Source: Podarcis gaigeae
Lineage: Eukaryota
Reading direction: 5' to 3' (one strand)
DNA: 64,000 nt
NCBI GenBank assembly: GCA_964106915.2
Contig: OZ066916.1
Of the stretch, positions 1 through 64,000 are shown piece by piece (position 1 is the stretch's first letter; each line of letters begins with the position of its first letter). A program made the position numbers and the translations under genes. Below the pieces are notes generated by a model that was not told the DNA's origin, did no database searches, and saw nothing but the letters and a program-made list of their open reading frames with translations.

Positions 1-93
1 ATTGTCACAGTTTAAACACAAAACTACAAAATATTGCTGTGTAGTCGCTTCATGAATTAATTTTCTACGAGGAAAGCAGTTGTGCACTGGAGC

Positions 94-484
94 CAGTGTT
101 CGAAACTCCCATTGTTCTAGGCACATTTTGCGACAGGGAATTTCATTAGTGTGAGCAGTTTCTGAGCTCTGGGCGCAGTATTGCGCCTGATTTCAGATTA
201 AAACCACAGAGTGGAAGGAAAGGAGGACCTTTTTCTGCCTCCCCACTTCCAGCCACTCTCTGAAGACTGGAGAAGAGACCCTCTTAATAATATTAGGGGG
301 GTGATCAAGGGAGGGACTAGACCATGTGTAAAATGAACATAATATTTTAGCTGCAGTTCATTCATTTTCAGCTTTGCATTCTTGTTAGTAAAGAAGCACG
401 CCTATACATTCCATTGTTGCGCCTGTAACCTAGGTTTAAGGTGCTATTTAGCTCCTAGCTTTCATATCTCAGTTTCTAACACTG
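94..484 (+). mobile_element. Non-autonomous hAT element, family A copy 1
   Basis: 14-bp TIR CAGTGTTCGAAACT / AGTTTCTAACACTG (1 mismatch); 8-bp TSD ACTGGAGC (86-93) vs ACTGGAGG (485-492); homologous to 25157-25584. Confidence 0.85.
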
Positions 485-1537
485 ACTGGAGGGGAAATTA
501 GTTAGCAGAATTTTGTGTTTAATCCTCTTCCTGGTCTCAGCAATTCCCTAATGCCATAGGGTTTCCAGCAAGCAAGGTCATTACACTGAAGATCCAATCA
601 AGGTGCATGTGATCTCTGACCAAAATACACTGAAAATTACCAGTAGAAAATGAAGATAAACTGTTTCTAGGAAGTTTCAGACTTTGCTTTGTTTGATGGT
701 TTTTGATAAGTCCTCAGCAAGATTGTTTTGTCTCTGAGGTGACAAAAAGCCGCCCATTTACATGTCCTTTTAGGGCTGTAGCACAAATGTTTCCATCACT
801 GAGGTTTAAAGTTACATAGAATTGGTTCAGGAAAGTGTATGTCACATAGACAATGTGGCTAAATGAAAGAGTTGTTTTATTCATCATATCATTTTTTGTC
901 ATTTCTTCTTTGTTTTTGTAGAATGTACTAAATTCGTTTTTCAAATGTTGACTAAAACACTCAACTATTCTGTGAACTAAGAAGCAGATGATTCTGTGGT
1001 GTTTGCTTCCCCCCACCTTCCCAGCTGCAAATATAATTTCCAGCAGCCACTGGACTTGCAATCCTGAGAGCCCATTTAAGGACATGCAAAGACTTGTGAA
1101 CCTTCTGTGGGCATTTTAACTCATTGTTTTCTTTTTAACAGCAGCTCCCCAGGCTCCTATGAGTTCCAAAAGCATTTTGTCTAATAGTTTGAGTGTCTGC
1201 TGTTCGGTGGTAGGTGTGGGAATTCAGAGTCTCACTGTGTGTACCCTAACTTTAGAAACCATTGCTTTTTTAAGTTTAGCTGAGAAATGAAAGACACTTC
1301 AGTTATTCCTTTAAAAAGAAAGAAAGATATATTCAAATCGTTTCCCATAGTTTCTTTTCTGCCTCTTGGCATTTACCTTTCAAAGTTTTTTCTGAGTTTT
1401 CCCAAATAGATCTTTCAGTATTAAACACCTTTACTTGAAAGGCAGTGAGGGAACCGCCAGAAGACCCTTGGAGGTAACTAACCACAGATTGTCTAGGTTT
1501 GGAAATAATGACAAATTACAGTTACCTGAAAATGGAG

Positions 1538-1539
<2 letters not shown>

Positions 1540-1574
<35 letters not shown>

Positions 1575-1880
1575 TATTATTATTTATTTCTTGTACTCTG
1601 CTCATTTGACTCAGTTGCCCCAGCCACTCTGTGCAGCTTCCAACAGAATGTAAAAGAACACAACAAAACATCAGGCATTAAAAGCTTCCTGATACAGGGT
1701 TGCCTTCACATGTCTGTGGAGAGTCGTATAATTGTTTTTGACATCTAAAGGGAGGGTGTTCTATAGGATGGGTGCCCCTACCAGGAAGGCCCTCTGCCTG
1801 GTTCCCTGTAACTTCACTTCTTGCAATGAGGAAACTGCCAGAAGGCCCTTGGAGCTGAATGGGCTGAACGATGAGGGTTG
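1540..1880 (-). mobile_element. L2-type LINE 3' fragment with (TAA/ATT)n tail
   Basis: Minus strand reads tgttggaagctgcacagagtggctggggcaactgagtcaaatgagcag...aaataaataataat, resembling squamate L2 3' ends; adjacent (AAT)n run; boundaries approximate. Confidence 0.55.
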
Positions 1881-1972
1881 AGATGCACATTATGCTAAAT
1901 TTCCAAGGACAGAACCCACTGCAGCCCTCCAAATGTTGTTGGAGTACAGCTTCCATCAGCCTTGATCATTGG

Positions 1973-2366
1973 CAGGGGCGTCTTACCCATAGAGGCTAAA
2001 GGTACAGGGCGCCAAGTTCTGGAGGGCGCCAGGGAAGAGGAGGAGGCTGGACACGGCACCTCCCAGCATCAGCTCACTGCCCCCTCCTACCTCCGCCATA
2101 TCGCACCAAAGCAGCGCCACGCGCGGAGCCTCCGTCTGCCGTGGCCACCACAGCACGAAGCGGCCAGCTGAGCCGGGAGGTGTTGCGGCCAGCCTCTGCC
2201 TCTTCCCCGTCGGAGGAGCCACCTTCTAATCGCTGCTTGCCTCCTCCTGCCCCGCCAGCAGTACCGTCCTCCCTAAAAAAAGTGGACAACTCTGGGAAAC
2301 GGGGGGGGGGGGGAGCGCTGGAGGGAGCATTGCACCACGGCGCCAGATATGCTTAAAATGGCCCTG
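1973..2366. mobile_element. GC-rich non-autonomous hAT element nested in an older MITE
   Basis: Perfect 8-bp TSD ATCATTGG (1965-1972, 2367-2374); imperfect TIRs CAGGGGCGTCTTA / TAAAATGGCCCTG; flanks rejoin into a MITE similar to 14248-14382. Confidence 0.85.
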
Positions 2367-5291
2367 ATCATTGGCCATGTTGGTTGGAGCTGATGGGAAA
2401 TGGAGTCCGACTCGTATCAAAATTCCCATTTTCTCTGCTAAATTGTCATTTCCCATTCTATGGGAAAATAGTAAAGGGTCCTATAAGTAGGCCAATCTAT
2501 AGCATGTTACTCAGAACTAAGTCCCCTTGAATTCAGTGGGCTTAAGACAGTAAGCTTAAGACTGAACACTAGTGTGTTTGTGGAAAAGGTAAAATTTGAA
2601 CTCTCGGGTACCAACTACACCAGCTACCCAGTTAAAGTAATGATGCTTAAATTTTCCACTCTAAAGTTTATAAATATTTTTTACCTGAAATTTTGCTGAT
2701 TAGAAATAAAATGAGGAAAACCTTTACTTCATTTTATTTGTGCTTTCTGTATGAACACAAATTATACAAGCGTTTTTTGGGAGAAATTATGTGTTGGCAA
2801 AATGTGCTGCTTTTCGTGGGGTTTTTCCTCCTCCATTTGTTACCTGCAAAACTGTTAATTTTCCAAGAAAATTAAAGACAAAGATGCAACAGAAACATAG
2901 CATTGGCTCACCAATCTTCCTTACTCAGCAAGAGACAGCTAGATTGCATCTGTTTGGCCTTTGCTGACTACTGGTTTCAGAGAGCCCAGATCACATAAAT
3001 CTGGTGTTTCTGTCTTCATCACCTATTATATGGGTGATGGCCAGCATTGGTTGTCAGCAAAATAATGCCATTTAAAGTAGGCCTGGATATACAAAACTGA
3101 TTGTTAGCACCTCTCTTTTGAGTAAGCTTTTTTCAATTTTTAAAATTTTCATAGAAGCACAAGTAGGAATGAATGTTGTTTAAGTGATTTCAGTGTAAAT
3201 AATTGTGGAGATTGCTGTTCACAGAGCCTGATGTGAAACTTCTTTGAAATGTGCTAATTCATCAGACCTTGCTCTCTTGTCAGTCTGCATTTTATCAGCA
3301 TCGCTGCTTGTATGTAGGGGGAGACAAAAAGAATGGATTGCCACTGTGGCTTTTAAAACACATCAGCCAGGACAGATGAATACCTATTGTTAGGTGTTGT
3401 AGTGTCCATATTTCTTTTGGTTCAGTGCTGTTTCTCCTCGCAACAGGATGCAGAGGTCATATTGCAAGTTGAAAGGTCTAATTATGGCTGACCACAATTA
3501 CGTCACTTTGGATATAATCTTAGTAGAAAAGGTAGCTGAAGCACGTTACAAATAAAGACAATGAATTAAGAAGGTATTGGAATAAATTTAGATTTAACAT
3601 AGATGTATCTGTATAGTGCTAGATTACAATGTTTCAGAAAGATGGTTTAATTTATTTGAGGAAGTGCAGTGGCAACTGATACAATATTCTACTCTGTTCT
3701 CGAGATTTTACTTCTGAGTGTGAAAATGCCTTTTGAGAAACCATAGTGAATCCTATCAGAGTATTGTGAGTACTTTGTTTTATTTGCAACCACCATGTCA
3801 AAAGCTAGGGTAGCATGTTTCTTTCTCAGTTTTGGGGTAATTGGGTTGGTTTAAGGACAGCCCTGCTCTTAAGAATTTAATTATTGGCTTGATGCCTTGG
3901 TCCTAAAATGCATCAAAAAAAGCATTCTCTCCAACAGCAGGTGACCATTTTTTCTCCACCCACCCAGTCCCTCCCAGAATCAGAAGATTTGGGTGGCTGT
4001 TAAGTTTGGGGATTGACTTACATCCTGAACTAAGTCAATGGTTGATGCCTTTGGTTGTAAGATAATATGATTGCTCAAAGTAAATTAACCAGTGAACAGA
4101 TGCCAGATTAATTTTTGTTACTACTTCTGACTCTGCTCTCTATTTCTTTTTGGGGTGTGCGTGTGAGAGAGCTTGGAAGGGGTGGCCTAGAGCAAAAAAA
4201 AATATTAAATGGACTTTGGTTTGTATGTTTTGTTAGGTATGCCAAATGCTTGGCAAAGCATTATATCAAACATTATTGCAGATTGGAAGACCGCAGGATA
4301 CAGAGAGGTAGTTATATAACTGATAAGGATCCTCCTTCCTGGACAGCAATCGATAATTCTTAGAATACTGAATATGTGACATACATTAATTTTGCCAGCC
4401 AAAATTACTTCTTCTTTTTTAAAAAAGTTTTTCTTGGCCCACTCAGGAAATATATATGGTAGAGCATTCTACTATTTTAACCCTATTATAAACAGATACA
4501 TCTGTTTATCTGTTTTTACTAGAGAGCCTGGCTGTGCAATCCCATACATGTCCACTTAGAAGTAAGCTCTATTGAGCTCAGTGGGGCTTCCTCCAAGGGA
4601 TTACTGTACATAAGATAACCCCCCCCCCTTTTAGACTCAGTGGTATTTCCCCCCAAGTTATCTGCTATTAGATTGCATTTAAAGTATCAAGGATGTGTGT
4701 GTGCATTCTTATGCACTGGATAACCCCAACACACTTCAGTCATGATGTTCTCTACAAAGCCAATATTTTTTAGGTGGGTGGGGCAACAGCGATTAATAAC
4801 TTTCTTTGTCATTTCTAGCAGATGACAGAGAAGGCATGCCAACCTGCCTGTTTTTTAAGAACCTGTGGTGCTTGTACCTATTCTTTGTCTAGGATATAGC
4901 CATTGTTTTTAGCTGTTGTTATATATGGGAAATTTAAAAATTGTTTGTATATGTTGAATTGTTTTATTGTTTTTGTTTTTACTATAAAATTGCTTCAGCC
5001 TATTTTATGGGATATTCATGACTGACTGAATGAATTGGGGTCCATGGCAAGGGGATTCACGGAAGGCTTTTCTCTGTAGCAACTCCATGCCCATAGCATG
5101 ACCACCCCTCTAAGGTGTGTCTCTCTTCAACTGTTTTCTTTTTGCCCGGAGGTGAAAATGCACCTCTGTCCAGGCCTTCAGGGTGGGGTGTATTAAGTAC
5201 CAAGAATGCCTGCTTTGTTGTTTTACTGTGTTGTGATTTTACGATGAACTATACTGATGATGAAATACTTTGTTTTAGCTTTTTATTGTTA

Positions 5292-5438
5292 CATTTGTTA
5301 GCAACTGAGATATGAAAGCTGGGAGCGAAATGGCACCTTAAACCTAGGTTATAGGCACAACAACAGAATGCCTAGGCGTGCTTTTTTAATAACAAGAATG
5401 CAAAGCTGAAAATGAATAAACTGCAGCTAAAATATTAT
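5292..5438 (-). mobile_element. hAT family A partial copy (one end only, inverted)
   Basis: Reverse complement of the 3' ~145 nt of elements 94-484 and 25157-25584 (aactgagatatgaaagct...aacctaggtta...ctgcagctaaaatatt). Confidence 0.8.
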
Positions 5439-6239
5439 ATTATGTATTCTCTAACCTCCTGGGACCTTCAGGTGAAGGGTGAATTATAAATGACATAAAC
5501 AAATGAACAAACATATTCTGGAATGCTTTGACTTTGGCAGACAACACAGTGTGAAACTGAATATATAAAAAAATCTATGTCCCCTTTCACCCAGATGCTT
5601 TTATCTAACAGATAATACCAACTTAAGTCTTTGTTCTCCCACCCAATATTTGCTGCTGCTAACAGCTTCAGCAGACCAAAGAGCAAGGCTAGAAAGGAGC
5701 GTGATGTGTCTGAATTTATATCAGGGGACATACCTCATGCTGAGAGAAAGAAACTTTGTCTTCTGCTGTTGCCTTTGAATCAGGTTAGTACTTGGGGATG
5801 GGAGGGAGTGGGACTGGATGCCAGAGAAGAGGCAGTCTTTGTTTTTCTTCCTAGGCTGTATTTGTTGGAGGACTATACTGTAGTTTGCAGGAAGCTAGCA
5901 TTATATTGGCACTAGAGCTGTAAACTTCAGATACTAAGAGAAAACTAACACCATACATGCAGTAGGTCTGTGCATGTTTTCTTAAAGTAACCCCTGTTTT
6001 CACTGGTATTTACTGTCACTTAGTAGGTTTGCATAAGATGACAGCCTCAGCTTAATAGGTGATCCCCAGCTGCAGAAGGAATAGGCAAGAAAGGGGCAGG
6101 AAGGAAACAGGACAATGAGAGAAAGCAAAGTGAAGTTGAAAACAAAATTGATAGTCTGCCCCCAGGACTCTTGCTACTGTAATGTGGAAGCACAAGCACA
6201 GTGCTACTCAAATTTCCTAACACTATTAAAATAATGATA

Positions 6240-6730
6240 AAAGCAGAAGAAATTCATGAAGGGATGAGTTGCAAAACTAGAATAAAGAAAGTAGCATTCT
6301 AAAGGCAAGTGCAGCACTTGGGTTTCAGTGAACACAAAATGCTATGCTGATTTCCATCTACAAGATTTGAGATGACAGAAAGGGTTAGTCAAAAAATGGA
6401 GCATTCAGCAGTGTTGTTGAAACAGAAGACGTGCAAGGAAAGCAGATCCATTTACCAACAAGCAAGCAAGGCCATGCAGTGTTTTAACATTTTTATAGCA
6501 GATATCTTGCAAAGCCACCAGAGAGTTTTAGAGTGGGAGTGATTAACTTGAGATAACTCCACATATTTTGGTATCCCAACTAGTCATAGCGTCTGAATTC
6601 TATGCAAAGAATTCAAGGCTTTGTCAGAGATGCAGGTAGCAAATGAATTACAAGACTTTGTCCTTGGAGTTATAAAACACACACTATCGTGTTTTCACAA
6701 GCTAGCAGTATCTCATGGATGACAAAAGAA
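6240..6730 (+). pseudogene. Decayed hAT (ZBED-like) transposase fragment
   Basis: Manual translation RQVQHLGFSEHKMLC*FPSTRFEMTERV...SAVLL...IADILQ/KATREF*SGSD*LEITPHIL resembles the hAT segment LGLPxHKLIQDVxTRWNSTxxMLER...ILxPFxxATxxxSG; stops and frameshifts present. Confidence 0.45.
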
Positions 6731-8221
6731 TACGGCTGATAACAGGAAAACCCAAATAATGAGGCTTGGAATGTGAAATCAGTTTAATTATGTTAAATGA
6801 ATTTTTATGACTGCAGTATTTCCTCCAAAATAATTTAATTCAGATTCTTGTGATGTAGGCATGATCTTTTGGGAGAGGTCTGGTTGGGTGGGTAGGAGGT
6901 GCTCAAATTGCCTGAATTGCTCTGGTGTCTTGACTTTATGCAGATGAATGCCATTGAAATGGGGACCTTTTAAGCCTATGCAGATCTGTGCGAGGATCAT
7001 ACCATTTTTCTTTCTTTTTTGCTACTACTTTTGAAATTTCTAAGCTTAAAATATTTGCTTATACATTAAAGAAGCATACTTTGACTATCTACAATTTCTG
7101 AAATAACGGGGGTTAGAAAAATGGAAAGTAGCCATTCTGAAACTGAGTGGATTTTCTAGTCTGTGTAGGTGAATGTCAGTGAATCTTTGTGAATGTCAGT
7201 GTGGCAGAGACCTGAAGCTAGCATGCCTGTTACTTTTAAGATTCCCATACCCTTGGCTAGAATAGTTAGAAGCCCTCTGTGCCAACTCCCTTTTAACATG
7301 TGGCGGACAGGGGATTTTCACCTTATTGATGGCTAACTAGGAAATTGTGTTTTTCTTCCTGTGGTTTGCACTTGTTTCCAGTCAGCTCACCACTTATGAC
7401 CTTACTGATTCAGGTAGCATAAAACAAAACAAAAAATCTATGCTTTAATAAACTTAATTAATTTGAAATGTGAGAGTTGACTGGGTACTATTTTATTCAG
7501 GGGATATAGTTTCCTTCATGCTGCCCAAATAACGTGAGATACACTAATGTAAGTTAATGGGAAGTTTGAGATGAAGATGAGTTGATGCTTGACCTGTACA
7601 GACTGCAAACGTAGCTGACAGTCCTCTATTCCTGGGTCAGTAAGATACTTATGAATAAAAGTTTCATGTTACCAAAGGTGCTTGGGTGTCATTGTCATTT
7701 GTTATCCTACAGGTAGGATTCATGTCTGTTGCAATGTGCCAAATCAGAAAAAAGTTAAAACACATCTGCAGGCATTTACTATTAGGAAAGAGCATGCAGT
7801 TAATTATATAGGAGGAAGTTAGGATGTTTTGCATTCTAACACAAGTTATAGTCCTATGAGTTATAAAGCACCTTTTCTTGTCCAGCATGCCTCCACCCCA
7901 CAAAATGTAGGTAACTGTTCTGAAATCTATTGTTCCTCAAAACTGTTCCCAATAGTAGGTAACTACTATTGTCTTTTTCAATTCTGACATGTTCAGCCTC
8001 AAAAGATAACAAGATCAATGTGACTTCACTCTGGTAGGAGGGAGGGATGATACCCTACTGAGATCACAGAGGCTTTATCTATGTGTGGTGGCTATTGTAG
8101 GCCAGAAAGAATTCTTTATTTTTTGCTACAGCAAAACTCTGTGGGGAAAATACCTTTGAGAAGCTGTGAAGTAGTGATAAGCTATGTAGCAGAATACAGA
8201 TTATCTCCAGTTATTTGATTA

Positions 8222-8400
8222 CAGTAAGACCGCAATTTGTGTGCATTGAACTTGTGCGCATTCAGCTTTATGTGCTTGGCAATATTAAAAAAAAATCAGA
8301 AAGGGGGCAGTTGTCTGGGTAAAAAGATTTTGGCAATCCCACCCATCATTGAACCCAGTGTGTCTGGGCTATACTCAGTTTGGGCTTTAGGCACAATCCT
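8222..8400 (-). mobile_element. Tigger-like (Tc1/mariner) MITE family B, partial inverted copy
   Basis: TA + CAGTAAGACCGCAATT terminus; reverse complement of the 3' part of 57484-57697. Confidence 0.65.
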
Positions 8401-10112
8401 CACTTTTTTCTGCTGTTGTTTTTATTGAAAAAGAAGCTGCGCTAGCACTGACTGCTAAGCCAAAGTGTGTGGCTTATTTAAACCAACGTCCAGTCTTATG
8501 ACACCCACCCACCCACACTAACAGAGCCACACACCTCAATAGAATAGACTACAACTCTGAGCAGGCCCAGCCAGCATGGCCAATGGTTGAGAATGATGGG
8601 GAACTTCAGTCCAAAACATCTGGAGGGTTCCCCGTTGGCTGCCCTGGTTTAAAGAAGACATACACGTTAATCACATTTAAACAAACCTCACACGTTGGCT
8701 ATGGGCGAATGTGGCCAGTAGTGGAGAGAGAGAATATAATGACAATCCCTCCCTGTAAGCTCATATTCTAATAGATGGGAAAATGAGGAAATAGGGAGAC
8801 TTCATTTTTATATTTCACTGAAATATAAAATGACTTATTTACTGCCCAGTTCTTCCAGGACAAAATCAGTTTCACAGCTCCTCTTAAACTCACATTTTAA
8901 AGACATTTGTTTCTTTCTGTCATTATGGTTGATCTTCAGGGAAAAAATCACAGTCCCAACAGCTGGATGACAAGACTGTCTAGTTGTAAAAGTTGCTAAT
9001 TGCACGTTTTGAAGCATTTGCTTTTTTAATTTATACCTGCAGACTTGCTTGTAGGCATGAGTTGTCATTTTGGTACAGCTACCGCTGCTAAATTTTGTAA
9101 ACAAAGATTAACCATTTTGTGTGTTGTTGTTATTCTTCATTCTTTGCTTCAAGCCATTAACAGTTCACCAACAGGAATGCATGTAGTAGGCTTATATATA
9201 TCTCCCCCATGCAGCATTGCAGTGTTAAGTCTGATTTAGGTAACTCTGAAGATGCAGCTCTCAGAAATTCTAGACATTGCAGAGAACAGTAGATAGTGCT
9301 GTCAGCTCCAGGATTTAGAGCGATGACTTCTGTTCTCCTAAACCAATAAATATATTTTTGTTGTTGTTCCTATGGAAAATGTATGCTTCTTTTTAGAAAG
9401 GGCTCCCAAGAGCATCTAACAAATCATAAAATGAAATGAAAACACTATGATATATAAATATAATAGCAATCATGAAAGAAAGAAATGCAAATTTTGGGAA
9501 GTATCATTGTCAAAGTCAAAATAGATACATGGTAATGCTGTGGGAGAGAAATAGTGCTGATACTCCCATGGGTGCAAAACTATGGGTACTGCTGAGAGTG
9601 AAAAGTAAAGTTACTTTGGTCTACAACTGCCATCCTCCTTGAGCATTGACTATGCTGCCTGGGGCAAATTGAACAACATATTGAGAGCCACAGTTTACCC
9701 ATTTGTGGTCTGAAAGTTATTAAGAGATCTGCACTTGGCAACGCTGAATACAGGTTCAAAATTAAGAGCATCTAACAAACTCCTCCTTTAAGCACCATCC
9801 AAAGTGGATGCCAGATTTTTGTGTACACACTAAGCTGGGCCTTTTTAGTGGTAGCCACAGAGCTCTGGCATGCCCCTCCTGTGGCTTTTTAATTTCAGTC
9901 CTGTGTTGATGTACTTTCACAGGGAGTGATTAATTGTCTTGTTGTGTTCTACAATACTGTGTTGTACACCACTTTTGGTGTGGGTGTACAGATAGAAAAT
10001 AAATAATAAATACAGTGAAGTTACAGATAGGTAGCCGTGTTGGTCTGCCATAGTCAAAACAAAAAAAAAATCCTTCCAGTAGCACCTTAAAGACCAACTA
10101 AGTCAGTTCTTG

Positions 10113-10150
10113 GTATGAGCTTTCGTGTGCATGCACACTTCTTCAGATAC
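10113..10150 (-). ncRNA. Minimal type I hammerhead ribozyme motif (- strand)
   Basis: Reverse complement reads GUAU-CUGAAGA-A-GUGUGCAUGCACAC-GAAA-GC-UC-AUAC with 4-bp stem I GUAU/AUAC. Confidence 0.7.
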
Positions 10151-10153
10151 GAA

Positions 10154-10189
10154 TATCTGAAGAAGTGTGCATGCACACGAAAGCTCATA
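10154..10189 (+). ncRNA. Minimal type I hammerhead ribozyme motif (+ strand)
   Basis: UAU-CUGAAGA-A-GUGUGC-AU-GCACAC-GAAA-GC-UC-AUA: core CUGANGA/GAAA/UH, 6-bp stem II, palindromic AGCU stem III, 3-bp stem I. Confidence 0.7.
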
Positions 10190-11987
10190 CCAAGAACTGA
10201 CTTAGTTGGTCTTTAAGGTGCTACTGGAAGGAATTTTTTTTGTTTTAAATACAGTGAACTGTTTCAATAAGTGTGGGTAGTAATCAGTGGCGTACAGTGA
10301 AATTTTTCATAGGGAACCAGTTAGGACCAGAGGCGCTAGCTTGTGGGGGGGGGGTCGAAGGCATGCCTGTGAAGTCCTGACATTGCACATGAGCATCGTG
10401 CCTCCTTCCCTAAGCTGGGCAGAAGCTTCCCGGGTTTGGGAAGGAAGGCACCAGGGAAACATTTAGGAGACTAGCCGAGTCCTCTTAGTCCAATAACCTC
10501 ATACGGGTGGTAGTAATGTGAGAGTCAGCACTGGAATGTATTCTCATCTCTCCACTTAGCTGCTTAAGTGTGTTCTCAGCTTTTGCTACTTAGTAATCCT
10601 TAGTAGAGGAAATAAGGAAAGCACACATAGTAGTAGAACAGTGTAGGAAGAAACTGGAATAGTCCATTCCACTTGATGTTTAATCCTTATGGCAATTGGC
10701 AGTAATTTGTATTTCCTCCTCTTCTAGGAATAATTGAGGAATAATAGAAAATTCCTATCATTCTACATCACCTTCTTTTGGTCATGTTTCTTTCCAAGAA
10801 CTGTGATATGCTTTTCTCTCTTCTTTTGCTTTTTTAGAAAAAAACCCACTTAGGGATTCTATACAAGATTGTACATGAATCTTTCAGAGAAATTTCCCTC
10901 CAAGGTTTCTCTCTCTCCAAAAAACAGTGTTTATATAGGCCACCCAATAACATCTCTGAATGACTCACTAAAATGCAATATTAAAACACAACAACAACAA
11001 CAACAATTGGTTAGAGAAAACTAGTTTCAAATCATGGCAGAAAATATTTAACATGTATGTAGCAAATTCCAATTCAGAACTTAAAAATCGTAGGTCTTAA
11101 AAAACTTCCCATGTAACTGAAGTAACTATAAAGACGCTGTCAGGTGAGTCTGAGAAGGGTATTTCACAACTGGGGTGCTATCACTTTGCCTGGTAGTCAT
11201 CCTTCTCATTTCACTTGGCTCAAGTAAGGCTTTTAAAGGGGGTTTTGGAATAGAGAATTAGCACACAAAAGATGCTCATTAATGCTCTGGTTCTCATACT
11301 CAAGTTTTTAAGTGGCAAACAGCTTCCCTGAACACAAGAAATGTTTTTCTCTCTGGAAACACCCAAGTGTGATCAGCTGGAGTGCTTGTTTAAAATATAT
11401 TCTGGATACCAGTGTTCTAAACAATTTGTTGATTTTATCTGTCCACATTGTTAAACAATTAGAATTGTTTGTTGAGATGTGAGAGCAAAGCATTTTGTTC
11501 ATTGTTTTCCCCTTGACCTTCTTGTTGTTTCTTTTGGTCAGGGATTATTATTTTTAATCTGTTTCCCCAAACACACCAAGTGGATTTAAATCAACCAGTG
11601 GTAGAGCTCAGAGTAACTCAGCAGGCTGGAGGGGAATGAGGAATGTTTAAAAGAATAAGGCAAATAGGAGCATGCTAAAGTGTTGTCAAAGAGCTGAGCT
11701 ATGATGTTGCACAAGCAAATGTTGGTTGTCTATGGGGTGAAAAGGTTGTGTCTGATTCAGTCCTATAGGTCTGAGTTAGGCTGTCTGAAATCTCCTCTTC
11801 TCTTCTTGGATGCCTTTATAAGTCAGTAAAAAGCCTTAGTAAGAAGAACTTTTCATTCCAGAGAAATCTTGTTTTTGTCCTAGTGGTGACAACAAATGTT
11901 CATTTTTGAAAAAAATAATAATAAAAACATAGCCACACAGTTTGGAGTCTTGTGGGGAGCATAAAAAAACTTGGGGGCAGATCTAAG

Positions 11988-12128
11988 CAGTGCTATTTTT
12001 CCAGGAAAAAGATATGCTGGAACTCATCATGAACAGATCCTTTGTTCTCTTATACAGAAATGGCAATGTTGCCCACCTGAGAGGTGCCGGAAGTCAGTTC
12101 TGGCGAGTTCTGGCTGAAAAAAGCTCTG
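11988..12128. mobile_element. Short hAT MITE
   Basis: Termini CAGTGCTATTTTTC / GAAAAAAGCTCTG; degenerate 8-bp TSD GATCTAAG vs GCTCTAGG. Confidence 0.6.
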
Positions 12129-12539
12129 GCTCTAGGTCACATGCTAGCCCAAGTTTATGGAAGCTATTGAGAACTAGCTGCATTTGTGTGTGTGGTGGGC
12201 AAACTTTCAATTAGGACAAAGCTCAAACTCTTCAGACACTTACTTTACATGCAGTTTTATTCCACAGTATTGCTTCTTGGCTGGAATCTCATACTGAGTT
12301 TATTGTTTGGCCTATTTTTTTTATTTTTACCACAGAAACTCAGATTCCTATTTATTTTATTTTACCAGATTTATTTATTTTTCATGAAATAATACAAAGT
12401 ATTCCATTCATCCTACCAGTCTCCCTAGAATTGATGCGCTACTTTACTCTTTTAAGTGCTAAGAATGAATATCTTTATTCCTGGGCCACCCAATGAGTCC
12501 TTAACTTTCCTGTCTTATCAGGCATAGCACCCCATATAT

Positions 12540-12706
12540 CAGGGGTGCCCAAACTTTTTTTCAAAGAGGGCCAGATTTGATGAAGTGAGCATGTATGAGG
12601 CCAACCAAAGTTGTTGAGCTTTTTTTTAGGATTTTACCCCAGGACATATACTGCCACGGGGGTCGGATTAGGATTAGGCCCCCGAAACGGACTTAGGACA
12701 TACCTG
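12540..12706. mobile_element. Short hAT MITE
   Basis: Perfect 8-bp TSD CCATATAT (12532-12539, 12707-12714); TIRs CAGGGGTGCCCAAA / TTAGGACATACCTG. Confidence 0.85.
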
Positions 12707-14247
12707 CCATATATAAATGTGCCTGCTGTTTCTTCACTCCAGATAATAATAGTGAAGGGATTTTTTTACTGACTTGAGGTTCCACTGTATCTTGTAGTGT
12801 CTACAACACAGTACCTGTAATGCTTATGAGCCATTAAGAAAATATTTAGGCTAATGTTTCTTCAAAGGGAAATGTGAATCATTTATAATAAAACTCAGTT
12901 TTAACCATTCTTCTGCAACCTTTTTTTCTTTTGTCCGCCTCAGAGCCTCCTGCCCCATTTCATGTTCTGTATAACAAAAATGTTTTCATTTAGAATACAT
13001 CATACAAACTCTGGCAGTTACATGCAAGAGTAATGGAGCAGAAAATTTCCCATGTCCTGCTATAATGGCTGAAAAGGACAGCTTGGCGGATTGCAAATGG
13101 AAACTTAAAAATACATTCCTTGCTAAACAGAAATATTGGAAAATCAGTGATCTGATTAATTTCTCTCAAATGCCTATATGTTCAATTTTGGTGGCCACAG
13201 TATAATGCCTTGTTGTTGGTGCATCTGTTTTTATTACTGAGACATGCCTAAGAACTAGTTCTGTGACACTGAACGCCTGTAGAAAACCTATGGCTCACCT
13301 GCAGGGATTTCTGTGGTAGTCTTCATCCTTAGCGCAAACTAGGCTGTGAGCAGAGAAAGGATAGCCCGTGTCACACTCACACTAAAATATGCTTTTTAAT
13401 AGATATTTGTTTGAGACCTCAGTCTATCTTCAGATATGGAGTTGCCACTCAGTTTTGCTAGAATTTGCAGAGACTCCTGTCACATGAGCTGAATTTAATT
13501 GATAAATCAAAACAGCACCATGTATTCGTCTGTTGTTACGATGCTTATTAACTAAGATTGGATACCATTTCCACTTCCTAGGGATCTAGGATTTCTCTAA
13601 CTGTAGCCTATTTATTTTCATAGGCTGGTTCCTTGTGAAGCATCTCATATCACCAGTTTCACTATCAGCATGCAATGGGAGCAAAGAACACCCAACAGTG
13701 TTGTGTTTGTAGGCAGGTAGTGGATGCATGTCCACTCCGCCAGCAGCCTTTTGCACTTCCAGTGCTGCATCTGTGCATCTGAAACCTCTATTGATGGTGC
13801 AATGTGTCCTGAATGACAGGGGGAAAGGCTCAATGCCCAGAACATATTCCCACAGGCACGACTGTTTGAGTGACCTCTGTTCTATAGACATGGCATTCCT
13901 CTGCCCATCAAACCAAGATGCTGCTGCTGGAATAAGATCTCAGTGGAGATGTCAGCTTCATTCTAGAAAAAAAAGATCACCACTGACACAAACAAATGTG
14001 CTGAGTATTTTCTCAGTCTAGTGTCGCTTCAGGCTTTCTGAGTGATGACTGTCACCTAACTGCAGGTGATGGCTTCTCAGCATCCCCAGGCTTACACATG
14101 GTGGTGGCAGAGGCAGAGCGGATCTAAATGACCAACAAATTGGCATTAAATTTCAAGTAAAACTTCCTAGTATCTTTGGAAGCCTGGCAAAAGTGAAAGT
14201 GTATCCCCTTGAATTCGTTTGGCTGGTAGGTATCGAAAAGGAAAAGG

Positions 14248-14382
14248 CAGGCTTCCTCAACCTCGGCCCTCCAGATGTTTTAGACTACAGTTCCCATCAT
14301 CCCTGACCACTGATCCTGCTAGCTAGGGATCATGGTAGTTGTAGGCCAAAAACATCCGGGGGGCCAAGGCTGAGGAAGCCTG
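14248..14382. mobile_element. 135-bp palindromic hAT-type MITE
   Basis: Long TIRs CAGGCTTCCTCAACCTCGGCCCTCCAGATGTTT / AAACATCCGGGGGGCCAAGGCTGAGGAAGCCTG; near-TSD GGAAAAGG vs GGAAAGGA; decayed relatives near 1920-2410, 8530-8648, 16158-16270, 57840-57955. Confidence 0.8.
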
Positions 14383-14401
14383 GGAAAGGAATATGCTAAA
14401 G

Positions 14402-15430
14402 AGAGTTGGGGTGAGGGCTGTGTTCTCACCCCAATTATCTTTGGCATGTTCTTCTTCCTGTTGCTCTCCTATGCCTTCAGCTTGACTGAAGACTGTGTGT
14501 ACATCCATTCAAGGTGTGACAGGGGCCTGTTCAATCTAGCACATTTCCGCACCAAGAGAAAAGTGTGTTGGGTCCTTATCCAAAAGATGTTTGCAGATGT
14601 CGCAGCCTCGACAGCGCACTCTGAGGAAGCTCTGCAGGGACTCATCAACCATTTTGCTCAAGCCTGCAAGGAAACCAGCCTTACCATCAGCCTGATGAAG
14701 ACCAACATCCTGGGTCAGGACATTGCCAGCACCCCACACATCAGCATTAGTGATCACACATTTGAAGTGGTAGACAATTTTGTCTACCTGGGTTCCACTA
14801 TAACCAGCAACCTCTCAATCAGCGCTAAGCTGGACTAGCGTATTAGCAAGACAGCTATGAAGAAGGCTCACCTCTCCAAAAGGGTTTGGGAGAATGTGAT
14901 GTTCATGTCAATACCAAGATGACGGTCTACCAGGCTTGCATGTTGAGCATGCTGCTTTACGGAAGTGAGCCATGGGCAACTTAGATCTGCTTCCACATCT
15001 TCCACATGTGCTGCACCAGGAAGATTTTGGGTATCATATGGCAGGACAGAGTTGCAAACAAGGATGTGCTGTCTATTTCAGCTTGGTCATGTCCACAGAA
15101 TGGAAGATGGCAGATGGAAGGTGGCTTCAGGCACTAGGCCTATTGGCAAACCAACATTGCATTACAAAGATGTCTGGGCAACATTAACTCCACCATGTGG
15201 GAATCCCTTGCAGACAACCGCAGGGCCTGGAGACATCAATGACTAGAGGAGGAATGACCACTGGGAGGAGTGCAGGGAGAAGAAATGCCATGGCGCACCT
15301 GTAGCAGGACAGCAGGTCACCTTCATCTGTCCCAGCTGCTACAAAACATGTTTCTCCTGTATTGGTCTCTACAGCCACACAGCAAGTGCTCAAAGAGACA
15401 CTTTCCATTGTCTCCTGAGACAGACAGCCA
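14402..15430 (+). mobile_element. 5'-truncated, decayed RTE-clade LINE (RT C-terminal half and 3' end)
   Basis: ORF 14446..14838 FFFLLLSYAF...GLFNLAHFRTKRKV...MFADVAASTAHSEEALQ...TISLMKTNILGQ...VVDNFVYLGSTI is RTE-type RT; downstream LGHVHRMEDGR and GTRPIGKPTLHYKDV; many stops and frameshifts. Confidence 0.85.
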
Positions 15431-18400
15431 AAAGGAGCTTTATAGTCTTGTGATAGTTTGAGATTATCTTTCTTTGATCTCAGAGTACTAGCACTAATGT
15501 GATTCTGGGCTTTGGAATCTGTGCCTTTGACCAGCAGCCCCTATGGTATAGGGAAGGAAGCACCCAGTTGGAGGGCAGTAGGCAAAAATATATAGGAATA
15601 AATATATTCATTTACTTATATGTCCACAAGCATTTCATAAGTTTATTTCACAATAAGCCCGTCTTCTGTGAGCTGTTCTATTTCAATCACATTTCAAACA
15701 GTCTATAGCTCTATGAAGCTATAAATATTCTTTAAACTGAGATTTTCCTAGATTAATATCCCTAGGTTGCACACACAAAAATTGCTTCAAGGACTGTATT
15801 TTTCTGTATTAGATATAAATGGAGAACTCTTGATAGCATGTATGCGAGGTTAAGCACTGCTGAGGGCAAGATTGCTGTGTTTGGCTGCCTTCAAATCTCC
15901 ATTTCACCATGAATCTTGCAAGCTAGCCTTGGGTAACTCACTGACCGTGCTCAGCTGTCGTGTTAAAGTAAACCATAGCCTCAAATTGGCTTGTTTCAAA
16001 CAAATCAAAGTTCAGCTGACAGGAGAAGCTGTGGTTTTCAGAACTAGAACCCAAAGCTTCCGAGTCCTCCTCATGGCCACTCTAGGGAAGATGAATTGTT
16101 TGTGCCAGAAGCTCACCTAGGCTTATTCATGTCATGCTTAAGCTATTGCTTAGCCACAGGCATAGCTAACTTGGTGCCCTCCAGTTGTTGTTGAACTAAA
16201 ACTCCCTCACCATTGGCCTCGTGAATTGTGATTTAACAACATCTGGAAGACAACATGTTGGCTACCACTAGTTTGATATTGGGTTTGTTGCTGGGTTTCT
16301 TTTTCTTTTTTTTGTATTTTTGTTTTAGATCTTATGACTTATGTGGAAATTGTTTAATTTGGTCATGTTCCTTTTTGATATTTTATTTATTGTTTATGAC
16401 TACTTTTGTTATGTTTGTAGTTACGCATTGTTTCATGTTGTAAGCCACCTTGAGCATGGCATTAATCATGGAAAGGCAGCATACAAATAAAAATATGTCT
16501 GTATGTATTATATGACTTGCAAATATTATCCCTTTATCTTGCCAAACCTGACTGCCATTGCTTTGGGTGAAATCTTAAGTCCCACCTAGTCCCTATTCAG
16601 TTCAGTAGGACTTACTTCTGAGTAGATGTAGTTAGGATTGTGCTGTAAATTCATATGTTTGAAGCTGTAATTTTAAATGTACTTAATAAATGTGAGTGAT
16701 CAGAGTTGTACCTGAACCTATGATGCAAATTGAAATCTTGAAGTGTGAGAAATAACCCCTTATTAAATATATTTACATGCTTCTTGTTAAGGCTTGCTAA
16801 AGTCGATCTGCTTGCTAGCTCACATGCTTTGTTGTCATACAATCCGTATACTGCATGATGCTCTCCAAAGTAACTCAAAACTTTGTTGATTCCTGCAGCA
16901 GAAGGAAAGGATATTGCTCAATAAAATAAGTAAACAGACATTACATGCAGTTCGACTTATTTGACTTTTTTTTTACAGCAGCCAGAATATTGTCTGCTTG
17001 TTTCTTCAGCTAATCAAATAAATGTTTAAACGTTTACATCTCTTTTAGCAGGGAAGATTCAAGGCTTCTTTTAGCTGTAGTTTTTGCAATGAAGGAAATT
17101 AGGAAGTCCACGTTTTTTGCACTCGAGACGGAAAGTTTACTTCAAAGCTTTGCCAAATTTGTAAAATATTTGAGAGGTCTGATTATCTACACTAGCTCTC
17201 AGAAGCTTTGGCCAGAAGCTAGTCCTTTGTTTATACATTAATTTTATATCATCATGTGAAGTTTTATGTTCGTTCAGAAAATACATGCCTGGTGCTTACC
17301 TGCAGATCCGAAGCGTCCTGATTCAAAATATAAACAAAACTGGCTGTAATTAGAATCTGAGTCCTCCAGAATGTCTTTGAATATTTGCCAAAGAAATGCT
17401 AGTTGTGTGAAATTCTAACTGAAGATACTTATGCTCCCTCAAAAGTTCCAAGGAACAGGGTGGCTTTTTAGATGCAGAGACGAGAGAGATTGCTCACAGC
17501 ATAAACAAGAGTAAAGAGAGACAGAGTAGAATCTGGATTTTGTTAACACAGGATGCAGCTGGTACTTTTCCCTAGGATAATTTGAGGTGGGGGGAGGACT
17601 CTCTCCACCTTCCTTTGACAATGGAATCTACTGTGCAGTGTAAATCTTACTCGTTTATAGTCAGCTTGGGTAACCAAAGTATCCCTTAAAAGAGATGAAA
17701 GGAAAACATGAATTTACAAAGATCATATCTAGGGTAAAGCACTTACAGCACAAACCTTTTCTTTTAAATACCAAATAAACACAGCAAAGCCAAATATTTG
17801 CTTCTCACAAGCCAGAGAACAAATTTACTTCTTATATATAGCAGCTTCTGCTGTCTCTTTGCGTGCAGTTTGTGGGTGAGGTGGCGGATAAAATGTTCCC
17901 TCTCTCTTCATTACTATGGCAGAACTTGGCCTGAATGAACCATTTTCTCCTTAGGTACGCTGTCGCTTCCTTCCGTTTCGGGCTTCTTGTCATGGGGAGA
18001 ACCTTGCAGTGATCCGGTTGCCATTCCAGCTGGAAAGCTCATTTGGCTTTTGGTTTGGTCTAAGTAATGAAGGAAAAGGAGGCTGTGTGCATTTGTTTTA
18101 TATGGAAAATAGCTCTGGAGAGAAGGGGACAGGGAGAGAACGAAGAAGCTCTAGCATTATTTTTCCTAGTGCTTTAACTTTTGTGCTATACTTCCGGTCT
18201 TCGCTAAGTTTTTACACGTGCCTCGTTTCAACCCAGAAAAAGAGACCGTGAAAGTTCCTTAGATGGTTTCACAGGATGCTTTGCTTTCTTGCTTCAAAAT
18301 AATTGAAATCAAGCTAACCAATATGCAAAATTGAGTGCAGTTTTCTACACAATGGAATGGTGTAGCAGCCTGAATAAACTACTTGCTACTACATGCGGTC

Positions 18401-19528
18401 TGAGGAATTTTGACATTTGCTATTTTCCAGATATCCAAGATGTGTTATGTCAAGGCATTTACAATTACACTCTGGCCCAGTGAAGTTCCTGATACCTTCC
18501 CCATGGTTCAGCGAAGGAGAGCCCCCCCCCCCCCCCGGCCATGGGTTCATATACTGCTGCTGCTTCCTCCCTTCTCATTCATGATTCCTTCTTCTCCTTT
18601 TTTAGAGCTTGCCACCATGCAGTGTTACGTCTGTAGCAATATAAATGCTTAGCTGAAGCCTACTTCTGACCATGGTTGCAAACTCTAGTCAGAATCTAAG
18701 CATGTCTAGCTTTACCATCAGCGTTGACACAATGCTATATCATCTGAAAACATAATGCTAGCTCTGAAAAGGGGACGGAAAGAGTCATTCCCCCTAAGAG
18801 CAGAGGAGGGAGCAGGAAGGAAAACTCAACCCCACAGGGCACTCCTGCACTCCTAATTATAGCTGGGAAATCGGAAATGTCCCATCTGCATCATGTCTGG
18901 AAAATAACTTGACCATATTGTAATTCCTTTTCAATAGTTGTACAATTGTCTTACTTGTGTGTCTTAATGAGACAGGAAAAAGACATTATTAAACTAATTC
19001 CCACTCTCTGCTTAGACCTAAGGCAAGATACAAAAATCTGAGCTGAGGACAGGATTGGTGGAATGGCTGATGATGTCACAAAGTCCCCCCCCCCCCCCAC
19101 TAGCAACTGGCCCCAGATAGACATTTGATAATATTGTTACAGGAATTAGCTGCAGCTGGCTGGGAACTGAAAGGAAGTGGGAAAAGAAGTGAAGTTAATT
19201 AAGTGTTGAGGTTGTAGAAGAGGACAGAGGGAAAGGAATTATTATGGAAGTGCAGAAGCTGTTCACATCTGGGTACGTAATTTATGGTGGTTACTAGTCT
19301 TGTGTTGCTTATCTGGGCCTTCACATGGTAGAAGGAAGAGGAAGGTTGGCAGGAGAAAGACAGAAGGAACCAATTATGTTTCTTTTGGTAAATATATCTA
19401 CTAATAAGGCTTGAATAGGACCATGTCATAGTGAGAGTTAAAGCAGGTTGTCATACCAAGGAGATTAATATGGTCAAACATCACTTCTTCATCTTTCATT
19501 GCAATTACAGTACTGTGTACAGAACACT

Positions 19529-19560
19529 GAGCCATCTAGTGACCACATAATATATTGCAA
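19529..19560 (-). promoter_or_regulatory. Candidate CTCF site with upstream motif
   Basis: Minus strand TTGCAAT-ATATTATG-TGGTCACTAGATGGCTC matches core CCACYAGRKGGC-like plus TGCART upstream motif at typical spacing. Confidence 0.55.
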
Positions 19561-19905
19561 GGTAAACAAAAGATAATGGAAACACTGAAAAGAAAAAGAG
19601 TTTGGCAGTACTAATGAAATGATGATATGTGGTGGTTTAGTGATATTTCAACTAAGATTACATGTTTACCTTGTATGTTTTTTTAAAAAAATAATAATCT
19701 GAGTTCATGTATTTGTACTGGACTGGTGATTTCCAGTCAGTTCCTGAACACATCTAGATTGAGACAACTTGCTTATCTCCTAACTTCCCCATCCTAGTTG
19801 CATTCACCGTTTCTTTATTTTGCTCCTTTTCTGTGTGCTTCTGCTTTGCTTGTTAGTACTGCTACGCCTGTATGTTACCCTAACCGGGCATCTCTTCTGT
19901 TTTAG

Positions 19906-19956
19906 GAGAAACCCGATGCCAGCTCCACATCCCTACAGCTGCGATCCCAGATTGAA
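19906..19956 (+). CDS. SASH1: SASH1 coding exon (~exon 3), EKPDASSTSLQLRSQIE
   Basis: ctcttctgttttag acceptor, GAA|gtaagc donor, 51 nt, phase 0/0; matches recalled human EKPDASPTSLQLRSQIE. Confidence 0.95.
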
Positions 19957-20080
19957 GTAAGCACAATGGCTGCAATGATCTATTTTTGTTTCTGCCTTCA
20001 ATTTGGTATTCTGCATCAGTCAGATAATAAAGCCTGCCATTGTTCAGCCTCAACTCAAAGCAATGAATCTTCTCTTACAG

Positions 20081-20130
20081 GAATCCCTTGGCTTCAGCAG
20101 TGTGGTATCAACACCAGAAACAGAAAGAAA
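20081..20130 (+). CDS. SASH1: SASH1 coding exon (~exon 4), ESLGFSSVVSTPETER(K)
   Basis: tctcttacag acceptor, AA|gtaagt donor, 50 nt, after a 124-nt intron; human ESLGFCSAVSTPEVERK. Confidence 0.95.
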
Positions 20131-21074
20131 GTAAGTTTTACTCTTTCCTTGTTCATTAAATTTTACACAAACTACCAATTCACATGAAAGTATTTTCTTT
20201 ATATAATCCCACAAAATAAGTTACTAAAACAAAATTAGTACCAAACTTTTCTTTCTCTGTCTGCTAGTGTCCTTTTTTCTTTCCCTACCTTTCCCAATTG
20301 ATATTATATTCTGCCACTTCATTGTTGTTGTTTTAAATACGTTAAAATAACAATACTTGACAGGATTAAGATATGTTCCTTTTACGCTGTCTGAATAAGA
20401 AGGGAGGGGAAAACAGAGAGCAAAGCAAATGCCTGCTTAGGCATTTTCATTCATGCTTTAGAGTTTTATATATAAGTCTCAGCCTCCGAGTTTCATACCT
20501 TAAATGTCAGAAGTTGTTGTGTCGGTAGACAGATGAGTTTCCCCTGTAACCTTAGGAAGTGTCCTTAAGGCAGCTGCACGGTAGAATATTGTCTGAAGAG
20601 GGCAAGTCGTTTTAAAATTACCAGAGGTTATGGGCATTTGATGCCATGTAGAAAACTTGAGTGGCCAAAAGAGACATGATTTAGGCCTGCACTCATCAAA
20701 TGTGACAGTTTGATTGATTGGTGCTAGCCTCATTCCCCTAGATGAGCAGTATTGCCTCGTCAATCCAGGCAGTTACATGCTTGTAAAATCTGCTTGCAAA
20801 AGAATGTTCTTTTACTCTTCTAGCTATAGCCATTGAACTCGTCTTGTCTTTTCCTTATACAAAGTAAATGAAAATGCTTGTGTAGTTTTCTGCTAAGGCC
20901 CTTCTACACATGAATAATGTGCTTTTGATACTATGCTTGATATAAGTTGTAGTAGAATAATCTAGATATTGATGGAAATTATGTGGATCCCAAAGAAAAC
21001 TGGGTATGGGATGGTGTGATTTCTAGTCTGAAGTCCTCCTTGGGCCCATTTTTGGGCCAGGGAATACGTGCATA

Positions 21075-21079
21075 TGTGT

Positions 21080-21117
<38 letters not shown>
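21075..21117. repeat. (GT)n microsatellite
   Basis: Direct observation. Confidence 0.95.
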
Positions 21118-21119
<2 letters not shown>

Positions 21120-21978
21120 GCTGGTGGTTGAACAGTGTGATGAGTCCATTTTGAAACCTTCTTTTTTTTTTTTTGCAGAAGTAGTGTTCCCATTTTAAGT
21201 ATCACAATGATACCCTTCTTTCCTTTTAGCAACCCGCCCTTTAGAGGAATTTGAATTTTAGTCCACAGGTTTAAAAAAGTTGATCGTGGAAGCAAAAATC
21301 AGATCACAGCTTGTCTGTCCTGCTTTGCCTCAGTTGCCCCTTTGAGGTGATTGCCTAAGTAATTACTAGAACTTTTATCTCATTTTGTAAGAATCAAATC
21401 TCCCCTAAAAGGTCACTCTACTGAAATAGTTTTAAGGAGAAAGTTATTTTAAAAATCTCTAACTGTAAAAATCTGTAAACTTCAGCTATGCACACTTTGA
21501 ATTGAGCAGGAAAAGGGTGTTGGGTCATAAAGGTCCACAGACTGCAGTGGGGATGAGAGGCAGATATTGGTTTAAGTTACGGAAAATGTGTGAGTTGCAA
21601 TCTATGCAGAATCAGTGAATCATATAAACTCAGGTATACACTAGAGCAAGTCTTTCCTTTCTTGTGAGAAGTCTTAGCACCAAAATTTAGAAATCTTTTG
21701 GTTTCGCCTGACAGAGGAGAAATTGTCTAGAAGCTACTGAGTCACAAGGCAAGCCAGTGCTCATGAGCGACTCCATATGATGTTGTCAGCATTTATATTA
21801 CATTCCAAATGTCATCCCTAACGTTCTTGTTTTGGATGAAGTGGTTCACAAAAGATGTGAGGCTGCCTTTGAAATTTCGAATACTATGGCATGATGATGA
21901 TGTACCCCTGCCCTTCCCTAAGAGATTATATCATTTATTTAAAAACTAGAACATAGTATTAGTGAATAGCTAATTTGC

Positions 21979-22049
21979 CTGGCGTGCCTGGTGTGCTCTG
22001 GTCCATGGGGTCACGAAGAGTCAGACACAACTAAACAACAACAACAACA
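21979..22049 (+). mobile_element. BovB/RTE (or Sauria SINE-like) extreme 3' end with (CAA)n tail
   Basis: cctggtgtgctctggtccatggggtcacgaagagtcagacacaactaaac(aac)n; 7-bp TSD AATTTGC (21972-21978, 22050-22056). Confidence 0.8.
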
Positions 22050-25000
22050 AATTTGCTAAGATATACCATGAAGGCCTCACTGGATCTAAGGACGATAGTT
22101 TAATGTGTTTAACCTAGAACAGTCTTAATCACCTAGAAAAATGTAATTGGGGGTTTCATTTTGAAATGTGGATGAAAGGCACTGAACCTTCCCGTTCCTG
22201 CTTGTAGCTCTGCTTCCAAGCACTTTTTGCCCAGTCATTGTCACACAAAATACTGAGGGGGGAAAGTGCTTGGGAAAAGAAGTTTTCATTGGAAGGGTTT
22301 GCACTATTGTTTCTCTTACCAGTATTATTCTCTTCTGCTGTTAACAATCCAACACTACACACCTTTTCTATGCAGAGGGTTGGATTACATGACCCTTGGG
22401 ATCCCCTCCAACTCTCCAGTTTTATGATTTAAGATAGATTATGTGTTAAAGCACACAGAAAAACAACCATTGTCTAGTTTGCTTGTACGTCCCACTGTAG
22501 ATTAGTGTAGCTTTCCAATGGGCCCAAGAAATTTGGGGAACACATTTCTTTGACTTGAATGTGCACACTAGCCATAACTAGTGACCATAACTAGAAGCAG
22601 CAGCAGTCATAATACACCAGGTAATATATAAGCAGGGTTTGGCTATGCAACTGCCAGCTTCTAAAGCAAGGCAGTCTTATATAGTTGAAGGAAGCCAGCA
22701 ATTTATCCCATTCTGATGTGTGGGATTTTGTTTAGAAATAAATACCCCTTTCTTGTCACGGTAATGAGTGATGTGAAATTTCCAGCATGATGTTTTAGCA
22801 GAAGTGCAACCGCCAGGAGCCATCTGCATGATGTAAGATTCTTGCCAGCAATTTTTTTTTTAAAAAAAGTTCTTCTATATGTTTAAAAGCATGTCACTGG
22901 TGCAGAATATTTTACCAGCTGCTCCACTAGATTTGTCAAGGCTGAAGTAAAACTAGTGAGAAGAATGCAACTCATTTTCACACTTTTAAAGGTCTGAATC
23001 TTTCATAGTAAATTCTTTAAAGGAAGTTTCCTCAAAAGCATAGCTAATCCTGGATCACCACTGCAATTTTTAGAATGTCTATAGATCCAAGGGTTCAGTA
23101 TGTGCACAGTAGCTTTAAAGTAGCTTACTGTACTGGGAAATCGGCAATGAATGGTATTTAGAGACCCAGGTGTGTATTGCCAAGTTCATTTTGCAAACTT
23201 TAAAGATTTCAGCTGCCTTTTGAAGACTGGTTGGAATGTTGGTTCTTTGAACCTGCTTTGTGTTTGTGAGCATACATGTTTGTATGTAGTTATGTTGCCA
23301 AAGGGGGGCGGGGGAGAGAGCTCTGGACAGTTTTGTGTATTGTGATTTAAAAACAGGTTCTCATGCTCTTTGTTTGGAGGTAGCATTTCTCCATGCCAGC
23401 CTTCAAGTAAATAGAAGATTCTCCCCAGTTCAGGGTTGTTACCATCTGTCCAAAGCCTGTGAGAACTGAGTTGGTGGTCTTGGTCCAATTTCTACTAGGC
23501 AAATACCACAAAAGCTACCATAACACTTGGCATTAGACTAAGGGAAAACTCAACTGCCTACTGTAAAATGTTACTAAATAGGCATACAGACTGAATCGAA
23601 TGGTGGAACCTCCAGAAATAAAGAAAAGCGTGTAGCATATATTGCAAGCTTCCATTGCTATAGTAACTGTCTCTTATAAAAAGGAACAGCATCTGTTTTC
23701 TGTGTATTTTCTGTGTAAGTATGGCTGTTAATGAATGTGAGATTCATAATAGGACGTACATTTTTCATTGTGAAAGAAAATAGGAGAACTTTCCCAGAAC
23801 ACTGATTAATTTTGTGTGCAACTACAAGTGTAACTTTGTTACAAAGGGATCCCCCTTGTGATATCTTGAAAGTGACAGCAGCTCTCCTGCAGTTGTTTAC
23901 TCAAGGAAAGGAGAAGAGATCTGGTGATCACTGTGTATTTGGCAGGAAATCCAGGTCAAACCAAGTCAAACCTTCTGCATCCTGTCTTTCATCCTGTTTT
24001 TAGCAGGGGAAGAGGACAGTGCATTTCCCCCTACTTTTGGGAATACATTTTGGTTTGATTGAAAATAAACCGATCTAAGCAGGCTACCTCCTGCAGCCTC
24101 TAAAACTGAAGGTATTACAAGCAGAATATGGAAGCCAAAGCAATTGTTTTCTTTCGATCTTCTTGGGGCATTCAGGAGACCCATTTAGTTAACTTAAAAG
24201 ACAACTGTCACCAGAATGTGAATTTGCACAGCATACACTGGGTGTTTAATCACTCTCTGAACCCAACTCTTTGTCAGTATAACAAAAACAGTTAAACCAG
24301 GGAAGTTTTGTGATACAATTGCAAACTGAACTTTGACACCCGTGTTTCCTTTCTGCCAAAGGCCTTTCTGCCAAATTTATTATAAATTTATTAGAGACAC
24401 TTTACGCCATAGTCCAGAGATAATTTTGACCGATTTGGCCCGTGTAGGATGTTGCAGAGCGGCATGGTTATGAATGGTCTCTGTGCACTCTGAACAGTGG
24501 GACATTTTTGAGCAGCTTTGCATTTCAGACCATGGGAGCTTCTGTGTCTTCATCAGCTGTGAGATGTGCTCACTGCTGCAGCTGTTTTGAAAGTGTAAAA
24601 TCACCATGCTGTGCACTGGTCTTGTGTGCATCTCATGATGAACTACTCACCCTGAGTGCATGCCCTGTGATATGATCTCTAGCCAGAGGGAGGAGTTTGA
24701 TGTTGTTATGATTTGAGTCTGCAACTAATTTGGTTCTTGTATTAGCTCCAGTGTTGTTAACGAAGGAGTCAGTACAGCAGAGTTGGTATACTTGCTAATT
24801 TAAATGACCGTGAGTCTCAGCAAGCAGGCAATATGCTTCCCTTTGTAAAGGAATAATTAACATGGTTTTAAAAAGTTTGTTCTCTTGGATGCAATTTTAA
24901 CAAACCCCGAAGCAGTACTGCAACTTGAGATCTAATCCAATGGGGTAATGTGGGGTTGCTACATATGTACACCCAGTCATTTTTGTTTCCCCCACCCATG

Positions 25001-25156
25001 ATACCACATCAGATCTTTTCACTTCAAAAAGCTGCCCCTTTCATTACTCTCCAACATTCTATGCAGCAGGAGGCAGTTGGAAAGGAAAATTAGCAAGCCC
25101 TGTGTATATGTACAGAAGCATTTCCTATCCTCAGCCAAATTTCTATGGGTCCCAGT

Positions 25157-25584
25157 CAGTGTTCAAAACTCCCATTGTTCTAGGCGCATTTTGTGACAGG
25201 GAATTTCATTAATACAAGCAGTTTCTGAGCTCTGAGAGCAGTACTGCACCTATGTTTTTAGATTAAAACTGCCACTGCTGGAATGAAAGGAGGACCTTTT
25301 TCTGCCTCCCCACTTCCAGCCACACTCTGAGGACTGGAGAAGGGACCCTCATAAGAATATTAAAGGGGATGGGCCGGGGAAGTATGGCTTTGAATTTTGC
25401 AGTCTTCAGATGAGGATTAGACCATGTGAAAAACGAATATAAGATTTTAGCTGCAGTTCATTCATTTTCAGCTTTATATTCTTGCTATTTAAAAAGTGGA
25501 CCTAAACACTCCATTGCAGCACCCATAACCTAGGTTTAAAGTGCCATTTAGCTCCTAGCTTTCATATCTCAGTTTCTAACACTG
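25157..25584 (+). mobile_element. Non-autonomous hAT element, family A copy 2
   Basis: Perfect 8-bp TSD GTCCCAGT (25149-25156, 25585-25592); TIR CAGTGTTCAAAACT / AGTTTCTAACACTG; colinear with 94-484. Confidence 0.9.
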
Positions 25585-28500
25585 GTCCCAGTATAGATCT
25601 CCAAATCATTCTTACATTTATATGCAGTTTCTCTTATCAATACTCATGTGCACCGGTCACCTGATTTAAACAATGGACTTCCCAGATTTCTAAAGATAAG
25701 ACTGTTGATCTTATTGTGGTTAATGTCCAGACTGCAGTCCTAATCTAGAAGGATGCTGAATCAGTACTCTGGGTGATATTATCAGTTGAGTGGTTTAAGT
25801 ACTGTCATGTTTGATTCTAGCAGATTGTCACAGCAACCAAATTAACTATGACATTTTACTATGAGCTCATCTGTAATAAGCCAGAATAACGACAGTGATG
25901 AGAACTGCAAAGCAAAGAAAGGGCAAAGGGCAAAGCAAGGAAAAAGGAAAACTCTGGTATGAAAGTTTGCTTTTAATCTAAAGAATGAATGCTTCCTCTT
26001 GGCTTTGTTAACCGCTATAAACTAGATTAAAGAGGGGAGGGGAGAGCAGTCTCCCTCAGACTTAGTTAACCTTGTTCCAAAGCAAAATGGTGTTTTGTGG
26101 GGCGGGGGGGGGGGGGAGAGAAGAGATGGAGTGTTATGTTTGAAGCTAAATTTCATTGGTGGCCAAATTATTCATGCTGCTTGCAAATAATTTCCCTGAG
26201 AGAAGTAGGGCAGGAAACTCCCACAACAACATTCACAATGGGAGTGAGAAACCAGCCAAACAGTGCTTGTGACATGTGACAAGCCAGACCAATGTGCCTC
26301 TGAGCAGCTGAAGGAATGTTTCCTGGCAATTGTTCTCAGAGAAACGAAAGCCTCCTTTCAGAAGAATGTAGAGCTTGTTGCTGCGAGTTAATGCTGTTTG
26401 TCATGACCCAAACACATTTGTAGATGGTGATGGGCTGTGTACCTTGTGCCAAACCGGTCTTTCTGCCTGTATATTTTCAGACACCAAATCTGCTTTTGTG
26501 TGTACCTCCCTCAGCTTTAGAATCTACTGTTTACTGGGCTCTCTTTTTTTACACGCTTCCTGGTGATCTTGGTGTATTAACAGATAGTTCAGTGTTCCCC
26601 AACCTAGCCCTTTCTAGATGTTTTGGAGCAAGAAGGCTGCTGAGGTTTTACCCATTCCTTTTTCATCTCTCGTCTTCAGGCAATCTTTGCCAAAAAGAAG
26701 CTCACTTCCGTAATCTGGAGGTAGGTCTCAGCTGGCCAAGAAAATTCCAAAGTGGTGCTCTGCCCTTTGATTTCAAGCAGGGAGACTGAACAAGGTCAGG
26801 CAGTACTAGTTCTGTCACTAGAATGGGTCAATGCAGTCCAGACTCTGCTCTCATGCAAACCACAATTAACTCTGCCAGTCATTGGATACATTGCCCATCA
26901 TCACTGGAGGGACAGAGGGCAGAAGTGAGTAACCTCCCAACCCCAGGCCTCAAGCCTCCATCAGCTCTTGAGCTCTGGTGGAGAGTGCATGGCTCCACCT
27001 AGAGATCCTTGCTTGGGTCAGGCATCTGGCGCCTCAAGAACCAAAGGTTTTACAGAAAGAGGAAAAAATGCACAGTTCCAGGTGTGAGTAACTAGATCTA
27101 GATGTTACTGCACTCTTCACATTACTGTAGTTCTCTCTCAGTGTCCCATGTAAGTGGTGGCACGTAATTCTGCCAGAGGTGGAACAGAAGCATGGGCAAA
27201 AAGCACTTAACGTCTTCCTGTTCTCTGAGTCATACAGTACTTGCCCAGTCTGAGCATAGAGAATTGCCATGGATTGCCAGCAGCCCCCTCAGTGATGGGA
27301 GAATAGAAGGCCTTCAGGTGCAACTGTGGGTGATATTTCCCACTGCTCATCTTTCTATGGGTGCTTCATATTTATCTTCTCAGAGTGGGCTCAGCTTTGC
27401 TACAAATACTTTCTGAGGTATGCGAGTTCCTTTATCTCAGTTTTGGTTCTCATAAAGCAGTTCTTGGAGGTGAAATTGTAATGGAGGATGTTTGGAATTA
27501 CAAAGTGGGTTGTAAACTGCTTCCTTTTATTCAACTTCAGTCCAATTTTCTCAACACAGTCTCTTGGGACAATTTCTTTTGTAAGGCCCAGAGCTTCCAG
27601 GATATCTTTCTGAACCTGAATGAGAGATGGAGATCTTTGTCGGCCTCCACTCAACTCAAGAATGATAGAACATATTGATCTTCCTCTATTGGTGTGCCTG
27701 ATATCTGCTTTGGACCTAGTTTTTCTTCAGTATTTGGTCAATTCCTATAAGGCCTCCCTAGTTGTTGCTTTTAAAAAATATTGGCTCTTCCAACTTTTCA
27801 TACATGGCTTGAAGGAGACAGCCTATTGTCATGCCAGTGAAGGGGTTTTCCCCTATGTTTTCTGTTTTGGACTAGAGACTTATAGATGCAATATAGATAC
27901 CATACTAGAAGCCAGGTTCTGTTATCTTACTCATGATCAAGGATGCTGTGAACTGATGGGTCCTGCTTCCACTGTAAAGTAAGCACAATCAACATGGCTA
28001 CCTCTCTGTTGCCTACATAGGGGGGAACAAAACAAAACAAAGGCAGTGCCATGTTTGTAACTGCTGAGAAAGTTTTAACCTGCTGAAAGAGCCATTGCTA
28101 TGGAGACCTAATGACAAGATAATTGAATGGAACCTCTCTGCTTTCCATGCTTCTCACACTGATGCTAGCAGGGTCAGAGCCCCTCAGACTTGCATTTCCC
28201 TTCAGGTCCATGCAAATCTTTATTGGACTAAAGACCCATTTTCCTCACAATGTCATCCCCCCTTAAATAAATTATCTTGAAGTCAGTCAGCTCCTCTCAT
28301 AAAGGTGTCAGTTTTCACAGTAGTTTAGTCACTGGGCATTGTGTAAAGCAGGCAGATAAACAAACCACCTTCAAAGGAAGCAAGCAAAAGGCTTTTGTAT
28401 TGGTGCATTTTGTGCTCCAAATATAAGCAATAACTTTATACCAGGCTATCTGTTCCATTTGGTTTGTAAATAGATGCTGGGAAGGGAGGAGAGAGCATAA

Positions 28501-28920
28501 TTTTATGGGCAGTTTTTAGTAGCTGTCTAATTTTTAGGACCACATTATGCACCTGTGCTATTTGCATTCAATAAATGAGATCTGGGTATATTTTAGAGCA
28601 CATCTGTATTTATGATTCTTAATAGCAAAATAAAAACCAATCAGGATAATCTTATTCTCAGTTTCTCTTCGTGTTGCTGGGGGGAGGGGGGACCAATGAC
28701 CTTTCCGATCTAAACAGCATGTTCATAAAAGCTGCACACATGGTGGTGTTTGTTTCCATTTACTGTTCTGCATATTGCAGAAGCACAAGGCTATTTTATA
28801 TTTCAGGTCACAAATGGACTCCGTGCCTTATAAAGTCAGCCACTGTGTATGCAAAATAAACCCCACAGATGCCTGACACAGACTAGAATGAGGACAGGCT
28901 GATGAAATTAAAGCTTTTTT

Positions 28921-29172
28921 GAGAGCCAGTTTGGTGTAGTGGTTAAGAGCGGTAGTATTGTAATCTGGGGAACCGGGTTCACGTCTCCGCTCCTCCACAT
29001 GCAGCTGCTGGGTGACCTTGGGCCAGTCACACTTCTCTGAAGTCTCTCAGCCCCACTCACCTCACAGAGTGTTTGTTGTGGGGGAGGAAGGGAAAGGAGA
29101 TTGTTAGCCGCTTTGAGACTCCTTCGGGAAGTGATAAAGCGGGATATCAAATCCAAACTCTTCTTCTTCTTC
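28921..29172 (+). mobile_element. Full-length tRNA-derived SINE, Squam3-like, with (TTC)n tail
   Basis: Pol III box A TGGTGTAGTGG and box B-like GGTTCACGTCT, MIR-like core gggtgaccttgggccagtcac, L2-like tail; second copy at 43209. Confidence 0.85.
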
Positions 29173-32100
29173 AAACTCTTCTTTACTAACTCACTGGAAG
29201 GAGAGCCAGAAAACAGTGTTTACACCGAAAGTAGCTTTCCCTTTTATCTGTGTGCAATGCACTCAGTCTGTAGAGTGCACCCCACTGCCAGGAGCACCAG
29301 ACTTTTGAAAAGGAAGTTATGAAGATTGGAAATGGGTCACTATAGCAGTGAGGTGTGTGGCATCCACCACCGCAACCCAATGGAGGATCATTTTGGGCCT
29401 GCTATCAAAACAGTATTCTTTTTTCTTCTTATTTGTCAAAATAGTTTCAAAAGCAATCCAAAAAGTCACTTAGGAGTATCCAGAAGAATAGGGATGGAAG
29501 GAAGGATGCATGGGTAGGTAGGTAGATGAAAATCATACATATTGTTCATACTGGAGTGTTGCACATTCTCGGTGCTTATGCACCAGAACCGTTGACTAAC
29601 ATCCAATCTATTTTCTCATTCAGTTTGACCATTTGTTGGACCATAACTAGACAAGACCAGCTTTGCTGGAGTGTACTCTGTGGTCTAAAAGTGAGGCTTT
29701 GCAAAAAAAAATAAAAATAAAAAAAATCTGGTTATATCCCAGAATGTTTACCATTTCCAAGGAACCTGTTACATCTTTCTTTCAACATCTCCTCTTTCAC
29801 TTATCAAGTTTTGGGGCATGGACCTAGAAATAACGTTGACATTAAAGCATGAGATTAAAGTTATGAACATTTTTAATGGATTTAATTTCACACCAGAACT
29901 AGAATCTGGTAGTAAGCAGATCTCCTTATCGTGGTCTGTAATTGGCCATCTATTCTATGTCTTTCTTCCTTACATGAGTCAGTATCTGTAGAGCCCTTTT
30001 ACTATGTGCGTCGGAGTGCATTTCATTGGGAAGTCTGCTAATGAAGCTGTACATCAGAGCATAGCAAAACCAAAGGGCCAGAGCCATGGAGTAATGGCAT
30101 TTGGCTGCTTTTCAGACATGCAGTGCTGAAACTTCTGCCAAGTGTCACTGCATCATTAAGTTTCAGAGCGAGTTGTCAGTCCATGAATGGAAGAACACAA
30201 ATTATGTCTGGTGTGTGTTCATAGAGAAACTGAAGGTTCAACACAGTCAGAGCAGCATAATTGTCAAATCAAACAATAAGGCCATTTTCAAATGCCATAA
30301 ATTCTTCATCCCACATATTTAAGGAAAGTAATAATTAATCATTCACACCTTGGGCAAGACTTGAAGGCAAAATACTTTATAGAATGCAAAGTCAAAGGTC
30401 CTTTTTTACCCTCCAGCAAACATTGCTGTATACAAGTGTGAAAAGGAATGGGAGAAATATACAACTGGTACATGCCTTCTAGATAGGAAAATTCATATTT
30501 TGCTTTCTAGCAGCTACTAGTGGGCTTTTTAGAAACAATGAAGGCAGCTGGTATATTGTAGTAGCTAAGACTTTGAGCTGTTAACCCAAAAGTCCCTTTA
30601 GGCAGCTATGATCATTTTCCCCCATCCATAAGCACCAACTTGAGCAGAAGATTGGGAAGGCTGATGATGCACACGTGATGTCAAAAGGAGCCAGAGGCGC
30701 AGCTGAACATGGTGGTGGCACAGTTTCAGTGGTCCTTCTCCCAATGCTTTGCCTCCTCCTCCGACACTGGTCCAGGGCTCCTTCCTCCTACCTTTCTCCT
30801 GTGTGGCAAGAAGCTGCATGTGACAAAACATGTGGTCTGGGCTCTGCCCCCAGAAGAATTTTTTTTGGGGGTGCAATGGACCAGAGCCCCCTAGAGTTGG
30901 CACCTATGAAATCCGCCCCTGATTGTCCTTAACATGGGGGGGGGGTATATTTTCTTGGAGGGACTGAAAGAATCTGGGTCCCTTAGAGCTGGTACCTGTG
31001 CTCACACCCCAATCTTCAATATGGACATTATAATAAAAACATACTTATAGGTTGTTATAAGTGCATCTGATAATTATATATCTGGTATGGTGTATGAGAA
31101 ATGTTCTCACTTTAAACAGTAACCAGTATTCAGAGATGTACTGAACGTGGAGGTTCTATTTATCTGCTATGGGTGTTAATAGGCTTAACTTCCATAGAAT
31201 GGTTTTAAGCATTTTTTTTAAAAAAGGCCACTTAAGGTTGAGCATAAAATTTACATGCAGTTAAATTCTGCCTCTCATGAAACTCTTGAAATCAGGCCAT
31301 GATCAGTGGTCAAGGATGATAGGAGCTGGAAACCAACAACACCTGAAGAGCTACAGATTCTCCATCCCTACTTTAAATGGTTAAAAGCCAATATATTTTC
31401 TAGCTGCTGAACAAACTTCTGTCTGCTTTCTGTGCGCTTTCCCAGACTTCCACCCCCCATTGTATCAAAAGGGCAATGAATCCCCATATTAATATATAAG
31501 TTGTATATTCTAAATCATAGTACACTTTTAGTGACAGAAGTATCCTGTTTTCCGTACTTTGCAGTATTATGGGATAAAAATTCAGTATAATTCCTGCAAA
31601 GTGTTCTAATACCAATTTTTTTTTTTAGGATAGTGGGGATTCCTATAGCTGTTGTGTAGTTGCTGTAGTGAAGTTCAAGTAGCATGATGCTTTGTGGCTG
31701 TCTCTTCCTTTCCTGTTTCTCCTGTCTGTGGCACCATTTTTATTGTTTTAAGAGCCTGTTTATGTGGTTGTGAATGCACCTGCATAACCTGAAAAGCTGG
31801 AAGTTAAGGTTTTTATATTACTGATAGTGACCCTGAAGAGCGGAGTGGGGTGCCAGGTGAGATGCATTCTCTAGGGTGATGTCTGTACATCTCTCATGAT
31901 CAAAAGTACAAGAACCCCAGAAAGGAGCAGTCTGGGATGTAGGGTGAAAGCACAAACTTGTTGATGTGGAACAACATTTGCAGGACCAGATAGGAAATTA
32001 AAGTACATGAATGTTCACAAAACCCCTGAGTTTTATAAATATACCACATCACACTCCTAAATATATATATATTTGTGCTCCAAGGGCCTATCTAAAGGCT

Positions 32101-32593
32101 GCTATATATTTTCTTCTGTGCCTGTTTGTTTGAGCTCCTTCCTAACAATCAAGCACTTGGCTGCTAGTGCTGTGAACCCACCCAAGCCATTAATTTTCCT
32201 TTTACAAGCTGTCCCGTGTGTAAACTGCACCAGTAAGGAAACTAGCAATGGCCCCCTTCCAGCATGCACCTGGTGCAGCCCAGATCTGGAATTTGGTTGC
32301 ATCAGTTGGCTGGCTGGCTCGGATTAAATTTCTAATCAGACTGAAGAAGAAAGATGATTTGCCATATCCGAAACACTGCTGTTACTGCCTTTGCTTGGGT
32401 GAATTTACTGAATCAAAATTAAACTTCATGCTATCGTTTCCCCTTTCATGATGTCCCTGCAAATTGATGATTATGTTTTTCATGCTTATAAACTGTTGGC
32501 CTCTAATCACTTGGATCACTTACAGTGTGCACTGGTCTAAAACAAAATACAGTTTGGTTTCTTCTCGGAGCTTTTGTTGATCAAAAACACTGC

Positions 32594-32626
32594 AGTGCCC
32601 TCTACTGCTAATCCTAGAAAGTGCAG
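32594..32626 (-). promoter_or_regulatory. Candidate CTCF site with upstream motif
   Basis: Minus strand CTGCACT-TTCTAGGAT-TAGCAGTAGAGGGCACT; core resembles CCAGYAGAGGGCRC. Confidence 0.5.
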
Positions 32627-33700
32627 ATCAGATGGGTTTGCAAAGTCAAACTCTGAGTGTGTAGTTAAGCTTTGAAGCACACTCAAAGTAAAATGTTCAT
32701 CTTGTTTTCTGAAGATCTATCTATCTATCTATCTACCTACCTACCTATCTATCATCTATCATCTTTCTCTTTGGAATAGAGACTTCAAATCCTTGTTTTT
32801 CTCCAAGCTTGGTAGCAATAATAAACTTAAATTGAAGAAAGTAATTATTAATAGTATCATTACCATTATTTATATTTCTAATTTTAATGCTGTTTATTTT
32901 CATATATTGTAAACTGCCAGCCCACAAAAAGTGATGATTTTTTGCATTAAAGAATGCTACAGTTTGCCGCAGTAGTTGAAGGGCAGCGTTAGATGCACAG
33001 CATAGAATATATTACCACTTGGTAGAAGCGTTGTATTAATTTTCTATGTTGACAGCCTGGGGGGGGGGAGGGGGAGAGGAGAGGACATTCTTTGGCACAT
33101 TTCCCCCTTTGACCCTGTAACTTTAACTCTTTTGTTCTCCATACATATTTTTCTGCATCAGTCACAAGAAGCTCGTTTCAGAGCATTCAGGCTGGAGCTG
33201 AGCTAATGCCATTGTTTAAGTGTAGCTGGTGCTGAGATACAGTTTCTCTTGCTGGCTTCAGTGTGCATTCATAAGAAAAGGAGCAGGGAGGGGGCATTTG
33301 ATGCTTCAGATCCTGACTTACTGTGAGCCAGATAACCAGGGCTGGTGTTACCATGAGGCAGAGTGAGGCGACTGCCCCAGACAGCAAATGCTGTGTGTCC
33401 TTGCCCTCCCCCAGCTGCCCCCCTCCCCATTTCCCTCTGTTGGAAGACAGAGCTCTGTGTGCTGTGCAGCCTGTCCTGTGTCCCCTAAGTTAGCCTTCTG
33501 CCCTCAAGGTACAGTGGTGGAGGACACTGGCCTGTTGCCAGTGTGGAAGTAAGATTCAACTGTCGGTTGGGTCAGTACATGGAAGGGCAGGGGCAGATGT
33601 TGCATTTTGGTCCTTCGTTTGAGGCAGCCAGCCCTGCAGACAACTCCCAAGAAACGTCAGACGTTTGCAACAATCATTCTGTTTCTGTTTTGTGTTTTAG

Positions 33701-33741
33701 GTTCTCTCTTCATAAATCAAGTTCTGAAGAAAGTGCTGTCG
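33701..33741 (+). CDS. SASH1: SASH1 coding exon (~exon 5), (K)FSLHKSSSEESAV(G)
   Basis: tgtgttttag acceptor, G|gtcagt donor, 41 nt, phase 2/1 fits neighbours; human NPLHKSNSEDSSVG. Confidence 0.9.
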
Positions 33742-34624
33742 GTCAGTATACTTCACCTTTATTTGGTCCTTTCTCCACCCCTTCCCCATGCCTTGCTTTT
33801 TGCATACCATCAGCAGTGTTGATCTACCTTGCTGTTTCAACTCTGTTGCAGTAATGTCACATGTTTTGCTACCTGCTTGTGGGGGGAAAGGGGGAGGTTT
33901 TTCAACTTCCTTCTCATTTTTGAGGATTATTCCTTTAGAATAATACTTCCTTATGCATTTTATAAGTGTTATACAGGTAGACAGAGGCGTGGGATAGTTT
34001 TTGTTAATCACTGAAGTCATTTTGTCCAGAAGAGGAGCACAACCACTCTTTTCCTCCTCCCTTAAAGAAAACAAATGTATTGGAATCTTCTGGTACAATT
34101 TATTTAATTCACTTGCATCTCAGTGTTTGCTTTAAATAGGGATAACTGTTATTTATCATTTATTTATAGATCTCATTTTTGCACTCAAGTGCAAAATAAA
34201 ATAACTAGGAAGCCTGCTTGATGTAGAAATATGACTAATGGTCATGCACCACTTTTAGATTACACAAACAAATTGAAATTGCATTTTCATATTAACTTTT
34301 AGGTAGCTTTTAACTTTGAAGGTTTTTTAGGTGAACTAAAAATAAAAGTTCAGTATGATCTATATTGTTAGTTAAAATGAACATAAAAAATGTGTGTTCA
34401 TTTTCACCTAGCATAGTATTTTTTGGTTGCTTGTTGCAAATGGTCTACAGCCTTCATTTTCCTAAATAATGATTGCTTGCGACAGCTATTTATGGCATTC
34501 TTTCCAAGTATGAATTAAAATTAAAAACAACGCCCAAAAATAACTGAAACAGGATGAGGGAATGGGTTTCCTTTGAAAATGTATACATATTTAAACCTAT
34601 AATGTATATTGTGTTCCCCTTTAG

Positions 34625-34711
34625 GTAAAGCAGATTGGAAAAAGAAGAATAGGTATTTCTGGCAAAACTTCAGAAAGAATCAGAAGGGACTAATGAGGCA
34701 GTCTTCAAAAG
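34625..34711 (+). CDS. SASH1: SASH1 coding exon (~exon 6), (G)[28 protein letters not shown](G)
   Basis: ttcccctttag acceptor, G|gtacag donor, 87 nt, phase 1/1; human [28 protein letters not shown]. Confidence 0.95.
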
Positions 34712-34855
34712 GTACAGCTTTTTTAGCATTGCTGTGTTTTAATATTTGTTACATTTAGTTCTGAGAATAGTTTATATAGTTAATTGGGCCTTCAGCGGGA
34801 TTAACATACTAAACTGCAATAATTTAAGAAGGGTAGTCTTAATTTTTTGACAGTA

Positions 34856-35802
34856 CAGTGGTGCCTCGCAAGACGAAATTAATTCGTTCCGCAAGTCTTT
34901 TCGTCTTGCGAGTTTTTCGTCTTGCGAACCACGGTTTCCCATAGGAATGCATTAAAAATCAATTAATGCGTTCCTATGGAAACCGCCTTCAGACCAGGTC
35001 CGGGGACAGTCTGTCCCCCGACCTCTTCTGAAGGCCGGCAGGGGGCGAAAGTCTTTGCTCCCCCCCCCCCCCCGCCTGCCTTCCCGGGACAGCGGAGACT
35101 TCTCCGCTGTCCCGGGGCGATCTTAAAATTCTGGCGGGCGGCAGCGAAGGGTTCGCTGCCATCCCCCAGTATTTTAAAAGCCCCCGGGACAGCGGAGACT
35201 TCTCCGCTGTCCCGGGGCGATCTTAAAATGCTGGCGGGCGGCAGCGAAGGGTTCGCTGCCATCCCCCAGCATTTTAAAAGCCCCCGGGACAGCGGAGGAC
35301 TTCTCTGCTGTCCGGGGCGATTTTAAAATGCTGGCGGGCGGCAGCGCTGCCGCCCGCCAGCATTTTAAAATCGCCCCGGGACAGCGGAGGAATTCTGCCT
35401 TCAAAAGCCGTCCGGGGGCTTTTAAATCACCCCTGGACAGCCCGGGGCGATTTAAAAGCCCCCGGGAAGGCAGGCAGGGGGGACATAGACTTTTGCCCCC
35501 CGCCCGCCTTCAGAAGAGGTCCTGCTATCCCGGACTGCTTTTAAAATGCTGGCAGTGGGGAGCAAAGCCTTTCGGCCCCCGCCAGCCTTCCTGGACCTCT
35601 TCTGAAGGCCGGATGGGGGGGAAAGGCTTTGCTCCCCACCGCTAGCATTTAAAAGAGGTCCCCGGAGATTTCCCTATGGGCTTTCATCTTGCGAAGCAAG
35701 CCCATAGGGAAATTCGTTTTGCGAAGCGCCTCCAAAACGGAAAACCCTTTCGTCTAGTGGGTTTTTCGTCTTGTGAGGCGTTCGTCTTGCGGGGCACCAC
35801 TG
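34856..35802. mobile_element. Tigger-like (Tc1/mariner) non-autonomous element with internal GC-rich tandem palindromic repeats
   Basis: TA target duplication on both sides; TIR CAGTGGTGCCTCGCAAGACGAA / TTCGTCTTGCGGGGCACCACTG; 100-bp internal units at about 35083, 35183, 35283. Confidence 0.9.
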
Positions 35803-36030
35803 TACTCTTTTGTTCAATTAATTCCACTAGGTTAGAAAGGCAGGTTACATACTGCTGCCTGTCAGACCCTGTCCAATTTAACAGAAGCTGCTTTATCTCT
35901 GAGAACTATTCCATACCAAACTAAAGTTCAGCAATAGATGAAGCTGTTTCATAGTGTGATTGCTCTGTTCTTAGAGCAAAACTTTATTCATTAAGGAATA
36001 CAAAAGCAGCCTCCTCCTGATCATCAACTT

Positions 36031-36033
<3 letters not shown>

Positions 36034-36064
<31 letters not shown>
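36034..36064. repeat. (TG)n microsatellite
   Basis: Direct observation. Confidence 0.95.
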
Positions 36065-36070
<6 letters not shown>

Positions 36071-37131
36071 CACCCGCAGCCTTCCCACTGCTCCCCGGGG
36101 CTGACGGTGAGGGAAGCTCGGCTTTCCCCACCACCAGCCCCACAAGCTCGGGGAGCAGCCTTTCCGCTGCTCCCTGACTTGCTCTTTGGGGAAAGCCAGC
36201 CCTATCAGATATTTCACAGCATACTCTTAATCCCAATTTGTGCTACTGGACTGGTTCAGTATAAGAGTTGTCCATCTGCCAAAGTCTGCCAGGCTCTTCT
36301 GAAGGTACAGTAGTTGAGAAGCTTCTCGGGTGGTGTTCCTACCAGAAACAGCAAGTATAGGACCCCAAAATTGGGCAGGTCAAGTGTGGAGCAGAGCTAA
36401 TCATGGACCTGATAGATTCAAAGCTGCTCAGTCACCCCCTTGTACAGTTGTATTCACAAAAATACATTATGCAATCATTAAAATATCACTTAAATATTTT
36501 AAAATATTAAGTAGATTATAAATGCTTTTAAATAAATGAATGAAACCACAGTTTAATACAGCACCATCAAAGTCCAGTCATTCTGCACCCTAAGCATAAA
36601 ATATAGGACAAATACCATCTTATTCCATCCGTATTTGTTATATTACCCCATCAAAGAGAAATGTTTCCTAAGATGATAAATGATAGGTTGAAAATATGGC
36701 AGATTTGTACAAAGGATGGTAGGAATCGGTTTGCAATGCAGAAAATCTCTTGACCCAACATACCAGGCTTTGGATTAGCATTTCCTTTGCTGCTCTGTCA
36801 TTGTCTGTAATGATTTCCAAGTATAATAAATATATTCTAGGACATGCCTTCTTTCTAAGCTCTATTGATTTGAGGAAGCAAAATAGGTCACTAGAGAGGA
36901 ATATTTTAGCATTGCTCCTATCATCAAGCTGTGGGGTAAAACTGGCAACGGCTCTCCTGGCATGGCTGCTGTCCTTGGTCTCTGACAGTGTTAAGATCAA
37001 CATATTTCACAAACCCAAATAAAAATGTTGCCATGTATCTCAGAATTTTGAAGGAGGGAGTTAAGTAGCCCAAATAGCTTGACTAACATAGGAACCAGAT
37101 TTCTGAGGTCAGTAGCCTGGGAAGATCATGA

Positions 37132-37383
<252 letters not shown>

Positions 37384-37535
37384 TGAAACACTAGAACCTT
37401 GTAAATAGGTTGCCATAATTTCTGAGAACAATGCTAGGTGACTTTGTGGATTGGGATAGAAGCAGGGGTTGCTTATACATTAGCATCCTGTCTGACCAGG
37501 CCCAAAGATTCCGTATGAAAGCAGTTCTGTGAATA

Positions 37536-37626
37536 ACAGCACGATCCTATACATTTCTACTCAGGTGTAAGCCCCATTAAGTTCACTGGGCTTACTCTGA
37601 GATAACTGGTTATAGGATTGTACCGT
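37536..37626. repeat. Short (~90 bp) hairpin-type dispersed repeat (MITE-like)
   Basis: acagcacgatcctata...ctactcag.tgtaagccccatt...tgggcttactctgag...tataggattgtaccgt; decayed relatives near 2492, 4533, 16572, 39085, 40128, 42037. Confidence 0.65.
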
Positions 37627-37977
37627 AAGTGGTTTTAAAAGGTTTGAGAATACAGTTCCATTGTATGGTGCTAACCTGAACAATCATGTGGTAAGTGTAT
37701 GCATATATGGGTGAGTAAGTGAATTGCATTATAGCTTAACTAAGCATTAAAGCTCAGCCACACACTGATAAGATTGTCGACTCTGCAGTTAAGACTTAAT
37801 GAGACTATGCTTTGAAGCTAACAATTCAGTTCACACATAACTTACTCTCTATTAGCCTTCAGAGGGCTGATTTCTCGCTTTTGTCACTAGAGTACTGTAC
37901 TAAACAACATATTTAAATATAACAGAGCTGAGTAGTATGTATTTGTGTCTGGGTTTTTTCCTGAACTTTCCAGAGCT

Positions 37978-38010
37978 TCTATCTATCTATCATCTATCTA
38001 TCTATCATCC

Positions 38011-38044
<34 letters not shown>
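37978..38044. repeat. (ATCT)n microsatellite
   Basis: Direct observation; a similar compound run lies at 32715-32765. Confidence 0.95.
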
Positions 38045-38190
38045 TTGTATGTATGTATTATCACAACAATATGTGATAATATGAGCAAACCAGAAAGCAG
38101 AATAATGGGGGGAGGGGGTTGAGAAAATGGAATAGGTTAAACTACATGCTTTAGCAAGGTAGAAAACCTTTGGTCTTATTTTCATTTCAG

Positions 38191-38292
38191 CTTAAGGAAT
38201 ATGAGGCCCAACATCGGCAGTCAGGTAGCATGGACTCTGCTGAATGGCCTGATAGTCCTTACCCATCTTTTGACGGTTCCTCCAATTGTAAT
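38191..38292 (+). CDS. SASH1: SASH1 coding exon (~exon 8), [34 protein letters not shown]
   Basis: ttcatttcag acceptor, AAT|gtgagt donor, 102 nt, phase 0/0; seen in ORF 38170..38538. Confidence 0.96.
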
Positions 38293-40238
38293 GTGAGTAT
38301 CAGTCTCTACAATGCAGTTGCATATATTGTTTACATTGACATAAGGCAGTTGAAAGGGAAGCAAGAAGCATGGAGAATGTTCGCCTCAGGCATGATGGTC
38401 CCATTCCTCATTGAAAAGGAAAGATCACTCCACTTTTTAAAAAAAGTTTTCAACTCTCTTCAGTTGAATCTCATGGATGTTGGATATAGTGCTGGTATTC
38501 TTTTAGCCTTTGTTCAGCACAGTCTGTGTTCTGCCTGAGTTGCAGGTTCTCTTCACACAACAGCTTTTTTAACCAAAAGTTTGCAGATATTGCCTCTCAG
38601 CCGGTTGTGTGTATCTGCGCTTGTACATAGGGTGTGGTTTTGTGGGTGCAACTGCAAAAGTAAAATTTGAAGCACTTGTGGTGTCATGCCAGAAACAATC
38701 TTGCTCATGACATGGCACAAGCTAATGTTTCCATGGGTGCCAGGTATCCACTGTTCACATGGATGCAGCCCTAAATTAAGCTGTCATGTCACATTAAGCT
38801 TCCTCAAGAGCTCTACTAAGATATATGCATTTCTGTGTCAAAACTCAAGTGTGTTTCCATCTTCAGATTCCCCCAAAGCCTCACTTTTTCCACTTGAACA
38901 TTTTGGCTGTTATCCTGTGGCTAGATAGATATGCCTGCTTGTTTGGACTTTCACCCTGCTCTATTGCAAAGTATACATTAAAATGATTATCTGAGAACAT
39001 GTCATACTTGATGTACGTTGTTGTTGAAAATATAGCAATTGACATTAATACCATATACTTTGTTTCTAATCCTTTCCTGTAATAGTGCAGTTCTAGGCTT
39101 GTTCTACTCAGAAGTAAGTCTTGGTGTGTTCAGTTCACCTTCAACTCTCACAAATGATTTTAGAACTGCAGCCTAAAATCTTTAAATGGTTTTGTAATCC
39201 CAATTCGAAATGATGCCTTCCCTAACCATGTAATTATTGAGGAAAGAAGTTCTAGTGAACAGCCTTCAAACTGTGAAATGTAGCTTTAAAAAACAAAATA
39301 AAAATAAACTGCAAGACAGATTTGCATTGCATGTGGCTGAGCATCACATTTTTTTTTGCAAAAAGGGGAAAATGCCATTGACATGTGTCATGCTGAAAAG
39401 ATTTAATTTCTATTGATCTTGCTTCTTCCTCTCAACCTTCTGTCATTTACGCGATTTTTTATTGGCAAATTGGGATGTTCAGTCCCTTGCCTGCCAGGCT
39501 AAAATACAAAAACAATTAGCAAAGGACAGGGTGCCACCTCCCCTGTGTCAGCAGAGAAGCTGCCCTCTGTTGTCACTATACTGTTAATTCTAAGCTCAGT
39601 TTGGAGGACTCCATTTATTCTATTTCTTTTGAATGTGCCAAGCCAACAGCTGTATTGGCATTGTGCCAGATACATGCAGATTAACATTTAATCTTCTCAT
39701 TGTGTGTCCAGTTCATACTTTAGGAAGTATGCATTATTAAAGACTTTACCATTCCAGTCATGTCTTTCCTTTCTGATGTGAAGTTAATGTTCCTGGATCA
39801 GGCTTGCATGTTTTCTTCTTTCATCCCCCCACTCCCATACCTTCCCCCCTAATTTAAAATGCATCCAAATTTTCTTTTGGAAACAAGGACTGCTCTTGTT
39901 GGGCCTTTTCAGAGTTTTTAGTTATGGCAAGCAGTTTATATCTTGCGGAGCTAAGTCCCTCTCCTAGAATTCTCCATGATACACTTACAGGTGTGTGTTG
40001 CCTTCCCAGAGAAGCTGGGATGACTGAGAACGTAATTACTTACTTTAAAAAAAGATATTACATTACCACTTGACGTTTTCAAGGGCAAACATCACGGAAA
40101 CACAGAATAAGAGTCAATCGAAGGCCAGCTACTCAGAAGCAAGTCCCACTGAGTTCAGTGAGACTTATTCCTAGAGAGGTGCTGTACAGGATTAGTTTCT
40201 CTGTTCTTCCCCATCTCTCTGAAACAGCAAAATAGCCA

Positions 40239-40760
40239 GGAAAAGGGTTATAGCTAAGTGCATGTTTTTTGCATGCAGAAGGTCCCAGGCTCAATCCCCA
40301 GCATCGCTCTTTTTAAAAAATAATTTGTATTGATTTATCATAAACATATGCACAAACTAACATATAACCATACAAACAATAACAGAAGCAATAAACAAAG
40401 CATATTCAGTATAAAAAGCAAATTACTGAGATGCAATATTTTAAGATGAGTCTATATATCCCAATCACAATAAGGAGCAAATAATGGGAGTAGTACTTAT
40501 ATGACTTCCTATTTCTGTCATCAAAAAAATGGCGACCAGTCCATGTCAAAATTGTCTGATTTGGCTTCGCTTCAGATAAAGCATTAGTAAACTATGCCCC
40601 CCACATAGGAATGTAGAAATTCTGAGTATCTCTTGTTAAAAGGTCTCTTGTGGTGGAACTGAGAAAGTTTTCTCTCTGACCAAGACCTTAGAGAGTCGCT
40701 GGCCACTAGCAAATACTGAGCAAGATGGACAAATGTTTTGACTCCATATATGGCAGTGTC
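40239..40760 (+). mobile_element. Old tRNA-derived SINE interrupted by an antisense L1-like 3' fragment (~40309-40560)
   Basis: Head ...gcatgcagaaggtcccaggctcaatccccagcatc (box B-like) and tail gagagtcgctggcc...aatactgagcaagatggac separated by an A/C-rich segment; boundaries approximate. Confidence 0.4.
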
Positions 40761-43058
40761 ATGTGTATTATTCATACTGTTTTGGCCTGTAAGGACAGAG
40801 GAGCAGAGACTTACCCTTCACTGCCTGCCCATGGGCTGCGGGGAAGTGTGCCTGCAGCAAAGAGGTTGCACATACCTCCGTATCTGTACTGTATATGTGG
40901 AAGTTTATATATATAGCTTTGGAGTAACTGGGTGGGTCGTTCTCTGGCTAGTTTGACATTTTTTGGCATTGTAGTTCAGAGAACTTTCCCAGCTGTGTGC
41001 CAAATTCAAGCCAGGTGTGCTCTGATGGCTAACCCTATCTGCGCTAAGGGCATGCTTGATACTGTTCTACTAGCCTATCAGATAGCAATAGAAAAAGAGA
41101 CACCAATAGGATACCTAATCCCTCATTTTATATTCAGTAGAAACTGGGGACTTAACAAGTTCCTTGTGTGCAATATGCTATTCTGACTGTGAATCAGCCA
41201 GCAGGGGATGCTGTAAAAGTAATGAATTCCCTGCACTCTGCTTCATCTCAAAGTCATATGTCTCTCCCAAATCAAAACCATCCTTATCTTCAAGCTTATG
41301 TGTTTAATTGCTCTGCTGGGTAAAAATGGGTCCTTCTTTATCCCAGACACAGCCAAAGGTTTTACGGGTGAAACCATTTCTTTGCCACCACAAGTAGGAT
41401 TGTTCTTTCTGTTGCTTCTAGTGTTTGCTTCATTCAGTTTTTTCTTGAAAAATATTTTTACAACAGAATCATACTAATTTTATTCACGAGGCCCTCGCCC
41501 AGTTAAAAAATAATTTATTTGATTGAGCTAGTCCGAAATTTCTAAGATTAATCTGCATAACTGCATATTTTTTTGTTTATATATGTGTTGTAGCAGGACT
41601 TATCTTAGGTAGGGTCTACACATTAATACATATAACAAAATCCCAGTGGTCAAAAGCAGCAAATGGAGAGGATGGGGAATGTTATAATCGTAAACGTTTT
41701 TATAACCTGTAGCCCAGTTTATCTTTTTAATCATCTAATTTTACCAATAAATAGACCAGGGTGGGAGTGAGGTCTACTTGTTGCTGTTATGAATTCAACC
41801 ACATTGATTTGCATAACATATTTGCTATATGTTAATTTGGATTTTTGTACTGTATTTGTATTTGGGATTGTTTAGGGACTTCTGTTGGGGAGTGTTTTTT
41901 AATTAGTTTGTATACATTAGTATTGTTAATTGTTTCAATTATTTTTATTTATGTATTTTGTGCTGTAACTTTGTGTTGTGAACCATCCTGAGACCTACAG
42001 GTATAGGGCGGTATACAAATTTTAACAACAACAACTCAGTGGGGCTAAAATAGATCTATAGGATTGTACTGTAGATCTATAGGACTGCAGTCCTTTGACT
42101 CTTTAACTGGGTACAAGCCTCATTGGAACACATTTTATTGTATGTAAATTGTATAGTATATTTGTTGTGATGGATATTCTCAGTATATCTTCTCAGTGCA
42201 GAATAACAAAACACCATACTTAGTAAATAGGTACATTCAGTACTTTTTTCTGGGGGGTACGCAAGGGTACACAGTACACTGGGTACATTTTTATTTTGCC
42301 CATTTAGACCCAATAGAAAGCTGGTGATCCATAGTGGCATAAGTGGCAGAACAGAGATATATGGATTGCCTTGTTGCAGTTCCATAAGCCTCCAGCAAAT
42401 TGAACTACCCTGTCATCATGGTTAATACTAGACGCCATTTGTTGATCCACAAATCCCAGGAGAGTAGAATTTTCCTGAATCTGGATCCTTCAAACTAGTA
42501 TCAGGCACACATAAGATTTTCTTTTCATTGTGTATGACCTGATATATAGGGTTTGAGGAGTTATGCGGTAGAAAACATGGAAACATCAAGGAGACTGAGC
42601 AAGGAAGATACGGAAGCTAGAAGGCTAAATAAAATAGTCCATACAATAAAAGTCTTGATTATCAAGAAGGCCTAGTGAGTGGTCTGTGAATAGCTGTGAA
42701 CTATGTCTTACTATTGTGGAAGAGAAGTGGCTGTGATAAGGATATGATGGGTATTTGTGTGAAAGACCTATGTAAGATGCTCTGAATTTTCTAAAAGAAG
42801 AGTGGGATATAAATAAATATTGTGTTATACAATGTAACTATTTTGCAGAGTAAAGTACAGTTGTCTCAGAGGGGAGGAGGCAAAGCTACATTGAGAAAGG
42901 TTTCTCCCCCCCAGGACTGAGAAGGCAGTTCTCTTCAATCCCCTCTCCCATTTATTCTGAAGAGAAGCCTCCCTTCCAGTCCACAGACATCTTTCTGCTT
43001 CAGAGAGGCAAGCCTCATTGGTCCTTCTATCAGTGCTGTAGCTAAGTGGGGGGCTAGC

Positions 43059-43097
43059 TGTTTGTTTGTTTGTTTGTTTGTTTGTTTGTTTGTTTGT
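43059..43097. repeat. (TTTG)n microsatellite
   Basis: Direct observation. Confidence 0.95.
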
Positions 43098-43208
43098 TCT
43101 GGGTAAAGCCTCCAGAAGAGTGCCATTGAGGTTCCCAGCATGTGTGTGTATGTGCAAATGCATGTTTGTTTGGGTGTGTGTGTGCCATATGGGTCTTTGA
43201 CGAGCTGG

Positions 43209-43493
43209 GTAATCTGGTGAACCGGGTTCGCTTCCCCGCTCCTCCACATGCAGCTGCTGGGTGACCTTGGGCCAGTCACACTTCTCTGAAGTCTCTCAGT
43301 CTCACTCACCTCACAGAGTGTTTGTTGTGGGGGAGGAAGGGAAAGGAGATTGTTAGCCGCTTTGAGACTCCTTGAGGGGAGTGAAAGGTGGGATATCAAG
43401 TCCAAATTCTTCCTCCTCCACCACCACCACCACCTCCTCTTCTTCTTCTTCTTCTTCTTCTTCTTCTTCTTCTTCTTCTTCTTCTTCTTCTTC
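43209..43493 (+). mobile_element. 5'-truncated Squam3-like SINE with expanded (TCC/ACC/TTC)n tail
   Basis: Near-identical to 28960-29160 over most of its length; long (TTC)n tail. Confidence 0.85.
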
Positions 43494-46368
43494 ACCGAAT
43501 GAAATAAAACCAAATTCCATCCCTGCCTTCCAGCCAATGAACTACTTGCCAAAAAGAAAAGAAAAAAGCCTCCATGAATAAGCAATAGAATGAGTATCCC
43601 AGGGACAGGTAGGACAAAGCTAACCATCAAAGTGTTTCCTTCTAAAGCTTGTTAACTCTTAAATTTAGGGGGTTCATGGGGGTGTCTATGAGACTCAAAC
43701 GGGAGCTCCCATAAAACCTTCCTTTCTGCAGTGGGACCAGAGAGAGGTATCTGAGGAAAGGGAGGCCTCTTCTTTCTTCCAGGCTCTGTAGGAGGGGCCT
43801 TCCAAAAGGCAGATAGCTATAGGCTTCCAAAACTCACCTTCCACGTCACAACAAGCAGTTCTGGACAGGGTTATATGCTATTTTTGTCTTTCCTTTTACA
43901 TGTGAATGTGGACTAGATAGACCTTTGGTCTCATGAAAGAGTTGCTCTTACGTTCTCATAAATTTTAAATTTTGATCAATGTATTTTTTGAGTTCTTGCT
44001 TTTTATATTACAAAAAAGTATATAGGAGTAGCAAACTCTTTGTACATTTTAAGTGCCTAGAATTAAGAAAGAACTTGTTTCCCTGTAGTGAGATGCAGCA
44101 TTTCCTTCCATCAGGTTACACCCGTTGTTCAGTGCTTTTTAAATAACTGAAAACTCTGTGATTGTTTAACCATTTTAAAGCATGCCTCAGCAATTATTTC
44201 AATGTTGAGGCAGACCTAATGGGAAGAAATGAGAATTATAATTTTTTCCATCTTGAATATATGACAGGAACTTTCTATTAATTTTCCCCAGGCAGTTCAT
44301 CATTGGTTAATGTGCAATGTGCTTCTCACTAAAGTGGCCTTGGAGCATTTTTGTGGTTTTTCCATAATTAATGCCATGCCTCATATGTCCACTTTTACTG
44401 CATTCATTAGTTGACTTCAGTGGATTGACACCCCGCATAGAATTATTGCAAAGAGTTTGTTAATGCTAAGTGGATGTAATTTTCCATGCTGGATAAAGTT
44501 TATGGGTCAGTTGGGTTTGCTTTAAGGTAATTAAACCACCAATTTCAGTGGCTTCACTTGTGTGACATTGGATATAACCCCATTGTGTTAGCAAATCATT
44601 GGTTTTAAGTCAGGGGTAGGGAATCTTTTTCAACCCAAGGGTCACATTCCCTTGTGAGCAACATTTTAGAGGCCTTGTGCAAAAGGTGGGCAGGGCAGAG
44701 ACAAAAAAATAGGGCAGAACCAATGAATATGAGAGCCTTACAGTTTGCTATATTCCAGCCTTGCAAAAAAGTCAGAAGTGTACGCACAAGTACAGATACA
44801 CACACAGCCTCCTCCATCAGGCAAGCAAGAGACATTAACACAAGTCAGGGACATCTTCAAGCCGTCAAAAGCACTTGAGGAAGGCACAGAACGCATTGAA
44901 AGATTTTAGCAGTATCACAATACAACATCTTGAAACAAATCATTATAGCAGTAATAAAAATTAAGCAAACAAAAAGAGCCATCCCGCCTTGCAAACCAGC
45001 TTGCTATCACACTTAAAAACTAGCAGTAATTTTTAAAAAATCCAGTCAAGAAAACCCCCAGAAGAATAAAATGGTCTTTGCTTATCTCCTAAAAATAGAA
45101 TCATAGGTGCTAGGCATATCTCTCTGGGATAAAGTGTTCATCTGATTTCTGCAGATGAGACACCCAGGATATGTGATGATCTAAGACTTGGGTACTGAGT
45201 GAACAGACAGGTTAGTGCAAGAGAAAGCAGTTCATCAAATACCTGATTCTTGGCCGTAGTAATCACTTAGGTTTGTTGACCCTAAACTGCTTAGGACTTT
45301 TCATAGCCTGTGTTTCAAGTTATATTCTGTGGTTTTTAAAATCAGTAGGAGAAGAAACTCATGTGTTATAAGGAAATAAAACTTTCATATTTAATTTAAC
45401 ATATTTTGGTTTTTTAATAAATATGTGGGAGTTTTTTTCTTAGTGCTTCAGTTGTAGCGGTGGGAATAGTGTTTGATGGGTGGGTTACTCTGCCTTCTCC
45501 TTCCCCTCCCCCATTTTTCTTTTACTGAAATTCCATTGACAATAATTAAGAAACGGGGGCCAGCAAGAGGTCAATAAGTCTCTGCCAGTGAAACCAGGGA
45601 TTGTTTCCCATGTACAACACTCTCTATTCCGCCCCCCCCCCCAGCTTTGCCCTTGTGGCAAATATAACTCTGATGACTTCTGTCTTTCTTGTAAGTTGTG
45701 CAACTAGTGAGGAACCGAGGGTGGGGAGGGAGATGATTTATGTGAGCGAAAGACCAGCCAGTTGATTGTGTTTTGATTGTTCCCTGCTTCTCTTCACTTA
45801 CCAAGTAGTGGTTAGGAAAGCCAATCTTACATCTGGTACTGTAACTCCCGACAACAGGCGTTTTGCGGCAAGGTTAGGATTCCTGCATAGTTCTTTTGAG
45901 GGGGAAATGCTTAAGCCTAAATTTTGGGGTTACGCAACTGAGAAAGGGCAGTACTCAAGGGAGGATTATTCAGAACACAGTGTTAGGTCTCCTGAATGCC
46001 AGCCCTGTTAGGTCATCAAGCCTGTGGCTCAGTATTCATAGGATGTGCTTCCCATCCTGCAAAGTGATGGGGGTGGTGGAAGAAAGGGCTCCTATAGCTA
46101 TAATTAACTATGGGTGTTTCCAGATAGGGCTTAATATTGCAAACAGGATATTCAGATGCCGCAGACGTTGGCAATACGTTTTTCTGACATCGGATTTTCC
46201 ATGAAAATGGTGGATGTGCATTAAATGAGAGAGAGATACAAGCTGGCATTTGGACACTGCTAACATGCTGCGGGTGCTGTGAAAACCTATAATAACACAC
46301 CCATCTGGAAACACACAGTTAATCATGTTAAAATTCCTGGTTTTATTTATTTATTGAAAACTTTTATA

Positions 46369-46474
46369 CAGTAGGCCCGCAGCTAACGTGGGGTTATGTT
46401 CCAGGGATCACGCCTGAAGCCAAAATCGCATATAGTCAAAAGCCATTGGGTTCAATGGCAGGTAGGATTGCCAA
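46369..46474 (+). mobile_element. Tigger-like MITE family B, 5' half
   Basis: TA + CAGTAGGCCCGCAGCT; colinear with the first ~105 nt of 57484-57697. Confidence 0.7.
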
Positions 46475-48918
46475 AGTTGGTACCCCTGGTGGAGACAGAC
46501 CACTACGCTAACACTCAAGAGCTTCAGCATGGGCCAGAAGAAGCTAGAAATAATACACAATACGATACAATGTAATAGGAATGGGGCTAGGATATTGGGC
46601 CAATAAACTGCTTCACGTGAAGTATTTGTCATCACAGAGCCAATTATTGGTGTAGAACATCAAGCCAGATAAAATAGGGATGCACTTGAACAATCATAGG
46701 TCTTCATGTGCAGCCTGCCTCACTTGATTTAAATCAGTGCCATAACTGAGCACTTCATGATGCTCTAACACTACGCTCTAGAACTAAACTCCTGGAATAT
46801 GAAATGTCTGAAAGCTTGGCACTTACCTGTATGTATATGTACAGATGAAGCAAAGTAAACAATAGTACTGTTTTGTTTTGTTTTGAAACTTTGTCTAACA
46901 ACTTATTTTATGTAAGAACAAATCTAATAGTTACAAATTTCATTGTGATGCAGATGGAAATCAAGCCTGACCTAGGAAAGCATCTCTCTGAAATTTTAGG
47001 GTTGCCATATGCCCTCTTTTTCCAGGACACATCCTCTTTTTCATGGGTAGAGTTGCCATAGCGATCCATAGTTAGAAGTAGTAGCAAGCAAATGTGTCCT
47101 CCTTGTTGCATTTCGAGATATGGCAACCCTAAACTTGGTGTGCACTTTTCTGGAATTAACTTTATTTACTTGATATATATGGCAAAGTCAGCAAGCAAAA
47201 CCATGATCACAGAAAGTAAGATCCATAAATGCAAACAAAACTTAGCTTTTGTGTTAGTAAAGTTACGCTTCTTTGGATTGCAAATCATGTAATTCTGAAA
47301 ATTATTTGAAATGAGCTTTGGTTGAGACATTATAGGGATATTTAAATAAAGAGCAGAAAACTGAAGGATGCACAACTTCAGAAAGGACATATGGGGAATA
47401 TGGGCAATTTCCTGAGTTACAGTCACACTTGTTTTTGTCAGAGGAACAGGGTAGCACTGCCAAAGCAGCAGTAACAGCTTGGCTTTATAGTTTCCTGACC
47501 ATCTGACAAAAGGTTGTTTCAGTTTACTGTACACAGTTCTTGGGAACTACAGATGCTGTTGATTTTGCTCCTGTTCCCCTGTGGTCCTCCGTGCAGTTCT
47601 GGAATAGAATGACCCAAGCTGGCCCACTTTCCCTCAGCATTAGAACATTGCTGATGTGTCAGAGATGCACTTGTTCCAAAAGAAGCTGAGAAAGAGACCC
47701 CGCCTTAGCACACACGCCAAAAAATTGGGTCCCGTTGGTCTTGCACCATTCTGTTGGCAGCTGGATGGTGTGCTATCTCTTTAAAGCAAGTATAATTTTC
47801 TGAACTGGCTTGGTCAATTTGTTATGGTTTAAAACTGTGGAGCCAGCTGTCTGCAATCTGATGTAATGTTGCCATAGAAACTAGAAATGAAACACTTAAG
47901 CATTCACTACAGAATTTCTGCATCCAACATTAGCCAAAATAATTACAACTTGAGCCATTAGGGGCTTTTGGATGAGAGCTGGGGGGGGGGGGTGCGACTT
48001 GTGGCAGCCTGGATGAGAATCAAGCTGTTCCTGTTTACAGTGCTACAGATCCATGTGTTTTATTCCTTAGAATATCCAAAGAGATGAACTACTTTATACA
48101 GAAATGGCTATGCATATTATAAGGCTCTGCTTTTGGCACAGAGTTGTTAGCTGTGATGATGTGTTCTGGAACAGGATAGCTGTGAACTTTTAGAGGTACA
48201 ATACTTGGACTTGTATTGTAAGGGCTCTGACTTCTGAGTGAGATGCCTGTAGTGAAACATTCTGCAAAATGCCCTTTTCCTGACTGAGGAAAGACCTTTC
48301 TCTGTAGGGAACCATTTAACATAAGGCAAATGTTCTACATTTCCTGTAATGCTTTCCTAATCCACGCGGGGAGTCTTCGAAAGAGTTAATCTCTCTCATG
48401 TTCATATACAGGGAGCGGTTGCACCTGTACTGTACTAGATCAGTGCTGCATTCCAGTCTATCCAGATCCATCTATGTCCTGTCCCCAGGCAAGATCACTC
48501 TTTAGCTGACCGGCTGGTTGCTCTCCCCTCACCAGCCACTTATTCACTTGGCTAGGTCAGATATCACCTCTTTATCAGAGTAACTGCCATAGCCCAAGAC
48601 CCTGTTGCCCTAGAGAGAAGGTAACACTGCTGAAAAAACTTTCCAGCCAAATGGAACATCTTCACACAGGGCAGTAGCCAAGTGCTTTCACTAGCACAAG
48701 GACGCCTGCTTGCTAAACAGAACCTCCCTTCCCCCCCTCCCCCACAGGCTACCTACGTCTGTTCTGGGGTTATCTCCAACCTTCCAGAGCAGATTTGGGA
48801 AGGACGTAGGGGTACAAAGTGAGGGGGGCAGACGTTTTGTTGTGTAAGTGGAGCTCCTTGCACTAATGGGAAGCACTTAGTTGGATACCACCTAAATCAC
48901 TTTGAAATTTACCTTATA

Positions 48919-49160
48919 CAGTGGTACCTCAGGTTACATACGCTTCAGGTTACATACGCTTCAGGTTACAGACTCTGCTAACCCAGAAATAGTTATTCAG
49001 GTTAAGAACTTTGCTTCAGGATGAGAACAGAAATCGTGCTCCAGCGGTGCAGCGGCAGCAGGAGGCCCCATTAGCTAAAGTGGTGCTTCAGGTTAAGAAC
49101 AGTTTCAGGTTAAGAACGGACCTCCGGAACCAATTAAGTACTTAACCCGAGGTACCACTG
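48919..49160. mobile_element. Tigger-like (Tc1/mariner) MITE, 242 bp
   Basis: TA TSD both sides; TIR CAGTGGTACCTCAGGTTA / TAACCCGAGGTACCACTG; internal repeats of TTCAGGTTA. Confidence 0.9.
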
Positions 49161-51558
49161 TATTGGGAGTACAGTATAGAATCATAGAATTGTAGAGTTG
49201 GAAGAGACACCAAAGAACTCTGCCTCCAAGGTGAGCACATCCTTCAACCCTGCATGGAAATAACCAGGAGAGTGATGTGGAAGAAAAGTCCCACCTTGGA
49301 GGACCATCAGGAATTGCACTCTGGATTGCTGGATTCTGATCCTACTTGGATGGAGTCAACATTTCTGCTATGGAATTAATGTTTTAATCTAGTGGCCTCT
49401 TTGCTTCATGAAGCTCCAGGTTGGGTGAATGAAAGCAATGAACACATTTCAGAAAGTTCCCATCTGAAATTAAAGGCTGCGTATGTGACAGGAAAATCAA
49501 TTCCAGCCCACAACGATGAGACCCTTGTGAAAGTTATTTTGTCACCGTGTGGAGATACGTGGCTGCAATAGTTTTATTTATCAAGGGTAGCTTAATCAAT
49601 GAAGTAGACCATTGCCAATCTGTTTTATGTGAGGGTTTTTTGTAGTTTTTGTGGCAATAAGCACCAAAAATAATGTTCATGAGAACTTATTTCTCCCATT
49701 TCAGTACAGGACAAAGTCACACTTTACCTCCTATCCATGGTGGAAGAGGTATTGAATATTCTTATCCATTCATTCCACCATCACATCCACCAAATGTATA
49801 AACTAAACATATTTGCCTAAGGGCTGATGAACATATGGAGGCCACTAAGTTGCTTCAGGTGACAAGATTGCCTCTGTGTAGGGTTGTAGGGATTGTACAG
49901 TTTTTTGTTGTATGGATTGTACAGTTTTCTCTCTTCACTACAGGTTTTTTTTATCATTAGTAATGTATAGAACAATATAATCTACTTTCTTAAGTATTGG
50001 ACTAATAACTGTTGTTCAGCCTAAAAAACATCACTCAGTGCACCCAAAGGATTGAGGAAATATATTTGTCATTACTACTCAGAACTTTGGCATCCTTGCA
50101 AAATATTTTTGCAACAGTATAATTTATTTCAGAAAGTGTGTATGTTTTAACCCCGCCCCCCAAAAATTTCAATTATAAATACACCAGACAAATGATGCTC
50201 TAAGCGCCAGTTGGTCTTGCCTTGGACCAAATGGTTAGCTTCACGCTTACATGTTTTGTAGGAGTCAGTTTTTAAATAAAGCTTATTTTGTCAGGCTTAA
50301 AACATCACCAGAAAATAATGGTGCATTCCAACATGGAAACACAAGTGACCTGAAGTTCACTGACAGGAAGTTGCTCTTGAGATTTCTAAGCTGGATGTTC
50401 AGAATGTGATGAATTGGTCAGAGCTCCGTACATGGAGGCAAAGTGAGGGATACAGTCTTCAGAGATTTCCAGCTGGAATATTCTCTCTTCCTTGGAATGC
50501 ATTGTGTACAGTGGCAGTGCTGTACTGTAAAAGCAAAGAGGGCCCCACTCTTTCTTCCTTCCCCTTCCCTGCTTTCTACTCTCTCACACACAGATTCTAA
50601 ACAGGGCACAACAGAGGAAGTAGCATATTGAGCACTGGATCTGGCTTGAAAATGGGAGCTCTGATTTGGTTCACAAGGAATGGATTGTTTCAGCTTGTGG
50701 TGTCACTGCTGCTGGAGAGGGTGGATTTTTTTGGTCTCTGTAATGTTTGATACTTGAGGGAAAACAGCTGGAACTGAGCATACTGCATCAGATGTGAGAC
50801 AAAATGGGATGCTGGGGAATATGGACTATACTCAGTGCCTGTAAAGGTCAGAGTTTTCCTTTGGTCAGATCTGGAGGAATGCTGCATCCATATTAGCAGC
50901 CAGCCTTGAGAATCCTCAGAATGAGAAGCTCCAAGACAGCGAAGGAGAAGATCTTTCTGTGGCTAATAAAACAAGTCAGAGTGGATGAGATCTCCTATTT
51001 CCTTTCCCTTCCCTTCCTTTTACCCCCCTCCCATCATTTTTGCTGCTGCTGCTGTTTTTGATTTACTTGGAAGTCTGGAAAAAAGTAGTCAATGATAGAG
51101 TTTCAGTTCAGTTTGGAGAAGCTGTTTATAACCAGGTTTTTAAATGTCAAGAGCCGCCAGGCCAGACAAGACCAGTGCCTGACCCAAACCACAGGAGCCT
51201 AACTAGCATGGCTAAAAGAGTCCCAGGAAAGAGTTCTGCCTGAAATGCGCTCAGAGACAACGTGGAAGTAGCTATTATTGCACAATGGGTGGAGAGAAGG
51301 ATGAGGGCTGCAATGCATTTAGGTGCCTGAGACCTTGCCGTGCGCTAATTTAGAAGTTAAAATGGTATGTGCTGTTCTTTTTAAAGCAGTTTGTGTGTGA
51401 GAGAGAGAAATTGCGGCGGGGGAGAGTAAGTGTGACCTGAGCTTGAAAATAACAGTTTTAAGTTACAGGATTTTCCTTGTCACAGAGCACAGTAAGCCTA
51501 AGGCTGCATCGACTTGACTTCAGAAAGTGATTGAGCTGCGGGATAATTCTTTTATTAA

Positions 51559-51732
<174 letters not shown>

Positions 51733-52639
51733 TGAAATTAAAGTGTCTGTTGCTAATCATGAAGTTGTTCTCTGTTGAAATATGCATGGACATTTTTCTT
51801 ATGGGGGTAAGTGGGGGAAATCCTATGTAAGGAGTTAAAGAGATGACTGTGTCTGGTTACCATCATGTGACGTTCTTACATGTGCTATGTTAAAGTTAAT
51901 TGTCTGGATCGCCCTTTGTGTTAGACCGTTACACAAGGAAGTTATCATTTTACTCTTCTGTTACTTTCTTATTAGTGTCTGTTTTATAGTGTCTGATTTC
52001 CATTGTCCTTTAAACTGTTTTTTAATTTGCTGTGGTTTTGATTATGGTTCCTTACTGGTTTCAATGTGGATTTATTATTGTGATTTTATTGTGGAAATGG
52101 ATACATAGAAATACTTTGAATGGATGGATGAATGAATGAATGAAAAGGGAACTTACCAGTTTCCCCCCTCCTCCCAGCTGCAGTCACCATCACCATCATC
52201 CCCCTGTCACATTGCACACCATTCTAGAAGGTCATCTGTGCAAGAGGCTGCAACACAAAGGGCGAAGAAAGCCCCACAGCATAAGCAGAACTCCACCCCC
52301 TAAATCTTTGGATCAAAACCAATAATATTTTGATATTTTACAAAGAGTGGAGAGGGGTCTGTTGGGTTTGTGAATGTCATGGCTGAAATTGTTAGCACAG
52401 TTGGTCTTGTGTCAGGGAGCACATTTTGTCAGCAGAATAACAAAATGCATTGTAGTTTTCTGATGCTGCATGTAGTAAGGATATCTGGAAGAAGGTATCA
52501 GAAATGCATTCTCAATCGGATCTTTCCAAGGTGTCTGTGGAAATCCTATATTTCAAAAGCTGCATAGATTTCTCCATGATCAAATGTTGCGCTGAGTTTA
52601 TGCTTGAGGAACTTGTGGAGAGCAGAATACTGGCAGAAG

Positions 52640-52710
52640 CAGGGGTTGGCAGGGGGTTGGACTCGATGGCCCTTGTGGTCTCTTCCAACTCTATGATTCT
52701 ATGATTCTAA
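52640..52710 (+). mobile_element. CR1 LINE extreme 3' end
   Basis: gggttggactcgatggcccttgtggtctcttccaactctatgattctatgattcta with CR1 octamer tail; possible TSD GCAGAAG; other CR1 tails near 22373-22430 (+) and 49177-49210 (-). Confidence 0.8.
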
Positions 52711-53236
52711 GCAGAAGATGGCATCATCCTTTCTGGTAAATGCTCTCTTTTTAATGTGAAACACAGAAAGTCCCTGCCACTTTGAGTTTTTTACTCACAC
52801 TTATTTTCTGCAAGTTCTGGAGCTATGAATTGTGACTCTTCAGTGAGCTGTGCTGCTTTAGGGGGTGGGGAGGAATTAAGACAAAGTGCAAATGGGAGGT
52901 TACCCCATAGGTTAGAAGGCCAGTGGGTTTCTCATGGGATTCTGAAACATCTGCCTGAGTAGAGCCGCTCCCTTCAGTCTCTGCAAGTTATTCTTTCACC
53001 AAGGAATAGGAATGACAAGTCTGTCAGAAAATCTATGCGGTTCACTTGGGTAGAAGTGGGAAACTACCACATTTTTTTCCATGGCAGAGAGTGACTTAAC
53101 CCTTCAGAGCACGCATTCAGCTCTATTTGGCATGCTGTTTGTTTGTTTGTTTACAGCTACAGTTACGGATAAAAACAAATCTGTTGAGGGTTAAAGAAGC
53201 TGTTCATAGAACATTTTAATAATAATGCATACTAGG

Positions 53237-55259
53237 CGGTCCTGGAGGTTTTGCTGAACATGATAAGGAAAGACCAGCTGGTTAAAGGGGTTCAGGTCGG
53301 AGCGAAACAATATAAATTGAGAGCATTTGCAGATGACTTGGTACTTACACTACAAGAGCCAGAATCTAGCACGAAAAGGGTTTTGGAATTAATTCAAGAG
53401 TTTGGTCAAGTGGCAGGATTTAAATTAAATAAATTAAAGACTAAGGTATTAGAGAAGACTCTAACAGTAAGAGAGAAGGAGAGGTTTCAGAATGAAACAG
53501 GTCTAACGGTGGTTAAAAGTGTAAAATATTTGGGGATTAATATGACAGCTAAAAATATGAACTTATTTAAAGACAATTATGAGAAATGTTGGAATCAAGT
53601 GAAAAAAGATTTAGAAATTTGGTCAAACTTGAAGCTTTCTTTGTCTGGTCGAATAGCAGCTATTAAGATGAATGTACTGCCTAGGATGTTATTTTTGTTC
53701 CAAACACTGCAAATTGTTGATAAGATGGGGTGTTTTAAGGGATGGCAGCGAGATATTTCTAAATTTATCTGGTAGGGCAAAAAACCCAGAATAAAATTTA
53801 AGATTTTAACTGATGCAAAGGAAAGGGGGGGATTTGCCCTGCCAGACTTGAAACTTTACTATGAATCAGCAGCTTTCTGCTGGTTGAAGGATTGGCTGCT
53901 TCTTAAGAACACGGACATTTTAGATTTGGAAGGTTTTAATAACTTTTTTGGGTGGCATGCATATTTGTGGTATGACAAAGTTAAGGTTCATAAAGGCTTT
54001 AAAAATCATATTGTCAGGAAAGCACTGTATAATGTTTGGATCAGATATAAAGACCTACTGGAGAATAAAACTCCAAGGTGGCTTTCACCAATGGAGGCAA
54101 AAGCTGTGAAAAAACTTAATATGGAGTGTATATAGCCGAAATATTGGGAAATTCTAGAACAGGAGGGTACTAATTTAAAACTGCAGAGTTTTGAGAAATT
54201 AAAGGATAAAGTGCGAGATTGGCTTCACCACTACCAAATATTGGAGGTTTACAAGCTGGATAGGAAAATTGGTTTCCAGGTGGAGAAATCAAAATTGGAA
54301 ACAGAATTGTTAGAATCCAATACTAAGAATTTGTCAAAAATGTATAACTTGCTGTTGAAATGGAATACGCAAGATGAAACGGTGAAATCAGCTATGATTA
54401 AGTGGGCGCAAGATATTGGTCATAACATTATGTTTGCTGACTGGGAAAGGTTGTGGACCACCGGCATGAAATTTACGGCATGTAATGCCTTGAGAGAGAA
54501 TATTATGAAAATGATCTATAGGTGGTACATGACCCCAGTCAAGCTTGCAAAAATCTACCACTTGCCAGATAATAAATGTTGGAAATGTAACGAAAATGAA
54601 GGCGCATTCTTTCACCTCTGGTGGACGTGCCCAAGGATTAAGGCTTTCTGGGAAATGATATATAATGAAATGAAAAAGATGTTTAAATACACTTTCTTGA
54701 AGAAACCAGAGGCCTTTCTCCTGGGTATGGTCAGCCATGTGGTGTTAAAGAAAGACAGAACTTTGTTTTTGTATGCCACAACAGCAGCAAGGATTCTTAT
54801 CGCAAAGTATTGGAAGACATCAGATTTACCCACCCTGGAAGAATGGCAGATGAAAATGACAGACTATATGGGACTCGCAGAGATGACGGGCAGAATCCGA
54901 GACCAGGAGAAAGAGACAGTGGAAGAAGATTGGAAGAAATTTAAGGACTATCTTAACAAATACTATAAGATTAAGGAATGTTAGATTGACATGGACTTAA
55001 AAACAATGTGGTTTTCAGAGACATTAAGTAAGAAAAGGAATGGAATTTAAAAAAAAAAATGGGGGAAATAAGGGAATGGATTTGCTGATGGGATAATGAA
55101 ACTAGAATACAAAACGGTGAGGTATGAGGAAGTCAGGGAAATTAGGTTGAGGAAATAAGTTTCGAAATTATACTTGTTGTTTTTTGTTTGTGTTTGTTCT
55201 TATTGTTGTTGTTTGTATTTGTATGTTTTAATTGGAAAATTCAATAAATATTATTATAA

Positions 55260-55304
<45 letters not shown>
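53237..55304 (+). mobile_element. 5'-truncated L1 LINE (ORF2 RT C-terminus, CCHC domain, 3' UTR, (TAA)n tail)
   Basis: ORFs 53251, 53848 and 54211 share one frame broken by two TAG stops (53773, 54133); motifs LRAFADD, KYLGI, GRIAAIKMNVLPRMLFLFQ, CWKC...HLWWTC; TSD AATAATGCATACTAGG (53221-53236, 55305-55320). Confidence 0.95.
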
Positions 55305-55311
<7 letters not shown>

Positions 55312-56731
55312 CATACTAGGAAGGCCTAGTTCTCATGTGGATGGAGTTTATTTCCCTTTTTGGCAAGTTGTGTGCTAAATGGTATCAAAGTGCACTTCTG
55401 TGAACCTTTGAGTGAACATTTATGTACATGTAAAGAATCTTGCTGCACATAGATACAATACAGTACCTCATGGCTCAGTTCGGAGTTCAAGGAATGGGAT
55501 GGTGGTGGGCTTCATCCACTCCTCCCCTCCCTTCTGTCACACATTATAGATTGTTTATTTATTTATTTGGCGTCTTTATAGAAGATCCCAGGGCAAGGGG
55601 GTGCACTACACAAATTACAAACTGCATGTTACTTAAATAGACTGAGAACCATATAAGCTATACATCATTTTGTTAATAATAGCAACAAAGGTATGTCAAG
55701 ACTACAAAACCAATAAACAGCAGAGCAGGCTGTTTACTCTGTCAGCAAAAACTTTTTAATTTCCTATAAATGCCAGAGAAAACAAATCAGTTTTCACTTG
55801 GTAAAAAAAAAAAAGGTTCCAATGCCAAGCCTTTGAGTGGGAGTAGGATACCACCACAGAGATGGCTGTTTCCATGCATCACTGAATAATGTACTTCCCC
55901 CAAGGGTGGAATGCAGAGAAGAGCCTCCTCTGAGGATCTTAGGAAATGGACAGGCTGGTACAAGGAAAGGTGCCGTCAGGTAATTAACCTCCAGGTATAG
56001 CTCAATATCAGCACTTTTTGTTTACTCCAGAAGTGCATAAGTAGCTCATGTAAATCCTTCAGATTCAGTAGCCTTGAATCCATTTCCTTGAACCAGCTAA
56101 CGATCTGGCAGCTGATTAGAAGCTTCTGCCTCTAGTTTATGGGAAACACTAATTTGCTGTTTTGTATGATTGCAGCCAACTATGGTTTGTGACGCTCAGT
56201 TTGCCCACAAACTAGGATTATAAACCACAACAAATTAGTTTTGATAAGCTATAGTTGGCTACATTCAAACAAAACAGCAAACTGGGCTTCGCTTGCAAAT
56301 CTCTTATTTAGACAGGTCTTTTATTTGATTTTGTTGCTACTGCTTTTTTATTTAGTTTTATTTAGTTGCTGTTTTTATCTGCTCTTTTTTGTATTTTATT
56401 TTAATAATGTTGTTTATATTGTTGTCATCTTGGGCACCATGCAGAAGGGATGGCATATTAATCTGAATTGAATGGATGGATACATAAATACATATGAACT
56501 TGGTGGACCTTGATTCTGATTAAACATGTGTAGAATGAGACCATAACAGTGATCTGGATACATAAAATATAGATATAGAAATATATATGGATATAGAAAT
56601 ACATATTTCTATATATTTTACTTGAGTTGTAGATCTTCCAGTTTAATATATTTGTTGATGTTCCATGCAACTCTGTATTACAGCCTTTCTTAGTACAGCC
56701 TTGATGTTTTTGTACTTGATGACACAACAGT

Positions 56732-56734
<3 letters not shown>

Positions 56735-56774
<40 letters not shown>
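56735..56774. repeat. (CT)n microsatellite followed by poly-C
   Basis: Direct observation. Confidence 0.95.
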
Positions 56775-56777
<3 letters not shown>

Positions 56778-57483
56778 CCCCCCCCCAAACTTGTTAAACG
56801 AGTGAGTGGTGGAGTTTCTGTATCCTGTTTTATTGAAAGGAAAATCAAATTACCTTACTTTGCAACAGAACACTACTGAAGGTGTTCCTGAAAAACTCGA
56901 TTTTAACCACGATATCTGGGGCATACAAAGTTAGATACATGTTTCATTCAGTTTTATTGCTATTTTTTGTTTTACTCTGTCAGAATGGATGAATGCTTTC
57001 TGATGTGGTGTGCATTTTTCTCTCTCTACCCATAACAGGAAAAAAGGAAATGGAAAAAAAAAGTTATCTTTCCAAATCTAGGCTTGCGTAGGGTGGATTT
57101 AAACCTCAGCAGTTCTATTCATACACAACTTTCCTTATATTCAGCCTGGCAGCTAGTATATAGAAAGAACATGAATTTTGCTACCTATCATTTTCTTTAA
57201 CTCTGACTTTTATAATCACAGACTTGCAAAAGACCCACTGGTTTCTGTAGTCATACCCTTTCCTACCTAGGACAGCATATCCTGTAAAACAGGGGTGGCT
57301 AAACATTATAAAGCAGCACTTCCATTCCTCCCCATTCCAGTGCTGCAGTGGGTGGGGGTGTGGCTAGGAGTGCTCCCTTTCACTTTACACACAGATCGTT
57401 CTGGGGAAAGTAAAGGGCAGCATTTTCTCCCAACCTCACTCCTGCAAATGAGTGTAGGGTGTGGGTGGTAATGCTACGTTTTA

Positions 57484-57697
57484 CAGTAGGCCCACAACTT
57501 AACATGGGGCACCATTCTAGGGATCATGCCTAAAGCCAAAATCACATATAGTCAAAACCCATTTGGTACAATGGCAGGTGGGATCACTAAAATAATTTTT
57601 TTCCTGGAACCCCACCCCCTTTTAATTTTCTTTTATTTGCCACATGCATAAAGCTGAATGTGCACAAGTTAAATGCATGCAAGTTGTGGGCCTATTG
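57484..57697 (+). mobile_element. Tigger-like MITE family B, complete copy
   Basis: TA TSD; 17-bp TIR CAGTAGGCCCACAACTT / AAGTTGTGGGCCTATTG (1 mismatch). Confidence 0.85.
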
Positions 57698-58360
57698 TAC
57701 TTGTAAATAGCAGTCAGAGGATCTTATCTTTGATCTTAGCACTGTGGTTCATAGCACTAAGACTGGAGATAAAGGATCCCCCTGTCTACTATATAAAGAG
57801 GATAAAAAAAGATCTCCATTAGCAGGCAGAGCACTTTTTTCAATCAGACTGTGGGAGTTGGCATGTCAGTTCCCATCAACCCTGACTGTAGGCCAGGCTT
57901 GCTGGAGCTGTTGGGAGTCAAACAATCTCTGGAGGAGCACAAGCTGCCCACCCTTGTAATAGTTCATTAACCATAACTGAAGTTTTATTAAATGCATATT
58001 AAATGGAATTATGATGTTTTGTTTCCTTTTTGCTCCTCTGCTCTTTTCTACTCTTTCTGTCCTAATAATGTTAAAGAAATACTTTGTTACAAAGAGCCTT
58101 TTTCCCTTTTATAAAATTAAAGCTAGAAATGATTTGTTCTGTTAAAAATGAATTAAGAATATTGAGATGTGTACACCAGTATCCCTGCCTTGTTTTCCAG
58201 ACATTTGTATCACTGCTTGGTATCTCTCAGATGGTTCTGTTCTTCAGAAAATGAGAATGGCCGCATACCTCTTCGGTTGGAGGGGGTGCACCTCTGTTGC
58301 TTTCTTTTCACACTCATAGTTAAGTATGTGAAAGCTAATGTGCTATTTCCCTCCTTGTAG

Positions 58361-58707
58361 GTGTGGATGAGCATTCCCTTGACAGCTCTCCAGTACCAGA
58401 TGACAGATCAGCACTTTATTCTGGAGTTCACAAGAAGCAACTTTACTCAGATAGCTCTACTGAGAAACAGCCAGATGAGGACTCTGACTCACTCACCACA
58501 TCTCCTTCATCGAGCAGCCTAGATACTTGGGGTACTAACAGGAAATTGCTCAAGACCTTCAGTAAATCTGAAAGCCGTGGCCTTATCAAACCCCCCAAGA
58601 AACTTGGAACATTTTTCTCCTACCCAGAAGAGGAGAAGACTCCAAAGGTTTGCCGCTCCTTGACTGATGGAGAGATGAAGAAGAACCTTGGTTCTCTGAG
58701 CCACGGG
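58361..58707 (+). CDS. SASH1: SASH1 coding exon (~exon 10), (G)[10 protein letters not shown]...[17 protein letters not shown]...[12 protein letters not shown]
   Basis: ctccttgtag acceptor, GGG|gtaagt donor, 347 nt, phase 1/0; N-terminal part of ORF 58363..59292 matches recalled human SASH1. Confidence 0.96.
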
Positions 58708-59202
58708 GTAAGTAAAGAAAGCGTTTGCTTTTATGACAACAGGCGCAAGCACCATGTCTTGGTATCCTTTGAGGAAATCCAGAGTGTCAGGAAGCAGATC
58801 CGACTGAAAAAGACAGATTCTAACTACTCGTGTTCTAGAGCTTTTCTTTGCCAGCGCCCTGCTAGGAAATACATATCACCCTCAATTTGTGACCTGCAGC
58901 TGCTTCGTCACAAAGCCAAGGGGGTAGGAGGAGGAGGAGGCTGTGGCTTCCCAAACAGAAGGCTTCGAGGGCGCAACTCTGTCAGCGAGTTCAATATCAC
59001 GTATGTGGTAGAAAGAAGTCTCTACAGTCACCTGAACCTGTCACATCTGGTGCGGCCCGTTACTGACAGGACACTGAGCAAAGCTGAAGAGCAGGATTTG
59101 AGGCGATGTCTGCTGGAAGAAGAGGATGAGGCAAAGAGAAAGTGGGCTGCCACAATGGACCGCTGTACTAAAAGGGTTCTTTTGAGAATCCACCAAAAGT
59201 CT
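58708..59202 (+). CDS. SASH1: Putative in-frame extension of SASH1 exon 10 (alternative 5' splice site), 165 aa VSKESVCFY...RIHQKS
   Basis: Frame stays open past the canonical donor; second donor TCT|gtgagt at 59203 is phase 0 like the canonical one; 495 nt = 165 codons. Confidence 0.65.
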
Positions 59203-62200
59203 GTGAGTCCAAGAGTTATCACTGACGGAGGCCTTCTGGCTCCCATGAGGTTGCAGTCAGCATGGCGTGTTTTCCTCCACCATAACATCTGAAATGCATA
59301 GTTCATTGGCCTTCTCTTCTCTTCTCCTCCGCTCCTCAATTATTTGCCAACAGGATGTTCTAATAAGTGTTTGGACAGAGTGTCCTGGTCCCCAGTGTCC
59401 AAACTGGCAAAATATTAAGGGGAAACACATTGCCCTTATGATTCAGGATGACTAAAGGCAAGAAAAGCACTTTTTTGGTGCAGAAACACAGGTTTGCATT
59501 GAAAAGTAATAATAATGAAGCTATAGCATTCTTTAGCAGAAATGATAAAACTGCAACTTCACTCAGCTATATTCCTCCTTATCCGTATAACTTTTTACAA
59601 ACACGCTACCCCCACTTTTGAGTACTCAGGTTTTTTGATGTCCTTGGATAATGGAGGTTAGTTAGTTGTTTTCAGGGTATTTATACCCCAACCTTCCACA
59701 ATAAAAGCATCAGAGCAGTTTGCAAAATTTAAAGAATAATAAAAGGACAGTAAAAATATCAGGTGATCCTGCAGAACATTGAAAGCAGTGGTGGGCTGCA
59801 GGTGTTATTTGGCCTTTGGGTCCATCTTCCCCAAGCCATACTCATCTGCCTTACATCTGACGTCATATATGAGATCAGATATGAGGCAGGGAAAGATGTG
59901 ACTTCATGCCAAAAGCATGGTTTGCAGGTCCTGCTGGTGGGCAGTGTTTGAGAGGTGATTGACAAGGAGGCAGCCCCACCCCATGTCAAAATGGCCCACT
60001 GAGCTTGGGGGACTTTAGGATCTGTCCCACCAGCCAGATTCCCCACACCTGATTTAAAAGAAGGAATATACAATGGATCTTTAGAATATGTGACCATATT
60101 GTTCCTTTTAAGCTGTCAAAGCACAGCACCTCCTCAGTGTTCCTACCAGAGGCTACGAAAGAAATATGTCTAAAAGTATTACCCATTGTGTGGCCCAATG
60201 TGCCTCTTCAAAAAAGAAAAAAATAGCCTTACCCTGTGGGAGGCAGAAGTGGGTATAGTGGCAGTAAAGGTGAGGAGGGAAAGTTCACGCAGTGTGTATT
60301 CAGCAAGCCTGTCCTTTCCCAAGACAGTCAAACTTTTTTTATGCCTGTTGTCAGAGAGGTCCATTGTGCGATGACTGTACAACCACCAAGAACATGTGGG
60401 AGTGGCAGAGATAGGAAGGGAAGCATCTTCATGCATCCCTTCTCATGAAGGTGATTATCATTAAAACTGGTTCTACATGTCTCATGAAAACAGGATTGCA
60501 TTAATCCTCCCTAACCAGGAGGGGAATGGAAGTTCTACATAGGTATGGTTAGGGCAAATGTGCCACGTTGTCAACCTTCAAAAATATCCTATGCCAGTAT
60601 GTTATTTATTTTATTCCTACTGATCACTTACACTGTGCAAGTGCTGTACAGTTCCTTAACTCACTTACAGTGTAGCCCTAAACAGTTTCCTTACAACATA
60701 GTTGCATTGTGTTCAATGAGGCTTAATGCTTTAAGATTACAGCCAAATTCCTACAACTGCCTGTAAGTGGGGCAGTTTTATTTCAGTTTCCTAGCTAGGA
60801 AACTGATGTTGAGAGCTAATATATTTCCAAAGAACAATGAACAAGCCCATGGCCGAATGGCATTTTGAACCAGGATCTCCCAAGGCAAGGCAATCACATC
60901 AGCTGGTTCTCAGAAGCTCTCCTGTTTCTTGGATGCTGAGGAAAGAACAGATCATCTGTCCTAGTTTTCTACAGCTGTAAGATTGTTTTCTTTGTAGGAG
61001 GGAAGGGAGGCACATTTGTTAATAGATTCATTAGACCTAGAGGAGATTTCAGTGGAAACTATTACACAGCATAACACAATGAGAGGTTTAATTGACTTTT
61101 TGTTAGTTAATTTTTAAGGGTGTGACTTTGGCAGACAAAAGAAGAACATAATCTTTCCTGCTGTTTTTTAGCCAGCTTTGTGCCTGCATTTGGCTAGTGG
61201 CCATTTTGAGGATATGTTAATTTCTGGCTAGGACAGATTTTTTCTCCCAGTTGTGTCATACATAAGTAGTTGATTCTGGCCTTCTTTGTAATGTACTTCA
61301 CTAAAATTAGTACTCTCAAGTGATCTTACTTATGGGGAGCCAGAAGAAGGGGGGAAAGCATTTCAGAAGGTGGCACACAAGATATTTTAGCTTGATATAT
61401 AAATAGGCAGCATAGCTTTCATATTCCTTATAAAGAAACTGAAATGTCCCATAAATTATTCTGTTGTCAATACAATGGCCATTTCATATAGCTTGTGGTT
61501 TTTGTAGCAAGGAGCCCAATATCCTTATGTGACTGTGATATGTTTACCCTGTTCTATAGGAGAGAAAGATATTTATTTCCTTTTATTTTATTCAGATAGA
61601 CCCTTTAATTAACTACATCCTGTGGCTTTCTTCCTTTCAAAAGAAAGGCAAAAATTAAACTGAGTGTGAACTTTAAGCACCTCTTCTTCTAAGATCATAA
61701 TTCATGCTTACTGCAGCCTCAGGGAATTATGGAAGCCTCTTGTTCAGTATGATGAGTTATTTGTCTTGTATTCACATTTATTTTTGGCATCTAAATTTGT
61801 TTTGGTGGCCCAGGCATGCATAGAACCTTTTGAACATGCACCAATCTGTTTTTGATCGCATGACCATTCCATTGACTAGCCTACAGCCTTTTATCCACAG
61901 ACTTTGTTTGGCATGTATCTCATAAAATTATTGGAAGTTATTAAATACATATATTTCAAGGCAAATTGTGTTATGACTTTATAGCAGCACTGCTAGAATC
62001 CTGAAGAGAATACTGGCACTACTTTCAGTTACATGTTACATTCCAGCATTGTCAAAAATAATCCTTTGGCTATAATTTTCTCTGTATAATGCTAGATATC
62101 ACATGTGCTAGAACTGTGGCTTCTGGGGTGATATGTGCACACCTCTTGCACATGCATACCAGTTTTGCCTGAAAACTGATCTCTGCATTTGATATTTAAG

Positions 62201-63533
62201 GATTTCAGAATTTTTTCTGACCAGCTGTTTTTGTTTCTTGCTTTTTGAGAAAGTAAGCTTAGTTCTTGACTTTTGTTATTAAGCTGATGCTGGCTTTTGA
62301 ATTTCCTTAACGGAAGTGCTTCAACGAGCTCACCAACAAAGCCTTAATTGAGAAAGAATAGAATATATGTCTCTTAGTACAGATTTGCAAATACAGCTTA
62401 CTAGTCAACTTGCAAGTTGGTAACCACCTCAATAATTAATTTTAAAGGGAGAGATATTTCCTATAAAGCATTAGTTGTGTGACACATTAGTGCCATAAAG
62501 AATGATGGTTTATCTAGAAAGTTTTATAGTTTCCGTAAGATCAGAGAGACATTGGATCAAGGCATAGGGATGAAAGACTGGTTTACTTCTAGAGAAGGTA
62601 AAAATTCTGCTTGTAGACCTGAAAGGGAGCTGTGCATCCCTAGGGAGTTTAAAGGAACCAGCACTTTTCAAGTACTGCATGAGATACAGATGAGGACCAT
62701 GAGGAAGAGCCCCTTTTTCCTACCTTGCTTTGAAAATGCGACTTTGCTTAGTGTGCTTTTTAGCATTTGGAAGAAAGGTGGTGTCATAATGCTGACGTGT
62801 TTAGGCCGTCAGAACCTTTATAACCGGCATCAGTGTTTTTGGCTTGGGCTGATGTTCTGAGAGTGACTCATTCCACTCGTCTCATTCCACTAAGTTGTGC
62901 CACTGTAAATATAACCTACTTTCTCTCGTAGCAGTAACAAAGCTCCTTTGTACCATGAAGGACTTGGTAACAAATGCAGAGCCAATGCTTTCCAAGAATG
63001 AAACTCCTATTAATATATATCCCTTGGAAGCTTAGACATTTGGTCATTTTAAGTAAGGTACTGTGGATCTATTTGAGAGTTCTCTTGGCCCAATCACATT
63101 TGAGTAGATTTTCAGGATTTTTAGTTGCTTGTCCACTTCCAAAATTTATTAAATACTGAATAGGTTTGGGTCAAAAGGCTTTTTGTTATTACTTTGCACC
63201 CCACTGACAAAGAGTTTGTGAGATTTAAGTTGGTTATGTAATACGATTTCTTAAATACTGTTTTGTGGGGCAACCTGAGCTAGGGAGTGTGAATAAACAA
63301 CAATATGCTGAAAACCCAGAGGCTTTACAATGGAAAGCAAAAGGCCAGAGAGTTATCATGATGCATGAATGTAATGATAGAGTCTTTTTAATTTCTCATC
63401 ATGTTTTGCTTGTTACCATTATTTGTACAATTGGATGGTTTCTCATGTGTCTTCTATACCTCACAAAACGTTTATTTCTTCATACTGAATTTAATTGTAA
63501 TGCATTAAGCCACAAATTTGTCTTGTGTCACAG

Positions 63534-63605
63534 AGAACCTGCAGCTTTGGTGGCTTTGACTTGACAAATCGCTCACTGCACATTGGAAACAATTTGGATC
63601 AGATG
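63534..63605 (+). CDS. SASH1: SASH1 coding exon (~exon 11), [24 protein letters not shown]
   Basis: tcttgtgtcacag acceptor, ATG|gtgagt donor, 72 nt, phase 0/0; contains the SLy-family RxxSF motif. Confidence 0.95.
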
Positions 63606-64000
63606 GTGAGTATGAGCTAGAGGTCCGCATCTGCCTGACGCGTCTTACTCTTTTTAATAATGAAGCACAATGGTGGGATTTATAATGGAGTTTAAAATGT
63701 GTGGCAACTGCCACAATCGTAGCTCTAAAAACTATCAATGCCACCAACAAATCTAGTTCCTCAGACTTGTTTTGATGCATACTGCCGTACAAGCCAAGTA
63801 TTGAGAGCTGCTTTATACCATACAGAAAATGTTAAGCATTTGGTACATTATGATATCAGTTAAGAATGTTAGGTTCAATAGTCAACTTCAATGGAAAAAA
63901 ATGAATCGGCAAAAGTGTGTATAATAGAAGTACACGCTGATTGCAAATGCTTACGGATTTGATTCAATATTGAGATGCAATATTGCCTGTCAAGGTAATT

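Follow-up and report, generated by a model that had tools for sequence, protein, structure and literature searches.

Exon 10 of SASH1 and its two donors

The window (the whole stretch of 64,000 nucleotides analysed here) carries on its + strand exons of SASH1, onto which the protein P0001 maps at 89-98%. P0001 has PF12485, SH3_2 and SAM hits, which place it in SASH1 of the SLy family. The canonical short form of exon 10, numbered from the exon map, spans 58361..58707 (347 nt) behind an acceptor TTGTAG whose last base is 58360. It was located by tblastn of P0001 and is covered by reads or contigs in 4/4 sequencing runs. The short (proximal) 5′ splice site GGG|GTAAGT (58705..58713) cuts at 58707/58708, and the long (distal) 5′ splice site TCT|GTGAGT (59200..59208) cuts at 59202/59203 in the same phase, phase 0. 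Between the two cuts lies an alternative coding extension of exon 10 (58708..59202) of 495 nt or 165 codons. Exon 11 (63534..63605), where the SPIDER region starts, provides the acceptor for both and opens with AGA ACC TGC AGC (RTCS). Two GT donors on one exon, equal in phase and sharing one acceptor, make this an alternative 5′ splice-site arrangement. All features described below lie on the same strand.

The first-pass annotation, made from the letters and an open reading frame list, had proposed 194 further open codons in frame beyond the short donor, and a second donor that inserts exactly 165 aa ahead of RTCS; both statements agree with the sequence. The stop-free frame runs from 58339 to 59289 (317 codons) and ends at an in-frame TGA (59290..59292) that is reached only when both donors are skipped. 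None of 5000 base shuffles of 58708-59289 preserved 165 open in-frame codons. In a simple count against the donor consensus CAGGTAAGT, the short donor matches at 7/9 positions and the long donor at 5/9, with 0/3 of the exonic positions matched. The second donor has the phase that was claimed for it, but the label 'strong' was overstated.

The first-pass annotation also held that no intronic stretch outside transposable elements has a comparable ORF. When ORFs of at least 110 codons are taken in all six frames of the window, the sole + strand one longer than 194 codons besides the SASH1 exon (54136-54981) is read as part of a LINE-type ORF, and a minus-strand ORF of 238 codons (42938-43651) is a simple repeat. 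The former is the last of three successive + strand ORFs in a single, stop-interrupted frame (53236-54981) that resemble a LINE reverse-transcriptase fragment, as does the second half of a + strand ORF of 154 codons at 14374-14835; in both places we take the LINE label as presumptive. An intronic GC-rich stretch at 34966-35642, made of repeated units and open on both strands, is probably a repeat element. Positions 50921-50980 match at 90% the N-terminal 20 residues of isoform X5 of Lacerta agilis SASH1 (P0236), and by this match they are a likely alternative first exon immediately ahead of exon 9.

The long isoform and its conservation

A protein search with the 165-aa insert finds 279 homologous proteins. 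The insert is 100% identical to part of XP_028579458.1, which RefSeq predicts as isoform X2 of SASH1 in Podarcis muralis. With orthologues ranging from reptiles to teleosts the identity is 63-96%, the lowest value of 63% belonging to a teleost. The matches listed (best 120 of 279) come from reptiles, birds, mammals, amphibians, lungfish, coelacanth, bichir, sturgeon, gar and a teleost. A search with a fish query gives 225 matches, mostly teleosts among those listed, and neither shark nor lamprey appears among the matches listed in either search (best 120 of 279 and of 225). In a cluster look-up the curated human isoform 6 (NP_001333438.1), which joins the insert to exon 11, human XP_024302153.1 and mouse XP_030101116.1 all carry it. 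These three records and the Podarcis XP_028579458 have the same insert at the same place and the same QKS|RTCSF junction as the lizard. The insert is 163 aa long in human isoform 6 as against 165 aa in the lizard, and the records state no function. In contrast, canonical SASH1, encoded by the same gene and sharing the SPIDER-SH3-SAM1 core and SAM2, is without the insert and carries HGRTCS407.

The two search lists together comprise 216 distinct proteins; in 183 of them QKS is joined directly to RTCSFGG, and 2 more have a few additional residues at this junction. The pattern is absent in the remaining 31, made up of 25 short ORFs, 2 variant exon 11 starts and 4 other junctions. The 183 joins support the longer SASH1 isoform that had been proposed to arise through an alternative in-phase donor. 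The accompanying surmise, that it might already exist among predicted isoforms, proved correct for lizard, bird, mammal, amphibian and fish, with the curated human record in addition. The long SASH1 isoform is real, ancient and, as the human and mouse records show, already annotated. In three fish models (P0118, P0126 and P0196) the insert is joined beyond exon 11 and the RTCS exon (63534-63605) is skipped, an event that would delete S407 entirely.

Comparison of the 165 aa with orthologues, suggested at the outset as a check, reveals protein-level conservation as far as teleosts, with indels that preserve the frame. The insert varies from 156 to 219 aa among 199 distinct inserts and is always in frame. 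This open frame, together with conservation of the protein in distant orthologues, identifies the extension as conserved coding sequence. Region by region, the identity of 20 chosen orthologues to the lizard sequence is 76-98% over the C-terminal half of the insert and 50-91% over its N-terminal half, against 80-93% for the SPIDER region and 30-71% for the post-SAM1 linker. The C-terminal half is thus conserved like SPIDER and far above the linker. The donors themselves leave a trace in the protein alignments. Reading through the short donor gives V-S in 214/214 aligned sequences (217 distinct sequences less 3 fragments that were too short), and reading through the long donor gives V-S in 32/33 genomic ORFs from other species, with immediate divergence downstream. 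From this signature we infer that both donors trace at least to the bony-vertebrate ancestor.

Four runs from related organisms, guessed to be RNA, were mapped on 58100-59150. The short junction, from 58707 to the letters of exon 11, occurs in 3/4 of them: X24 has it in 3 reads, X1 and X2 in their main contigs. X1 has one small contig wholly within the extension, at depth 3.7 against 17.5, and X2 one of the same kind, at 4.9 against 47.3. X23 and X24, with 6 and 20 raw reads, have zero depth on 58712-59150 (about 12% of each run). The extension contigs of X1 and X2 could derive from mRNA, pre-mRNA or DNA. The short form dominates in these four lizard-relative runs. Use of the long donor is suggested by the RefSeq records of other species and by conservation, and the long form would be a minor, probably tissue-restricted isoform.

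The junction motif at S407

The Ser407-equivalent codon (63543-63545) lies within exon 11, and a His codon of exon 10 (58702..58704) stands at position -5 to it only with use of the short donor. If the length of the canonical protein is 1247 aa, as we take it to be, counting from human isoform 6 also makes the RTCS serine S407. The translated short junction reads H-G-R-T-C-S407, which is HxRxxS, and the long junction K-S-R-T-C-S. HG|RTCS is present in 119/120 of the junction-search matches listed (best 120 of 1142), which are amniotes only. Long forms have KS|RTCS in 232/234 sequences and Lys at -5 in 234/234, a count that used an H/N-G/A anchor. In the unanchored check the exon 10 His is H in 214/214 aligned orthologous sequences. 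Its invariance is not singular, as 17/115 canonical exon 10 columns reach 99% conservation. Among the cluster members listed, 113 of 124 are long forms and 2, both from turtle, are short; fish or amphibian short forms do not occur among these members, a sample biased toward long forms. At the long junction H-Q-K-S-R-T is formed in 107/199 inserts. HxKxxT can be read as a LATS-type sequence, and H-Q-K-S-R-T may therefore act as such a site, moved upstream by two residues.

The LATS/NDR consensus is HxRxxS/T (PMC3849777). The short form has both the -5 His and the -3 Arg, while the long form is without the -5 His. In a short primate protein HGRTCS is the sole H.[RK]..[ST] match, and the HxRxxS at S407 is gone in the two long proteins, human and lizard, that were scanned. 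Translation of the two predicted junctions shows that donor choice decides whether S407 lies in a LATS consensus, the short donor giving HGRTCS and the long donor KSRTCS. The isoform itself is known; it is this predicted change of the junction motif at S407 that is new here.

The published record on S407 is divided. A phosphopeptide of the exon 11 RTCS is labelled S407 in PMC2994767, where AKT is given as the potential S407 kinase. According to Jiang 2020, as cited in PMC11134552, S407 is necessary for LATS1-enhanced phosphorylation. In the system of PMC11134552 itself S914, not S407, is necessary for the LATS shift, and the mass spectrometry of that paper does not list S407. In the accessible text of PMC2773716 the regulated 14-3-3 site is S90 and the basal site is unnamed. 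LATS phosphorylates certain substrates that are without the His (PMC3849777), and the -5 His is required at both LATS/NDR sites of Kif23 (PMC4320110). Kif23 (MKLP1/CHO1) resembles SASH1 in that splicing alters which HxRxxS LATS/NDR sites exist, as described in the accessible text of PMC4320110. The difference is that the long form of Kif23 gains a complete site through a cassette exon, whereas in SASH1 it is the junction that splits the motif, and the His is lost from the long form.

The inserted segment and its interpretation

The insert contains two conserved elements. A linear block at 58981..59034 (insert residues 92-109) is mostly disordered by prediction, with a pLDDT of about 46-50; most of its columns are at least 90% conserved in the 199 distinct inserts, and on this pattern it is likely a binding motif. 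A predicted 40-residue amphipathic helix (59080..59199; insert residues 125-164) lies just ahead of SPIDER (PF12485), which begins at P0001 residue 548, the final residue of the insert. AlphaFold run on the insert alone gives disorder apart from helix 125-164, whose pLDDT is 65-91. The full-length model of P0229 has a helix at 286-325 with a pLDDT of 57-73, in a weak model where even the SH3 domain is unfolded. In the helix, 17 of the last 21 positions are 98-100% conserved (199 distinct inserts). The first-pass annotation had foreseen a short charged helix; a helix is indeed predicted, but at 40 residues it is not short.

The insert has no Pfam family, no PDB sequence match and no usable ESM Atlas match, and Foldseek gives no match at E 0.001 with the low-confidence model as query. 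A 50%-cluster library yields 12 matches, all SASH1-like exon 10 fragments, and genome-wide there is no second copy. The genome has two further SPIDER loci, to which the names of the SLy paralogues SAMSN1 and SASH3 are assigned by inference. These paralogues have the SPIDER region in common with SASH1 and no match to the insert. A profile search of the stretches upstream of these loci (100 kb and 70 kb) likewise gives no insert match (best E 2), in stretches where the N-terminal half of SASH1 is also unmatched by tblastn and which may not cover the 5′ ends of the paralogues. Four kinds of motif considered for the insert (Akt-type RxRxxT, ITIM-like, IQ-like and RVxF-like) were dropped as variable or incomplete. 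Short conserved stretches set in otherwise disordered sequence most likely serve to bind partners.

The best explanation, to which we give a probability of about 0.55, is that this conserved alternative 5′ splice-site extension adds 165 aa, with a predicted partner-binding helix, and swaps the -5 His for Lys, a swap that likely uncouples S407 from LATS. The short donor would assemble HxRxxS at S407 across the exon 10/11 junction. The long donor would put Lys in place of the -5 His, making S407 a poor LATS site, though one that basophilic kinases of other kinds could use. Partners that do not bind the short form would be recruited by the helix and by the 92-109 block. A bolder version, held only tentatively, is that an ancient splice switch toggles the Hippo control of SASH1, so that the isoforms represent opposite signalling states of which the published SASH1 work covers one.

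A doubtful but serious alternative is that the isoform is real and acts only through the inserted helix and motif, as a new binding or oligomerisation surface, with the change at S407 of no consequence. The peak of conservation in the helix and in the 92-109 block points that way, as do the helix predicted in both models and the dispute over S407 as the key LATS site (PMC11134552, accessible text). The invariant -5 His argues against it: the residue is conserved in all 214 sequences though it lies beyond the three exonic donor bases, and it yields HxRxxS in the short form only. It is improbable that the helix is a Ca2+/calmodulin-binding segment that would make the long isoform calcium-regulated. 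The sequence R-K-W, with hydrophobic residues after it at 5, 8 and 14 and several basic ones, is reminiscent of the 1-5-8-14 motif found in myosin light chain kinases, and the hydrophobic moment peaks at 0.56 from KWAAT. However, there is an invariant Asp within the motif, the Cys at position 8 is atypical, an acidic run lies upstream, and such patterns fit many basic helices. That the conservation acts at the RNA level, or that the stretch feeds a shortened product of read-through as far as 59290, with no annotated long protein being produced, would fit an extension without raw reads in two runs and with only small contigs in two others, and the other junctions in a few gene models, but is highly improbable given the frame-preserving indels and conservative substitutions across 156-219 aa, the instant divergence past the long donor and the curated human NP_001333438.1.

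On the canonical SASH1 transcript the extension counts as intron. Literature listings over the main texts of Creative Commons articles in PMC and bioRxiv show no paper on it, and insert peptides and isoform accession terms also find no match there; subscription papers or supplements might list it. The accessible parts of PMC10252437, PMC2360597, PMC6225866 and PMC4670233 do not describe it, and in the accessible main text of the SLy family review PMC10252437 'isoform' and 'splic' are absent. The long isoform is already in RefSeq, so its occurrence in the lizard adds little. What carries weight is function: across the bony vertebrates sampled the segment is about as conserved as the SPIDER core, and the papers searched describe no role for it. 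Should the long form evade LATS at S407, the choice of isoform could account for differences between cell types in results on SASH1 and Hippo, and variant interpretation would be affected in a tumour-suppressor and pigmentation-disorder gene.

Two observations concern other parts of the genome. L025:1255-1704 and L028:1468-1917 (G000:C21) are adjacent intronless calmodulin-like genes of 149 aa that are 77% identical to each other. A SAMD5-type first exon (G000:C3:64513769-64514257; L050) lies about 462 kb upstream of the window on the same strand. A SAMD5-type SAM domain begins 61 of 244 long SASH1 proteins, most of which join PPYS.K to DGSLGNID; such SAM-first proteins occur in lizards, birds, platypus, frogs, bichir, sturgeons and teleosts. 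An in-frame 'fusion' of SAMD5 exon 1 to SASH1 exon 2 is presented in the accessible text of PMC5352057 as a novel rearrangement in chordoma with unchanged copy number. This 'fusion' is likely a conserved natural long transcript, encoding a SASH1 with three SAM domains.
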